From the NCBI GenBank assembly GCA_008369845.1, contig MRSU01003724.1:1-42581 (forward strand): a DNA stretch of 42,581 nt. Direction: 5' to 3'. Below, piece after piece: positions 1 to 42,581 of the stretch. The notes beneath the pieces are model-generated. The model did not search any database. It had not been told where the DNA came from and saw only the letters and a list, made by a program, of their open reading frames with translations. The translations under genes were made by a program, and so were the position numbers. Every line of letters begins with the position of its first letter. The stretch's first letter is position 1. This stretch comes from Trichomonas gallinae (lineage: Eukaryota).

Positions 1-72
1 CTTTGGATGCTGGCGTTCACCATCGACGGCTGTCTTTGTTGCTGTCTTCTTAACACCCTTCTTAGCTGGCAT
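1..72 (-). CDS. H2A: Histone H2A, 5' end (truncated by window edge)
   Basis: Manual translation MPAKKGVKKTATKTAVDGERQHPK from ATG at 72; Lys-rich histone-like tail, head-to-head with H2B, Inr TCATT at 81-85 (-). The histone fold lies outside the window. Confidence 0.8.
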   Translation of the reverse strand, partial: MPAKKGVKKTATKTAVDGERQHPK

Positions 73-227
73 TAATAAATAATGAACTGATCAAAACCCC
101 GCCAAAAAAACGCCGCCGAAATTGAGGGTGTGTAAAGTGTCAGGACAAAAATGGCGGGGAAAAAGTGAAAAAAGGCGGGAAAATCTTCTCAATTTATGGC
201 GGGCGAATTTTGAGTTCATTATTTGAA
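73..227. promoter_or_regulatory. Bidirectional histone promoter with mirror-image TGGCGGG-N9-AGTTCATT modules
   Basis: TGGCGGGgttttgatcAGTTCATT (81-104, -) and TGGCGGGcgaattttgAGTTCATT (197-220, +); extra GGCGGGAAAA copies at 154-163 and 174-183. Confidence 0.8.
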
Positions 228-617
228 ATGTCTTCAAAGAAGCCAGCATCTAAGACACCAACAGAGAAGAAGCCAGCCGTCGAGGGAGTCGATGCCGCTA
301 ACGCTGCCAAGCAGGATAAGAAGCTCCGCCACAAGAAGCGTGCTGAAACATTCTCATCCTACATCTTCAAGGTTCTTAAGCAGGTCCACCCAGATATTGG
401 TATCTCCAACAAGGCTATGATGGTCATGAACTCCTTCGTTACAGATATCTTCGAGAGAATCGCCCAGGAAGGTGCTCGTCTCGTCGATATGAACGAACGT
501 AACACACTCGGTTCCCGCGAAGTTCAAACAGCCGTCCGTCTCGTTCTTCCAGGCGATCTTGCCAAGCACGCTGTTTCTGAAGGTGGCAAGGCCGTCGCTA
601 AGTTCAACGCTGAGTAA
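228..617 (+). CDS. H2B: Histone H2B
   Basis: [25 protein letters not shown]...[23 protein letters not shown] signature; ATG at 228 follows Inr TCATT 216-220; stop lies in TAAA. Confidence 0.98.
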
Positions 618-1274
618 ACTATTTATCCATTTTTTTGTCCGAAATCTACTGATATTTTTCATTACTACAATGTTTTATTGAAAATATTACTTTAATTATT
701 TGATAAAATAGGGTAAATGTATTGTTTTGTAGAGTAAATTATATAGGTAAGTGATGAATATTTGGTTTTTGTGTGATTTTGTGCTTGATTTTAATTTTTT
801 GTGAAAATATTGAACTAATTATTGGTAAATCTAAGCTTAAAGGGAATTTGTATGTGATAAATTCATTTTATGTGTTGAATAATAATGATTTTGTCGTGTA
901 TTTGTTGGATAACAAATGAAAATTAGACAGATTCGATTGAAACAATATGAAAAATGATTTTCAAAACAATTTAAAGCAGGGTAATTCATTGTTGCAGCCT
1001 AAAATGGAATATGTTGAATTATATGATTTTTCAAAAAATTGATTTTTTGATGTTGATTAGAGCAAAATAGACCAATTTGTTATGATTTTTTTGATTCTTC
1101 AAAAATGTTGCCGTTTAAAAAAAATAAGACCAAAAAAGAAGCCTCAATTTGGGTTGTTTTGAACTAATAAACGCCAGTTATTAGGTTATATGCATGGAAA
1201 AATAATAAACGTCGAATATCAGAAAAAAATATGGTGGGTAAAAAGTAGAAGTAGTTATAAGATAAGTCCGAGAT

Positions 1275-2048
1275 TTAAATAAATCTTTGTTTGGTGAAGT
1301 TCTTACGAAGTCCACCAGGAATTGAGAATTCTATCGAAATTTTTGAGCCTAACAACATTTTTCCATTCATGTTCTTGAGAGCATTATGTGCGCACCTTGT
1401 ATCCCAGTATTCAATAAACCTCTGGGAGGGCTTCGAGGGAGTTCCTCGAATTTGTCTTATCTCGCCAAAGGTGCAGAAGATGGTCTCAAGTTGGGTATTT
1501 GTGATTGACGGGTCGAGATGGAAGATTACTATTGTTCCATTGTTTGGTGGTTTTTGGCTTGGAGTATTATTTGGTGGTGGAGGTGAGTATCTAACTTCCA
1601 TAGGGAGGCCAGAGAGAGTTTGTTTATCGAGATGATATCTGAAGTATTGTGCGTGTCGTAAGTCGAAAAATTCGATTAAAACGATTTTTTTCTGGTATTT
1701 CTGCGCGCTTTTTATTGGAACTGATGTCGGTATAAAGCCTTTTACCAGTTCGAGGGAGACATTTTCAGGCAAATTCCTGATACTTAAAGTTCTGCTTTCA
1801 ATTTCAGGGCAATCGCGTTTATCTATATTATTGGTTTCGTTCGATGGAGTTTCCAGACCAAGAAATTCAAGTGTTGAAGTCGGATCTTGCGACAGAAATG
1901 CAGGAAGCGATGGAGATCTTGGCATGAACGTTGGATAGATCGGTAAAATTGTAGACGGTATATCAGGGCTATCCTGCATCGCCAATTGCACAAATGAATT
2001 CATCTGAGGAGGCGTCTGTATGAAGTCTCCCCAGTCGTCTGAAAACAT
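1275..2048 (-). CDS. Two-RRM RNA-binding protein (Mei2-like RRM pair)
   Basis: SRTLSIRNLP...IEFFDLRHA and NNGTIVIFHLD...FGEIRQIR...QRFIEYWDTRCAHNAL...IEFSIPGG resemble Mei2-family RRM1/2; first ATG at 2048. Confidence 0.85.
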   Translation of the reverse strand: MFSDDWGDFIQTPPQMNSFVQLAMQDSPDIPSTILPIYPTFMPRSPSLPAFLSQDPTSTLEFLGLETPSNETNNIDKRDCPEIESRTLSIRNLPENVSLELVKGFIPTSVPIKSAQKYQKKIVLIEFFDLRHAQYFRYHLDKQTLSGLPMEVRYSPPPPNNTPSQKPPNNGTIVIFHLDPSITNTQLETIFCTFGEIRQIRGTPSKPSQRFIEYWDTRCAHNALKNMNGKMLLGSKISIEFSIPGGLRKNFTKQRFI

Positions 2049-2501
2049 TAAAAAGTTTACATGATGATCCACCCATTCAATTTTTTTGGAAAACCTTTTT
2101 ACTCTAGATGAAGAATTGTATGTAATGACTGCAAAATTTTATTTGTGAAGTTTACAACCTTATTCAGATTTTTGAATCTTCTTTCAGTCAATAGACAGCG
2201 TTTTGGCTTATTTATCTGCTTTTGTCTCGGATTTAGCAGATTTTCAAGTCATTTCTCTGATATAGTGTTGATTAATCAATTTCGATTTCGATTGTGTTCT
2301 AATTTTATCTTTAAATAGCTAAAATGCTTGTTTTGTATTGAAATATTCATTCGAAATGTGGACAAAATAGAATGATAAATTTTCAATTATGAAATTAGTT
2401 GACGATTTGGCGTAAAAATAAAGCAGTCATTATATTTGTAAAAACAATGTTTATTTCTATAATTCCAACGTAGATTTTGTTGAGTCGGGTTTATTATTTG
2501 T

Positions 2502-2618
2502 TTAGAGACCCATATAGTCGAAAGTTTTGACGACGGTTGATAACACCGCTCCATTGTTCTCTAAGTACTCTATGATCTCCTTGTTGTTGGTCTGATTTGC
2601 AAAAGATAAAGGAGTTTC
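2502..2618 (-). CDS. Split ankyrin gene, coding segment 3 (terminal)
   Basis: Manual translation ETPLSFANQTNNKEIIEYLENNGAVLSTVVKTFDYMGL*, a clean terminal ankyrin repeat missed by the ORF track; stop lies in TAAA. Confidence 0.85.
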   Translation of the reverse strand, partial: ETPLSFANQTNNKEIIEYLENNGAVLSTVVKTFDYMGL

Positions 2619-2783
2619 AATATTATAATATGAATTTCATGAGTTGATTGATGAACGCCTTATTTTGGTGATGAACAGCATAATTGGAATGATGAATCCA
2701 ATAACTAAATTAAATGAATTATATTTGAATAAGATGAATTGCATATGATGAAAAATGAATATGATACTGATATAAAAATGGAC
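2619..2783 (-). repeat. Intervening array 2: eight ~21-nt RTYCAT units (putative micro-intron/micro-exon chain)
   Basis: Unit lengths 23,21,20,22,21,20,21,17 (sum 165), each starting GTCCAT, ATTCAT or GTTCAT on the coding strand; in-frame TGA at 2637-2639. Confidence 0.85.
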
Positions 2784-2873
2784 TAACTTGATATTGACAT
2801 CAGCTCCATTCTCAACAAAGAACTTTACAAGATTAAAATCCTGATTTTTGATTGCAATAGTCAATGGACAGTC
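2784..2873 (-). CDS. Split ankyrin gene, coding segment 2 (30 codons of one repeat)
   Basis: DCPLTIAIKNQDFNLVKFFVENGADVNIKL, 90 nt of intact ankyrin consensus. Confidence 0.85.
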
Positions 2874-3097
2874 ATTAAGAAAAAATGAACTTCAGTAAGG
2901 AAAAATGAACAAATTCATATAGAAAAAATGAATCGTATAACATATAAAAATGAATATGATTAAGAATTGTTGAATCTTATAAGCAAATGTATGAATATAT
3001 TGAAGATATAAGGAATTCTATAGGAAATATAATGAATATAAAGAGATGGATGATGAACTCCATAATTATGATAATGAATTGTATATTTCCATTGTAC
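2874..3097 (-). repeat. Intervening array 1: eleven ~21-nt RTTCA units (putative micro-intron/micro-exon chain)
   Basis: Unit lengths 18,21,21,21,20,21,20,22,23,20,17 (sum 224); first unit starts GTAC, the rest ATTC or GTTC; in-frame stop at 2960-2962. Confidence 0.85.
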
Positions 3098-3913
3098 ATT
3101 TTTCTCATTAATATCAAATCCGTTCTGAATGCAGAAACATGCAGCTTGGTAGTTGCAGTATTTCATGCAATTAGCAACCGAAATAATTTCCACATTGAAA
3201 TGCTCATGAAGCCAATCTGCTACGTCATTTCGATGACACTCAATGCATGTGTTATAGCAGTCACGGAATTTATAGCCTTGATGCTCCAGAATATGAATAA
3301 TTTCGAGATTTCCACCTTCGCATGCTGCCTGGCAAGTTTTTTCACCGATTTCGGCTTCAGATAGAACCAAAAACTTGAAAATGTCTATCGATGCATAGCG
3401 AGCAGCCACATCTATAAGCTTGTATCCATCATAGTCTTTATTGATGCTGAATGTTGGGTGTGTGTAAAATTTATCGAATTCATCTTTCATGTCCCAGCAA
3501 ACTGCGTGTAAAATGCTCTCCTCTGGGAATATAGAGATGCTCTGCTTCGCTGAAATAGAGGAGTACTTGGTCTCTATGATTCCACGCTCACTAAGTATAG
3601 AACCAATGAATGGGTTGAATTTGAAGAATTCTTTCCACTTCAACTCTGCGTAAAAATCTGCCAATTTTTCTCTGCTTTTCTCGCGTTTTGTAGAAACAAT
3701 GTTGATGGCATCGATAATGAATTGCTTTTGGACGAGTCCTGAACTTACTATCTCGTTGACTTTTTCAGCACATTTGATTATTTGATTCTGATTTTTTGGT
3801 AAATCCCAAATAATTTCAGATATTTCGTAGTAGGGGCGGAATATGTCGATAATATCTGCCTCCTGGATGTTTTCTACTATCAAATCGCTGGGCAAAGGCA
3901 ACTTTGTATCCAT
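3098..3913 (-). CDS. Split ankyrin gene, coding segment 1 (trichomonad DUF3447-like ankyrin protein)
   Basis: LIDVAARYASIDIFKFLV...ACEGGNLEIIHILE...CIECHRNDVADWL...CIQNGFDINEKN; the ORF-track tail after NEKN is just translation of array 1. Confidence 0.85.
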
Positions 3914-4910
3914 TTTATATATTTTATCACAATTTTTATCGTCCAGATTTTAATCATTTTGTGTCGACACATATAATATTTTGTGAGTATTGGATAAATC
4001 AACTTTTGGACAGAAATAGAATTAAATTTGCACTACTAAGACCATAAAATATTAATATTTCGTTATATTCATTTCAATTAGTGATTTTTAAATTTGGTCA
4101 TTGAAAAATGTTTTGATGTGACGGCTGTGGGCATAGTAGTATATTATAAATTAGTTAAAAAGGCTATTTTGTTATGTAATTTATCTTTAAAGTGATGCTT
4201 TTCTATATTTAAAATCAAAATTAAACTATTATAAAGTTTTTAAGAACTATGATATGCTAAAACATTTATAGATGTACATATATAGTCTATATATATAGTA
4301 CTATAAGTTGAACTCATTATCATTATTATATCAAATAATTTCATATTTTCATTTGAACTGTGCATCATGAAATATATATATTTTAGGTTAAATAATCTAT
4401 ATTTCTTTCCATTTGTTATTTACTTGATTATAATTTGGATAAAGTTAGGTAATTAGTATAATAAGGGCCCTCTGTCTTAGACACTGAAAATATATAGCGT
4501 TATTACAATTATTATTGAATGCTTACTGAATGGATATTAACTTTGCAAAATATATCATTTTAAAATAGAGTTTAAATGAAAATTATGAACAAATTATCAT
4601 TATCTAAGACGAAAAATAGCCATTGATAGTAATGAAACTGCTCAATTGAGAACGTAAATTTGATCGGAATTAAAACCGATAATGTAAGATTTTTGCTCTT
4701 CCCATTAGCTTAGTCTGGTCCAACAAACACATTTTGTGAGTTGAAATGACGACTAAAATCACGAAGCAATTTTTGTCATGAATAAAAAAAAGATTTTGCT
4801 CTCTTTTTCAGCGCCAGCACGTCCAGACGATGGAGAGCAGCGTATTTTATGCAGAATGTGAAGCAGGAGTTCAAAAATTTTTCGTTTCCGTCTCACTTCA
4901 CTTGATTGTC

Positions 4911-6056
4911 ATGTTTGATGCAAAAACGTTCGCGGAGAGACAGGGAAGACTCTTAGACCTCGTCCCGGAGAAGTATGCGACAATACTTGTGTACGGACGT
5001 GATATAATGAAGAGATTGCCGACAATTCCATATAAATTCCAACAAAATTCGGACTTATTGTACCTCACAGGCTATGACCGTCCAAGTGGAATCCTCGCAC
5101 TAGTCAAGAAAGGCGACAATTATGAATCTGTTCTATTTTTGCCAGAGAAAAATCGCGAATCTGAAAAGTGGGAAGGATTTAGGACTGATTTTGATGTTGC
5201 TAAGAAGCAGACAGGTGTAGATCGCGTCATTTCTATTGATAGTTTCCAATCATCTCTTAAATCTTTATTAACACAAACTTGCTACATCAGCTCCCAAGAC
5301 GGACACCATGTTACAGGACGCGAAAAGAGGATCAGGAAGTATATGGATGAGCTTCGTTCTGTAAAAGATGCAGCAGAAAAAGAATGCATGATGAAAGCAT
5401 GCGAAATTACACATAATGCCATCCTCAAAGCCATTCCAATGATCAAATCCGGCGTCAGAGAAGGTTTAATCGACAGTACAATTAGAAAAGAATGTATTAA
5501 AAACGGTGCAACTGGTTTTGCATTCGAGCCAATTACAGCAACAGGAAAGAATGGCCTTTTCCAGTACTACCCTGGAAAAGATGGAATTATTTCGAAAGGA
5601 GATTCTTTCTTAATCAATTTCGGAGCTGAATACAAGCATTACGCTGCCGATTTCGCTCGCACATATCATGCTGAAGAAGCTCCTCGCGAACATCTCGATC
5701 TTTTGATGATGATTAACGATATCAAGAATACAATGGTAGAATCAACTAAATCTGGCCAGTATATTAGCCTTGACCATATCCATAACGAGAATATGAAGAT
5801 GATCTCCAGAGTTTTGAGAAAATTCAAGATTGGAACCGGTTTGGCTCAAATGAGAGAATTATGCCCAGACCACTCATGCCATTGGATCGGATTGGATATC
5901 TTCGATACCCCGTCCATTTCAACTGAGACACATCTCAAATCTGGAAACGCTTTCACTATTTCTCAAGCGATTTACTTCGATCCAAGCAATAGCAACGTCC
6001 CTCCAGTGTTCAAGGGACTTAGCGTCAGATTTGAAAATACTATTGTATATGAATAA
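4911..6056 (+). CDS. Xaa-Pro aminopeptidase-like protein (M24B), degenerate active site
   Basis: PYKFQQNSDLLYLTG AMP_N motif; GAEYKHYAADFART, HWIGLD and RFEN motifs; tandem Inr TCACT at 4893-4902 favours ATG 4911 over 4830. Confidence 0.88.
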   Translation: MFDAKTFAERQGRLLDLVPEKYATILVYGRDIMKRLPTIPYKFQQNSDLLYLTGYDRPSGILALVKKGDNYESVLFLPEKNRESEKWEGFRTDFDVAKKQTGVDRVISIDSFQSSLKSLLTQTCYISSQDGHHVTGREKRIRKYMDELRSVKDAAEKECMMKACEITHNAILKAIPMIKSGVREGLIDSTIRKECIKNGATGFAFEPITATGKNGLFQYYPGKDGIISKGDSFLINFGAEYKHYAADFARTYHAEEAPREHLDLLMMINDIKNTMVESTKSGQYISLDHIHNENMKMISRVLRKFKIGTGLAQMRELCPDHSCHWIGLDIFDTPSISTETHLKSGNAFTISQAIYFDPSNSNVPPVFKGLSVRFENTIVYE

Positions 6057-6089
6057 AAAAATCTTATATTTACAAACAAACAAAATAAA

Positions 6090-7022
6090 CTAAAACATAG
6101 CGAAATTATTGGTGTCTTTGTATCCTTCGAAGTAAAATGTTTCAACGCCGTCTTCATCTGCAGGCGGAGGCAAATCTTTTGCGAATTTTGAAGAAACGAG
6201 GGAAGTGTGAATGCTAGGCAGCGTAGGCATGGCTGTCTGTGCTTTAGGTCTGTACTTATCGCGCACAATTGCTGATCTCTTCGGTTCTGCCAAAGGAACC
6301 ATTAGAGGGAAATACTGAGGCATTTCTTGGTTATGCTGATATTTGAGTTTGAGCTCTTTAAGCTTCTGCTCTTTCTTTGCTTGATTATCTGTTTGTGCAG
6401 TAAGTTGTTTCTTGAATCTCTGCAAATCTTTCTTTAGAGTGTCTATACTCTGTTCGAATTGCTGTGCAACGACGTCAAGATTGAATTCTGCCTGCTGAAT
6501 TTGATCCTTTAATTGAGAATAAGTTTGATTCACAGATTTCTTGTACATGTCGGAGATATTTCTCTGGAACATGTCGATCAAAGAGTCTACATATTGGCGG
6601 TCAGATTTAGGAGGGAGCTCTGTTAAATCTACCTTTTGCGCGTTTAATTCTTGAAAATTTGAAATAAAAGATCTTAACATTTCATTGAAATCGGTATTTG
6701 ATTGAGCTTTTTCGAGTGTTTCTTTCCAATTCTCATCGTAAAATTGAACTTTGCCCGATAATTTAAAATCTTTTAAAATATCATCATTTGTTGATTCATC
6801 GTCATTTGAATGCATAACTTTTGCTCTCTCAAGTTTTGCAGCAATAGAATCTAATCTCTCTTGCAGTTTTTGTTGCGCTCCGTCAATTATTTTTTTTGAT
6901 TTCGCGTCAATCTGCACACGAGGTGTGAAATACTTCTGTTTTCCGTCTCCACCTTCACCGCCGGCTTTGGGAGAGTTCAAATCCTGCAGAGAAAACCTGC
7001 TTTGCGAATGTCTCCTTTTCAT
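6090..7022 (-). CDS. Hypothetical coiled-coil protein
   Basis: 310-aa ORF from ATG 7022, Q/K/E-rich heptads; AAAGTGAC motif upstream at 7066-7073 (-). Confidence 0.8.
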   Translation of the reverse strand: MKRRHSQSRFSLQDLNSPKAGGEGGDGKQKYFTPRVQIDAKSKKIIDGAQQKLQERLDSIAAKLERAKVMHSNDDESTNDDILKDFKLSGKVQFYDENWKETLEKAQSNTDFNEMLRSFISNFQELNAQKVDLTELPPKSDRQYVDSLIDMFQRNISDMYKKSVNQTYSQLKDQIQQAEFNLDVVAQQFEQSIDTLKKDLQRFKKQLTAQTDNQAKKEQKLKELKLKYQHNQEMPQYFPLMVPLAEPKRSAIVRDKYRPKAQTAMPTLPSIHTSLVSSKFAKDLPPPADEDGVETFYFEGYKDTNNFAMF

Positions 7023-7376
7023 TGTAAAAAAAAAATAATATAAAATAAAACGTGCAAAAATTTTTGTCACTTTTAGTTTCGAAATCCAACTATAACCATT
7101 TCCAGTAAACACCGAAAATATTTGTTATTTTTGTTTTGTAGTATGTTTAGCTTGTTAATCAGCAATTTTGTTCATAATTTTTTTTGGTTATTTAAATATC
7201 AAAGGTTTTTGACTTTTGGAATGAAATTTAGAATATATTATATGTAAAGATGATAAATATTGTAAATTTTTGAGAAATTGGCAAAATTTTTGGAAAATTT
7301 GATAGTTTTAATGTATAACTATGATAGAGCATTTATTGAAGAAAAAACTGTATTTGACGATAGCAATTTTAGAAAA

Positions 7377-8420
7377 ATGTCTGAAGCTGTTTCGAATTTC
7401 GCTATTTTGCCGCTGGTTCAGCCAAACGACGATAACCAAATTATAGATGTGCAGAAGATAAGAAATATTTGCTGTAACACTTTATCAGAGAACCCACCAG
7501 AAGACAGAGCTATCGCGTGGATGGTATTACTCAAAGTGTATCCACCAAATGCGATAGATTGGAATACAACTAAGGACCAAATCAAGTCTCTTTATGAGAT
7601 ATTGATTAGTGAATATCAAGTAGAAAACTGGCAAGATCGAATTTTCCCACCCAATGTCAAAAAAGAAGCATTTGGCCTTGAAAACAATCAACTAATGTCT
7701 GTTATCCACGGTGATATCGTTAGAACGGGTCGTCACATTTACTTTTTACCACCAGAAGATATTCCGGAGGGCTGTGATCCAGAGAGTATTCAGGCACCAT
7801 TCACAGTTCACATGAGGAGGTTAGAGAGAATATTATACGTGTTTGCGAACCAAAATCCTGGACTTTCCTACATGCAAGGCTTCAACGAGTTGTTGGTGCC
7901 TTTATATTTCGTTCTAGTTCAGGCAAAGTCAATGTTTCACGATGATATGCTGCTTATCGAGGCCCTAACTTACTCAATGTTCCAAAATTTGCTAACTTAC
8001 ACAGATTTACAGGAATTTTACGTAACAAAGGACCAATCAACAACAATAGTCAACAAGCTTAAAATATTCGAAAACCTTATGAAGATACATATACCTCAAG
8101 TTTACAAGTTATTAACGAATCTGAATGTTTTCCCTCTTTTATACGCTTACCGATGGTACAACCTTTTATTTTCACAAGAGCATGATCTTCCTGTACTACT
8201 CATGGTCTGGGATTCACTTTTCTCACATATGGATCATATTGTAGAGTATTCTTTCTATATTGGCGTTGCACAAGTCAAGGAAGTCTCTCCTCTACTCGAT
8301 CCAACCAGTTTCCCTAAGACTGTCAACACCCTTCAAAATTTAACAATTCCAAACGCGCTTTCCATCGTTAAGGAGGCAAATATTATGTGGGCCGAGAGGA
8401 AAGAAAAAGGAAAGAAATGA
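7377..8420 (+). CDS. TBC-domain Rab GTPase-activating protein
   Basis: IHGDIVRT (Arg finger), YMQGFNE (Gln finger), YAYRWYNLLFSQE...VWDSLF; start chosen at ATG 7377 is uncertain. Confidence 0.93.
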   Translation: MSEAVSNFAILPLVQPNDDNQIIDVQKIRNICCNTLSENPPEDRAIAWMVLLKVYPPNAIDWNTTKDQIKSLYEILISEYQVENWQDRIFPPNVKKEAFGLENNQLMSVIHGDIVRTGRHIYFLPPEDIPEGCDPESIQAPFTVHMRRLERILYVFANQNPGLSYMQGFNELLVPLYFVLVQAKSMFHDDMLLIEALTYSMFQNLLTYTDLQEFYVTKDQSTTIVNKLKIFENLMKIHIPQVYKLLTNLNVFPLLYAYRWYNLLFSQEHDLPVLLMVWDSLFSHMDHIVEYSFYIGVAQVKEVSPLLDPTSFPKTVNTLQNLTIPNALSIVKEANIMWAERKEKGKK

Positions 8421-8848
8421 TTTTTGAATATTATTGTTATATATTTTTACTTTATACTTTAAGTATGAATGTAAACATCTGTGTTAATATGCATAACTAC
8501 TGGATTCAAACATTAGGGATTAATTAAATAATTACTATTGCTATATTTTATTGAAATTAATATTTTTCCCATAAAAATCTATTTTTGATCAAATATTCCA
8601 TTAAATTATGAAAAATTATGGTGATATTCATTGTGAAATGCGAGTTTTTAATTTTTTTGACAATTATTCTCAAAATAATTTTGTTTTATTATAAATGACA
8701 ATATGATTTATAGAGATAAAAAACGATATTTGAAATGAAGTTAAATTTTACATGACAAAGTGAAGTGATTAATGTCATAAAATCGATGTTTACACGTCAT
8801 AAGATTGATGTAATACAATTTACATGTCATGGAAAGTTTTATTTTTTT

Positions 8849-9820
8849 ATGCATTATCTGAACAAGTTAAGAGACTTTCCAGAATACTATGATATGGTTC
8901 TTTCTGCTGAAACATTAGTTGGATCGCAGGATCAGATGAACAAGCACCTTATTAGAGCGTTTGGACAACCACATGAGAATTTTGTTCTTCAAATGCCACA
9001 GAATGTCCAGCAACCATACAAGGATTTGGTTGTCTGCGGCAGAAAACTTACTGACGCTTACACTGCCGAGCAGAGAACAATTGGCCCAATGCCAAAAGAC
9101 ATGTCAATATTCATAGGTCAGCTCCAGGAGCTTAACAAGATCAGGAACAACGCAATGGCACTCGAGGCACAGTACAGAAAGGCCCGCGGCGTTGAGTTGA
9201 AGTTAAAGGAGCAGATGCACGTTGTTAAGCAGAAGAAAGATATGGCTAAGTTCGCTCAGGTTGCCGCAAAGCACAAAGAAGCGAAGGCAAACAGTGAGAA
9301 GGCCAACAATGAATCGCAATTAATGAGAACGGAGTACATTACTAAATCTGACAAATACAGGGTTGAGTTTGCCTCACAGCTCTCAACAGTTCTCATCGCC
9401 TTGTGCGAGGCCAGGAAGAAGACAATCAGTGACCTCAAGAATTACGGCGACGAATTGGTTGCAATCGCTCAAAAGTTTGAATCTGCTGATCCAGAGATCG
9501 ACACATTGAAGGCTGAATGCCCAGAGTTTGGCTTTGAGTATGTTCCAAAGCCAAAGAAGCAGAGGAGGCCAATCAGACCTATTAAGCGCGAAGAGGACGA
9601 TAATCAACAAAAGTATGACGATCCTCTTGGAATCGTTGCCATTGACCCATCAAAAGAAGAACCAAAGAAGGAAGAGCCAGTAGTTGAGGAGAGACCACAG
9701 CAAGAAGAAGAAAAAGTCGAAGAAAAGAAGGAAGAAGAAGTAGCTGAAACAAAGGAAGTTCAAGAAGAGCCAGAGCAAAAGGAAGAAGAAGTTGACTTGG
9801 AAGCTGATCCTTTAGCTTAA
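8849..9820 (+). CDS. Helical coiled-coil protein with acidic tail (possibly BAR-like)
   Basis: About 230 aa of amphipathic helices, then an E/K/P-rich tail; strong codon bias. The BAR assignment is inference. Confidence 0.75.
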   Translation: MHYLNKLRDFPEYYDMVLSAETLVGSQDQMNKHLIRAFGQPHENFVLQMPQNVQQPYKDLVVCGRKLTDAYTAEQRTIGPMPKDMSIFIGQLQELNKIRNNAMALEAQYRKARGVELKLKEQMHVVKQKKDMAKFAQVAAKHKEAKANSEKANNESQLMRTEYITKSDKYRVEFASQLSTVLIALCEARKKTISDLKNYGDELVAIAQKFESADPEIDTLKAECPEFGFEYVPKPKKQRRPIRPIKREEDDNQQKYDDPLGIVAIDPSKEEPKKEEPVVEERPQQEEEKVEEKKEEEVAETKEVQEEPEQKEEEVDLEADPLA

Positions 9821-10264
9821 AACTTTATCAAACAATATTAATAATGCAAAACAATCGTTATTAATAGGCAATGAATGTTTATTAGCACGTTCTGACATGT
9901 AAAAAAATCGAAATATATGTTAAACTCAAATATTTTATAAATTATAAAAAATCTGAGCTTAATTGATTCTCATCGAAAATTATCTATATATCAAAATAGT
10001 GTAAATGATGTTCTAAGTCTTATGAGTTACAGATCAGATTTTGTACCTAAAAATATTGATTTTATATATAAAAATGAATATAATGGTTGATTTGATGGAT
10101 GATAGAATGGTTCTTTTTGCTTGATTTCACTGTTTTTCATTCAAAAAATCAAAAATAAAAATTTAACCTTAAATCAAATTTCTAATCTAAAACAGATTCC
10201 ACACAGTGCAAAAAGCAAATAACAAAAATTTGTAAATTTGTCAAATTGACGAATCACTTTTTTC

Positions 10265-12748
10265 ATGTTTTTCGATTTTCTTTTTTTTGCTGCTTGCAAA
10301 CCAGACTATAATTTCGATGCAGGCGTGCTCACGATAAGTGGAAGCGGCGTTGTATCGAGAGAGGAGTTTGAAAATCTCATTGCTGGCCGAAAATTAACAT
10401 CAATTCAAATTTCTGGCGATATTACAGAGATTTCTGAAGCAGCATTCAAAGATTTGACTGATTTAACAACTGCTACTATAGATTGCAACATAGAAATTCT
10501 TCCGAAATTTCTGTTTTTAAATTGCATTTCCTTGAAAACGTTTAAAGCACCGTCAAAAATAACAGAAATCGGAGTCAATTCGTTCAGAAACTGCACAAGT
10601 CTTACGAAATTCCAGTATCCTGATTCGGTTTCTGTTATTAATATCGGAGCTTTCTTATACTGTGCAAATCTCATCGAAGTTATTAGATATTCTACTGATA
10701 ATCCTAGCACACAAGATTCCTACATTAGTAGCAGCGCGTTTGCTTTTTGCGAAAAATTGCAACATTGTTATTTCCCGTTAAATCTCATCAATGTTTCGAA
10801 GAACGCTTTCCGCAACTGCTACAACCTTAAATCTCATACAATACCATCGACAATCAAATACATCGGAGAACATGCATTCGAAAGCTGCGAAACATTGACT
10901 TTTGTTAATCTTTCCGATATTATTAAGATCAACGCATACGCATTTGCCAATTGTACTGGAATAAAACAAGTCGAAATCGGTGATAATGCGGAATCAATCG
11001 AACAATGGGCTTTTAGGAACTGCTCTAGCTTATCAGACTTCCGTTCGAACATTCCAGCTGGAATTAAGTACATTGGAGAAGGTGCTTTCGCTCACACATC
11101 TTCTCTGAAGTCTTTCACATTCCCGTACTCGTGCTCGTACGTCAATCAGTTCGTTTTGATGCGCTCAGGCATCACAGAAGTTACGATCTTGAGCACAGTC
11201 AAGAAGATTGGCTACAGAGCTTTCTCGCATTGCGAAATGCTCTCTAACGTCGCGTTTGTAGATTTCGGCGAAGGAGGTGTTAGAGAGATTGGCGACTTCG
11301 CGTTCGAATACTGCAGCAATATCATTGTCGTGCGCTTCAATGATTATTTGAATTCTGTTGGTGAAGGAGCTTTCTTGGGCTGCCGCAAATTGGAGACGTT
11401 TTACGTCACTCCAAACATCAACAAGATCTCATCCGCCGTCTTCTCTGAGTGCAACAGCATCCACAACTTCACCGTCAACGAATCTAACCCGAATTTCGCA
11501 CTTGGACCAGACGGAGCCATCTACGACAAGGAGCTTCGCACTCTCGTCGTTTATCCGACTGCTGCACAAGTCTCAGACCCAACATTTCCAAGTTCTATCA
11601 CTGCTTTCGGCGACACTGCATTTAGAGGCTGCACAGAGCTCGACACAGTCAAAGTCCCAGACAGTGTCACGTCTATTGGCAAGGCCTGCTTCGAGAACTC
11701 TTCAATAGAATACTTCACTCTGCCGAGCAGGTTCACTGCGATCCCAGACTATGCGTTTTACTCCTGCAAACTCCTCAAGAAGTTCACCATCGAGTCTGGC
11801 TCCAAGATGACATCAATCGGCGTCAGGGCCTTTATGAAATGCTCTCTGCTGACTGATATTAGTCTGCCAGACACGGTCGAGTCAATCGGAACAGATGGAT
11901 TCAAGCTATGCGAGAGTTTGGAGACAATAAACTTAGGCAAGGTCATCACAATCGAGCAGTCGTCCTTCGAAGGCTGCAGTAAGCTAAAAAGCGCTGACTT
12001 GACATCTCTTAAAGTCCTGAACACGAAAGTCTTCTCAGAGTGCAGCGAGCTGGAGACAGTCGTCTACGGACAGGGAATCAACAAAATCTCCGAATACGCT
12101 TTCTACAGATGCTCTGCGCTAAAAACCGTCGAAATTCCAAACGGCGTCAAAAAGCTCGGCCAGTATTCTTTCGCATTCTGCAGCACAATACAGCATGTTG
12201 ACATCCCTCAGTCTGTCCATGAGGTTGAGTCGAAGGTGTTTTACGGCTGCGACAGGCTGAAAGACGTCAGCTTTTTGGGCGACCTGGAGGAACTCGAAGA
12301 CGGAGTTTTCGGCGGCTGCACGAGTCTCCAGAACATTTCGTTCGCCGGTGAAATAGACCAGGTTTCAGACGAGCTGTTCGAGGGCAACGTCACCAGGCTT
12401 GTTTCAATCACGTATTGCGGCACAAAGAGGCAGGCAGGAACGTTTTTGGACCCAGTGAAGGCGAACAAAAACTTTCACGTGTATGTCGGCGAGTACTACA
12501 CGTGGGATACTTTTGGCGGCGCCGACGTCACAGTCACTTCCACGTGCAAGACGCCAGTGATTCCAACTCCAACGCCAGAGCCTCATAAGAAGTTCAAGCT
12601 GAAGGTTTGGCAGATCGCTCTGATACTGGGATTCGCCGCAGTCCTTCTTGTCGTCGTCTCTGTGATTGTGTCAGTGTCTGTGATGAAGGCGACAGGGTGG
12701 CGCAGGAAGGAGACGCTGACAGAGTCGTTGCTGACACAAACAATATAA
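10265..12748 (+). CDS. BspA-like TpLRR surface protein, single-pass membrane
   Basis: Over 20 repeats of the IgxxAFxxCxxLxxvxiPxsv type; PTPTPEP stalk; TM helix VWQIALILGFAAVLLVVVSVIVSV; tail ETLTESLL; Inr TCACT 10254-10258. Confidence 0.96.
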   Translation: MFFDFLFFAACKPDYNFDAGVLTISGSGVVSREEFENLIAGRKLTSIQISGDITEISEAAFKDLTDLTTATIDCNIEILPKFLFLNCISLKTFKAPSKITEIGVNSFRNCTSLTKFQYPDSVSVINIGAFLYCANLIEVIRYSTDNPSTQDSYISSSAFAFCEKLQHCYFPLNLINVSKNAFRNCYNLKSHTIPSTIKYIGEHAFESCETLTFVNLSDIIKINAYAFANCTGIKQVEIGDNAESIEQWAFRNCSSLSDFRSNIPAGIKYIGEGAFAHTSSLKSFTFPYSCSYVNQFVLMRSGITEVTILSTVKKIGYRAFSHCEMLSNVAFVDFGEGGVREIGDFAFEYCSNIIVVRFNDYLNSVGEGAFLGCRKLETFYVTPNINKISSAVFSECNSIHNFTVNESNPNFALGPDGAIYDKELRTLVVYPTAAQVSDPTFPSSITAFGDTAFRGCTELDTVKVPDSVTSIGKACFENSSIEYFTLPSRFTAIPDYAFYSCKLLKKFTIESGSKMTSIGVRAFMKCSLLTDISLPDTVESIGTDGFKLCESLETINLGKVITIEQSSFEGCSKLKSADLTSLKVLNTKVFSECSELETVVYGQGINKISEYAFYRCSALKTVEIPNGVKKLGQYSFAFCSTIQHVDIPQSVHEVESKVFYGCDRLKDVSFLGDLEELEDGVFGGCTSLQNISFAGEIDQVSDELFEGNVTRLVSITYCGTKRQAGTFLDPVKANKNFHVYVGEYYTWDTFGGADVTVTSTCKTPVIPTPTPEPHKKFKLKVWQIALILGFAAVLLVVVSVIVSVSVMKATGWRRKETLTESLLTQTI

Positions 12749-12778
12749 AGATTTTTTATAATTTTTTATTTTTTGAAA

Positions 12779-14125
12779 ATGGCTGATAATGAAATGTTGT
12801 TTTATTTGTTTGACTGCATCAAGAGCGACAACGTTGGCGAGGTGGACCGCCTGATAAGTGAGAATCTTGATCCAAACTACAGTTTCGAGGAAATTCCACC
12901 TGGAAATTTGTGTTTTGGAATACTTCCGATTCCTTACTTAAATGTTGCGTGCTCGTATGGGTCTATACAGACTGTTGATTGGCTTCTTAGTAATGGATCT
13001 GATCCAGGATTGGTTGATGGAAATGAAAACTCGGCTTTACTTGCAGCTGCCTGCTCAGGAATACCACAAATCGGAATTATGCTGCTTGAACATGGATCTA
13101 CTATTAATGAAACAAATGCAACAGGATTAAATGCCTTACATATTGCCGCTCAATACGGAAAAACCGAATTTTGCAGATTTTTGACGCAAATTGCTGGTCC
13201 AGATGCATACTTAATGGTAAATGCGAAAGAAGAAAACTCACAAACGCCTTTATTTTTTGCCGCATTTAAAAATCATTTAGAAACATGCCAATTCTTACTC
13301 GGATGCGGAGCAAATGCTACAATATCAGACATAGAATCAAATTCACCAATACATGTCGCTATTCAAAATGGTGCAATTTCAATTGCTGAATATTTACTCA
13401 ATAACTCATACTTTCCGATAAACACACCAAATTTAAACAGGAGAACAGTATTATTAGAGGCTGCTCTCACAGGAAATTTCGAATTATTTCAATTGATTGT
13501 CGAAAAGAACGCAAATCCTTTTGTCAAAGATATAGACAACAATGATATTCTAATTCTCGCAGCAATTTCGCGCAATTACTTCATAATCGATTATATTTTA
13601 CAGAAAGGAGGAATCAACGTAAACGCGCACAACAGGTTTGGCTACACAGCTTTACACTATGCAGCTGCATATGGTCCAGCGATTAACGTCAAGAGATTAT
13701 TAGATGCTGGATGCAATGTTAATGCTTCCGCTTTAGGAGGCTGCCCAATACATTTAGCAGTTAAGCACCAGCACTCTGATATAGTTCGACAGCTTATTTC
13801 TCATCAGAATTTCGATTGGACAACAACCGCGCCAGGATTTCTGACTCCATTGCATTTAGCGGCGAGAACACCAAATGCTGAGCTATTGTCTGTCTTGCTG
13901 AATACTAACAACTATGATCCGAACATACCGGATTCTATTGGCTGGTCAGCCTTGCATTACGCGGCGTCGAAGGGCTCCATAACGACAATGAGGCTGCTGA
14001 TCGACGCAGGCGGTAATCCATATAACGCTGATAACATGGGAAGAAATATTTTCGATATTCTGACAGCTCGAGGAGCAAGAAATATAGCTCAATATTTAGC
14101 CGAGAGCGTCCCAACTGCTTTATAA
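12779..14125 (+). CDS. Ankyrin repeat protein (uninterrupted)
   Basis: About 11 repeats, e.g. GLNALHIAA, QTPLFFAA, GYTALHYAA, GWSALHYAA. Confidence 0.95.
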   Translation: MADNEMLFYLFDCIKSDNVGEVDRLISENLDPNYSFEEIPPGNLCFGILPIPYLNVACSYGSIQTVDWLLSNGSDPGLVDGNENSALLAAACSGIPQIGIMLLEHGSTINETNATGLNALHIAAQYGKTEFCRFLTQIAGPDAYLMVNAKEENSQTPLFFAAFKNHLETCQFLLGCGANATISDIESNSPIHVAIQNGAISIAEYLLNNSYFPINTPNLNRRTVLLEAALTGNFELFQLIVEKNANPFVKDIDNNDILILAAISRNYFIIDYILQKGGINVNAHNRFGYTALHYAAAYGPAINVKRLLDAGCNVNASALGGCPIHLAVKHQHSDIVRQLISHQNFDWTTTAPGFLTPLHLAARTPNAELLSVLLNTNNYDPNIPDSIGWSALHYAASKGSITTMRLLIDAGGNPYNADNMGRNIFDILTARGARNIAQYLAESVPTAL

Positions 14126-14212
14126 TAATAAAAAGAATGTTTGTATTTAAAATTTTGCGATTTTTTAAAATTCAGTATAAGCAATCATAAATATCTAGTA
14201 ATTATAATCAAA

Positions 14213-14839
14213 TTACCAGCCGTAGGAAAGTGGCTGCTCAGCCTGAGCCTTGGCAGATTCGGAATCATCTGCTGGCTTGCACATCTTCATGCAAGAAAGG
14301 ATAATACCAGCGATGAGGATGAGTGAGATAACGCCGAGGCAGACGACAACCCAAATGATGTTCTTAACGAATGGATCTTCGATCTTGCTCTTGCAAGTTG
14401 GCTTTTCGGTGATGTTGCTGTTCCATGTGTGGCAGCCAAGTTTCTCTTCAACAGATGCAATGGCAGTGCAAACAGAGGAGTCATTCTTATACTGGCATTC
14501 GTCCCAGTACTTGCCAAACTTATCGAAAACCTTGCTCTTGTAGATGAGGCTAGCGACCATCAAGAAAATGCAGGCAGCAAGGAGAACGCTGAATGTGATT
14601 GTCTGAGAGAAAGAAACACACCTGTTCTTGGCGAATGAAGCATAGAAGTTGAAAATAAGGATGGCGACGACAACAATAACGATAATAATAGTGACAGCAA
14701 TCAAAGCCTTATCTCCACTAATTTCGGTAATCTTGAACTTGATGACGAGGATGAGGGCCCAGATAGAGATGGCGGCTATTGCACCGACAGAGATGAGGGT
14801 GATGATAAGAAGAAGGAACTTAGAGCAGAAATTAACCAT
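14213..14839 (-). CDS. Tetraspanin-like 4-TM protein
   Basis: Three N-terminal TM helices, a Cys-containing large loop (EEKLGCHTW...PTCKSKI), a fourth TM and a short tail; ATG 14839. Confidence 0.8.
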   Translation of the reverse strand: MVNFCSKFLLLIITLISVGAIAAISIWALILVIKFKITEISGDKALIAVTIIIVIVVVAILIFNFYASFAKNRCVSFSQTITFSVLLAACIFLMVASLIYKSKVFDKFGKYWDECQYKNDSSVCTAIASVEEKLGCHTWNSNITEKPTCKSKIEDPFVKNIIWVVVCLGVISLILIAGIILSCMKMCKPADDSESAKAQAEQPLSYGW

Positions 14840-15154
14840 TCTACTAAAATTTATGTCACGTTTCAAAATTTTAAAGGTTTACCATCGGATCTGTTTTCAC
14901 TTTTATCGCTACAAGAAGCATCTTTGCAATAATTGGGGACTTTGATTTACATAAAAGTGACATGACCGATGTCAAATATTCTATCGTTTGTTTTTACAAA
15001 CAAATTGAAAAATAAGCTTCATAATGAAACGATAATAAAACTCGCTGAAAAAGTTTGATAAGACTTTTATCGTAAATCCACATGTTTATGCATAAATATG
15101 CTTTTTAGCTAATGAAAATTGGTTGGAAATTTTGATAATCTCATAGAATTTTTT

Positions 15155-16932
15155 CTATGATGGGATTTTGTTCAAATTTACCCGAGCCTCCTTTAGAAGA
15201 CTGACTAGGAAGCTTTTTTGTGTGCCTGTCAACCTCTCTATTTTGCTGTATTTTTCTTGAAATTCGCCAAATTCGTCAGATATTTCCTTCTTGGCAGTTT
15301 TATCACACCATCTGCTGAGTTTCTCGTTTATCTCGTCGATAACGGAGTCAATTTCACCAATTATGTCGTTATTTTCCGCCATTTGTTCGATTTTTTGCTT
15401 GTATTGCTCTATCTCTTCTTGAGAGTAGTTCAGTTTGAACTCAATATTACTGATAGTATTAGTTTCCTCTTGCACAATTGAAACATACAAAATTGTATCT
15501 GAATCAACTTTGAGCGTGATTCTTAGCTTTTTGACTCCCTTAGGAATATTAGGGATGCTTATTGAATGAAGGAGTATGTTGTTTGAGCAGATGTTATCTT
15601 CACCTTGATAAATTTCCAATTTTAATTCCGATTTGCCTCCAATTATATTAAATTTGAATGTGTTTTCTTGAGGAATTGGGAATCCACTAAGGATGAATGG
15701 CTGAAATACATCATTATCCGTTTTGATTCCGATGCTTATCGGCTGAGTGTCGATGAAAACAGGCACATTTTCAACCGGCATAGCTTGGCGCATTTTGTGG
15801 ATGAGGCACATTCTTATAGCACCCTCTGCGACGACAGTGAATAAATCTCTAGCTTCATAAATTATTTTGTCTGATTCAAAAAATTCGATGAGCTTGACCC
15901 GAACTGCCTCTAGATTAGAGGATCCACCAACTGGAATAACTACATTTAGATCTTCTTTCTTTAAATGAGCCATTTCCAATGCTTTCTCAATTGGATCAAT
16001 GATATCCTCAATAATACTTTCGAATTTCCTTTTTGTAAGTTTAACCTCTAAATTCTCGCCTTGCCAAAACGCTGAAATGGTAATTGTTTCGTTTTTCACA
16101 AATTTAAAGTTTTCTTTGACTCTTCGGCATTCCAACCTTAACTTGCACATATTCATGCGATGATATATTTCATTCTCATTGTATTCATAATTAGAATGCT
16201 TTTGTTTGAAATCATTGATTGCATATTCCATTATTTTAACATCTATGTCAGCTCCTCCAAGCTGTGAATTTCCATATGTAGAAAGAACCTTATAAATGTT
16301 TTCTTTCACATTAATAATTGTTACATCTAAAGTTCCAGCGCCAAAATCGAAAATCATGATGTTTGCTTCATTCATATGACCAGTGTCTTTGAGGAGATCA
16401 TAACATTCAATTGATACTGCTGTGGATTCATTATAAAGCTGAATTAAATCAAGTCCTGCAATTGCTGCAGCCCTTTTGGTAGCTTCACGTTGTATATTGT
16501 TAAAATATGATGGAACTGTTATGATACACTTTGGATTTTTGATTTTTGTCATTTTGTAAAATGCATCTTTGATATGCATAAGTATCATAGCTGAAATTTC
16601 TTCTGGTCTGTATTGTTTATCATCAACACTGATCATTGCATATCCATCTTCGTCTTCAACAAGTTTATATTCACAATTCTTAAATAATCTCTGTACTTTT
16701 GGATCTTTTAGTTTTTCCCGATCAAACGCTTCGTGCTATATATGAATCTGGCTGGATATCGATATTGTTGCGTTAAGAATGCTTCGCCAATAACAATTTC
16801 TTTATTTTCTGTAATAACAACAACTGAAGGAAGTCCAGGGTAGTTATTTGAAAGTGCCATTTTATCACACCTGCCACTTTCTAGGGCAAAATATGCAACT
16901 GTTGATGAAGTTCCAAGATCAATCCCCAACAT
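15155..16932 (-). pseudogene. Divergent Hsp70/DnaK-like gene with one frameshift (pseudogene or sequencing error)
   Basis: MLGIDLGTSST...KRLIGK joins (K)LKDPKVQ...ITVPSYFN...IFDFGAGTLDV...VGGSSNL if one A is added to the A5 run at 16712-16716. Confidence 0.85.
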
Positions 16933-17115
16933 TTTTGCCAACGAATTTAATTATAAGAGATGATGCGTCAAATGGTTTATTTACATGTCAATAGCATCAA
17001 AGAGTCGTATTAACATATTGCCAAATATGACTGAAAGTCTTGCCAATGATATTGTATTATAAGCACATATTTATGGTAATGTATATAAAGAAAATTAAAT
17101 TTTTATTTTTTAAGA

Positions 17116-17307
17116 CTAACTGATTCGACAGTCACTATTGCTGCTGCTGCTGTAGCCAGAGTTGTTGTTATATCTATCTCTTTCTCTCTCTCTTTCCCTC
17201 TCCCTCTCCCTTTCTCTCTGCTCATTTTCTTCGATCTTTCTCTTCTCCGCTTCATACTTGTCCCACTGCTGGGTGCTGTAGTAATAGTTAAGGTCTGATT
17301 GACTCAT
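17116..17307 (-). CDS. Small 63-aa protein with ER dipeptide run and C-terminal CaaX-like CRIS
   Basis: Tandem Inr TCACTTCATT about 10-20 nt upstream of the ATG, T-rich 3' flank, charged helix. Confidence 0.65.
   Translation of the reverse strand: MSQSDLNYYYSTQQWDKYEAEKRKIEENEQRERERERERERERDRYNNNSGYSSSSNSDCRIS
17178..17219. repeat. Imperfect (CT)n/(CTCCCT)n microsatellite encoding (ER)n
   Basis: ctctttctctctctctttccctctccctctccctttctctct. Confidence 0.8.
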
Positions 17308-18062
17308 AGCTTGAAAAATGAAGTGAATATATTCTTGTGAAACAATTCAATGCAGATTTCGGTTAAATAGTCGTATAATTTTTATCGAAACAAAATATAA
17401 TGATGAGCAAACGAATCTAAGAATATGAAAAATTTTTGTCACAATCTTGTTTTGAAACAAATACATTTATCTACTCATGTATGCTTTGCTGAAAAAAAAA
17501 AGCAACATTAAGGCGATTGATTGTTAAATTTACGTTGAAAATGTCAAAAGTACAAAAAGTCGTATAAAATGAATTCCATTCGGTTGCTACATCAGGTATG
17601 CCAGCTATTATATTGTTCATTTATCCGAGAGGAAACTTTAAAACATCATATATGAGATTTTGCAAAATGATGCATTGGAAAAAGTGACGATTTGAATGCA
17701 ATAGAGCTAAGCACAACTTCTGCGTATTAGACATTATTCAATATACCATTTAAATCTTCTTATTTGGATAAATATCAAAGAAAATAGATTAAAATTTGTT
17801 TTAATTATGAGCAATAAGCAACCCTATGGCAGAAAAATATCTATCCCTTTTATAATGTTTTTGATATATGACTATTATAATTATCTAAAATTTTTCTCAA
17901 AAAAGTCAAATTACATTTACATTCATATTTCTATTTTACATGTCAAAAACAACAAAAAAAGTCGTAACAAAATAAAGCGGAGACCATTTTTGGAAGGATA
18001 TATAAAAATTATTAACTTTTAATTTTTTTTTTAAAAAAGTCGTAACAACTATCATTCTCCCT

Positions 18063-19405
18063 ATGGCTGAAATTCCTGCCAAAGATGTGGAAGAAGCGTA
18101 TTCATCTGAATGTACAGAACCAACTTCTTCAGTTAGTGTATCAAGAAGCACGCCAGAATCAAATTTTAAGCTCATAGATGGAAGTGTTTTAAATCAATTA
18201 TTATGTTTTTCGAATCCAACAACTTAGATGTTGATGATGCAATCCAACTTTTACAAGCGTGTGTTGAAACAAAATCCCTATTAACAGCTGAAATATTTTT
18301 TAATTTACAAATTAAAAATGGAAAAAGAATTCAAAACCTTGAACAGCTCAATTCTAACTCGCCATATGCTATTGCAGAAGATTTATGGGCTCCATTTAGG
18401 AGTCTTTTGATAGAAAACGAGATAACTTTCATAAAAGAGAAAAAACGCTCTGAAGAAGAAGTTATTCGAATCTTAGACCACTTTGATCTCTCAGTTGCTG
18501 AAGCAGATAAATTTCTGCGCAGTTGCGTTCTAGTAAATAGAGATCTCGCTCTAAAAGCATACAGTAGATTGCTCGTCAATTTCTACAACAAAATGAATAA
18601 CATCGAAGTTTTTATTTCGCAATCACAGCTTATTCTGAAGTCAACTATTTTGAAGCACATATGTGATTTCGTTCACAGCATAAAGGAGAAAACTATCGAT
18701 TATGGCATTGGCCAGCTGACTTATCATTGGTTTTGATATCACATTGTATTCAGTCACTGGAGGGAAGCGTGCTAGTGCACTATGGAATACTAATGATGTT
18801 CATTATATTCGGTCTTATGATCGGCACGTTGACTTTTCAACCAAGTCTTTTACTAGGAGTAATCATTCCAGTGATTCAGATGTGTCACTTATGGGAGTGA
18901 TAACCATAAGTGGATATATAGGTTAGATTATGAGTTTTATATGGGAGCAGGAATTCATTTGTATTTAGTTTTTAAAGGCATATTAGGTCAACTTATTTTA
19001 TTTCAATTCCCTTTTGATTTAATTAATTCTGGTTTAATGTTTGTTGGCTTTGCATTGTATGCGATCTTTATGAAGTGTTGCCAAAATTGCTGCCGAGATG
19101 TTCGACTTCCTATGATCATATAATCTTTGATAATTCATTTGATCGGATCATTCAATACACTTCTGAATTTCTATGAATGTTTCCCTCTTGTATTTTTCTC
19201 TCTCGGATTCTTTACAATTCAATTTCAAGTTTTCCCCATTGATGATGATGAATAAGTAGATCCGTCTTTATTTTGGTTTCTATTTTGGCTGATAGAAGGA
19301 ATTGGTGCTGAGGTATCCCACACCACTTCATATATGACATGGTCAATTATAAGTATACTTATGGCAATGCTTGCTATACCTTATCTGGCTCTCATATATT
19401 ATTAA
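18063..19405 (+). pseudogene. Decayed paralog of the downstream helical-domain/MFS-like gene
   Basis: Inr TCATT plus ATG 18063, then frameshifts and stops. EVIRILDHFDLSVAEADKFL matches DIIRILENSHLPFTEARSLL, and LLGVIIPVIQMCHL-GV matches VLSVLIPTSLCHIGV of the 19749 gene. Confidence 0.7.
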
Positions 19406-19490
19406 TAGAAGAAATGCTAATTAAATTACATTTCCACTTTACACCTACCATTCTTCAGTAATGCTAATAATACGTTATTCGTCTTCCAAG

Positions 19491-19557
19491 TATAAAGACG
19501 TATCATGCCAAAAATGTTTATTAGGAAGGATAGATTGTTTTGGCATGATACTTTATA
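19491..19557. repeat. Intergenic inverted repeat/hairpin
   Basis: GTATCATGCCAAAA (19500-19513) is the perfect reverse complement of TTTTGGCATGATAC (19538-19551); the stem extends by TATAAA/TTTATA across a 3-nt bulge. Confidence 0.85.
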
Positions 19558-19748
19558 TAATACAATGAACTAATAAGAGTATATTAATATACTGATTAAA
19601 CGCTCCTCAACTTTTTTTCAAACATTTTTTTTTTAAATTCTAGTGAATAGCCTTTTATTATCTCCTGTATGAAATTTGGCCTTTAAAAAAGAATTTCAAA
19701 CTACTTACGACTATAATTGTCACTTTTCACGAAAATTTTCAAAAAGTT

Positions 19749-21680
19749 ATGAGTGACGGACTCATTCTGGCTCATGATGATGCTGCCACTCTAGAATCAG
19801 CGAAAGCAGCAATTCAAGAACGTTATTTTTTCAACATGTTTCAATATGAGGACGATATTATCCGAATTTTAGAAAATTCACATTTGCCTTTTACAGAAGC
19901 TCGTAGTCTCCTGCAGCAGTTCATTGATTACGATGAATCAGAAATTTCACGACATCGCATCTTTCATCATATAAACGTCAATTTTGAAAACAATATAACG
20001 AATTTCATTGAATTTTTACGAGAATCAGACACAGTTTTGGACATAGGAATGCATAAAAGGATTGCTGATGAATTAAAAAATGAAGCTAATGTACGGGCAC
20101 AATATGTAGCAGATCTAAAGGAGAGATATAGTGCACAGCAAACAGAATTGAAAGAAACAAATCAGAGAATTTCGGATGCAGAAACAAATTATAGAAATTT
20201 ACAGCAGGAATTAGAAACAAAGCAGGCAGAGTTAACAGCAATTAATATAGAATATCAAGCACTTAAAGAAAATCATATTACTGAGACAAAAAATGTCCAA
20301 AATGCGTTGGATGTCTTAAAAACAGAGGAGAATCGCTATTTTAGACAAGATAAGATGAATAAATTCATAATACGTAACCTAAATGACGAAAAATCTGTTC
20401 TTGAAAAAGAAATTAATTTTCGAAACCGAGAAGAAGAGTATTATTCTAAAGAACAGGATGAAAATGACAAAACTCTCTGCTGCCCACTCTTATTCAATGG
20501 ATATTACCATAAATTCAAGAAAACGGGCTGTTTTGAATTACTATTTTACACATTCATCCTGCTTATCGGTGCTATTACAATTGGTGGAGCATTAACCGGC
20601 CAACCAGATGCAGCCCTGCCATTTGTGCATGATGTTCTCTACAAAGTGCTTCCTTTCTTTACTGCATCGCTCGGGGCTTTTATAGTCTTCCTATGCAAAC
20701 TTTTCTGCGACAAAGAGAGTCCTGAGACATTTTTATTCGTAGTAGACAAAAGAATAATGATTTCCTCTATGAACTTTGTCTGCGGAATCATCGAAATTTT
20801 CATGTATTTGTTCAGATTTAGCCCTGTCGCGCTAGTTTTGTACAAGTCTTTGCTTGGTCTACCAATAGGCGTGCTTTCAGTCCTAATTCCGACATCCTTG
20901 TGCCACATAGGCGTCAAAACACAGCCAACAATTATGCTACTGTCGTTTGTTTCAGCAATGGCGCTGGGAGTCTTCATCGTGCAGCCCTTAAGGAATCAGT
21001 GGATGAAATTCTTTTCTGTCTTTCCTTTCGCGCAGATGATTCTGGTTTGGGCGATAAACAGAAAAGTTTTCAGGTTCCTAGACTTGGATGCTGATTTCAT
21101 TGAAGGATTTAAATTCCACCTGGAGCCGGTTGTCGTATATTTGAATTGCGCGCAGCCATTTTTCGGCTCGTTCACTATCTGGTTTGCGATTCAAAAGCTC
21201 AACTATGAAACATTTGACATCGTTTATCTTGGCGCCGGTTTGTTCTGCGGCTCATTCCTTTTCGTCTGTCTGGTGCTGATTCTCCAGAAGAATGTTTTCA
21301 AGAAGATTGAGCAGAAGAAAGACTATGTGCTTATTGGCTTGATTGCGCCGTCGATCATCTTGGAATTCGTCGGCTTAGGACTTTGTCTCAGAAACATCGT
21401 TTTCAAGGGGCTGTTAGTCGCATGCATAGGAAATGGGCTCGGCTTGATGCTCATCATTTACCTTCCATACCTGGCAACGCTAACAAGGATCAGACCGAAA
21501 ACATTTGCATTCAACTGGACTCTGTTTTGGCTTTCCACAGGGTTTTGCACAATTTTAATCACATTAATCTCACTCAAGGCGTGGCTTATTTTGTCGATGT
21601 GCCAGCTATTCCTTGGCATAGCTGCCGTAACAACATGCATTTTGCTGTACATGCTTCCAAACAGCTCTGTTATGTTATAA
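19749..21680 (+). CDS. Helical N-domain + coiled coil + multi-TM MFS/sugar-transporter-like protein
   Basis: Coiled coil at about aa 105-235, then 10-12 hydrophobic segments; KSLLGLPIGVLSVLIPTSL and AFNWTLFW resemble sugar-porter helices. Confidence 0.75.
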   Translation: MSDGLILAHDDAATLESAKAAIQERYFFNMFQYEDDIIRILENSHLPFTEARSLLQQFIDYDESEISRHRIFHHINVNFENNITNFIEFLRESDTVLDIGMHKRIADELKNEANVRAQYVADLKERYSAQQTELKETNQRISDAETNYRNLQQELETKQAELTAINIEYQALKENHITETKNVQNALDVLKTEENRYFRQDKMNKFIIRNLNDEKSVLEKEINFRNREEEYYSKEQDENDKTLCCPLLFNGYYHKFKKTGCFELLFYTFILLIGAITIGGALTGQPDAALPFVHDVLYKVLPFFTASLGAFIVFLCKLFCDKESPETFLFVVDKRIMISSMNFVCGIIEIFMYLFRFSPVALVLYKSLLGLPIGVLSVLIPTSLCHIGVKTQPTIMLLSFVSAMALGVFIVQPLRNQWMKFFSVFPFAQMILVWAINRKVFRFLDLDADFIEGFKFHLEPVVVYLNCAQPFFGSFTIWFAIQKLNYETFDIVYLGAGLFCGSFLFVCLVLILQKNVFKKIEQKKDYVLIGLIAPSIILEFVGLGLCLRNIVFKGLLVACIGNGLGLMLIIYLPYLATLTRIRPKTFAFNWTLFWLSTGFCTILITLISLKAWLILSMCQLFLGIAAVTTCILLYMLPNSSVML

Positions 21681-21714
21681 AAAATGATTTTAGTTTTTTT
21701 TTTATATTTTTTTG

Positions 21715-22200
21715 ATGTCGCTGAAAGAAGAAAACGAAAAATTAAGAAACAAAATCCAGCAGCTCAGCTTGCAGAGAAACCAAGAAATACTCGAATTGCA
21801 GCACCAGTTCGCAGAAAAATACAAAGCAATCCAAAGACAATCAAATTCGGAACAAGCAATGAAATTAAGGACTGAAAACGAAAGCCTCCATCAGCAGATC
21901 AAAGAACTAACAGAGAAAACTAATACATTAACGCGCCAAATTAAAGAATTAAAAGATGAACAGCAAAGATCTCAAGAATCTGCTGAATCTCTACGCAAGG
22001 ATATAGAATTAGCTAAATCAGGCAAATCAAATCCAATGGATGAATTTTCGGAATTTATTGAACCATTCGAAAAACAAGTCAAAGAATTAGCGAAGATTCT
22101 CTCTCAAAAACAGGCTGAAATAGACAGATTACAGAATGTTGTCCATCAAGAATGCGAAAAAAGAATCCATCTTCAAGCGATTCTTGATTCCAAGCATTAA
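21715..22200 (+). CDS. Hypothetical coiled-coil protein
   Basis: 161-aa E/Q/K heptad ORF from ATG 21715. Confidence 0.75.
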   Translation: MSLKEENEKLRNKIQQLSLQRNQEILELQHQFAEKYKAIQRQSNSEQAMKLRTENESLHQQIKELTEKTNTLTRQIKELKDEQQRSQESAESLRKDIELAKSGKSNPMDEFSEFIEPFEKQVKELAKILSQKQAEIDRLQNVVHQECEKRIHLQAILDSKH

Positions 22201-22693
22201 TCATGCGGTTATTACTATACATATATAGAAGAAATCTTGCGCTTCGGTTTAATTGAAACACAAATCATATACTTATTATTAAGAATTCACAGTTGATGTC
22301 ATACATTTTTTTGAATTTGCGTTTTATTGCCTAATAATTCATTTGCTAAATCAAAACACCCACAAAAAGAAGCTTTACCACAAAACTGTGATATATACTT
22401 TCATGATAATATTGCGAATATTTAAAATATTGCTAATCAACATTAATTAATTATTAATTAGGAATACAAATCAATTTAAAGGTTATTTGCTAGCCATTTA
22501 TTAAAAAAAAACAGTAATTTCGAAAAAATTGATATTTTTGTCAATAAATCCAATGGTTTCACCAATCAACTTATTTATTCCATGGTATTTTCAGGTTGGC
22601 AGACAAAACAAGACAGAAAATCTGTTGATGGTTAATTTTTGACAAAAAGTAACAAAATTTTAGGATTTTTTGAAATTTTTTTTTTGATAAGCG

Positions 22694-23410
22694 ATGATTC
22701 GGCTTAAGGGGGGAGATAATAAATGGGGTATGTGTAGCTGATTGCACAGTTTCTTTTCATAATAAAACTGAAGAGCTAATGGAAGCATCCTATAAATACC
22801 CATTTCCGCCTTCTTGTTGTCCCATCAAGTTTTCAGCAACATTCAATGGTGTCACAAAGACATCGACATTAGCGCACTCTGACGATTCTCGATTGATTTA
22901 TGATGACACATTAGCATCAAATGATTTCGATGTGATAACTCAGTTAATTGAAGACGGAAGAACTCGTGTAGACTATGGATGCCTTAAGAAGGATGAGAAA
23001 TGTTATGCAACTGTATCATTTGTTACAACATTAACACATTTCCAAAACTCGCTGCTTTTGATCTTCCCTGCCATCCTAAAAGCAGAGTCTCAGCATAAAA
23101 TAACATATGACATGGCTTTTGTCATACGGGACGTTCTCAAAATAATAGAAATTTCCCAAATGATAACGTAATAAGGTTCGGTGACAGGTTTGAATCGCTT
23201 TTCGATTCACCAGTTCTAATTTCTGCAGCCGTAAGACAACGGGCGAGTGAATACGTGCGGATGTCTGCAATGCTCGAAAGCCTGTCTGCTGAGCGAGTTA
23301 TGTTCGACCAGGCAGCTTCCATGTGCAAATTCGGCAAAAACAATCCGGCTGTTGTTGTCGTTGGCTCCAACTTTCACTGTGAAATGACCAGAAAGCTTCG
23401 GTGAGTTCAA
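22694..23410 (+). pseudogene. VIT/vWA-domain gene remnant
   Basis: MIRLKGEIINGVCVADCTVSFHNKTEELMEASYKYPFP (after removing one G from the G6 run at 22708-22713) resembles a VIT domain; stops follow, then vWA-like VMFDQAASM and VVVVGSNF fragments. Confidence 0.6.
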
Positions 23411-23644
23411 TGAAGAGCAGTTATAGAATCACTGAAGATTCATTTTGTAAAATAGCAAATTAATAAATTATTATCGAAAAAATGCATAGAAATATTCCGA
23501 TTTTTAAGTATTTTTCTATTAAATAATTAAAAATGGACCAAGTTTATTATTTAGATATGAATTTCTATTATTCCAAAATGTCAAAAAACGAAATTTAAAG
23601 AAAAATACCATGAAAGAAAGTAAAAATAGTTGTTTAGAATTGGA

Positions 23645-24217
23645 ATGGATCAAGTGTTAGAGAAGAAAATGTTCCTGAATAAAGGGATGTTTCTGATCAC
23701 CAACGACGAAAAGAGCCCTAAAACATACAAAGAATCAGTCAATATTAAGATTTTTGGCTATTTTCAGAAAGAAAAATTAGAATATGTTCGTGTTTACTTA
23801 TCTTTTGATTACGATGTTTACACACTTTTGAAATGCGAGATCACAGAAGATCAAATGCACGAAATAACAAAGAAAATCGATTGGGCCATTCCATTTGATC
23901 AGTTTCCAGTGGAACTGTCTCTAATGTTTGATCCCAAGGCCAACAAAAATTCAATGATTGATATACTTTATACAATTACTCCATTTAATGGAAAGTTGAC
24001 ATTTCATGAAATAACTCAATCCCAGAGACTCTACTTGTTCACATTGACATTCGTTGATGCTGATCCTGCGGAATGTTTCTCAAATGCGCAAGTTAGATAT
24101 AACGATGTTCGAAATGACTTAGCAAGCCTCGACAAACAAATGCAGCATATATACAAGTATTTGCATGAAAAGAATCCGAAGTTACTTGAAATGATAAAAT
24201 CGGAAAAATTATTTTGA
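23645..24217 (+). CDS. SAS-6-like (SAS6L-type) protein: SAS-6 head domain with short coiled coil
   Basis: VRVYLSFDYDVYTLLKCEITEDQM...IPFDQFP...LTFHE...LFTLTF...RYN...KNPKLL follows the SAS6L pattern as recalled; divergent, recognised by eye only. Confidence 0.65.
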   Translation: MDQVLEKKMFLNKGMFLITNDEKSPKTYKESVNIKIFGYFQKEKLEYVRVYLSFDYDVYTLLKCEITEDQMHEITKKIDWAIPFDQFPVELSLMFDPKANKNSMIDILYTITPFNGKLTFHEITQSQRLYLFTLTFVDADPAECFSNAQVRYNDVRNDLASLDKQMQHIYKYLHEKNPKLLEMIKSEKLF

Positions 24218-24479
24218 TCGATTTTTCGGTTATTTCTTGGATATTTCTCATATACACTTATTGTTAGACTGTTTGTAAAAAATTGTTTGTATAAATTTTT
24301 TTCGATGCAAAATTTAGCATGCATATAATATTCCCACCCACTACTTTATAAAATTTCCGTGGTTTTCCCAATTTTTCAATAAAATTTCGAAGTTAGCGAA
24401 ATTTTTGTCGAACTGTGGCTCTCAGACATAGAAGAATATGATTTTCAAATTTTGGTTTTTATCCATTTTTTATTATTTT

Positions 24480-25712
24480 ATGAATGAGATTATTGTCGGT
24501 TCTAAGTACCGAATAAAGAAGAAACGCGGCAGTGGAAGCTTCGGAGATATCTACGCCGGGGAGCACATCATTACACTGGAAGAAGTTGCCGTTAAATTTG
24601 AGTCTGTCGACAATATTCCACCTCAGTTGCTTTGTGAATCAAAAATCTACAAAACATTGAGGGGAGGAGTAGGAATTCCTGATATCAAATGGTACGGTGT
24701 TGAAGGAGACTACAATGTTATGGTCATTGAACTGCTGTCATCGACTTTGGAAAATTTGTTGGATGAATGCCAACGAAGTTTCTCGTTAAAGACAGTTTTA
24801 ATGATCGCAGATCAAATGTTATCGAGAATTCAATATATTCACAATAATGGAATCTTACATAGAGATATTAAGCCAGAAAACTTTATGCTTGGTACAGATA
24901 AGAATCAGAACATCATATACTCAATTGACTTTGGTCTATCCAAAAGATATTTAGATCCAAAAACTGGAAAACATATTCCACAGATTGACGGAAGAACTTT
25001 ATTAGGTACAGCACGCTACGCATCACTTAATACACATAGAGGAATTGAACAGAGCCGACGTGATGACTTAGAAAGCATTGCATACGTTTTGATATATTTG
25101 TTAAAAGGTTCCTTGCCATGGCAAGGTTTTAAAGAAGAAAACAGAACGAGGAAGCATCAATTAATCTACGATTGCAAATTGAAAACAACTCCGGAAGAAC
25201 TCTGCAGTGGTTTACCGATTGAGTTCGTGAACTTCTTGACTTCAGTCCGCGCGTTAGGGTTCAAGGAGGATCCAGATTACACAAAGTATAGATCTGATTT
25301 TAGAGCACTTTTTGAGCGCCTTGGCTTTGTCTATGACTATAAATATGATTGGGTTCTTAGAGCAGAGCTTGTTCGCGCAACTGATACAAGATCAATGTCT
25401 GCAGATAACTTAACTCCAACAGCTGTGATGGGAGAATCGCCTGGAATCTCAGCTCAACCAAGTAATATGAATTCAAAATTAATTACTTCTGGATCAGCTG
25501 CATCAGTGCAATTGAATATGAAAAGCAATCTCAATCACGTTAGAACTGCAACGCCTCTTATTACAATTGCACAACAAAATCATCCACAAGCAAATGCACT
25601 TAAATCTTCAGCAACAGTGGGACAAATGCCAACACGACAAAAGATATCTCCTCAAACATCTTTACTTTATGCAATGAAAAATGGACATTTCAATCCACCA
25701 AAGAAAAAATAA
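24480..25712 (+). CDS. Casein kinase 1 family kinase
   Basis: GSGSFGDIY, VAVK, LHRDIKPENF, IDFGL, GTARYASLNTH, EQSRRDDLES, LPWQG. Confidence 0.98.
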   Translation: MNEIIVGSKYRIKKKRGSGSFGDIYAGEHIITLEEVAVKFESVDNIPPQLLCESKIYKTLRGGVGIPDIKWYGVEGDYNVMVIELLSSTLENLLDECQRSFSLKTVLMIADQMLSRIQYIHNNGILHRDIKPENFMLGTDKNQNIIYSIDFGLSKRYLDPKTGKHIPQIDGRTLLGTARYASLNTHRGIEQSRRDDLESIAYVLIYLLKGSLPWQGFKEENRTRKHQLIYDCKLKTTPEELCSGLPIEFVNFLTSVRALGFKEDPDYTKYRSDFRALFERLGFVYDYKYDWVLRAELVRATDTRSMSADNLTPTAVMGESPGISAQPSNMNSKLITSGSAASVQLNMKSNLNHVRTATPLITIAQQNHPQANALKSSATVGQMPTRQKISPQTSLLYAMKNGHFNPPKKK

Positions 25713-25862
25713 TAGTTTGATAATATGTCTTGTTGTGACTTTTTTGTTATTGTTTTAATATTTGTGTTTATACAGTAAATAATAATTTTACATGTTATAA
25801 TATATAAAACATTTAAATGAACAAACAAATGAAATTTTTCGTAACAAAACTAATTCTTTTGG

Positions 25863-26375
25863 TTAAGACTGTGAGCTAGGATCGATTTTAGAAGCAGCGG
25901 GAGAATTTGAATTCTGATTTTCGTTATTCTTTTCATGATCGATGTAAATTGAGCGGCGCGAGCCATTTTCTTCATTCGAGCGATGTGATTCGTTTTCATC
26001 ATTACTTATAAGATCGATTTGTTCGGGTTCTTGATTATTCAATTTGTAAAGTTGTGGCTGACTTTCAGGAGGTATGTTGTGATCAGAATGCTTCTTGCAT
26101 TTTCTCTTTTTATACTTTCTTGGAGTTGTTTCTTGTTCTTGATTTGAGGATGATTTTCGATAACATTTCTTTCTATCTCTTCTCTTCTTACATCTGATAA
26201 AACATACTATGGCAATAATAAGAATGACAATAACGACGAATGCTATAAGATACGGAAATGCAATCATAAAACTTGTCATATGATTTTCTAAGGTCTCCCT
26301 CCTCATCCTGATGCGCTTCCCTCGTTTATGCACTACCTTAGCAGCGAGAGATTTCGCCAAAATCTTGGAAAGCAT
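25863..26375 (-). CDS. Hypothetical single-TM protein (start uncertain: 26375, 26306 or 26279)
   Basis: TM segment PYLIAFVVIVILIIAIVCFI followed by basic RCKKRRDRKK and a disordered tail. Confidence 0.55.
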   Translation of the reverse strand: MLSKILAKSLAAKVVHKRGKRIRMRRETLENHMTSFMIAFPYLIAFVVIVILIIAIVCFIRCKKRRDRKKCYRKSSSNQEQETTPRKYKKRKCKKHSDHNIPPESQPQLYKLNNQEPEQIDLISNDENESHRSNEENGSRRSIYIDHEKNNENQNSNSPAASKIDPSSQS

Positions 26376-27050
26376 TAATTTTTGAATTGATGGAAACAAT
26401 GTTCTCAATGGCTTTCATTCAAATATTGCATTGAATTCCACAACAATGATTTTGGGATAAAGATGTTTTATAATTCAGATATTCGCTTTCCTTACAAATG
26501 TCACTTTGCGTGCGTTTACAATCCAATTTTTTTGTAATCAATACAATTAATGCAGTACATAATATTATTTCGGCTTTCAAATAAATTTTCTGCAAATTCT
26601 CTTACAAATACTTGAGTTGTTTATAACTGTCGCACCATGATTAATGCACACTATTGATGATTTTTGCTGGCTGATAAATCTGAACCGACTGGCAAAATAA
26701 CTTGATTGATATTTCATGGTTTTAGACGAGCATATAATATGGCTCGAAGATGCATGCGTGGCCGTCATAGTCGCGGGCGTGCTTCAATTATATTTCGACT
26801 TTAAATTTTTTCATTTTAAAAATAAATGCGCATTTCTTGCCGATTGATATTAATTCATATTTCAATGCAGATGAACAGCTTGTTGTCAAATAATCAGATA
26901 ATAGCTATTTATTTTTTTCATTCAACTGAAAATAAAAATGCTATCAACTCTATTTGAAGAAGCAATTTCATTACTTGAGGAAAAATGAGGATTTTCATAT
27001 AGATAAATAAGAACACAAACATATTTAGATACAGATAAACAAAATAACAA

Positions 27051-27497
27051 TTATTCAACCCAGAACCTTGGTAATGGAGTATTAGATGGATGATCTTGTT
27101 TCATTAACCTCAAAATCATATATGAATGATCATCTTCATTTGAATCTTCTATCTTTCTAAGATAAATCATCTTGCTGCATATAAATTTTTGCGATTTGCG
27201 GCTTGAACCTTCAATTGAATTAAGTCTGAGGTCCATTAGACGCAGTTTTTCTCGTTCAATTTCTCTGTTGAACTTTGTATCGGTCTTTGGTGCAATCAGA
27301 TATATTACATCGCCATCAATCATCGAATACTCCTTGAATGTCAATGATTCAATGACTATTCTCATTTTATATATGATTTTGCATTCTGCATTTTTGACAT
27401 CTTTTAGAACAGAGAGTCGCTGGTTGGGGTTCACAATGATATTCCTAACACCATCAATGCAGCTGATGGTCTTGAGCGAAAGGGAGCAGGTGCACAT
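27051..27497 (-). CDS. Small protein with ubiquitin-like N-domain
   Basis: IIYKMRIVIESLTFKEYSMIDGDVIYLI fits a ubiquitin fold end; followed by EKLRLMDL and a PSNTPLPRFW tail. Confidence 0.7.
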   Translation of the reverse strand: MCTCSLSLKTISCIDGVRNIIVNPNQRLSVLKDVKNAECKIIYKMRIVIESLTFKEYSMIDGDVIYLIAPKTDTKFNREIEREKLRLMDLRLNSIEGSSRKSQKFICSKMIYLRKIEDSNEDDHSYMILRLMKQDHPSNTPLPRFWVE

Positions 27498-28655
27498 CCA
27501 GAATTCTGAATTTTTTATTCCCTCTCAAATAATAATGGCGAACATTCAATTTTGACCATCTCGAATACTGCACAATATTGGCAGCATCGATTATATTTTT
27601 AATATGGAAAAGTTTCTCTGAAAAAATTGATGAAAAGCCACAGTTTGAATGTGGTTTTGTTCTCATACCATAATAATTCATAGGAATTCATCTGCTCTGA
27701 TTTGGGAATGCTTATGAATTCTGGCCAACTGAGCATACATTAGAAGAGCACTATGATAAAAATGTTGCTCGCTAAAAGGTGAGTTTGTAAGCATAACGTG
27801 CTCTACCTTATAGTTAATATAATTACAATGTATTGATGACTTGGAAGACAGGGATATAAAAATTAGTATAAAAGAGATCATATAATTTTATTCTCTTTTT
27901 ATTTCATCGGATCGGATTTTAATTATATCAATTTATGATGTGCTATGATATTGTTTATTATTACATTCACGAATGACGATAAATTACCTAATTTTGATCC
28001 TCTCGCAATTATTCTTCAGTTTCTCGATTTTGAAGCCTAATATGATAATTAATTACAGATTTAATATGGATTAATCATATTTTTATATGATAATTTTGCA
28101 TTTTCAAAATTTCTTAATTTTTTATTTGCCTATTTAGACAATGTCATATTAAATAATGTGAAGTATACAATGCAACAAGAAGATATATCGTCATACTTAT
28201 GTTACACTTTTGATTTTATAATTTGCTAGAGAAATCAGTTTTTCTGTGATAGACACAATATATAGATTATTAGGATTCTATAATTCATGTTTTTTTAGAA
28301 AATAAATATTTTGGGAAAAAGGTCAGATAAATATATACATCCATATCACCAAATTCTTATTTTGAAGATTTCATATCAAAATAGCAGTTGGAAAAAAAGA
28401 TTTCAATCATCTGTTCGGTTATTTTCCATTGCTCTTCGTAAATCCTTGCAATTCATCGCAGCGACCCTTCCTGCGACTGCTATATCGGAATTTAATTTTT
28501 CGAATTGAAAATGTCTGTTCGATTTTAGCGGGCCAATTTCAAAATTTTGGCGATTTTAAATCACGCAAACAGCTTTTGGGCAGTAAAGGAGTATAACACA
28601 CGTGCTAAAAATCCGAACAATTTTGATACGCTATCGTTTTCCTTTCACTTGAGAA

Positions 28656-29891
28656 ATGCTTTCTTCGTTCTCTAGGTCTTATTTCAAAGGCCACTACTTA
28701 GACACACAGGCGACAAGTGTCTTGGACCCAAGAGTCTTCGATGCAATGATCCCATACGAAACATTCGCACATGGTAACGCGCATTCAAAGCAGCACGGAT
28801 ATGGGCAAGAGGCTATGGTGGCTGTTGAGAAGGCCAGAAAGTCTGTTGCTGACTTAGTGAACGCACGACCAAATGAAATTGTCTTTACATCAGGTGCAAC
28901 AGAATGTAATAATATCGCAATCAAAGGTGGCATGAGATACCTTAAAAATAAGGGAAAGAAACATGTTATTGTATCATCAATTGATCACAAATGTGTTATT
29001 GAGTCTGCACGCGCTCTCCAAAAAGATGGATTCGAAGCTACATTCTTACAAGTTGGAAAGGACGGTCGCGTTGATCCAAAGGAAGTTGCTAACGCTATTA
29101 GACCAGATACAGGTCTTGTGTCATGCATGTTAGTTAACAACGAAATCGGAGCTATTAATCCAATTGAGGAAATTTCGAAGATTTGCAAGAAGAAGGGTGT
29201 TTGGCTCCATACTGATGCAGCTCAAGCATTTGGAAAGATACCAATCGATGTTAGAAAACTCGGTGTCAATTTCATGTCCATTTCCGGCCACAAGATTCAT
29301 GGTCCAAAGGGTATTGGTGCTCTCTTCGTTAGCAACAAGCCTCGTTCACGTGTTGACTCTATTATCAGCGGTGGTGGCCAAGAGAGAAATATCAGGTCCG
29401 GCACTCTTGCAGTTCCTCTCATTGTTGGCTTAGGAAAGGCTGCTGAGATTGCTAAGCGTGAAATGAAGTACGACTCTCCATACATCGAGGCACTTGGCAA
29501 GTATCTAATCGAGCAAGTCACAAAGAGGATTCCGTACGCAACAGTTAATGGATCTCAAACACATCGCTGGTTCGGATGCGTCAACATATCATTCGAGGCA
29601 GTCGAAGGTGAATCCCTCATGGCAACCATTCCAAACTATGCTGTTTCATCAGGTTCTGCTTGCACATCAGCCTCCCTTGAGCCATCTTATGTCCTCAAAG
29701 GCATTGGTGTCGGTGATGAACTTGCTCACACATCTCTCAGGATTGGCATTTCCAAATTTACAACAAAGGAGGAGATTGACCAGTTCATTGACCTCCTAGA
29801 GCATGCTGTAAAGCATCTCCGTGACCTATCCCCACTTTGGGAAATGAAGAAGGGCGGCATTGATCTCTCCCAGGTTGAGTGGATCCAGTAA
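28656..29891 (+). CDS. IscS: Hydrogenosomal cysteine desulfurase (IscS/Nfs1)
   Basis: YLDTQAT, FTSGATE, HTDAAQ, SGHK (PLP Lys), SSGSAC (catalytic Cys), SPLWEM; leader MLSSFSRS; CCTTT and TCACT at 28641-28649. Confidence 0.98.
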   Translation: MLSSFSRSYFKGHYLDTQATSVLDPRVFDAMIPYETFAHGNAHSKQHGYGQEAMVAVEKARKSVADLVNARPNEIVFTSGATECNNIAIKGGMRYLKNKGKKHVIVSSIDHKCVIESARALQKDGFEATFLQVGKDGRVDPKEVANAIRPDTGLVSCMLVNNEIGAINPIEEISKICKKKGVWLHTDAAQAFGKIPIDVRKLGVNFMSISGHKIHGPKGIGALFVSNKPRSRVDSIISGGGQERNIRSGTLAVPLIVGLGKAAEIAKREMKYDSPYIEALGKYLIEQVTKRIPYATVNGSQTHRWFGCVNISFEAVEGESLMATIPNYAVSSGSACTSASLEPSYVLKGIGVGDELAHTSLRIGISKFTTKEEIDQFIDLLEHAVKHLRDLSPLWEMKKGGIDLSQVEWIQ

Positions 29892-30345
29892 GAGTGGTTT
29901 TTTGTTGATTATCCTGTGTATTCCAATTAATTTTTTTTTATGAAATTAAATTTTTCTCTATATATTGAACAATCGTTTTACAGTTTTTCATTCACACTTT
30001 CCACACTTATTATTTGCAAACATTTAAGCCTAGGTCAAAATTTTCGAAATTTGGAAAATCGAAGTCAAATTTGATTTTAAACAGAAAAACATCCACTATA
30101 CAATATGTTTAATTGCAATTCACTAAAAAATAGCGATTTCATGTTCCAATCTCCACTTTTCTCAATTTTTCAAGAAAAGTGAAAAGGTTATTTCCCATAT
30201 ATTTACCGCCCAAATAAGTATATAATCTTAAAAAAAAAAAAATTCGAGGGCAAAAAACTGCTTCGACGTAAATGGTTCAATTAATCGCATACAGAGTACT
30301 GAAGCGATGATATGATTTTTAAGAAAAACCGTAAATCATCAAAAA

Positions 30346-33300
30346 ATGGCGGAAAGTTCGGAGCCGAACTTATTCCAGCAGTTATTAGCAAAGATAGATG
30401 CTGTGATTCAGGAGCATCCTGTTACCGCCTACGAAGTTATTGAATCTAAAGTTTACGCACCACAACGCTTTCTTGAGAAATTCGCAAAGAAAAATATGAT
30501 TTTGATGCATAGATTCAGCGCAAACAGAATCACTGGCGCCTTAAAGCTTATATTTAACGCTACAGATGCAATTCTCAAAAAGAAAACGAGTGGATTGCCT
30601 TTCGCAACAGTGAATAAATTATGTATCTATTTTACACTCGGAGCTTCTTGCATTAATAGTCGTCCTATAGTTCCAGGCGAAGAAGTTGCTGACGAAGTGC
30701 TCGGCCGTCAAATTATTGCGCAGTCGAGTATCATTTTCGGAAATGATTTTGATAACTACACGTCTTTTGTCCAGAAATCTTTCAAAAACTTTTTATCCGC
30801 GATTGGTTCCCATAGCTCAAATATATATACGTATTTCTTAAATGCATATCAATCTGATATCGTCGCTGGAGCATCGATAAAGACCATCCAAATCAGCCTC
30901 AAGCCTTGGAAATACATGCCAGCCTCCATTGACCACGTCGTTAACTTCTTAAAGCCAATTGCATCAAATGTTAACCTTATAACGGATAAATATAGAGAGC
31001 CTTTCTGCCAGATGATGACAGCGACCCTGCTATCTGCTTTCCAACGCGATCCCGTCGCATTGTCTGATTTCCTGACCAAAAGAAGTGATATTATGTTAGC
31101 AGCTTCAATTCAGGATCAGATCATGTCATGGAACACGTCCAGTAGCCCGTTCGCGTGGCCAACAATGGCAGCTCTTTCGGTATTACTTCCAAACACTCAG
31201 CTGTCAACAAGCGAAGAAATTCCAAAATTACCTTTCATCAACAAATTCAAAGACATCGCGAATCCTAACAACTCCAATATCAAATTACCGCTCTTTGTCG
31301 CTCAGTCCATTCTCGTCTACTACCACGCTTTCGCCGTTTCTTCAGCACATAAGCTTCTTTTAAGATTCATTCAGCTACAGTTCCCGAATTTTATGAAGAT
31401 CTATTTCAACAACATGACAGAAATGTCAGGCGATTTCGTTAAAGTCCAAAAAGTTTATTATCCCATTGCAATTTTATATAATGCAACAACTTTCTTCACG
31501 AAGGAGGCTCTTCCTCACATCCTACAGCACGACTCATCACCGCAATTTACGATGGCTTCCATAATCAAGCGCTTCTGCAAAATTGCGAGCCCGTTCCCAG
31601 ATTTCTCAAAGAATTTCATTATGTACCTGATTCCTTCTACGCTTGATATCATAAGAAAGCCAATCCCAGACCCAAAGCATCCTTCTCTCCTTCCTCATAT
31701 CATTTCGGGATTCCAGTCCTACCCGCTCTTCATGAGAATGACTATTTTCTCCGACCCAGATGTTTGCAAAGTTCTTTTCAACTACGTCGCTAAGTATCCA
31801 GAAGTCAACCAACAGTTTTCGTACGTCTCATTCTTCAGCACAGAGCTGACAAGCGAAAGTATCCTCGATGAAGTCACCATCCTGATCTACAAGCAGTTCA
31901 TTTCGTTCTTGCTTGAGCGTTACACAACTTTGGGAATGTATAAGCCGGTATATTTTGACTTGCACATTCCTGAGATCATCCATGCGATCTCTGAGTCACT
32001 TCTACAGATCTTCCAGCAGGAGACTGACATCACAGATCATTTGGCAGCGCTTTTAGTTCCACTTTTGTCTGAGCTCGAAACATTTTCGCTGATGTTCTTC
32101 GCTTCTTCGAAGAAGAATTTCATCTCTATCGGCACAAACATCATGTACACACTTGTCGAAATCGTTCACGTGGCCCCAGAGCGTCTTTCCTCGAAGATGC
32201 CTGTCGATGACTACCAGCGCCTTGTCTCAGATGCCCGCGACAAGAAGGACTTCAAGAAGATCCCACCCAGCATCTCCAACATCCTCAAGACGCTGCCAAT
32301 GCCGACACCTGGCATCGACAGGGCGTATAACGCTCTTTTCGACTACTTCATGGCCCTGTGCAAGAAGTTCGACTCTTCTGTCTCGCTCGTCATGCCGACA
32401 GATCACGACATCGACACAAGCGGCATTGACATCAACGCTGAGTTCATTTCAGTCATCTCCATGCTGTTTTCGATTGTTTTCGACCAGACAATTCATCTGT
32501 ACAACCAGATGAAGTTCTTCCTTCAGAACGAGAAGGACATCGGCCAACTCGCTGCCACAGCGATTCCAGTTTGCCTCGCTCCACGCCACTACAACCCTCT
32601 GATGACCATCATCCTCGGCTACTTCAGGCAGTTCGACAACAGAGACGGCACGTTCAACATCTCGCCGAAGAACATCATCTTCCTCAACAACATTCTCAAC
32701 TTGCTGAGAGGTGTCTGCTCACAGGTCATCTACTGGACGCCTGAAATGATCAACCAGTCTATCTTCGGCCAACTCGGCAAAAAGATCGTCTCATTGTGCG
32801 ATGTAACGAATGGTGACTCGTCGAAGCTGATGTGCCTTAAGACACTCATCGCGATGATCAAGCTCGCCAACGAGCGAGGAAAGCCATTCGAGCCAAAGAT
32901 GAGGCACGCTATGTCGAAGACGATTCTCACATGGCTACCGCAGTCGGGTGATGCATCAAAGGACTTCGTCAACATGATCCACGAGGCACTCGCTCTTATT
33001 TTGGATGAACTTTCCCTCATCGAATGCGTCGATATTGAGGATCCGAAAGGCGCTGTCGAGGAGGCAGAGAAGCAATTCATGTTCTACTTCGCCAGTATTA
33101 AGAACAGACTCGAGAAGGAGCCAAATTCTGCGAAGCAGATTATTCCAGTCCTTGCCGCTCTTCTCAAGCAGAACCTTTCCATTGCCATCGGCCACTGTCT
33201 TTCAATGGGCTTCGATAGCAAGGACTCAGTCAGAACTGCTTTCATTGCTTCAGTCGCTGCCGTTTTCAAAGTCCCAGAAATCAGAGTCGTTGGCACTGCA

Positions 33301-36300
33301 GAAGCTGTCACAGAAGAAGTCACACTCATCGACATCCTTTTCTCTGGCAACTTAAAGCTCATCGAAATGATCGGCAACAACATAGAGTACAGCCGTGCAG
33401 AACACTTCGCGAAGGCTTCTCTCGAGGCCGCCGTCATTGCAGGAAGGACATATGAATACTTTGCTAGGATGGTTGAAGTCGAGTTGAAACCTATTGACGA
33501 CAGCAACAAGAACACAATCTTCAGAGGCAACGCCGTGCCAGCTCGTGCTGTCGGCCACTGGCCAAGGTTCGTCGCCATGGACTGGCTCAAGGCTACCCTA
33601 AGACCAATTTTCGATGAAGTTATCTCCAACTGCCAGAATAAAGTCGGATATATCATCAACCCGGCGAAGATTCCAGCCGACCAAAACATCGAAGTCAACA
33701 ACGATAACTTCCGCCAGATTTTAAAGAAGACAGTCCAGGCAATTTTAGATGGACAGTCTTCGATGCCAGACTCTTTGATCTTCGCTGCACAAATCATATT
33801 CGAGAAAGTTTTCGAGAAGGTCGGAGAGTTCGCTTACTCCATCCTTTCATCTTTCCTCTTCTTGAGATTTATTATTCCAGCTTTCTCCGCCACGCAGATG
33901 GTTGGACTTCCACCGCTCCTCCCGGACGCTCCACGCGAAGCTTTATTGCAGATTTCGACAGTTATCATGTCCTCTATTCTCAAGGGCAGGCTTGATGACA
34001 AGGCTGCATATTTGGCCCCATACAACGATATCGCAAAGTGGACTCAGGATTCTGTCAACTCAATGTTCCGCGGCTTAGTCCTCAAGCAAGTTTCTCATGA
34101 ACCTCCGAAGCTCGACATCGATGAGGCGCAGACTATTGCTAACATACACGCCGAAGTATGGCCTGTCTTGAAGAACCTCACACCACAGATTGAAGGCCTC
34201 GAAGCAGGCTCTGAAGAGCAGATCAACGCAAAGAGGTTTATCACTAAAGTCAGAGCAATGGGCCAGCCATCCAATCTCTCGAAGAAGAAGATTACATCGG
34301 AGCAAAGTGTCGCAGGCTACGACGAGCTCATGAACATGACATTCCCACCAGATCAAGAGCAGCAGCTCCAAGAAGCAATTTACAGAGATGAAAAGCAGTC
34401 GCCAGATGGCTGCGGAATTATTTACATTCACTTCTCAAAGCTTTCTTGCGTCAGAGACCCAAGAATCGTGGCTCGGCTTCTTTTCAAGGCTCTTAGACCA
34501 GACGACACGCAGCAGGCATACGTCTGTCTCATTCTCCCAGGCTTCGACCCAAGCAGGATCCCAAACACGACGATGATCCAGACATACATGACTATGCCTC
34601 CAGCGAAGCTGATCAAGCAGTACCTCATCTTAGAAGCTCCAAACGAGTTCGCTGTGTTTGTTAAAGAGAACCCAAACATCTTCAACAAGCCGCAACGCTT
34701 TGAAGTCATCGATTCCCTTTCAAAGCTCACAAGAATTCTCGGCCCAGTCCCGGCATCAATCCCAGCGACAACAATCGAGTCATTCACAGAGCCGCAGGCT
34801 ATCTACTCAGTGACTCTCAACGGCGACTCCACAAAGATCAGACTTCACGAGCACTCATTACAATTGATCGGCGACGTCGTCGACATCTGCGGTCAGTCAT
34901 TTACACCCCTCAGAGTCATCATGGCTGACCAGATCAAGGACTTCGAGCGCTCTTATATCACAAGGACGCCTGGCGATGAATTCAACCTGACGATCACGAT
35001 GAAGAGTGGCATCGTTTACTCAATGCGTGTCCCAGTCAACTCTCCGATGTATGACGCTGCTTATCAGTTAACGCTTAGAAGCCGTACGATCATGAATGCA
35101 ATCCAGTCTGTCGATGTCAACACGTCTACACTCCACTGGATGATGCTCAACCTCGCTTTTATCAACATCATCGCCCCAGAATCTTCTATTTCGCTGAAGA
35201 AAGCTGCAATCGATTTGATCTATGCCGTATTCGTGTCTTTCACCTTCAATCATCAGTTCAAGGTTGAGAAAATCCAGTCCGAACTTCTCCCATACAACCT
35301 CAGTGGCTACGTGCACGACCTTTCAACAGACCTTGCGAACTCGAACAAGGAGAATGTCAACGACTTCATGAATGAATTCTTCAACGCAGCGAAGTATGTC
35401 AAAGGTAAATCTCTCCCAACGATTTTCTTCTTCTTAGTCCCATGGATTGAGATTTTCGCCAGACAGCCCAGCATCCCGAAGGAGATCGTCGAGAAATTCA
35501 TCGACATGGTCCTCGCATCCAAGAGCTCAGACTCGGTCTGCTTCCCTGAGTACGTCTGGCCAGCTTTAGTCCAGAACGAGAAGATTGTCGAAATGATCAT
35601 CAACATCATCTTCGAGCGCAACGACTCACAGTTAATCGAGATAGCTGCTCAGCTCGCTGTTCTTAAGCCAACTCTTACGTCCAGCCTTATGGCCGATAAA
35701 TTTGCTGCTGTCATCAATGGAAAGGACGATTCTCACATCGAGTTTATTAGCGGCGTCATGACAACGATGATTTCACTCCACGTCTTTGACTTCGATAATG
35801 TCGGCGCACAGCTCCTTTATAACTGTCTCCAAGCGAGAATCGCATTCCCGAACAAGACAGTTGTTAGACTGCCACCAATCCTGATGAACGCCCTGCACGA
35901 ACTGTTCAGACGCTCAGGCAGCGGAATTGAGTTTGACCACACATTCATCGTCTCATCCTTCTGCACATATGATGGAGCCAATGAGTACATTGACGGAACC
36001 GGTGGTTACAGGTGGTGTGCAGCAGCCAGAGCAGTAGGCGAAGTCATCGCACGCGCAGTCAACAACTTCCCATCCAAGAAGTTGAAGGAGAGCTTGTTTA
36101 ACATCTTCGAGAAAGACTCGCTCGATCCAAGCAACCCTCTCCTTTGCGCCCAGGGCATAATCTACTCTGCGCCATTTGCTTCAGATCCTGCTGCTTATGC
36201 AAACAACCTTGTCCAGAAGTTGCGCGAATGCGATCCAATCCACGTCACTCCTCTAATTTTAGCTCTTTCATTAATAGAAATGACTCCGGAGCTTGCTGGT

Positions 36301-36975
36301 AAGCTATACTTCATCGGTGTCGCGCTCGGTGCACGCTACAACTCCCCAGCATGCGGCGATCTTGTTATTTCCGCCCTTAAGCAGTATTCTGATCTAACCG
36401 GATCCACGAGCGGCATTACAAGATACATGCACAGCACATTAGTAGAGTACCTCGAAACATGCACTGCCCTTCCTCTGCAGAAACAGCCTGCTTTCTCCGC
36501 GATCGCAATGGCCGCTTGCTACTCTAAAGGCGGCCTCGCACAGATTTTGGAGAAGCTCTCGAAGCTGAAGACAGATGAGCCAGTCGCTACAGCTTTCAGT
36601 GTCCTGAGGGATGAGTCACTCTCGAATGAGCTCGCCAAGGCTGACTATGGTGAAAACTTGGCAAACTTATCTGCCATCTTAATGATCATGCTTAGAACAC
36701 GAGTTCCAACTACACTCATCGAATTCACGATCAACCTCTTCACGGAACAACCCAACGGTCTCGGTGCCTTCGATGCGATTGGCACAAAGTTTGGCAGACA
36801 GATCTTCGAGGTCGTCAACGACGCTAGATTCACTGGCCTCCTTCTCAGGAATGCCAGAGTCAAGAATGAGGACTACAAACTTACTTCAATATTATATCCG
36901 ATCTTCATAGATATGCCAATGGTCACAATATCGAAGGAGCAGTCCGATCACCTCGTATATAACGTATTCACATAA
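30346..36975 (+). CDS. Large neurofibromin-like RasGAP
   Basis: TIFRGN arginine finger, SFLFLRFIIPAF RasGAP signature, flanking helical-repeat regions; 2209 aa with no interruption. Confidence 0.9.
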   Translation: MAESSEPNLFQQLLAKIDAVIQEHPVTAYEVIESKVYAPQRFLEKFAKKNMILMHRFSANRITGALKLIFNATDAILKKKTSGLPFATVNKLCIYFTLGASCINSRPIVPGEEVADEVLGRQIIAQSSIIFGNDFDNYTSFVQKSFKNFLSAIGSHSSNIYTYFLNAYQSDIVAGASIKTIQISLKPWKYMPASIDHVVNFLKPIASNVNLITDKYREPFCQMMTATLLSAFQRDPVALSDFLTKRSDIMLAASIQDQIMSWNTSSSPFAWPTMAALSVLLPNTQLSTSEEIPKLPFINKFKDIANPNNSNIKLPLFVAQSILVYYHAFAVSSAHKLLLRFIQLQFPNFMKIYFNNMTEMSGDFVKVQKVYYPIAILYNATTFFTKEALPHILQHDSSPQFTMASIIKRFCKIASPFPDFSKNFIMYLIPSTLDIIRKPIPDPKHPSLLPHIISGFQSYPLFMRMTIFSDPDVCKVLFNYVAKYPEVNQQFSYVSFFSTELTSESILDEVTILIYKQFISFLLERYTTLGMYKPVYFDLHIPEIIHAISESLLQIFQQETDITDHLAALLVPLLSELETFSLMFFASSKKNFISIGTNIMYTLVEIVHVAPERLSSKMPVDDYQRLVSDARDKKDFKKIPPSISNILKTLPMPTPGIDRAYNALFDYFMALCKKFDSSVSLVMPTDHDIDTSGIDINAEFISVISMLFSIVFDQTIHLYNQMKFFLQNEKDIGQLAATAIPVCLAPRHYNPLMTIILGYFRQFDNRDGTFNISPKNIIFLNNILNLLRGVCSQVIYWTPEMINQSIFGQLGKKIVSLCDVTNGDSSKLMCLKTLIAMIKLANERGKPFEPKMRHAMSKTILTWLPQSGDASKDFVNMIHEALALILDELSLIECVDIEDPKGAVEEAEKQFMFYFASIKNRLEKEPNSAKQIIPVLAALLKQNLSIAIGHCLSMGFDSKDSVRTAFIASVAAVFKVPEIRVVGTAEAVTEEVTLIDILFSGNLKLIEMIGNNIEYSRAEHFAKASLEAAVIAGRTYEYFARMVEVELKPIDDSNKNTIFRGNAVPARAVGHWPRFVAMDWLKATLRPIFDEVISNCQNKVGYIINPAKIPADQNIEVNNDNFRQILKKTVQAILDGQSSMPDSLIFAAQIIFEKVFEKVGEFAYSILSSFLFLRFIIPAFSATQMVGLPPLLPDAPREALLQISTVIMSSILKGRLDDKAAYLAPYNDIAKWTQDSVNSMFRGLVLKQVSHEPPKLDIDEAQTIANIHAEVWPVLKNLTPQIEGLEAGSEEQINAKRFITKVRAMGQPSNLSKKKITSEQSVAGYDELMNMTFPPDQEQQLQEAIYRDEKQSPDGCGIIYIHFSKLSCVRDPRIVARLLFKALRPDDTQQAYVCLILPGFDPSRIPNTTMIQTYMTMPPAKLIKQYLILEAPNEFAVFVKENPNIFNKPQRFEVIDSLSKLTRILGPVPASIPATTIESFTEPQAIYSVTLNGDSTKIRLHEHSLQLIGDVVDICGQSFTPLRVIMADQIKDFERSYITRTPGDEFNLTITMKSGIVYSMRVPVNSPMYDAAYQLTLRSRTIMNAIQSVDVNTSTLHWMMLNLAFINIIAPESSISLKKAAIDLIYAVFVSFTFNHQFKVEKIQSELLPYNLSGYVHDLSTDLANSNKENVNDFMNEFFNAAKYVKGKSLPTIFFFLVPWIEIFARQPSIPKEIVEKFIDMVLASKSSDSVCFPEYVWPALVQNEKIVEMIINIIFERNDSQLIEIAAQLAVLKPTLTSSLMADKFAAVINGKDDSHIEFISGVMTTMISLHVFDFDNVGAQLLYNCLQARIAFPNKTVVRLPPILMNALHELFRRSGSGIEFDHTFIVSSFCTYDGANEYIDGTGGYRWCAAARAVGEVIARAVNNFPSKKLKESLFNIFEKDSLDPSNPLLCAQGIIYSAPFASDPAAYANNLVQKLRECDPIHVTPLILALSLIEMTPELAGKLYFIGVALGARYNSPACGDLVISALKQYSDLTGSTSGITRYMHSTLVEYLETCTALPLQKQPAFSAIAMAACYSKGGLAQILEKLSKLKTDEPVATAFSVLRDESLSNELAKADYGENLANLSAILMIMLRTRVPTTLIEFTINLFTEQPNGLGAFDAIGTKFGRQIFEVVNDARFTGLLLRNARVKNEDYKLTSILYPIFIDMPMVTISKEQSDHLVYNVFT

Positions 36976-37408
36976 TTTATATTTCTATATTGTAAAACCT
37001 AATTCTTTTAATTTTAATTCATGCATTTTTTTAGACTTGCACCATTTTGAAACATTTTTTTCAAATGATTTCAGGTATACTTTCGTCTGTTATGGCATCG
37101 ATTGTGCTATGCAAAAGATAAAATATCCAATCGATCAAGTAATTGATTTTCGTGTAGTATTCATTGTCTTAATATCAGTATTGCATCTAGAAGCTTCTTT
37201 TTCGCTGTTTGTCATTATAAAATAATCTGACCATCTTCTTTTGTAGTGATTTTACGGCATAAACCAATTGAGCTAAAAGTGGATGTGGCCAATATTCTTA
37301 TGCGACCTTAAACGGCCGGTTCCCAAAACAGAAATAAATCGACCATTCATTATTTTACGTAGATAAAATAATAAAAACAGGAATTACATAAAAATATATG
37401 AGTTTATT

Positions 37409-37837
37409 TTACTGGTTGTAGTGGGCACCGCCAGCCTTGAAGAGTCTAGCGTTGATGTCCTCCATGTTGAGCTCGTCTGGTGTAGAGGCATCGACGGAGA
37501 TAGAGACCTGCTGGATGACGCGAAGGATGTCAGCCTTGTGGACTGTAAGCTTTGTGCGGTGGATGAGTCTGACCTTTTCTCCGCAGTATGTGATGAAGAC
37601 GAACTTGGAGCGGACGGAGAGTTCATCACCTGTTGTGCAGCGGAGGTAGCCGAAACCACGGAAGTTCTCGTTGAGGTGCTCCTTCATCTCATCGAGGCCG
37701 CCAGAGCCCTTAGCTGTGAGAGCGAAAACTTTGTCTGAGCCCTCAGCGTATGTGCAGAGGAGCCAGTTTGTGTCGACGGAATCCTTACGGACTTCCTCGT
37801 ATGCCTCGCGGATTGCTGGATCGGAGCAGTCGGCCAT
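37409..37837 (-). CDS. Coactosin-like ADF-H actin-binding protein
   Basis: AYEEVRKD...NWLLCTY...GSGGLDEM...FGYLR...GDELSVRSKFVFITY...KAGGAHY; ATG 37837. Confidence 0.95.
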   Translation of the reverse strand: MADCSDPAIREAYEEVRKDSVDTNWLLCTYAEGSDKVFALTAKGSGGLDEMKEHLNENFRGFGYLRCTTGDELSVRSKFVFITYCGEKVRLIHRTKLTVHKADILRVIQQVSISVDASTPDELNMEDINARLFKAGGAHYNQ

Positions 37838-39171
37838 TTGTGATTGTGAGGTAAAAATGTAAATCGGACAAATCAAGCAGGAAATTAAACGCTTTTTGTG
37901 AAAGATATCGTCCCGTTTTGTGAGGGATTTTATTTTTTATTCCTTGCAAAAATATTGTTTTCACTGAATGTATTCGTTTTCGAAAAAAAATTAGTTTTTA
38001 TTTTAGAAAAAACATTTCGATCAGTTGACACAGGTATTTAATTCCGATGAGGTTTTGTTATTTGGTTTTGAGAGGTCTCAATCACTAAAAAGTGTCAGTA
38101 TTCTTTACATTGGCATTGTTTTATCAGATTTCCCCGTGAATGGTTTATGCGCTTGAGAATGATACAGTGAAGAGTGGAGAGTGAGATGGAATGGTTTTGT
38201 GTTGCCAATTTAGAAGAAACAGCATAATTTACGAGATATTATATGATTCATGGAGCGAATCGAATTATTTTATTAGAGTTCATCCCGTTGTATAAACAGA
38301 ATTGCAAATATATGAAGAATTTGAAATATAATTTCATTGGCCATATCATTCATTGGTTTTTAAATGGTTTTAGTGTATAAATATTGATCAGATGGTAGTG
38401 TTTAGTGTTTTGACGTTTTTTTCGGACAGTTTTTATCATTGTTTTATTTTATTATTTCATTGTTTTATTCTTTATTTTATATATCATGAGCGTTATTAAA
38501 TAACGACAAAAGTAAACTTGTTTTTGTTTAAATCGTAAAATAAATTATGAAATGTAATCTCAATGAATAAAAACTCTCATATCAATGAGTTGAAGTTTAA
38601 ATATCATCTATTTTAAAATATGGCGCGCCATTTTTCAATATTTATAATCGATATCAACGAAAATTTATCAATTCGTTACAGTTAATCAGCTCTTAGAAGA
38701 ATTTGTACTACTCTGATGATAATTCTTGGTCACTGTGGCTTTTCTTTTGATTGTGACGAAAATCATTTCATTCGCTACCAATTACGCGATTTTGAGTACA
38801 TAGAACAGAAAATAATGGAGCTTGTGAAAGTAAACTACAAAGCATTCGACTGCAACAGCCCAACTGTTGATATGGTGAATTTATGCTTCGAAAAAGCAGT
38901 AGAGTTGCATGAGATATCATCAATATTCCTTTTAATCCATGTATTTGCCTCTATTTTCTTCCCACAGATCCTCAAATCAGCGTACTCATAAACTGCATAT
39001 TTTTTGACAGCGAAAAAAAATCCTAGCATTGATGCTCTGGCTCGGCAAAGGAGATGCACCCACTGGCAAAGAACATTTTGAGGGGATAGCAATGTTCACG
39101 AAGCCGCTCTCGACTGCATTGTTGACTCTGTAAGAGACAACAGCAGTGAGATAATAATAAATAAAAAGTGT

Positions 39172-40854
39172 TTACTTTGAGTTGAACTTGGCAAGTCTTT
39201 CGTCTAATTCTTCTGGCGGGCAGTCAATTTCAGTTACAGCTTCAGGACCATTATTGTAGTAAAGCATTGGGGGTCTCGTTGTTGTGACTATGCCGTATTT
39301 GTCTTTTTGTATGAATCTGAAGCGCGTGATTTGCTCCTCCCTTATTATTTTTTGGAAGTTGTGGATCTTGCAGACGGCTAAGCCATCTAGCGGAATTGGG
39401 ATTTTGTAGCTGTCGTTTTTGAAAATAGTTGTTATCTGGTTTGCGACGATTTTGACAATTCTGTATGCAGCTAAATAATAATTTTCTAAATTTTGTTCTT
39501 CAGAAAGATTTTTGTCGTAAAAATCGAACTTTTTGATTAAATCTATTTCTGTTTTTATGTTTTTTGTTGCTTCTTTTACTATTTCCCTCGGGATGCAGCT
39601 TGAAATAGGGATCGGAGTGAAGGATAAGTCTTCGTTCTCTAAGTAAAATATTTGGTAAACATTGAAATTTTTCGGTATCGAGATTGATTTTGTGCTCTTT
39701 CCAACAGGATAAAACGATGGTATTGCTGGGAGTGTTGCTTCCTCTGGTAAATACATCTGATTTTCTTCCTTTTTGAACGAATCGTTCAAACTGTAGAACG
39801 GGGATGATATCTTGAAATGATTTAGTCGCTTGTAGAAGGTGTCTGAGATGTACAAGTAGGCTGTCGAGAACCTTCCGAAGTCCATGCTTTCTCGCTGATA
39901 GAAGTTGAGCGGTGCTTGAACTGTTGACATATCAGTGTAGATGTGTGCAATCTGGCTCATGTCGCCGTTAAAGAAAACCAGCTCACAGCCGAAGCGTGAA
40001 TTCACTTGATAGATGTATGAGACCAGGTGGTAAAATGTTTCGCCTATTTCGAGAATGCGCTGCGCATTTTTGCCGCTAAATGTTGTGTCTCCATGTATTA
40101 GAATGGCATCTGTGTTAAAGTTTTCCATTCCATGATTTTTTCGAGCTTTTGTCAAGATTTCAAAAGGCTGGCCAATGGTTGTGGTAAAGGTGATACCTGT
40201 TTCTTCTTCAAAACACTTCGCAATTTCATTGAAAAGCTGAATCCTGTTTACGCTTCTATCTTTGTTGTCTTCCTTTGTTTTGTAGAAATCCTGATAATTA
40301 GTTATAGAATATGCATTTAGAGGAGAAAACCACTTGATAATATCGGAATAATCAACGGAATCGCCGTTTTGTAATCTTCGAAGGAAGCAAATTAATTTGA
40401 AATTTGGATCGTAGTATTTTAATGGCGGAATTAAAGGTAGAAATGCTGCAGTAACTGACTGTAGCCATGTCAGCTCGTCTGTTACTGTATATGGAACAAA
40501 AGGTAAGATTTCAATTTTAATTGTTAAACCTGATCGAATATTCTTGATTGTATGTCGTTCTCCAAGTTTTAATTTCACGACATCTATCTCTTGTTGGTTA
40601 AAACAAAGCTTATCGAAAGTTTTTGTAATTCGAATATTTATAAAATCATCTGAATTTAAGATAAATGAAGGGTACGACTTAATTTTTGTGAGCTGCAGCG
40701 ATGCATCTGTATTTGAAGAATCTTCATCATGAATAATAAATTTCAACTTTATATAAGAACCAAATTCATCACCTCCAAACTTTATGTACTTCCTTGTAAT
40801 GGTCTCATCAATTTTAAACTCGTCGATAAAAAGTTTGGAAAAGGCATCATTCAT
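39172..40854 (-). CDS. Hypothetical protein (560 aa)
   Basis: Long uninterrupted ORF with globular-type composition; no family recognised. Confidence 0.85.
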   Translation of the reverse strand: MNDAFSKLFIDEFKIDETITRKYIKFGGDEFGSYIKLKFIIHDEDSSNTDASLQLTKIKSYPSFILNSDDFINIRITKTFDKLCFNQQEIDVVKLKLGERHTIKNIRSGLTIKIEILPFVPYTVTDELTWLQSVTAAFLPLIPPLKYYDPNFKLICFLRRLQNGDSVDYSDIIKWFSPLNAYSITNYQDFYKTKEDNKDRSVNRIQLFNEIAKCFEEETGITFTTTIGQPFEILTKARKNHGMENFNTDAILIHGDTTFSGKNAQRILEIGETFYHLVSYIYQVNSRFGCELVFFNGDMSQIAHIYTDMSTVQAPLNFYQRESMDFGRFSTAYLYISDTFYKRLNHFKISSPFYSLNDSFKKEENQMYLPEEATLPAIPSFYPVGKSTKSISIPKNFNVYQIFYLENEDLSFTPIPISSCIPREIVKEATKNIKTEIDLIKKFDFYDKNLSEEQNLENYYLAAYRIVKIVANQITTIFKNDSYKIPIPLDGLAVCKIHNFQKIIREEQITRFRFIQKDKYGIVTTTRPPMLYYNNGPEAVTEIDCPPEELDERLAKFNSK

Positions 40855-40889
40855 TATTTACAATAACAACAATAAAAAAAAAATAAAAA

Positions 40890-42434
40890 CTAACCATTCT
40901 TCATTTTCATCAAATTAACTAATTCTGTCGGTTTTTGGAATATTTCGATGGGTGCAGGGTTTCCTACACTTGGATCTGCGCCGAACTCTAGCAGCGTCCT
41001 TACTGCTTCCTCGTTTGAGTTCAGCATTGCGACGAACAGGGGAGTAGTTACCCTGTGTTCGATGTTGTTCGGTTTGATGAGGCCCTTCTCAAGTATCTTC
41101 CTCATGACCCTGCAGGACTCCTTGTCCGTCCGCATCGCAAGCCAATGAAGCAAATTTCTCCCGGAGACTTCGACGACATCAGATGCAATGAGCTCGCGGG
41201 CATCTTCAAGTTTGTCGATGACGTATTCGATCGTGGCGACGAAGCCGTGAGCTGCCGCTGCGGCTAGAGGCGACATCATGCAGAGATCTTTTTGTCTGAT
41301 GAGGTTGCTGAAGTGGCTGTGTATCAGCTGGAATCCGTCAACGAAATCCTGCCGCGCTGCGAGATGAAGAATGTTTCGCCCGATTTTATCAACTTCTTGG
41401 ATTCCAAGAATGTCATCTTTATGCTGGCAAGCCATCTCAATGAACAAACTGAGGATTTGAATGTTTCTTGAGACAACTGCCTGCATTAGAGGTGTGAATC
41501 CTTGCGAATTCTTTAATCGGGCATCGACAATGCCATGCTGAACTTGTTCAAGTAGAATCCTGACGACATCATTGTTTAATAGCATAGTCGCGTAATGGAG
41601 GATTGTCATACTGTCGTTGTCAACCGCATTGAATATTTCGGGGAGATTAAGATCTGATTTATTCAATATCATTTCGATGAATTTGGGGAGAAATTCTTTC
41701 TGGATTCCGTTCTTTGAGTTGATTGCGATGTGCAGAGGAGTTGTTGGAAAATTCTCAACTGGAATGATCTGACTTGGATCCCTGCTGAATAGGAATTCTA
41801 CTATTTCCCACGAATTATAGCGACATGCAACGTGTAGAGCTGTTCGGTATATTTTATCATTTAGAATTAGTATTTCATTATTTTGCTGTGGGTCGATATT
41901 ATCAAGAATGAACTTAAGCATTTCTAAACTTTGAGATTTGACTGCTAATTTTACTGCATATTGTGCTTTATTGCTTATACTAGATGGAAGGTAATCTTTT
42001 AATAGTTTTTCAAACATAAAATCAGTATCTGGCTGATTTTCATTGTAAATTTGAATGAATTGCTTGATTAAATCGAGATGATTATATTTGATTAATGGAA
42101 CGAAGCAGTTGTCCAAAGCGCAGTCGGTGCTAAGTAATAGATTTATGATTCCTGGGTGGCGGCCGGCAAGTGCATAATGAAGTAAAGGTTTATCATGAGA
42201 ATATGCTGTATTTGCACCATTTTTCAATAATTCACTAAAAAGCGTGAAAGATCCGTATTGTGCTGCTACACAAATCAATGGGGCGTGAGAAAATTTTGGA
42301 TTTAAGACAACTGGAAATTTAGAATTAATATCGATTGATTTTTTTGTAACGAAATCGATGAAACTCTTTAAGTCATCGTTTTTCATGATTGATTCCAGTT
42401 CAGAAGCATCCGTAAAACTCAGCCTATATGCCAT
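40890..42434 (-). CDS. Ankyrin repeat protein (uninterrupted)
   Basis: RTALHVAC, TTPLHIAI, MTILHYA, GFTPLMQA, GRNILHLAA, TTPLFVA; Inr TCATT at 42456-42460 (-). Confidence 0.94.
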   Translation of the reverse strand: MAYRLSFTDASELESIMKNDDLKSFIDFVTKKSIDINSKFPVVLNPKFSHAPLICVAAQYGSFTLFSELLKNGANTAYSHDKPLLHYALAGRHPGIINLLLSTDCALDNCFVPLIKYNHLDLIKQFIQIYNENQPDTDFMFEKLLKDYLPSSISNKAQYAVKLAVKSQSLEMLKFILDNIDPQQNNEILILNDKIYRTALHVACRYNSWEIVEFLFSRDPSQIIPVENFPTTPLHIAINSKNGIQKEFLPKFIEMILNKSDLNLPEIFNAVDNDSMTILHYATMLLNNDVVRILLEQVQHGIVDARLKNSQGFTPLMQAVVSRNIQILSLFIEMACQHKDDILGIQEVDKIGRNILHLAARQDFVDGFQLIHSHFSNLIRQKDLCMMSPLAAAAAHGFVATIEYVIDKLEDARELIASDVVEVSGRNLLHWLAMRTDKESCRVMRKILEKGLIKPNNIEHRVTTPLFVAMLNSNEEAVRTLLEFGADPSVGNPAPIEIFQKPTELVNLMKMKNG

Positions 42435-42502
42435 TATCGAAAAAACACACCAAAAAATGACGTCAAAAAAATATAAATTTTCAACGAAAAGAAAAATTTT
42501 GT

Positions 42503-42581
42503 TTAGTAGAGCTGGTCGTATTCAGCGGATGGGTCGAAGAGCTGAGCCTTGAGCCAGTCCTTGAGCTCTGTGCCCTTTGGT
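42503..42581 (-). CDS. Hydrogenosomal malic enzyme (AP65-type), 3' end (truncated by window edge)
   Basis: Manual translation PKGTELKDWLKAQLFDPSAEYDQLY* resembles the trichomonad malic enzyme C-terminus as recalled; high-expression codon bias; stop lies in TAAA. Confidence 0.8.
   Translation of the reverse strand, partial: PKGTELKDWLKAQLFDPSAEYDQLY

Follow-up and report, generated by a model that had tools for sequence, protein, structure and literature searches.

The window analyzed here is a stretch of 42,581 nucleotides of Trichomonas gallinae (contig MRSU01003724.1). Its minus strand holds a gene for a protein with a DUF3447 domain and ankyrin repeats, the coding sequence of which stands in three blocks (E1 to E3) separated by two AT-rich arrays of short units:

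3080..3913, minus strand: E1, start codon at 3913, 278 codons, DUF3447 and ankyrin repeats, C-terminal ...NGFDINEKNVQWKYT
2874..3079, minus strand: array 1, 206 nt, 10 units
2784..2873, minus strand: E2, a single ankyrin repeat (DCPLTIAIKNQDFNLVKFFVENGADVNIKL) without a start codon of its own
2619..2783, minus strand: array 2, 165 nt, 8 units, in a frame shared with E2 and E3 that contains one TGA (2639..2637)
2502..2618, minus strand: E3, the final ankyrin repeat and a tail (ETPLSFANQTNNKEIIEYLENNGAVLSTVVKTFDYMGL), coding from 2618 to 2505, stop codon TAA at 2504..2502

E1 matches Pfam DUF3447 (PF11929; E = 4e-11) and Ank_3, and E2 exceeds the cutoffs for both Ank_3 (23.9 bits against 22.3) and Ank (22.6 bits against 21.1). 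E2 and E3 are intact ankyrin repeats, neither of them with its own start codon. All three blocks are in frame, at phase 0, and removal of 3079..2874 and 2783..2619 (coordinates set by hand) joins them. Measured against the canonical 33 residues (hand count on the Pfam Ank alignment), the joined loop is about 3 residues longer at junction 1 and about 3 shorter at junction 2. The protein-atlas clusters closest to the gene are DUF3447/Ank proteins of Parabasalia, and the gene is a member of the Parabasalia DUF3447/ankyrin-repeat family.

The remaining 22 large open reading frames (ORFs) of the window, which include BspA-type LRR, ankyrin, histone, Hsp70-like, and RasGAP genes, are all uninterrupted. 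Positions 1-230 hold a divergent pair of histone-type genes, with a minus-strand ORF starting at 72 (MPAKKGVKKTATKT...) and an H2B-type gene on the plus strand at 228-617; the spacer of this pair carries a 14-nt tandem AAAACCCCGCCAAA (93-121) and three GGCGGG boxes at about 150-215, and looks like a shared bidirectional promoter. The Hsp70-family ORF (15155-16636, minus strand; 493 residues) matches its profile from position 102 of 599 onward and may be either a truncated copy or a gene that starts upstream of the first ATG. The 2209-residue RasGAP-domain ORF (30346-36975, plus strand) lies in a stretch of 43-50% G+C with a negative GC skew, in a window that usually has 29-40% G+C. Between the ankyrin gene and a gene for an M24 peptidase, about 900 nt (3960-4830; 29% G+C) are free of ORFs, a long spacer for an otherwise tightly packed window.

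Relatives of the gene

Protein searches yielded three relatives in all. One of them, P0001 (289 residues), is 48% identical over 273 residues, and the similarity ends at K[YF]TI, the codon where array 1 starts; beyond this point P0001 has a tail rich in F, I, L, and S. Another, P0002 (527 residues, 31% identity), is uninterrupted: it reads ...CIQNGVDVNSKNNNNYSHPLFAAIQ... across the interruption site, continues ...NSKNNNNYSHPLFAAIQ..., and contains a 31-residue repeat. Since P0002 passes through the same place without a break, the joined sequence ...KNVQWKYT/DCPLTIAIKN... would be a plausible protein of normal build. The 84-residue ORF formed by E2 and array 2 had no match in the protein search, and no related loci were found when the alignment of E1 with P0001 was searched in metagenome, genome, and viral contigs.

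A close relative of the locus, at about 95% identity, occurs in Logan contigs of a public DNA run from a bird metagenome (X1). Among the 40 listed of the 71 differences from X1, 28 fall within E1, and 23 of these 28 are third-position changes (binomial p = 1.5e-7), which argues that E1 has been under purifying selection while the arrays were present. Both of the differences listed in E2 (2786 and 2793) are synonymous (TTA>CTA and AAT>AAC; codons assigned by hand). Two paralogous X1 contigs match only the second half of E2, which they leave at 2786 and 2793, and run on into other AT-rich sequence that again contains TTCAT; this suggests that the paralogues carry arrays here too. Because these paralogues exit E2 and the similarity of P0001 ends exactly where array 1 starts, the interruption looks old and family-wide. 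No RNA run matching the locus was found, and two metatranscriptome runs of the same study yielded none of it.

Unit grammar and constraint of the arrays

The preliminary description had divided array 2 into units that each end in AT and are separated by triplets, and the minus strand of 2619-2783 splits exactly as it was first written. The units are 23, 21, 20, 22, 21, 20, 21, and 17 nt long (165 nt in total), the triplets are CAT GCA ATA TGG GCT GGC GAA (H A I W A G E), and the exceptions to the unit ends are unit 6, which ends in AA, and unit 8, which ends in ATT. Array 1 has units of 20-23 nt, each opening with RTTCAT except for one ATTCCT and one ATTCAA. Over the 18 units of both arrays, the grammar consists of A at -5 (16 of 18) and T at -4 (14 of 18), a free triplet, R at position 0 (all 18), and a core of T (18), T (17), C (18), A (17), and T (17). 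The spacers show no comparable conservation, and G is absent from +6 to +11 throughout the 18 units.

Read on the plus strand as ATGAAY, the counterpart of minus-strand RTTCAT, the core occurs in array 2 at 2630, 2651, 2671, 2692, 2714, 2734, and 2755, at a spacing of 20-22, and in array 1 from 2885 to 3074, at a spacing of 20-23 with a step of 41 at a degenerate unit. In bins of 250 nt, there are six ATGAAY in each array bin and at most three in every other bin of the window. A pattern of three units, TTCATN{9,12}ATNNNRTTCATN{9,12}ATNNNRTTCAT, has three matches in the window, all in array 2, and none in 100 dinucleotide shuffles. When scanned with this pattern, 3 of the 64 parts of the metagenome contigs yielded 118 loci, and 36 of the 64 parts of the viral contigs yielded 120. 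Among the 238 loci fetched, all runs of at least 6 units are homogeneous repeats or microsatellites, and the most heterogeneous runs have only 4-5 units; the locus that was inspected (L079) has no ankyrin context. Full-text literature searches found such arrays nowhere described.

The triplets had been called G-richer than the spacers, and the counts bear this out (13 of 54 positions against 5 of 177; Fisher p = 6e-6). They had also been noted as free of stop codons; this holds for the triplets as read, but is uninformative, since by a hand estimate chance alone would leave a fraction of about 0.19 of such sets stop-free. On the sense strand the arrays have 42-50% T and 6-7% G, compared with 19-20% G in the exons, and the skew exceeds that of three neighboring intergenic regions. 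Every frame of the arrays contains one to three stops, and array 1 shifts the frame. Summed over the frames, stops are slightly scarce (7 against 11.8; 6 against 11.1), and openness of array 2 to the extent of a single stop is not unusual (about 0.14, hand estimate).

Tandem Repeats Finder (TRF) reports only 3-copy stretches at 72-80%, one with period 20 at 2872-2932 and a second row at 2712-2777. Some neighboring units are similar (those in the TRF rows and units 1.8-1.10), and mean spacer identity among the units of one array is 0.32-0.39. Overall, the likeness of neighbors does not significantly exceed that of permuted units (P = 0.18), and we therefore regard the arrays as old and diverged, with the motif alone kept. 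The best local alignment of array 1 with array 2 (about 50 nt) scores above plain shuffles (P = 0.002) but is no better than shuffles that preserve the core, the AT, and the unit lengths (P = 0.75). Thus the two arrays share their grammar and nothing more, in keeping with the earlier view that array 2 is not a copy of array 1.

In X1, both arrays are present with equal numbers of units, without an indel in 371 nt and with about 6-7% substitution; the comparison for indels is weaker in array 1, which X1 covers in short contigs (63-121 nt) of two variants. Units, for which gain or loss among relatives had been proposed as a check, have thus been neither gained nor lost with respect to X1, and indels occur only outside the arrays, in flanking noncoding sequence at 2500 and 3922. 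In the X1 contig that spans array 2, the 165 nt of array differ at 10 positions and the 173 nt of flanking exon at 6, a contrast that is not significant alone; apart from the two in E2, the other 4 of these 6 exon differences lie within 31 nt of the contig ends. By class of position, the 25 changed sites of both arrays are distributed as follows:

TTCAT: 3 of 90 sites changed
AT: 2 of 36 sites changed
Triplets: 1 of 54 sites changed (GGC>GGT)
R: 3 of 18 sites changed, all A<->G
Spacers: 16 of 177 sites changed

Motif positions (TTCAT, AT, and triplet) have thus changed at 6 of 180 sites and spacers at 16 of 177 (p = 0.028), and the spacer rate (9%) is similar to the rate at third positions of E1 (at least 23 of 278). 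The idea that the shared grammar is a signal under selection finds support here, as the motif changes about three times less often than the spacers, a modest effect, and R changes only between A and G. Two cores of array 2 are broken in X1 (GTTCAT>ATTCTT, by changes at 2652 and 2656, and ATTCAT>ATTCGT, at 2715).

Signals at the locus and possible readings

All of the 63 Trichomonas introns considered in PMC12316389 are reported there with GT/AG and a 12-nt 3' motif, and Type B introns, which are ultrashort spliceosomal introns, are 23-25 nt long and follow GTWYWD-N7-TCTAACAAACAG (PMC12316389, PMC13548475). Trichomonas is credited with only about 50-65 introns, all with one rigid signature of the GT...ACTAACACACAG type. 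Neither of the expressions published for Type A and Type B introns has a match in the whole window, and [AT]CTAAC does not occur on the sense strand of 2505-3100. In place of a Type A or B donor (GTAYGT or GTWYWD), array 1 starts with ATTCAT and array 2 with GTCCAT (C at +3), and in place of the 3' end (A/T)CTAACA(C/A)ACAG the arrays end in ...AAT and ...ATT. Five of the 18 RTTCAT cores fit GTWYWD, a loose expression with 255-316 matches per strand in the window. Pairing GTACAA at 3097 or GTTCAT at 3058 with the AG at 2892-2891 gives products that are out of frame; GT at 3097 and 2798 with the CAG ends of ...IKNQ and ...FANQ is in frame but deletes the first helix of each repeat and comes without a branch motif. 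On the plus strand, opposite the ankyrin gene, ACTAAC is followed 16 nt later by CAG at the border of E2 and array 2 (2779-2800); as an acceptor it misfits the 12-nt Trichomonas motif, and we take it to be due to chance.

Several other identities were considered for the arrays and set aside. Their ends can pair over 7 bp each (CAATGGA at 3094 with TCCATTG at 2868, and TCAATAT at 2797 with ATATTGA at 2623); complements of at least 7 bp also occur in 5% of control 30x30 windows, and the pairing of 2797 with 2623 is broken in X1 by the change at 2793, which is uncompensated. Against a structured RNA, the arrays fold no better than shuffles (z = +0.62 and -0.92), and Rfam returned only subthreshold C/D-box matches on the plus strand (15-21 bits, where 40-50 are needed). 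Units of 17-23 nt with one to three stops per frame do not suit an in-frame coding (heptad) repeat. Copy number, which may change between close relatives in an ordinary minisatellite, is the same in X1. Read-through translation would meet one TGA in array 2 and the frame shift in array 1.

The end of the gene bears a signal of a different kind. UAAA is described as the validated poly(A) signal of Trichomonas (PMC13548475). A TAAA at 2504..2501 overlaps the TAA stop of E3. Such an overlap is seen at 8 of the 22 other ORF stops in the window, and in 12 of the 22 a TAAA lies within 30 nt. From the E1-frame stop inside array 1, the first TAAA is 135 nt away, a distance seen in only 2 of the 22 ORFs. 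The 371 nt of the arrays contain no TAAA on the sense strand and five on the antisense strand; the mean expected on the sense strand is 4.9 in mononucleotide shuffles (P = 0.004) and 2.0 in dinucleotide shuffles (P = 0.10), and three intergenic regions have 1.1-2.2 per 100 nt.

We tentatively favor the reading that the arrays are constrained, noncanonical intervening sequences, predicted to be excised. Both would be removed from the mRNA as wholes, after which E1, E2, and E3 would be read as one ankyrin protein; the excision, its boundaries, and its machinery are all things we infer from the DNA. This reading is preferred because E2 and E3 are intact, in phase, and without start codons although they follow an interruption that the 48%-identical homologue also has, and because the gene-end signal stands at E3 while the arrays lack TAAA and indels and their motif changes more slowly. 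The repeated motif may be the signal that marks the arrays, with RTTCAT as redundant donor-like sites that fit or nearly fit the Type B GTWYWD, or alternatively as evenly spaced sites of a platform for an RNA-binding factor, and the route of removal would differ from the known Trichomonas GT...(A/T)CTAAC...AG pathway. Counting against excision are the lack of any known intron signal in the arrays, the looseness of the GTWYWD match, the modest constraint, and the two cores broken in X1. The departure of both joined loops from the canonical length, the weaker TAAA deficit under dinucleotide shuffling, and the insignificant contrast in divergence between exon and array weigh on the same side. Pseudogenes are common in the expanded gene families of Trichomonas, which also counts against it.

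The modules may go back to the opening segment of an ankyrin repeat, duplicated in tandem, in which ATT or GTT followed by CAT would be the I/V-H of TxLH. The reading from E1 into array 1 is ...KYT-IH, junctions of the form TAT NNN RTT CAT (Y-x-I/V-H) are frequent, and one paralogue reads ...DTCVHLL... at the same place; judged from these sequences, the probable source of the motif is the pair of I/V-H codons (ATT/GTT CAT) in the TxLH of ankyrin repeats.

The main alternative, serious but doubtful, is a truncated or dying gene with decayed repeats, which was broken when a 21-nt piece of its ankyrin coding sequence expanded long ago in the manner of a minisatellite. Only E1 and a random tail reaching to the TAA at 2962..2960 would then be made, and E2 and E3 would be relics. 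The stops in every frame of both arrays, the frame shift in array 1, the missing intron signals, and the local period-20 repeats found by TRF all suit a gene of this kind, as does the part of array 1 that would be translated, which shows no codon bias with respect to X1 (1, 3, and 2 differences at codon positions 1, 2, and 3 of the E1 frame, counted by hand); the gene caller ended P0001 likewise. Decay leaves unexplained, however, the slower change of the motif, the missing indels and missing TAAA, the two intact, in-phase blocks that score as ankyrin, the interruption shared with the 48%-identical homologue, and the TAAA at the E3 stop, as opposed to the 135 nt that separate the array 1 stop from one. 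The units are also far more heterogeneous than those of ordinary tandem repeats, the long runs among the 238 pattern loci being near-identical. If E1 alone is the protein, the arrays might instead be 3' untranslated sequence, a platform of UUCAU sites (presumably of a kind with YCAY-type sites) for an RNA-binding protein acting in stability, localization, or translation. That would accommodate a constrained motif amid drifting spacers, an RNA predicted to be unstructured, as expected for single-strand binding sites, and the strand asymmetry in G and T, which points to a signal at the RNA level. We nonetheless consider such a platform unlikely, as it gives no account of intact, in-phase E2 and E3 or of a second array after E2, and places the first TAAA 135 nt beyond the E1-frame stop; we know of no factor that binds it.

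A period of 20-23 bp, with a mean of 20.7 bp or two helical turns, would also suit a row of protein-binding sites on the DNA, present by chance in a gene remnant, either as initiator-like TCAYW or as half-palindromes ATGAA-R-TTCAT; some junctions are indeed palindromic, for example ATGAAATTCAT at 2640..2630. This is quite unlikely, given that one half-site only is conserved, that no promoter-dependent gene lies nearby, and that both the G/T asymmetry and the one-sided avoidance of TAAA (none sense, five antisense) point to RNA. The preliminary description had spoken of a codon menu of triplets, which from the sequence is unlikely. In its explicit form each RTYCAT...AT is an intron of 17-20 nt and each NNN an exon of 3 nt, so that array 2 would write HAIWAGE into an ankyrin loop. 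Within the unit it is the triplets that are rich in G and shifted in composition, and they have changed least with respect to X1 (the one change, GGC>GGT, would be synonymous), at sites too few to count as evidence. The units, on the other hand, have neither GT..AG nor a branch or acceptor motif, none is long enough for one, 12 of the 18 begin with A, X1 carries two broken cores, the loops would exceed the canon by about 4 residues (array 2) and about 10 (array 1) by hand count, and triplets free of stops are expected by chance at the rate estimated above. We regard these micro-exons as the least probable of all the readings considered. A new class of intervening sequence in parabasalid ankyrin genes, in which RTTCAT...AT modules of about 21 nt would be excised singly without a canonical branch or acceptor and leave 3-nt micro-exons (an array-specific loop peptide), is likewise very unlikely.

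If the arrays are removed from the mRNA as wholes, as we tentatively favor, the intron census of the lineage is incomplete, a second removal route exists, and many 'truncated' ankyrin genes of this hugely expanded family may be whole. Both recent intron catalogues are filtered on the canonical signature (PMC12316389; PMC13548475), so intervening sequences with other signals would have been discarded. If the arrays are not removed, they are still unusual in keeping a short motif in register over 18 diverged modules, and that register needs an explanation, for example an RNA-binding platform.

Comparison with known systems

The arrays resemble several known kinds of sequence in part. Minisatellites with a conserved core consist of head-to-tail units of about 20 nt, and separate arrays share a short core. 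The arrays studied here are likewise head-to-tail units of about 20 nt with a common short core, but their units are alike barely beyond it, their copy number is identical in X1, and their core shows strand asymmetry within a gene under selection. Recursive splicing proceeds through ratchet points, juxtaposed AG/GT sites in very long introns. Common to it, to micro-exons, and to our arrays is the idea of close-set, splice-like signals with stepwise removal and exons that are very short or of zero length; the arrays, in contrast, have no AG/GT, and each whole array is shorter than 210 nt. The nonconventional introns of euglenids lack GT-AG, occur in protist nuclear genes, and depend on pairing of the intron ends. 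The arrays, too, are putative intervening sequences that lack GT-AG and lie in a nuclear gene of a protist, whereas their folding is no better than that of shuffles.

Type B introns of Trichomonas differ from the arrays in having the TCTAAC...AG 3' half, which the arrays lack; most units of the arrays start with A, 8-10 of them stand in tandem, and the arrays are predicted introns. The likenesses to Type B introns lie in the size of the module, which is close (20-23 nt), in a G-poor, T-rich body with a T-rich run in many units, and in the opening GTTCAT, which fits GTWYWD in 5 of the 18 units, while 11 of the 18 differ only by G1>A. Both also occur in multicopy genes for repeat proteins.

What the first reader, a model, noticed from the sequence alone, without database searches (positions are those of the whole stretch)
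2874..3097. Array 1: eleven ~21-nt units, the first ten ending in a variable triplet (single-codon micro-exon candidates)
Coding strand parses as GTACAATGGAAATAT-ACA / ATTCATTATCATAATTAT-GGA / GTTCATCATCCATCTCTT-TAT / ATTCATTATATTTCCTAT-AGA / ATTCCTTATATCTTCAA-TAT / ATTCATACATTTGCTTAT-AAG / ATTCAACAATTCTTAAT-CAT / ATTCATTTTTATATGTTAT-ACG / ATTCATTTTTTCTATATGAA-TTT / GTTCATTTTTCCTTACT-GAA / GTTCATTTTTTCTTAAT-exon. The ends and period are conserved while the middles differ, unlike a slippage minisatellite. The triplets read T,G,Y,R,Y,K,H,T,F,E, with no stop and one Gly as the ankyrin consensus needs. Exact boundaries are my parse.
Basis: partly seen in the sequence, partly recalled or inferred. 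Interest (0 to 1): 0.88.

Follow-up and report, generated by a model that had tools for sequence, protein, structure and literature searches.

The report
Repeat-built spacers split an ankyrin gene
Two runs of roughly ten 21-letter units, each opening with the same six letters, cut a trichomonad-type ankyrin gene into three pieces that selection still keeps intact, so the runs are probably unusual introns without the normal splice signals; the idea that they hide one-codon exons remains untested.

Summary
The array is real and not chance. On the minus strand, 3079-2874 holds ten units of 20-23 nt that open with RTTCAT and end in TAT plus 3 variable bases. A second array of eight units lies at 2783-2619. 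No other such chain occurs in the window, and none of 300 shuffles gave one longer than 3.

The arrays split a DUF3447/ankyrin gene of a parabasalid-like eukaryote into three coding pieces. A roughly 95%-identical relative in a public metagenome keeps both arrays without indels. In it, 27 of 33 listed exon differences are synonymous, including 4 of 4 in the two small downstream exons. Only 4 of 16 array differences are, and one creates a stop. So the arrays are non-coding spacers inside a gene under selection. Most likely they are introns (inferred; no RNA data).

They lack GT-AG ends and the trichomonad branch/3' motif. Relatives, including Trichomonas vaginalis proteins, break off at the same loop position.

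No extra glycine is needed, and the absence of stops among the triplets is not significant. The triplets are exon-like in composition and change little, so one-codon exons are unlikely but not excluded.

The parts
3080..3913 (-). Exon 1 of the DUF3447/ankyrin gene.
   Evidence: Pfam gives DUF3447 4.9e-11 plus Ank_3 and Ank_4. Against the X1 relative, 23 of 29 listed differences are synonymous. VQWKYT matches IEYKFT in P0001 and IEWKYT in P0004.
2874..3079 (-). Array 1: ten units of 20-23 nt (the last is 17 nt up to the exon). Heads lie at 3079, 3058, 3037, 3016, 2996, 2975, 2955, 2933, 2910 and 2890. Non-coding; G is 6% of the sense strand.
   Evidence: Of the 6 listed differences falling where the exon-1 frame is still open, 1 is synonymous. 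X1 contigs show no gaps.
2784..2873 (-). Exon 2: one ankyrin repeat of 30 codons, from DCPL to NIKL. It may extend to 2766.
   Evidence: Ank_3 scores 23.1 bits (cut-off 22.3) and Ank 21.7 bits (cut-off 21.1). It is 53% identical to the stretch that directly follows the junction in the uninterrupted relative P0009 (E = 7e-11). Both listed differences are synonymous.
2619..2783 (-). Array 2: eight units with heads at 2783 (GTCCAT), 2760, 2739, 2719, 2697, 2676, 2656 and 2635. It is in frame with exons 2 and 3 but holds a TGA at 2639-2637.
   Evidence: Read in the exon frame, 3 of 10 listed differences are synonymous and one makes a new stop in the relative. There are no gaps in the 338-nt X1 contig.
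2502..2618 (-). Exon 3: the last, weak ankyrin repeat and C-terminus (38 codons), with stop TAA at 2504-2502 read as TAAA.
   Evidence: Open frame. Ank scores only 13.3 bits, E = 0.11. Both listed differences are synonymous. TAAA at the stop matches the trichomonad poly(A) signal (PMC13548475 passages).

Best explanation
The two arrays of about 21-nt, RTTCAT-headed units are non-coding spacers that split one selected DUF3447/ankyrin gene of a trichomonad-type eukaryote at the same loop position of two successive ankyrin repeats. They are most likely introns of an unusual, tandem-unit build that would be removed from the transcript, probably as whole arrays.

Shown:
- The periodic build.
- The coding pieces on either side.
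- Purifying selection on all three coding pieces, and none on the arrays read as codons.
- A break at the same position in many family members.

Inferred:
- Removal at the RNA level.
- The head hexamer acts as the left splice signal. It fits the GTWYWD head of the 23-28-nt 'type B' introns of Trichomonas when R is G.
- The array arose by repeated tandem duplication of a tiny intron-like module together with 3 neighbouring bases.

The right-hand signal and the machinery are unknown, because the ends are A/G-T...A-T and not GT...AG.
For: 1. Periodic, non-random build: see the observation check.

2. One gene. Exon 1 carries DUF3447 and Ank. Exon 2 passes the curated Ank_3 and Ank cut-offs. In relative P0009 the counterpart of exon 2 follows the counterpart of exon 1 without interruption.

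3. Selection, measured against the roughly 95% relative in run X1.
   - Exon 1: 23 of 29 listed differences are synonymous.
   - Exons 2 and 3: 4 of 4 are synonymous, where 0.20 of random changes would be (P about 0.002-0.008).
   - Arrays read in the upstream frame: 4 of 16 are synonymous, and one is a nonsense change.

4. Inside the arrays the heads plus triplets changed less than the middles: 4 of 144 positions against 16 of 161 (Fisher P = 0.018). There were no indels.

5. The sense strand of the arrays holds 0 TAAA, the trichomonad poly(A) signal. Shuffles expect 4.4 (P = 0.005), and the flanking spacers hold 4-7 per 345 nt (PMC13548475 passages).

6. The position is conserved.
   - P0001 (48% identical) and P0004 (61% identical; its cluster holds T. 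vaginalis TVAG_272630) run on for 6 conserved residues after the loop. They then pass through I-P or I-H-Y into a short T-rich tail and a stop.
   - Of 113 family representatives aligned through this junction, 32 end within 37 residues of it.
   - T. vaginalis TVAG_004680 (P0022) reads through a 61-residue T-rich stretch into a further ankyrin repeat.

7. GTTCAT fits the published type B head GTWYWD (PMC6260720 and PMC12316389 passages).
Against: - There is no RNA evidence. No listed run on record as RNA holds the gene, and the one probable transcript set (X2) covers only the two neighbouring genes.
- The array ends are not GT...AG. The boundary unit of array 1 starts with A here and in both orthologues (I = ATH).
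- The trichomonad branch/3' motifs (RCTAACACAYAG, TCTAACH1-2AACAG) occur nowhere in the window.
- No significant RNA fold brings the ends together (z = -0.84 and +0.63).
- G and A at the unit's first base interchange between strains, which is odd for working GT donors.
- The selection test rests on only 4 differences in exons 2 and 3. Differences within 30 nt of contig ends were not listed (4 in one X1 contig, 6 in another).
- Some short family proteins may be cut by contig ends rather than by stops.
- Protein tails of other members show no clear 21-nt period, so the iteration of the head may be particular to this gene.
Confidence: 0.55

Rival explanations
1. One reading: every unit is a working 17-20-nt mini-intron followed by a one-codon exon. 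All or some of the triplets would end up in the mRNA and lengthen the ankyrin hairpin loop.
For: - The junction at the true right end of each array (..AAT|GAC..ATT|GAA) has the same form as the internal ..TAT|NNN junctions.
- The triplets are exon-like in composition, while the rest of the unit has almost no G.
- The triplets changed at 1 of 54 positions, against 16 of 161 in the middles (P = 0.078), and that one change would be silent (GGC to GGT).
- Loop length at this place varies from 3 to 14 residues in uninterrupted relatives, so extra residues would be tolerated.
- A 3-nt exon exists in bee elavl2 (PMC8553928 passages).
Against:
- None of the mini-introns would end in AG, and 12 of 18 start with A.
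- They carry no branch motif.
- At 17-20 nt they are shorter than the shortest trichomonad introns reported (23 nt; PMC12316389 abstract).
- The absence of stops is not significant.
- The first base swaps A/G between strains.
Confidence: 0.08
2. The protein really ends at the first stop inside array 1 (TAA at 2962-2960). The arrays would be 3'-untranslated or spacer DNA, and exons 2 and 3 would be relics of a longer ancestor.
For: - 32 of 113 family representatives end within 37 residues of this junction, among them annotated T. vaginalis proteins.
- No canonical splice signals are present.
- T-rich read-through gives hydrophobic tails that could be tolerated.
Against: - Exons 2 and 3 are intact. 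Exon 2 passes the curated Ank cut-offs, and all 4 listed differences are silent.
- The break is shared by proteins only 48-61% identical, so relics that old should have decayed.
- The tails are not conserved in length (4-37 residues) or in sequence.
- The arrays avoid TAAA, whereas the stop after exon 3 reads TAAA.
Confidence: 0.15
3. An ordinary slippage minisatellite that landed in a decaying ankyrin pseudogene.
For: It is AT-rich and tandem. Trichomonad genomes are repeat-rich with many dead paralogues (PMC12316389 abstract). An HSP70-like gene in the same window is frame-shifted.
Against: - Units share only their ends (middle identity 0.33-0.39).
- There is no length difference between strains that differ at 4-8% of positions.
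- Two arrays sit at equivalent repeat positions.
- Strong purifying selection acts on the flanking coding pieces.
Confidence: 0.07
4. The repeated head is a binding site, on DNA or RNA, spaced two helical turns apart. It could be an array of initiator-like TCAYW elements or of YCAY-type RNA sites, and it would regulate the gene whether or not the array is spliced out.
For: - The head holds TCAT, followed by T, A or C. Real genes of the window have TCAY about 12-14 nt before their ATG.
- The 20-21-nt period is supported by autocorrelation peaks at 20/21 and 41/42.
- The heads are conserved relative to the middles.
Against: - The initiator and YCAY readings are recalled, not tested.
- YCAY enrichment is almost wholly the head itself.
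- This reading does not explain how exons 2 and 3 come to be translated.
- It does not exclude the intron reading.
Confidence: 0.08
5. The arrays are translated through recoding (stop read-through or frameshifting).
For: Array 2 is in frame with exons 2 and 3 and holds a single TGA. A preprint reports stop read-through in Trichomonas (search listing only).
Against: - Array 1 changes frame and has stops in every frame.
- The relative carries an extra stop in array 2, and 7 of 10 changes there are replacements or nonsense.
Confidence: 0.02

Closest known systems
Type B short spliceosomal introns of Trichomonas vaginalis and T. stableri (23-28 nt; GTWYWD...TCTAACH1-2AACAG)
   Same: Same group of organisms by gene content. 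The unit length (20-23 nt) is near that of a type B intron. GTTCAT fits GTWYWD, and T-rich bases follow the head (PMC6260720 and PMC12316389 passages).
   Different: - Here the head is A-initial in 12 of 18 units, including the boundary unit.
- There is no TCTAAC branch motif and no AG end.
- The units are iterated 8-10 times to give 165-206 nt.
- Published trichomonad genes have one, rarely two, introns.
U12-type (AT-AC) introns of the minor spliceosome (recalled knowledge)
   Same: Either A or G is accepted at the first base. The 3'-terminal bases are loosely defined. The last two units of array 1 hold TCCTTAC and TTCTTAAT, which resemble the U12 branch box TCCTTAAC.
   Different: The head is not RTATCCTT. 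The branch-like words occur in 2-3 of 18 units only. No minor-spliceosome RNA is known to me in parabasalids, and none was found in the window (42 kb only).
Recursive splicing at ratchet points in Drosophila (PMC8605326, abstract in the search listing)
   Same: An acceptor-like and a donor-like element lie side by side, repeated inside one intron. That would allow stepwise removal.
   Different: Ratchet points are canonical AG|GT sites kilobases apart in very long introns. Here the junctions are non-canonical and about 21 nt apart.
3-nt microexon of honeybee elavl2 (PMC8553928 passages)
   Same: A single codon serves as an exon in a loop or linker region of a protein.
   Different: It is one microexon flanked by AG/GT and long introns in an animal. 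It is not a tandem series with 17-20-nt spacers.
Intronic minisatellites (VNTRs)
   Same: A tandem array of short units inside a gene.
   Different: VNTR units are alike along their whole length and vary in copy number. Here only the ends are kept, and the length is stable between strains.

Membership tests
Trichomonad type B spliceosomal intron | GT at the 5' end within GTWYWD | tested here: not met
   6 of 18 units read GT (GTTCAT or GTCCAT). 12 read AT, including the first unit of array 1. The orthologues P0001 and P0004 have Ile (ATH) there.
Trichomonad type B spliceosomal intron | Branch/3' motif TCTAACH1-2AACAG ending in AG | tested here: not met
   A regex scan of both strands of the window gave no match to the type A or type B 3' motifs. 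CTAAC...AG occurs only at 6 unrelated places.
Trichomonad type B spliceosomal intron | Length 23-28 nt, single | tested here: not met
   Units are 17-23 nt. The arrays are 206 and 165 nt.
Trichomonad type B spliceosomal intron | Exon-exon junction seen in RNA | not testable with these tools
   No listed RNA run holds the gene. X2 contigs cover only 1266-2044 and 4894-6028.
U12-type intron | 5' box RTATCCTT and branch box TCCTTAAC near the 3' end | tested here: not met
   The head is RTTCAT in 15 of 18 units. Branch-like words occur only in the units at 2975, 2910 and 2890. The U12 consensus itself is recalled.
Slippage minisatellite | Units alike along their whole length | tested here: not met
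   The middles of the units are 0.33-0.39 identical. Tandem Repeats Finder reports only 2.9-3.1 copies of fragments.
Slippage minisatellite | Copy number varies between strains | tested here: not met
   There are 0 gaps in the 8 listed X1 contig pieces over 2441-3140, apart from one 1-nt insertion at 2500, outside the arrays. Only one other strain set was available.
Ankyrin-repeat / DUF3447 protein family | Pfam DUF3447 and Ank models above curated cut-offs | tested here: met
   - Exon 1: DUF3447 42.9 bits (cut-off 26.9) and Ank_3 23.8 bits.
- Exon 2: Ank_3 23.1 bits (cut-off 22.3) and Ank 21.7 bits (cut-off 21.1).
- Exon 3: Ank 13.3 bits only, below the cut-off.
Micro-exon | Flanked by working acceptor and donor sites and present in mRNA | tested here: inconclusive
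   The flanks are ..TAT| and |RTTCAT, not AG| and |GT. Presence in mRNA could not be tested. There is a weak conservation hint: 1 of 54 positions against 16 of 161, P = 0.078.

The most novel reading that the evidence does not exclude
Each unit is a working mini-intron of 17-20 nt with A/G-T...A-T ends, followed by a one-codon exon. Tandem duplication of 'intron plus codon' has given trichomonads a way to write tips of variable length and sequence onto ankyrin hairpin loops, by choosing which units to splice. The same non-GT-AG splicing would operate, unrecognised, in dozens of DUF3447/ankyrin genes of Trichomonas vaginalis, whose intron catalogues were filtered for canonical motifs.
Probability: 0.07. 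Interest if true: 0.95.

Novelty: new variant of a known kind. Interest (0 to 1): 0.62.

Why it matters
Trichomonads are textbook intron-poor eukaryotes. About 60-80 introns are catalogued per genome, all GT-AG with long fixed motifs, and the catalogues were built by discarding junctions without those motifs (PMC12316389, PMC13548475).

If these spacers are removed from mRNA, there is a hidden class of introns with other end signals and a modular, repeat-built body. It would sit at one fixed place of a large ankyrin family that includes T. vaginalis genes now annotated as short 'hypothetical proteins'.

That would change gene models for this family. It would bear on how tiny introns multiply (duplication of an intron plus a codon). 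It would also raise the question of which machinery recognises A/G-T...A-T ends in an organism thought to have only a reduced major spliceosome.

If they are not removed, the finding shrinks to an odd conserved spacer behind a truncated gene.

Tried and rejected
- **Whole genome:** none is held for this window.
- **RNA evidence:** no RNA holder is listed. X5 and X6 (RNA, same study as X1) laid nothing. X2 (guessed RNA) covers only the neighbouring genes.
- **Relatives' DNA:** The search for related loci with the exon-1 alignment A1 found no relative in metagenome contigs, viral contigs or genome contigs.
- **Pattern scans for four RTTCAT heads:**
  - The metagenome scan stopped at 1 of 64 parts with 119 loci. 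The viral scan stopped at 23 of 64 parts with 120 loci.
  - Every array I inspected was an ordinary satellite, an ATTC microsatellite or a coding heptad repeat. The lowest middle identity among the viral loci was 0.42, and none of the loci I printed showed a neighbouring ankyrin gene.
  - Nothing like the window's arrays turned up, but most of the metagenome collection was not scanned.
- **Protein searches:**
  - The exon 2 + array 2 frame found no candidate.
  - The k-mer search with exon 1 found one near-length relative and two longer ones.
- **'Removal of 224 and 165 nt keeps the frame':** I dropped this as evidence, because the boundaries were chosen at codon edges.
- **Stop depletion of the triplets:** not significant.
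- **RNA folds of both arrays:** not better than shuffles.
- **GT...AG pairs using the AATCAG inside exons 2 and 3:** rejected, because they would delete the first helix of each repeat, which is conserved in P0009.
- **21-nt period of head-compatible residues in the protein tails of other family members:** no enrichment (2 of 36 spacings at 19-23 nt, against 25 of 818 in protein bodies).
- **[IV]H dipeptide at the start of the tails:** My count by eye is 10 of 27 abrupt tails, without a control.
- **Earlier notes of this scan:** nothing relevant.
- **Papers:**
  - No paper found with Trichomonas, intron and ankyrin terms, with Tetratrichomonas or Histomonas genome terms, or with the TVAG gene numbers or DUF3447, describes such arrays.
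  - A word search of PMC13548475 for 'tandem', 'ankyrin' and 'non-canonical' also found no mention of them.
  - Supplements of the intron papers were not opened.

Full report
**What the window is.** The 42.6-kb window is dense with long open frames at about 30-48% G+C.
- Pfam finds a DUF3447 + ankyrin protein, a BspA-type leucine-rich-repeat protein (LRR_5, 2.2e-138), RabGAP-TBC, RasGAP, a kinase, an HSP70, a class-V aminotransferase, a histone, cofilin and a tetraspanin.
- The closest named relatives of the gene studied here are Trichomonas vaginalis G3 proteins.
- The best DNA holder is a bird metagenome, with a relative about 95% identical.
- I therefore treat the source as a trichomonad-type parabasalid. 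That is an inference from gene content, not a name.
- No whole genome is held, and Rfam finds nothing in the window.

**The observation.**
- A second array of the same kind lies at 2783-2619.
- Chains of RTTCA spaced 17-25 nt occur nowhere else in the window. In 300 block shuffles no chain was longer than 3, against 7, 6 and 3 observed.
- Across 18 units the head is R-T-T-C-A-T, kept at 17-18 of 18 for positions 2-6, with A 12 and G 6 at position 1. Near the unit end, A-T at positions -5/-4 is kept in 15 of 18, followed by three variable bases.
- The middles are no more alike than random AT-rich sequence (0.33-0.39). This is why Tandem Repeats Finder reports only fragments.
- The sense strand of the arrays has 6-7% G, against 18-20% in the flanking coding pieces (array 2 was measured on 2764-2626). 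That G sits almost only at the R position and in the three bases before it.
- Contigs of run X1 carry both arrays with substitutions only. The arrays are therefore real, and their odd unit lengths (20, 22, 23) are not homopolymer errors.

**What the arrays interrupt.** The minus strand encodes, from ATG 3913, a protein with a DUF3447/ankyrin C-terminal part ending ...GFDINEKN-VQWKYT.
- After array 1 comes a 30-codon frame, from DCPL to NIKL. It passes the curated cut-offs of Ank_3 and Ank, with its third residue on profile position 5.
- After array 2 comes a 38-codon frame with a weak ankyrin match and a stop read as TAAA.
- Both arrays therefore sit in the hairpin loop between two ankyrin repeats.
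- In the family member P0009 (30% identical over the whole N-terminal domain), the counterpart of exon 2 follows the counterpart of exon 1 directly. It is 53% identical to exon 2 (E = 7e-11). The pieces belong to one protein.

**Where the left edge is.**
- The only near-length relative found by word search, P0001 (48% identical), runs ...DINAKD-IEYKFT and then I-P and a T-rich tail to a stop.
- The best hit of the exhaustive search, P0004 (61% identical; its cluster holds T. vaginalis TVAG_272630), runs ...DINAKH-IEWKYT and then I-H-Y and a stop.
- All six residues change conservatively.
- In many other members the tail also opens with I-H or V-H, that is RTTCAT in phase 0. My eye count is 10 of 27 abrupt tails, with no control; see Tried and rejected.
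- For array 2 the left edge is either 2783 (GTCCAT, read V-H) or 2765. I could not decide between them.

**Is anything missing from the loop?** No.
- Uninterrupted relatives have 3 residues here (P0009), 7 (P0002), or 11-14 (P0016, P0022, P0030, P0006), several without glycine.
- Joining VQWKYT to DCPL gives a loop within that range.

**Selection.** Run X1 holds one or two strains about 4-8% different from the window. The tool lists only differences at least 31 nt from a contig end.
- In exon 1, 23 of 29 listed differences are silent (24 at third positions).
- In exon 2, 2 of 2 are silent, and in exon 3, 2 of 2.
- Only 0.20 of all possible single changes in exons 2 and 3 would be silent, so 4 of 4 has P about 0.002, or 0.008 if 0.3 is assumed.
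- Read in the frame of the exon upstream, the arrays show 4 silent changes of 16, and one change makes a stop in the relative.
- The three coding pieces are thus all under protein-level constraint and the arrays are not translated. This is the main reason to think that the arrays are taken out of the message.
- Caveat: 4 differences in one contig and 6 in another lie too close to contig ends to be listed. Some of them may fall in exons 2 and 3.

**Constraint inside the arrays.**

| Part of the unit | Differences observed | Expected |
|---|---|---|
| Middles | 16 | 11.1 |
| TTCAT | 3 | 6.2 |
| Position 1 (R), all A/G swaps | 3 | 1.2 |
| Positions -6 to -4 | 3 | 3.7 |
| Last three bases (triplet) | 1 | 3.7 |

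These are the 26 listed array differences.
- Heads plus triplets against middles give Fisher P = 0.018. Triplets alone give 0.078.
- No indel separates the strains in 371 nt of array.
- The arrays hold no TAAA on the sense strand, against 4.4 expected (P = 0.005). The neighbouring spacers hold 4-7 per 345 nt.
- UAAA is the validated poly(A) signal of T. vaginalis (PMC13548475 passages). Its absence fits a stretch that must be transcribed through.

**How it most likely works.** The arrays behave like introns in four ways.
- They are non-coding and G-poor.
- They are free of poly(A) signals.
- They lie between selected exons.
- They sit at a position shared across a family.

They do not look like known trichomonad introns.
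- Published consensus motifs are GYAYGY...RCTAACACAYAG for type A. For type B (23-28 nt) they are GTWYWD, seven bases, then TCTAACH1-2AACAG. All reported introns are GT-AG (PMC6260720 and PMC12316389 passages).
- GTTCAT fits GTWYWD, and a unit is about as long as a type B intron.
- But 12 of 18 heads start with A, no unit or array ends in AG, and neither 3' motif occurs in the window.
- No fold brings the ends together.

My reading has two inferred parts.
- A tiny intron-like module was duplicated in tandem together with three neighbouring bases. This explains why every unit repeats both junction forms.
- The array is now removed as a block, from the first head to the last ..AAT/..ATT junction, by machinery that tolerates A or G at the first base.

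The free A/G exchange and the loose 3' end recall U12-type introns, but the U12 boxes are not met. That comparison rests on recalled consensus sequences.

**The micro-exon idea.** It fails on its details: unit 1 is coding, glycine is not needed, and the stop-free statistic is not significant. Its mini-introns would also be shorter and less canonical than any described. It is not excluded, though.
- The triplets are compositionally exon-like.
- They differ between units yet barely changed between strains.
- The true right-hand junctions have the internal form.
- Only cDNA can settle it.

**Family context.** The exhaustive search gave 1342 proteins at E up to 0.001, and the best 150 were listed.
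- Of the 153 proteins stored by then, 113 aligned through the junction in a local BLASTP. Of these, 32 end within 37 residues after it, mostly in T-rich read-through tails of 4-37 residues with no conservation. The others go on with ordinary ankyrin repeats.
- Members include T. vaginalis TVAG_272630, TVAG_162640 and TVAG_004680. The last reads through 61 T-rich-coded residues straight into another ankyrin repeat and then into a second tail.
- The interruption of the loop is therefore widespread and old.
- Whether the other spacers are RTTCAT arrays is unknown. Their protein tails show no clear 21-nt period, and their DNA could not be fetched.
- Some short proteins may simply be cut by contig ends.

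**Literature.** Searches for Trichomonas introns with ankyrin, for parabasalid non-canonical introns, for Tetratrichomonas and Histomonas genomes, and for the TVAG numbers or DUF3447 found no description of such arrays.
- I read passages, not whole texts, of PMC12316389, PMC6260720, PMC13548475 and PMC8553928.
- Both recent T. vaginalis intron catalogues discard junctions without the canonical motifs, so spacers like these would have been filtered out.
- Their supplements were not opened.

**Verdict.** The arrays are non-coding spacers inside a selected three-exon ankyrin gene, most likely non-canonical, repeat-built introns (confidence 0.55). One-codon exons are unlikely (0.08) but remain the most exciting reading left open.

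Noticed in passing
window 15155-16950, minus strand (break near 16712-16735): An HSP70-like gene is split into two frames at a run of A. The N-terminal 80 codons end ...KRLIGKN*, and the rest continues in another frame. This is either a homopolymer error of the assembly or a pseudogene.
   Followed up: partly
window 2619-2783, minus strand: Array 2 lies in the same frame as exons 2 and 3, with a single TGA at 2639-2637. The X1 relative has a further stop, through the change at 2707, so the open frame looks accidental.
   Followed up: yes
window 3087-3093 and 2863-2869: A 7-base stretch in the last codons of exon 1 is complementary to one in the first codons of exon 2. The minimum-energy fold pairs them across array 1. 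The fold as a whole is not better than shuffles (z = -0.84), and array 2 has no counterpart.
   Followed up: partly
window 2687, 2793 and 2828 (run X1): Three X1 contigs leave the window's sequence inside array 2 or exon 2 and continue with unrelated letters. These may be structural variants or paralogous copies in the metagenome.
   Followed up: no
window, gene ends listed: 7 of 18 listed stops read TAAA, including the stop after exon 3. This fits the UAAA poly(A) signal described for T. vaginalis. Several genes have TCAY about 12-14 nt before the ATG, like the trichomonad initiator (the initiator motif is recalled).
   Followed up: partly
window 30346-36975, plus strand: A 2209-codon frame with a RasGAP domain has 0.43-0.50 G+C and negative GC skew, against 0.29-0.40 G+C in most of the window.
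   Followed up: no
window 17116-17346, minus strand (repeat at 17173-17219): A (TC)n-type repeat lies inside a small open frame and encodes a run of alternating Glu and Arg.
   Followed up: no
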